DNA of 10,453 bases from Candidatus Helarchaeota ASGARD archaeon Hel_GB_B. Its GTDB lineage: Archaea; Asgardarchaeota; Lokiarchaeia; Helarchaeales; HEL-GB-B. Below the pieces are notes generated by a model that was given only the letters and a program-made list of their open reading frames with translations, was not told the origin of the DNA and did no database searches. Of the stretch, positions 1 through 10,453 are shown in pieces. The translations under genes and the position numbers were made by a program. The DNA lies in NCBI GenBank assembly GCA_005191425.1, contig SUPR01000106.1, positions 1 through 10,453 on the forward strand. The letters are read 5' to 3'. How positions within the stretch are numbered: the stretch's first letter is position 1; each line of letters opens with the position of its first letter.

Positions 1-98
1 TATTTTATATAGAAAATAGATAAATTTAACTTTTCCAAACCATTATATGTCAAGAATTCTTTATTAATTTCAGAAAAAAAATTTAAGAAATTTATAAT

Positions 99-812
99 AT
101 GAATTATTATGAGAAATATGGTTCGGTAAAAAAGATGAATCGAATTAAATCTAGAAATTTAATTCAAAGATTTGAACGCAAAAAGTTTATTATTTATGAA
201 TATTATCCGTTTATAACAGTTGGATATTTAATTTTTATTTTTATTTCTTGGCTTTTTTATCCAGAATATTCGTCGATATATCCTATAAGTAATTTAGGTA
301 ATTGGTTTCTTAATCCAAGTCCAGGGTGGATATTTTTCTCATTTGGATCTTTCTGGGAAGGAACACTATTAATCCCATTTTATATATGTATTAGAAAAAA
401 GTTAGATTCATTGAACAAAAATTCAGCATGGATGGGTACCACTGCGAATTTAATAGGTTCTATTGGGTTAATTGTGATTTCATTCTTTCCAAATATAATA
501 CAATTTCAAATCATTCACGAAACGGGTGCATTTCTTGCTTTTAGTGGTTTTTTTATGGGAAATATCTTTTATTATATTGCGTTATTAAAATTATTTAAAA
601 AAGAGAGAAAATTTTCGCTCAAAATGTTTATCTTTGCTCTGGCAACTATTTTTATTCCAATATTAACAGGTATTTTTATATTTCAGTATTTTTATACTAA
701 TATACTTGGATGTTTAAATCCGTTATTTGAATGGATAATGTTTTTTCTTATAATATTTCAAGCTTTAGTGATTTATATTTTAATACCAGAAAAACCAGTT
801 CAAAATATATGA
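99..812 (+). CDS. DUF998-like polytopic membrane protein, about 6 TM
   Basis: 237 aa with alternating hydrophobic segments. It carries motifs typical of DUF998 as I recall the family: YPxYS..ISxLG...NP, a mid-protein FP followed by H (FFPNIIQFQIIH), and a C-terminal FEW. Alternative start is Met13 (nt 135). Ends in TGA. Confidence 0.7.
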   Translation: MNYYEKYGSVKKMNRIKSRNLIQRFERKKFIIYEYYPFITVGYLIFIFISWLFYPEYSSIYPISNLGNWFLNPSPGWIFFSFGSFWEGTLLIPFYICIRKKLDSLNKNSAWMGTTANLIGSIGLIVISFFPNIIQFQIIHETGAFLAFSGFFMGNIFYYIALLKLFKKERKFSLKMFIFALATIFIPILTGIFIFQYFYTNILGCLNPLFEWIMFFLIIFQALVIYILIPEKPVQNI

Positions 813-883
813 TTAAACAAAATATAATTTTAACTTTCAATAAGATTAATGAAATTTCTTTTTTAAAATTATTTTCGGCACCA

Positions 884-1234
884 TTAATAATCTAGTAAAG
901 AGCTTAATGTATCGCCAGAAGATTTTCGTTCGATTAAGATTGCATCTACGGGGCAAACCATTTCGCAAGCTAAGCAAAAAAAGCAGTCATTTTCATTTAT
1001 AGGATCAACTTTTAATTTAGAAACTGGATTTCCAGGAGTTGGATATTTAACAAAAACATTAACAGTGCATACATTGATACATCTTAGACACCCATAACAG
1101 ATATCTAAGTCCACTGCAACATTTGTACCATGAATTCCTAATTTATTAGGTGGCTCAATTTCGCCCCATACTGCATGTCCATTGTGATTATCTTTAATTG
1201 TTAAATTTTTTTTAAAATTCGGATCAATCGGCAT
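884..1234 (-). CDS. zfx: Zinc-containing (Zfx-type) dicluster ferredoxin, 2x[4Fe-4S] motifs
   Basis: Collinear with Sulfolobus Zfx (IDPNY..HSGH..GIHG..VDFDLC..ADPVNE..CIFCMACVNVCPVAAI). The equivalent Zn ligands H17, H20, H35 and D77 are present. Cys motifs are C46-x2-C49-x2-C52-x3-C56 and C84-x2-C87-x2-C90-x3-C94-P. Confidence 0.9.
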   Translation of the reverse strand: MPIDPNFKKNLTIKDNHNGHAVWGEIEPPNKLGIHGTNVAVDLDICYGCLRCINVCTVNVFVKYPTPGNPVSKLKVDPINENDCFFCLACEMVCPVDAILIERKSSGDTLSSLLDY

Positions 1235-1375
1235 TTAACTAAAATAAATATTTTATTAAATTAAATTTTTTTGTTAGAATTTTTAAGTAGTAATTTAATA
1301 TATATTCATTCCTAATTTTAAACAGAAAATGAATAATATTTTTTAATAAAAAAATAGAAAAAAGGAAGTTTTAAA

Positions 1376-4300
1376 TTATTTTTTCTCGATTATTAGTTTA
1401 CTACCGCATTTAACACAGACACTACCGCCTGGAGGGATATCTGCACCACAATTTGCACATACATATTGTTTAGGAATCGGGATCGGCTTTATTTCAGAAC
1501 TTGGCGTAGAAGATGCTGGTGTATTAGAAGATAACTTAGATTTTTTGATTTGTTTTTCTGGTTTTTTTAGTTGTTTTTTCTTTTTTTTACTTAAAAGTAA
1601 AGCAATTGGGAGCATGATTGCAATCCCAACTATTAGTCCAATTATTAATGACATATAATCAATAATACTGCTTGCTGGAGTAGGGATTATCGCAACCATT
1701 GAAGTTGATACTTTACTTTCATGACCAGCTTCATCTACCGCAATAATTGTATAACTATATGTCCCTGAAATTAATGGTCCATCAACATAAAAGTTAGTAG
1801 AATAATCAACCATAGATATCAATTGATTATTTCTAAAAATTTTATAGTATTGTATATCTGAGGAAGTAGAATAATCCCAAGTAAGATTTATTAAATTTCC
1901 AGAAAGTGAATAGTCTAAATTTGTAGGAGCTAGCGGAATTATATTGTCCACCCTAAACCTAATAGAAATTACATTGAAATGTCCAATGTTATCTAATATC
2001 TTAATCGTTAGGATATAGGTTCCATCAGGTATATGAGTTGAATTAGTGAAATTCCAGACATCAGAAATAGATAGAATTGTAGATGGATAATATATCGATG
2101 CATTTCCACCTAATATTTGTGCTGTAGCAATACCCGAGCCATTTCCATCATCACTATAACCCGAAATAATAATTTGATTTCCTGACAATATATTTGATGT
2201 AGTACTAATTGAAATAGGATCATTATTATCAATAGTAATTTGTTGAGACATTATCTTTTTTTGTCCAACGATATCTAATAAAACCACTTTAACTGTATAG
2301 AAGTTATCTGAAATTTGTTTACTATTCCAATCTACCACCTGGGTAAACCCACCTGAAGGATCTGAAATTGAATCGATTAAATTAGTCCCGATATAAAACT
2401 CTATTAATATTGGATTAGTTTCAATCCAACTAGCTCGAATAGTTAAATAGCTGCAGAAATTAATATCTCCTTTACTTAAATAATGTCCATCCGAGTCAAT
2501 GATTTCTAAATTTGTAATTACTGGGTATGTATTATCTAAATAAATAGAAACATTTGGAAAAATGTTAGATTTATCAGAATGATCTGTAGTATCATTTAAT
2601 AGTATATAGAACTGCTTTTTGCCATTAAATGAATTTGAAACCCATGTAATGTTAAATTTATTTCCGATAAATGTGGTCGTAGAACTCAGAAGTATGTTAT
2701 TTTGGTCGAACAGTTCTGCAATTGATGGATATATCTCATTATCAAATTGACAAATAAATGTCAATGTTCCATTAAAATATTTATCGCTATTATTATAATT
2801 ATGCCCTGCCATATCAATAATATTTAGAATTTTAGTGCCATTAGGTGCAATATTATCGATATTTACATCAAATTTTTGTATAGTGGACATATTAGAATTA
2901 CCAGCAATATCAATAACTTTTATTTTTAATTTAGCAAGTCCATTCAATCCTACAATGTTCCATTTTAAAGTAGCACGTGTAGTAGTCCCAGTATAATTAG
3001 TCCCTATAAGAGTTGAGCCATTATAGAACTCAACAGCATATATATTTTGTTCAAAGTATGACCCAAAAATTTGTATTTTATCTCTAAACTCCGAATCTCC
3101 CAATAAACTATCATGTGTTATAGTCCAATTGTCAGTAACTCTTGAAACTTCTACTATTGCAGGTGGCGTATTATCTATAAAGATAATGTATGTCGAAGAT
3201 TGTGCAAGACTATTAGTAGAATCATTTGCATATATAACAAGATGGTATTCTCCATCATTTATTAGTCCTAAAGTGCTCCAATTTGCATTATAAATATCAC
3301 CGACTTGGTGTATTAAAGTTACATTTTCAATATGTCCCGATTTATTTGAAATTTCACACCAAACTTTTGAAATACCATTGGGATCTGAAGCGGAGACATT
3401 GATCAATACTTTATCTTTATAGTAAAAACCATTTATTGGGGAATAAATTGGCTCTGAAATGTATGGGATATTTGAATCAATAAAAAAGCTTCGATTTAAA
3501 GTACGATTAATTCCATTACCTAATACATCATTGGCTAAAATTGAAATATTATATGCACCATCAGTATATAATTGGCCGGTAATATTTTCCCAAATACCAG
3601 TCCAAATATTTGTTAAACTTATTCTACTTAAAATAACAGTGGTATTATATGTTTCATTGGTAATATATGCCCAAACATCATATACTCCTGCAAGATCCGT
3701 TATTAGCGTAGTGATTGTGAGGTTTGCGTGGTAAGCTTTATTTTTCTTTGGGGAATAAATTTCTTGAATATCCGGAACGGAATTATCGAAATACAATGAA
3801 ATAAGTTGCGTATTTATATTTCCAATAGTATCATTAGCATATAGAGTTAAATTGTATAATCCATCAGAATATAATGAGGTATCAAATGTATCATTCATGT
3901 AGTATATATTTGAAGTATTGCGTAAAAAGAGATATTTACTGTTCCATGTTTCATTCCAGATCTTTGCGCAAACAACATCTATTTTATGAATGTTTTCAAT
4001 TATTGATGCATTAATTAAGAGGTATTTATTATAATATTGGTTATTTATTGGTGATAATAGCTGAATAATCGGTGGAGTAGAGTCTGGAATTTCGGATGCG
4101 TTCAATCGAGTGCTAATCAAGCTACTGTTATCCATTGCAAGAATCCAGTATCTATAACGGGTACCTTCTATTACATTGAAATCTACGAAACTTAAATCAG
4201 ACGCAGGCAATATTTTTAAAATATATGGATTTTTTTCTGTAGAATTTCGTAGGATTATAAAACGATCGACATCTGGAGATGTAGAATTAGTCCATTCTAA

Positions 4301-7300
4301 TAAAACCGAGCCATCGGGTTTCGCAGTAGCATTAAAATCTGAAGGTGGGTTCGGTGGAATTCCATCTGAAGAGTATTTACTTCGTATAAATGTATAATTC
4401 ATTATTCCTACATTTTTAAAGTCTGTTTCGTTAATCGTCCCATAGACCTTTATTTGTAGATACTGATTTGAAATGTTCCCAATTGTAATTATACCATTAT
4501 ATGTATCTGTAATTGGGTTATAATTCAGCGTCTCATAAGTTATTAATTGAGCGGGATTATTTGTGCCATTATTAATAAAAATATATGCTGATACCGAGTC
4601 CGCTCCAACGTAATGATTATACGGATGTGAAAAACTGACGTTCAATATTAAAGTATTTTCTATTGTTTGATTATCGCTGGGAGTTAAAATATAACATTTT
4701 AATTTCTCTGGGTTATTAGTAGTTATATACGTATCAGGTGAAATAAATTCAAAATTACCCATACCACCAAGTCCGCCCCAAAAAGTATTATTTGTATATC
4801 TAGTTATTGTTAATATATAATCTTGGTCTTCTATGTTGTAAGTAGCCCACCCAGAATCATTAGAGGACATAAATTGAAACGTGCGGTTCACTTCCCAAAT
4901 TGATTTTGTATTGTTCCATTTCAGTCCACCAGTGTGTTCTGCACTTAAAAAGGCAGGAGCAAAAGGTACACCCATATACAATAAATTTAAAGATGATTGG
5001 TGTAAATTTGGAACGTATTTATCTGGATCATAAATTGAATAACTCATATATGGGGTATATTCTGGCCCTAAATTTGTAGAACCTGATAACGTAAAATTCA
5101 GCATAAAAATATTTTGTACATTTGACCAATTTGATCCATGATTAATCGTTATTGGCGTAGGGTTAGATACATTAATGATAGTTGTGTTCTCCCAATATTC
5201 TAATATTAGCCAATCTGCACCGTCTGTAATTAAAGTCGAGGGTAGGAGTAGATATTCACCGTTCTGGAGGTCTGATGAGATTAAGTCACCTCTTAAACTC
5301 CCAGCACCAATTCCAGTAACATATATTTCTTGATAGGTTTCTGGGACATATGGGTCCAGGTTATCAAGTCTTAGGACTGATATAAAGAATTGTCCCAATA
5401 AAGGAAAGCCAGCACCATATAATGTACATCCAGACGCGACATATGATACTGCACTTAGTTGCTTAACACCCGAAATAAGGTCTCCATTTTTTGGGTCATT
5501 TATACCAATTCCATTTGCTTTAATATAAATTTCTCTCTCTAAGACTAATGAGACATTATTTCTATCAAATATAACTACAACAATCGTATAATTCCCAGTT
5601 TGAAATAGCCAATCAGTCGACCATTGAAATCTATATATAACTGATGGCTTTAGGTTAGTTTCATTTATAGTAGACCAATTACTAACAAATTTTCTAATTC
5701 CATATATATAATTTAATTGAAGCCAAGTATATGAATATACTTTAATTGTTGAAATATTAACAGGCCCACTTGTTACATTTATTGTAATGTTAATAAGTTC
5801 AAAATGTTTTTTTGAAATATAGCCTTCGACTGGATTTAATATTTCTGCTTGTAATGATACATTATAATTTATTTTAATTTCTTTTGTTATCTCCTGAGAA
5901 TATCCTTGAGAATATAATTTGATCTCAAAGATATAATTACCATTTGGGATATTATAGAAATTTACTTTATTAAGCATCGATGAAAACCAAGTATCGTTTG
6001 TCATTTGATAAACAACTCCTTTATGCATAATTGATTTATTAACAGAAGTCATTGAAATTAAATGTCCATTATTGTGTGAATCAATTAATAATTTAGTGTA
6101 ATTTGGTTGAGTGCATTCATGCATGTAAATCTCTTTTTTTACACTCGAACTAACATTATAGATAAAGCTAAGAATTTCAGTATTTTGCTCTAAATAAGAT
6201 ATTAAAATATTTCCTGTTATATCTATTGCAATAGAACAAGCGAAATCAGATGTTTTATTTCCATTATTAGTAATATTGATTTTATTCGACCAAATTCCAC
6301 TTGAACTAATATTGAAATACTGAATATCATCATTCTCTCCGCTATAAATAATATGTTTGTTATTATTTGAATCAATTTTGATATAACCATAAGTAGAATA
6401 TCTAGAATCGGTAAATTCGTTTAGAATTTTAATTTCACTGGTTTTACCTGAAATCATTGAATAATTTAAATAGCAGAAGCGGTAGGGTGAGCTAAAATTA
6501 ACTGCCAATAAATGGAATACCATTGATGAGTCTAAATCTGCACTTATTGCCATCAAATTATTCATATTAGTAATATTTACTATAGACCCTAAAATTCCAC
6601 CCAAAAAAATACCACGATAATTTATATTAGTACCATTACTCCATATTGCATAAATGGATGTCCCGGAATTAAGTAAAATTGGGAATTTATTATTTATACC
6701 ATGTGAAATAGCAATTGGAACTCCAAAATTCCCTTTTGTATTATTCACATACATAATAGTCTCAGTAGGGTTCTCTTCCGTAAACGCTATATGAACATTG
6801 TCTAAAGAATCAGTAGCAATTGCAACAAATGTATCATTAAAAGTATTATTTGTAATTTGAACGACTTCCCAGTTAGTCCCATTAAATTTTTGATAAAAAA
6901 CATCAAATGTTGTGGGCTTTACTCTTTTTGAATAAACAACATGAATATTATTATGAGAATCAAGACATGCATCGAAATATAGAACATCTTTTGAATCATC
7001 GTTAAAATTAGAAAAGTCATAAACATTTGATAGGGAAAATTTCGCTTCTGGTGGAATATTATTAAATTTGGACCATATATTCTGGTTTATATAGAAATCT
7101 TTGGGTTTCCAAACATTTAATTCTAATGAATCCACTTGTTTAGGATTAGTAAATTTTACTCTAATTGGAATTGAGGTATTAGTCTCACTATTAGGAGATA
7201 ATAATCTTATGTCATTGATCGGATTAGAAAAATTTACTTTTAATTCTTTTAATTCTCCAATGCCGCGCCAACTTGGCTCATAATCTAGTAACGTATAGGT

Positions 7301-8296
7301 TAATTTTGATGGTTCATCAAAATCTACGAATTCATTATTTTGATAGCTAAAATTTTGAACTCCGCAATTTTTTAGATATAACATAATTGTAGAATATAAT
7401 TCATTTGCAATTCCCTGAGAAGCAGCGGATATTTTTGATAAATTAAGAACATCAAATATGTCTAAAGTAAAGTTATTTAAAGTCCCAAAATTGAAAAAGT
7501 TTGTATAGTCCAGGTGGATTGTTGTCATTTTTTGAACTGGTTTTCCTGCATTGTTCAAAATAATCCATTGCAAATCTGCTTTAGATGCTGAATTTATAGC
7601 ATTTTGAGAAAAAATATCGCTTAGCCCATGTGGTACATCGTTTTTAAATTTAGAAAAAAAGTAATCAAAATTTATTAATCCAGAAAAATTATTCCCAAAA
7701 ATATAGGTCATTAAGTTTGAATTATAATTTTTCGGATTATAAGGAAATGTCCCACGTGATTGAAATGGAAATTTTCCTAAATAATTTACTTTTGGAATTC
7801 CAAATGCATTTTCAAAGTCTTTTATTAAAATATTACAATGGTCAAGAGCTATCTTAGGACTTATTAAAGATGAAGTAGCTATCCCAATGAAGTAATCGGG
7901 TTTCGGAAGATCATAGTAATCAAAAAGATCATATTTATCTAAATGCTTCTGGACAATAAAAAAGACTGCATATTTTCCATTATACTGCGGTAAAGAAAGG
8001 TCTAGTCCGAAATCTAAGTTCGTCCAGTTAAAAATTCCATCAAATGTTAAATTTCCATATCTATCCACATTGATATTTACTGATTCATAAAATTTTCCTG
8101 TTTTATTATAAGTCTCGTAATTATAATTCGTATTAATTCCTTGATTTGTAGTTTCTTTAAATGATTTTGGCGTAGATACAGTATTTGATACAAACATACC
8201 CGAATAGAATAATTGAAATGGTAAAATTGTTGATACCATTAGTGCTAAAATTATGAAATTGTATATTTTATGTATTTTATTGCTCATTTTAATCAT
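1376..8296 (-). CDS. Giant membrane-anchored surface glycoprotein: signal peptide, unknown N-domain, 7-blade beta-propeller, about 12 Ig-like domains, 2 FN3, TM helix, cytoplasmic zinc ribbon
   Basis: Uninterrupted 2306-aa ORF. It has a basic/hydrophobic N-terminus and seven D(S)xxxxH-type blades. Recurring D(N/S)xxP...DGxYxLxIxAxDxxG(N/H) Ig-like units are flanked by two FN3 units (PPNPPSDF..LEW..YRYWILAMD; PLAPTNL..LTW..YSYTIIAVD). A TM helix (MSLIIGLIVGIAIMLPIALLL) precedes KKKKK and CANC-x10-CVKC. There are dozens of N-x-S/T sequons, and an AAGGA lies 6 nt upstream of the ATG. Confidence 0.9.
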   Translation of the reverse strand: MIKMSNKIHKIYNFIILALMVSTILPFQLFYSGMFVSNTVSTPKSFKETTNQGINTNYNYETYNKTGKFYESVNINVDRYGNLTFDGIFNWTNLDFGLDLSLPQYNGKYAVFFIVQKHLDKYDLFDYYDLPKPDYFIGIATSSLISPKIALDHCNILIKDFENAFGIPKVNYLGKFPFQSRGTFPYNPKNYNSNLMTYIFGNNFSGLINFDYFFSKFKNDVPHGLSDIFSQNAINSASKADLQWIILNNAGKPVQKMTTIHLDYTNFFNFGTLNNFTLDIFDVLNLSKISAASQGIANELYSTIMLYLKNCGVQNFSYQNNEFVDFDEPSKLTYTLLDYEPSWRGIGELKELKVNFSNPINDIRLLSPNSETNTSIPIRVKFTNPKQVDSLELNVWKPKDFYINQNIWSKFNNIPPEAKFSLSNVYDFSNFNDDSKDVLYFDACLDSHNNIHVVYSKRVKPTTFDVFYQKFNGTNWEVVQITNNTFNDTFVAIATDSLDNVHIAFTEENPTETIMYVNNTKGNFGVPIAISHGINNKFPILLNSGTSIYAIWSNGTNINYRGIFLGGILGSIVNITNMNNLMAISADLDSSMVFHLLAVNFSSPYRFCYLNYSMISGKTSEIKILNEFTDSRYSTYGYIKIDSNNNKHIIYSGENDDIQYFNISSSGIWSNKINITNNGNKTSDFACSIAIDITGNILISYLEQNTEILSFIYNVSSSVKKEIYMHECTQPNYTKLLIDSHNNGHLISMTSVNKSIMHKGVVYQMTNDTWFSSMLNKVNFYNIPNGNYIFEIKLYSQGYSQEITKEIKINYNVSLQAEILNPVEGYISKKHFELINITINVTSGPVNISTIKVYSYTWLQLNYIYGIRKFVSNWSTINETNLKPSVIYRFQWSTDWLFQTGNYTIVVVIFDRNNVSLVLEREIYIKANGIGINDPKNGDLISGVKQLSAVSYVASGCTLYGAGFPLLGQFFISVLRLDNLDPYVPETYQEIYVTGIGAGSLRGDLISSDLQNGEYLLLPSTLITDGADWLILEYWENTTIINVSNPTPITINHGSNWSNVQNIFMLNFTLSGSTNLGPEYTPYMSYSIYDPDKYVPNLHQSSLNLLYMGVPFAPAFLSAEHTGGLKWNNTKSIWEVNRTFQFMSSNDSGWATYNIEDQDYILTITRYTNNTFWGGLGGMGNFEFISPDTYITTNNPEKLKCYILTPSDNQTIENTLILNVSFSHPYNHYVGADSVSAYIFINNGTNNPAQLITYETLNYNPITDTYNGIITIGNISNQYLQIKVYGTINETDFKNVGIMNYTFIRSKYSSDGIPPNPPSDFNATAKPDGSVLLEWTNSTSPDVDRFIILRNSTEKNPYILKILPASDLSFVDFNVIEGTRYRYWILAMDNSSLISTRLNASEIPDSTPPIIQLLSPINNQYYNKYLLINASIIENIHKIDVVCAKIWNETWNSKYLFLRNTSNIYYMNDTFDTSLYSDGLYNLTLYANDTIGNINTQLISLYFDNSVPDIQEIYSPKKNKAYHANLTITTLITDLAGVYDVWAYITNETYNTTVILSRISLTNIWTGIWENITGQLYTDGAYNISILANDVLGNGINRTLNRSFFIDSNIPYISEPIYSPINGFYYKDKVLINVSASDPNGISKVWCEISNKSGHIENVTLIHQVGDIYNANWSTLGLINDGEYHLVIYANDSTNSLAQSSTYIIFIDNTPPAIVEVSRVTDNWTITHDSLLGDSEFRDKIQIFGSYFEQNIYAVEFYNGSTLIGTNYTGTTTRATLKWNIVGLNGLAKLKIKVIDIAGNSNMSTIQKFDVNIDNIAPNGTKILNIIDMAGHNYNNSDKYFNGTLTFICQFDNEIYPSIAELFDQNNILLSSTTTFIGNKFNITWVSNSFNGKKQFYILLNDTTDHSDKSNIFPNVSIYLDNTYPVITNLEIIDSDGHYLSKGDINFCSYLTIRASWIETNPILIEFYIGTNLIDSISDPSGGFTQVVDWNSKQISDNFYTVKVVLLDIVGQKKIMSQQITIDNNDPISISTTSNILSGNQIIISGYSDDGNGSGIATAQILGGNASIYYPSTILSISDVWNFTNSTHIPDGTYILTIKILDNIGHFNVISIRFRVDNIIPLAPTNLDYSLSGNLINLTWDYSTSSDIQYYKIFRNNQLISMVDYSTNFYVDGPLISGTYSYTIIAVDEAGHESKVSTSMVAIIPTPASSIIDYMSLIIGLIVGIAIMLPIALLLSKKKKKQLKKPEKQIKKSKLSSNTPASSTPSSEIKPIPIPKQYVCANCGADIPPGGSVCVKCGSKLIIEKK
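1943..4085 (-). repeat. Seven tandem about 100-aa Ig-like repeats (protein level)
   Basis: Units begin DSTPP, DNSVP, DSNIP, DNTPP, DNIAP, DNTYP and DNNDP. Each ends with a (DG)xYxxxI/LxxxDxxG(N/H)-like strand pair, degenerate in some units. The units are diverged, with no long exact DNA repeat seen. Confidence 0.8.
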
Positions 8297-8447
8297 TTTT
8301 ATCCTTAAATAATAAAGTTAAATAAAGTAATAAAAAGTCTATAATGAAAATTAAAATTTTGAATATTTATATTTTAATGTTTTATTAAATTAAGATTGAA
8401 AAATATTCAAATTTTTACACAAGAAATATATATGAAATACTTAAAAA
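8297..8447. promoter_or_regulatory. Divergent promoter region for the giant surface protein and the CruF-like gene
   Basis: 151-nt, very AT-rich gap between divergent starts with several TATA-like tracts. The exact TATA/BRE elements cannot be assigned. Confidence 0.45.
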
Positions 8448-9236
8448 ATGATAATATGTGTTTTTATGGGCTATCCATATCAAGCTGATTGGTGGTACAA
8501 ATATTTTTGGTTTATAAAAATTGATGCTACAAACATGGCAGATCCAACAATAGCCGCGACAGTTTCAGCAATGATTATTATGGATATAGTAGTCTATATG
8601 TTATCCATCTTGACTTTTTATCATTCATATAAAAATTTTGGGCTATGAAAATCTGTTTTATTTTTAGGTGGTTCATTTTTTTATACTGAATTAGAAGAAA
8701 TAATATGAATGATATTTGGATATTTTAATCCGAGTTTTCCAACATACCAATTTAATTATTATAAAGCAGGGTTCACTTGGTTTTTATGTATTCCTGTTGC
8801 GACTTGTCTTGGGTGGTATTTTCTTGCGTATGGATGTTTTTATATAGGCGAAAAAATCTTTAATAGTTGGAATAAAACTAATTGGGGTTTAGTAAAAACT
8901 GCAATTGTAGCTGGGCTTCTGGCTATGAATATAGATTTAATGGTAGACCCTTTTGCAGTCAGAAATAAGCAATGGTATTGATTATCTACACAGAGTGAAA
9001 CTATCTGGATACTGGGAATTCCCTATTCTAATTTTATTGGATGGTTCTTGTTAATTTTTTTATTCGCAATTTTCTGGAAAAAAGTAACTGATCTAAAACC
9101 AAAATATGGGACTACTAAAACAACGATTATTTTTAGTATAGGACTTATGGGCCTTTTATTTATGACAATAGGAATTATATTTATAATATCAATAATTTTT
9201 AGTCCATTTAATGGGACGATAATAGGATTTATGTGA
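8448..9236 (+). pseudogene. CruF-like (Caroten_synth/DUF422 family) membrane protein, about 262 aa, interrupted by three in-frame TGA codons; pseudogene or recoded gene
   Basis: ORFs 8448, 8709 and 9048 share one frame, and the gaps between them are open apart from TGA at 8646, 8706 and 8979. The joined translation has family motifs: HSYKNFG, E..FG..Y, IPVATCLGW, DLMVDPFAV..WY*, GIPYSNFIGWF. Confidence 0.8.
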
Positions 9237-9252
9237 AAAGAGATGATTTAAA

Positions 9253-9492
9253 ATGAAAAAAGACTATTTTCCAATCATTCCGATAGTAGTTTTTATGGCC
9301 TTAATGCTATTAATAGGGAGTTCAGTTTTTAATGGCGGTATAGTAAATACTCAACCTCAATTTGCAGGGACTTTTCCGTTAGACAGTTTTAAATATTTAG
9401 TACTTAATCTTATAGAGCTTCCCGCAATTATTATTGTAATGTATGCTATATATAAAATCAAAAAAGAAAATAAGAATAAAACTAACGCTTAA
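9253..9492 (+). CDS. Small hypothetical membrane protein, 2 TM
   Basis: 79 aa with two hydrophobic stretches (FPIIPIVVFMALMLLIG; YLVLNLIELPAIIIVMYAIY) and a Lys-rich tail. An SD-like GAGATGA lies at 9240-9246. Ends in TAA. Confidence 0.6.
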   Translation: MKKDYFPIIPIVVFMALMLLIGSSVFNGGIVNTQPQFAGTFPLDSFKYLVLNLIELPAIIIVMYAIYKIKKENKNKTNA

Positions 9493-9499
9493 CTTCTAA

Positions 9500-9520
9500 A
9501 AAATTTTTCTTTTTTTATTA
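9500..9520 (+). terminator. Possible archaeal oligo-T terminator
   Basis: The tract tttttctttttttatta begins about 10 nt after the TAA of the 79-aa ORF. The signal is weak against an AT-rich background. Confidence 0.35.
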
Positions 9521-9671
9521 TCTATTTAAAAAATCAAAATAATTTCTTGAAAATTATTTATTTATTATTAATTCTTAAAATCGGGTTCTTATTAGACTTG
9601 TTATTTAAATTTAATCTATTTAATTTTATTATGGCAAATATTTTTTTATCAAAATTTATGAATTTATAATT

Positions 9672-10453
9672 ATGATATGGCACACGAAAATTTCTGAAAT
9701 GATAGGATGTAAGTATCCAATTCTTTTAGGAGCTTTTGCTGGGTATGATAATTCTATTTTAACAGCAAAAATTAGTGATGTTGGAGCATTTGGTGTATTA
9801 ACGGCTTCGGCATTTGAGACTATTGATGAATTTAAAAACGCAATACTACGAATTAAAGAGGAAACTAAAAATCCTTTTGGTATAAATTTCTCATCAACAG
9901 TAGATATTAATCCGGATCATATATTTTATAAATATCTCAAGATTGCACAAGATGAAGGAGTAAAGACAATAATAACTGCAGCTTCGAAAATTGAAACTTT
10001 TGGGAAACAAATCAAAGAATACGGGTTAAATTGGATTCATAAAGTTACAACTATGCGACATGCTATTTCTGGCGAAAAGATGGGCGCCGATGCGGTTATC
10101 TTGACCGGCTTGGAGGGTGGTGGCCTAAAAAGTCCCAATCAAAACACTTTTCTGGTCAATATGGTAAATGCTAAAAAGTTAATAAATATACCTGTTATTG
10201 CTTCTGGCGGCTTAAGCGATGGGAAAAGTATATTAGCCGCTTTAGTATTAGGTGCGGAAGGGGTACACATGTGTACTGCATTCCTTGCAACTTTTGAGAG
10301 TCCTATTCCAGATTCATGGAAAGAAAAAATTATAGCAGCTAACTGCTTCGATTCTAAATTTATACAAAAAATCTATCACTTTGAAAAGCCAGAGCCTAAA
10401 TATGTAAACATGTCAATGGCAGTTGGTACTATCAACAAGATACTTACAGTAAA
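9672..10453 (+). CDS. Nitronate monooxygenase / FabK-family FMN-dependent TIM-barrel oxidoreductase, 3' partial (runs off the window)
   Basis: Manual translation gives an open frame of 260 codons: MIWHTKISEMIGCKYPILLGAF..GAFGVL..TKNPFGIN..WIHKVTTMRHA..GADAVILTGLEGGGL..IPVIASGGLSDGKSILAALVLGAEGVHMCTAFLATFES. It is absent from the ORF track because there is no stop inside the window. Confidence 0.88.
   Translation, partial: MIWHTKISEMIGCKYPILLGAFAGYDNSILTAKISDVGAFGVLTASAFETIDEFKNAILRIKEETKNPFGINFSSTVDINPDHIFYKYLKIAQDEGVKTIITAASKIETFGKQIKEYGLNWIHKVTTMRHAISGEKMGADAVILTGLEGGGLKSPNQNTFLVNMVNAKKLINIPVIASGGLSDGKSILAALVLGAEGVHMCTAFLATFESPIPDSWKEKIIAANCFDSKFIQKIYHFEKPEPKYVNMSMAVGTINKILTV

Follow-up and report, generated by a model that had tools for sequence, protein, structure and literature searches.

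In-frame UGA codons within protein-coding genes have several described origins. In NCBI translation table 4, UGA is reassigned from stop to tryptophan, a code used by the Mycoplasmatales and several insect endosymbionts. In other organisms tRNA-Trp is known to read UGA as a near-cognate codon, one example being a tRNA-Trp with a 4-bp anticodon stem (PMC13092985). Within the Asgard archaea, selenocysteine usage has been described for Lokiarchaeota (Mariotti et al., 2016; PMC4989117), where the recoded UGA codons align with cysteine, are conserved among relatives and are served by a SECIS element. Pseudogenes provide the remaining comparison. Mutation in prokaryotes is usually biased from GC to AT (Hershberg and Petrov, 2010; Hildebrand et al., 2010), and prokaryotic pseudogenes under this bias carry disabling point mutations in one lineage while the orthologues stay intact (PMC2936535; PMC2936529). 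In such genes pN/pS moves towards 1, new changes are overwhelmingly GC-to-AT and assorted lesions are found in other genes. A literature search on pseudogenes in Helarchaeota returned nothing relevant.

Here we analyze a stretch of 10,453 bases (the window), which is the whole of contig C10 from a Helarchaeales metagenome-assembled genome (MAG G000; 3.54 Mb, 182 contigs, 28% G+C). Near-identical proteins in databases bear names that assign the MAG to Helarchaeota/Helarchaeales, an Asgard group. The window contains a membrane-protein gene of the Caroten_synth family that is interrupted by three in-frame TGA codons at tryptophan positions. The original prediction offered three readings of this pattern: gene-specific decoding of UGA as Trp or restorative mRNA editing, a young pseudogene formed by strand-biased G-to-A change, and a consensus error. 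Comparison with closely related strains indicates, with a probability of roughly 0.88, that the gene is a young, strain-specific pseudogene in one Helarchaeales MAG lineage. The locus is of a known kind, ordinary gene decay, and not a new reading of the genetic code; like other prokaryotic pseudogenes it has disabling point mutations in a single lineage, and we find no essential difference from them in the window gene.

Identity of the interrupted gene

The gene is located as follows.

8448..9236, + strand: Caroten_synth (PF04240, "CruF-like") membrane-protein gene, here read as a pseudogene; identified by its Pfam match and by intact versions in sister strains and in the same-genus genome G001

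With TGA read as Trp, the frame encodes a polytopic protein of 262 residues that matches PF04240 at an E-value of 4.4e-14 (53.3 bits against a gathering cut-off of 25 bits, profile positions 11-198 of 209). Translation probably starts at the ATG at 8466, where the sister-strain annotation places it (256 aa), and intact versions of 256/262 aa are found in the sister strains, with a further intact version in G001. The D..DP...WxW...GIP..NF.GW motif that had been named for the family is present, and in an alignment of 17 family sequences the invariant columns are D163, D167, P168, W178, I191-P192, N195-F196 and G198-W199. Both the score and these conserved motif residues place the protein in PF04240.

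The CruF/Caroten_synth family PF04240 is that of the carotenoid hydratases of Deinococcus and haloarchaea, and the window gene resembles it in its significant Pfam match and its D..DP, WxW and GIP..NF.GW motifs. The genomic setting is unlike that of CruF-type carotenoid hydratases. A search of G000 (93.7% complete) recovered no phytoene/squalene synthase (PF00494), and a 475-aa FAD oxidoreductase encoded 8 kb upstream on the sister contig is weakly CrtI-like, at 110 bits against a crtI_fam cut-off of 238. None of the NCBIfam models names the window protein. "CruF" would thus serve as a family label, and a carotenoid hydratase function is not supported by this gene content. Since G000 holds at least two Caroten_synth genes and yet no detected PF00494 gene, the role of the family in Helarchaeales is probably something other than carotenoid synthesis. 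Helarchaeales genomes carry two to four Caroten_synth paralogues each, and G000 retains an intact paralogue on contig C161, which makes the loss of one copy plausible and unremarkable.

Upstream of the gene, the window holds an intact open reading frame (ORF) of 2306 aa (1376-8296, - strand) with faint Pfam matches to the Ig-like families Big_7 and Big_13. This ORF is kept in the sister strains at 2303 aa with a pN/pS of 0.27, while in G001 another gene occupies the position upstream of the CruF-like orthologue.

Ancestral state of the three TGA codons

The sister set represents one Helarchaeales species and comprises four NCBI MAG contigs (from GCA_054383815.1, GCA_054386495.1, GCA_054387555.1 and GCA_054387775.1), one JGI metagenome contig (L046) and contigs of three Logan runs from a hydrothermal vent (X1-X3). 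The four NCBI contigs are 99.1% identical to the window across all 10,453 bases. A further Logan run, X4, is from marine sediment. The codons of interest and their state in these relatives are listed below.

8646..8648, + strand: nonsense codon 1, TGG to TGA at Trp67; G at 8648 in the four sister MAG contigs, L046, X1-X3 and G001, A in the window and in X4

8706..8708, + strand: nonsense codon 2, TGG to TGA at Trp87, with an ATG directly after it; G at 8708 in the four sister MAG contigs, L046, X1-X3 and G001, A in the window and in X4

8979..8981, + strand: nonsense codon 3, TGG to TGA at the family-invariant Trp178; G at 8981 in the sisters and G001, no X4 contig at this position

9234..9236, + strand: natural terminator, also TGA (tetranucleotide TGAA); TAG in the same column of the G001 orthologue, with the sister proteins ending at the same residue

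The description of the reading frame given in the original prediction is accurate. The three TGA codons lie in one frame, in the contexts FGL*KSVLF, LEEII*MIFG and KQWY*LST, with no TAA, TAG or frameshift, and they leave ORFs at 8448-8648, 8709-8981 and 9048-9236. The third does fall on a conserved tryptophan, W178 being invariant among the 17 aligned sequences, and the first two are indeed plausible tryptophan sites, as W67 and W87 are Trp in most of these family members. The earlier hand counts were also exact, at 3 TGA and 11 TGG codons in this gene, while the five remaining ORFs contain 46 TGG and no internal TGA, and the quoted p of about 0.01 compares with a Fisher p of 0.0106.

In all four NCBI sister contigs the base at 8648, 8708 and 8981 is G and the 256-aa protein is intact. 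TGG is likewise found at all three sites in L046 and in the contigs of X1-X3. The G001 orthologue, at 76% amino-acid identity, is intact and has TGG in all three columns. The A allele occurs solely in the window MAG and in contigs of X4, a run of about 3x depth that may be the MAG's own source; these X4 contigs are 100% identical to the window and cover 8648 and 8708 but not 8981. A scan of JGI metagenome contigs for either allele at the third site recovered one contig, of the TGG sister type, and no second sample with the TGA allele. Because the 99.1%-identical sisters and G001 all carry TGG and the A is limited to the window and X4, TGG is the ancestral codon at all three sites, and the changes to TGA are derived, having arisen within about 1% of sequence divergence. 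An alignment of orthologues had been proposed as a check on recoding, and its outcome, TGG at every site in an open frame, counts against it.

At sites 1 and 2 the TGA begins the tetranucleotide TGAA, which is also found at the gene's own terminator, so the context gives no sign of favouring readthrough. The G001 orthologue has TAG where the window gene has its terminal TGA, which indicates that TGA is a working stop of the window gene too, and TGA also ends the window ORF at 99-812. At 8706-8711 the sequence reads TGAATG, and termination-reinitiation there could in principle yield a separate fragment of 90 residues from the ORF at 8709-8981.

Mutation spectrum and loss of constraint

The window differs from the four sister contigs at 86 fixed positions, 16 of which fall inside the 789-base gene. 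This gives a density of 2.0% in the gene against 0.72% elsewhere on the contig, an increase of about 2.8-fold (Poisson p = 3e-4). The direction of change is also distinct: within the gene, 15 differences are A or T in the window and G or C in the sisters, with 1 in reverse, compared to 28 against 33 outside the gene (Fisher p = 5e-4). A pseudogene produced by strand-biased G-to-A change had been suggested, but on the + strand the gene differs from the sisters by 7 G/A and 7 C/T changes, so that the bias is from GC to AT on both strands.

Protein-level measures point in the same direction. Between the window and the sisters, pN/pS is 0.69-0.75 in the gene, compared to 0.00-0.28 in its window neighbours, while the long-term value for the gene, between the sisters and G001, is 0.18. 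Divided at the first TGA, with small counts in both parts, pN/pS is 0.24 before it (2 non-synonymous and 2 synonymous changes) and 1.02 after it (8 against 2). A dN/dS for the segments after the first TGA had been called for to distinguish decay from recoding, and the value of about 1 argues against recoding. When changes are polarized by parsimony with G001, an outgroup at 87% identity such that some synonymous C/T differences may sit on the wrong branch, 10 of 10 window-derived changes are missense or nonsense and 3 of 5 sister-derived changes are synonymous. Residue changes unique to the window number 9, and those unique to the sisters 2. Six window-derived missense changes fall in the coding sequence that begins at 8466 (8565 P>S, 8689 G>E, 8713 T>I, 8905 T>I, 8967 E>K and 9138 V>I), and one more window change, 8457 G>C, affects the N-terminal extension that precedes 8466. 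One of the six affects a near-invariant position.

8689..8689, + strand: Gly81Glu, a window-derived G-to-A change polarized with G001, at a near-invariant Gly in the YTG-LEE motif

While the counts are small, every measure points to a loss of constraint in the window lineage alone.

Other broken genes in the same strain

The comparison was extended to 46 kb along the sister contig, covered in G000 by contigs C150, C75, C10, C67 and C176. Besides the window gene, four genes are broken in G000 alone, by TAA, TAG, TGA and indels, which brings the affected genes to 5 of about 28 comparable ones. In the reverse control over the same 46 kb, no sister gene is broken relative to G000. The four genes are as follows.

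C75, - strand, stops at 2929 (TAG) and 2176 (TGA): 393-aa gene of no known family, with TGG>TAG and TGG>TGA; intact in the sister at L067:16362-17543

46-kb sister comparison: B12/radical-SAM gene, broken in G000 by CAA>TAA and an indel

C150, - strand, TAA at 928: threonine ammonia-lyase IlvA (TIGR01127, 498 bits), with TTA>TAA at codon 323 of 404; sister at L067:10001-11215

C67 (TAA at 5143, TGA at 5149) and C176 (TGA at 1763): 2631-aa FG-GAP/TSP3 surface-type giant; sister at L068:1639-9534

The 393-aa gene differs from its sister version by 24 non-synonymous changes, including the two nonsense changes, and 2 synonymous ones (pN/pS about 3); its contig, C75, adjoins the window contig. The lesions of the FG-GAP giant comprise one CAA>TAA, two TGG>TGA, one TCA>TAA near indels, and the indels themselves. 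Over its full length, contig C67 shares 92.7% identity with the sister; the alignment has 49 gap openings, and its differences are AT-ward by 208 against 113. The surroundings, at 99% identity, are far less diverged. The truncated IlvA would lose its C-terminal ACT regulatory domain alone, and it may retain enzyme activity.

Three of the broken genes hold the highest pN/pS values of the comparison (0.75-2.99), while IlvA (0.26) and the FG-GAP giant (0.30) are in the range of intact genes, which lie mostly at 0-0.33 with two at 0.48 and 0.70. The original prediction held that an ordinary pseudogene should be accompanied by further lesions in this lineage, and such lesions, of other kinds, are present in neighbouring genes. 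Its view that the effect is specific to one gene is correct within the window, where none of the 46 other Trp codons is TGA, but does not extend to the 46 kb, where the other four genes carry lesions as well. The G000 strain is thus accumulating frameshifts and all three types of stop codon, as expected for ordinary gene decay.

Two other genes of G000 have a similar appearance. A multi-pass membrane protein gene on C23 (near 4891, + strand) has a single in-frame TGA where its paralogues have Trp, and a beta-propeller repeat protein gene on C113 (near 30888, + strand) has an in-frame TGA opposite a paralogue Trp and loses its frame further on. Judged from these alignments, both are probably more pseudogenes.

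Decoding of UGA in the genome

A paralogue-based scan of G000 identified four HdrA paralogues of about 635 aa with an in-frame TGA at the Cys column of the FPTDDCxI-U-IL motif, and about 10 of 17 HdrA-like paralogues have Cys at that column.

C26:48378-50288 (- strand), C41:3841-5751 (+ strand), C122:6704-8611 (+ strand) and C167:223-2127 (+ strand): HdrA-like paralogues with TGA at FPTDDCxI-[TGA]-IL

By sequence, these are selenocysteine genes of the Lokiarchaeota type. The window gene shares with Asgard selenocysteine recoding that it looks split by in-frame UGA and that its genome has a selenocysteine system (PMC4989117). Unlike the sites of that system, those of the window align with Trp, are absent from strains that are 99% identical, and have no room for a 3′ element, with 16 bases alone between the gene and the next one. 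No Rfam family was found in the window at E-values up to 1. A selenoprotein reading was rejected, as all three sites align with Trp and the relatives have TGG.

A genome-wide change of code finds no more support. The window gene is like cases of UGA-to-Trp reassignment and near-cognate reading (PMC13092985) in having TGA where relatives have TGG. It differs from reassignment in that the pattern is confined to the broken genes of one strain, in that TGA remains a terminator on this contig, and in that neighbouring genes also carry TAA and TAG stops and indels. A table 4-like code was rejected on the absence of TGA from the 46 other Trp codons of the window and on the use of TGA to terminate both the ORF at 99-812 and the gene itself. 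Across G000, about 16% of long ORFs end in TGA.

The tRNA set recovered from the MAG is incomplete (7-16 matches with ARAGORN and Rfam), and neither tRNA-Trp, nor a suppressor tRNA, nor a UCA anticodon, nor a tRNA-Sec above cut-off is among the matches. Undetermined tRNAs were resolved by eye as Arg(CCU), Arg(UCG), Gly(UCC), Lys, Met, Ser and Ala. The 16 matches in this 94%-complete MAG lie on C139, C165, C160, C46, C99, C105 and C107 (loci L031-L042), and in many of the tRNAs the anticodon loop, D-loop or variable region is interrupted by an insertion or intron; ARAGORN misses most of these. In-frame stops flanked on each side by 70 or more open codons have a density of 109 per Mb in G000, compared with 120 per Mb in a 400-kb sample of the relative G005; this measure is dominated by same-frame neighbouring genes and is uninformative on pseudogene load. 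The TGA share of such stops is 34% in G000 against 21% in G005, a difference that selenocysteine genes inflate.

Is an all-TGA pattern surprising?

The ancestral gene, of 262 codons, contains 14 TGG, 3 CAA and 1 CAG codons and no CGA. It offers 243 possible G:C-to-A:T transitions, and 32 of them (13%) produce a stop codon: 14 give TGA and 14 give TAG from TGG, 3 change CAA to TAA and 1 changes CAG to TAG. In a gene so rich in Trp, under dominant GC-to-AT transitions, about one change in eight therefore makes a stop. With 9-15 GC-to-AT changes, a neutral model predicts 1.2-2.0 stops and a probability of 0.10-0.32 for three or more; given three stops, the probability that all are TGA is 0.073. 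The all-TGA pattern thus reflects high Trp content, GC-to-AT bias and mild chance (p about 0.07). One counterpoint to a pseudogene is that all three lesions are of the sole nonsense type that would restore the wild-type residue if tRNA-Trp read UGA.

Weighing the explanations

That counterpoint is the starting point for an unlikely alternative, in which UGA is leaky. A near-cognate tRNA-Trp(CCA) would put Trp back at the three sites, the gene would be hypomorphic rather than dead, and a low level of full-length, wild-type-like protein would allow TGG-to-TGA changes to be tolerated and to accumulate ahead of other nonsense changes. Leakiness would explain the three TGA codons here as well as the 6-to-1 excess of TGG>TGA over TGG>TAG when the nonsense changes specific to this lineage are counted over the 46 kb (one-sided binomial p = 0.06). 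The paralogue-based scan of the genome leans the same way, with 6 TGA against 2 TAG opposite Trp, although several of these cases are doubtful and at least two of the TGA cases (on C107 and C171) are antisense or low-complexity frames, so that the scan serves as a lead. Against this, yields multiply over three successive stops to a very low level, and Gly81Glu and the five other missense changes have become fixed with a pN/pS of about 1 after the first TGA. The TGA excess is not significant (p = 0.06-0.07), the context of sites 1 and 2 is that of the gene's own terminator, and other genes of the same lineage are broken by TAA, TAG and indels. Programmed recoding by other means, whether selenocysteine at the three UGA codons, restorative A-to-I editing of the mRNA or a code in which UGA is Trp, is extremely improbable. 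Its one favourable point is that G000 does decode UGA as selenocysteine in the four HdrA paralogues, and it is opposed by the alignment of the three sites with Trp, by their absence from the nearest strains, by the 16-base interval downstream and by the use of TGA as a terminator in the window. As for editing in particular, A-to-I modification of mRNA is not known from archaea, and the TACG-loop context of bacterial TadA editing is not shared by the three sites. The proposal of gene-specific UGA-as-Trp decoding or editing is accordingly not supported, with TGG in relatives, dN/dS of about 1 and other lesions all set against it.

A sequencing artefact is very unlikely as well. Here, cytosine-deamination damage or a low-coverage consensus error in the sediment sample would have produced false G-to-A and C-to-T calls. 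The depth of only about 3x in the one run with the TGA allele would permit this, the excess differences are nearly all GC-to-AT transitions, which is the signature of deamination, and G000 is mildly AT-ward relative to the sister over many genes (249 against 166, hand-summed). The excess is nevertheless limited to 789 bases, with the remaining 9.7 kb symmetric at 28 against 33, and several neighbouring genes are 100% identical to the sister at the protein level. Logan's independent assembly of X4 repeats the A at 8648 and 8708 and is identical to the window across these two of the three sites. Raised pN/pS falls on broken genes, three of which have the highest values, and random error would not produce this. 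Consensus error, the last of the three readings in the original prediction, is thus improbable, and it is the young pseudogene that stands, with intact relatives, pN/pS of about 1 and further lesions in its favour and without the strand bias that was proposed for it.

A probable young pseudogene and its implications

Under the pseudogene reading, one of several Caroten_synth paralogues would have lost selective constraint in a marine-sediment MAG lineage, after which GC-to-AT point mutations would have piled up at about the neutral rate. In a gene unusually rich in Trp (14 TGG in 262 codons), three of these would have converted TGG to TGA. We infer that translation terminates at the three TGA codons; it would be expected to stop at codon 67 and to leave a non-functional fragment. 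TGG is ancestral at these sites, the changes are specific to one lineage, constraint is relaxed, and other genes of the strain are broken by other lesions.

The locus holds a caution for the interpretation of similar genes. Where a Trp-rich gene in an AT-rich genome has newly become unconstrained, "clean" TGG-to-TGA or TGG-to-TAG breaks will tend to arise and mimic programmed recoding. The mimicry arises when the gene is read alone, and comparison with strains that are 99% identical settles the matter. Annotation of G000 calls for the same care, as real selenocysteine genes and pseudogenes both look like TGA-split ORFs in this genome. For the organism itself, comparison with the hydrothermal-vent sister strains reveals a notable number of very recent knock-outs in the sediment MAG, which is of modest interest for the population genetics of slow-growing subsurface Asgard archaea.
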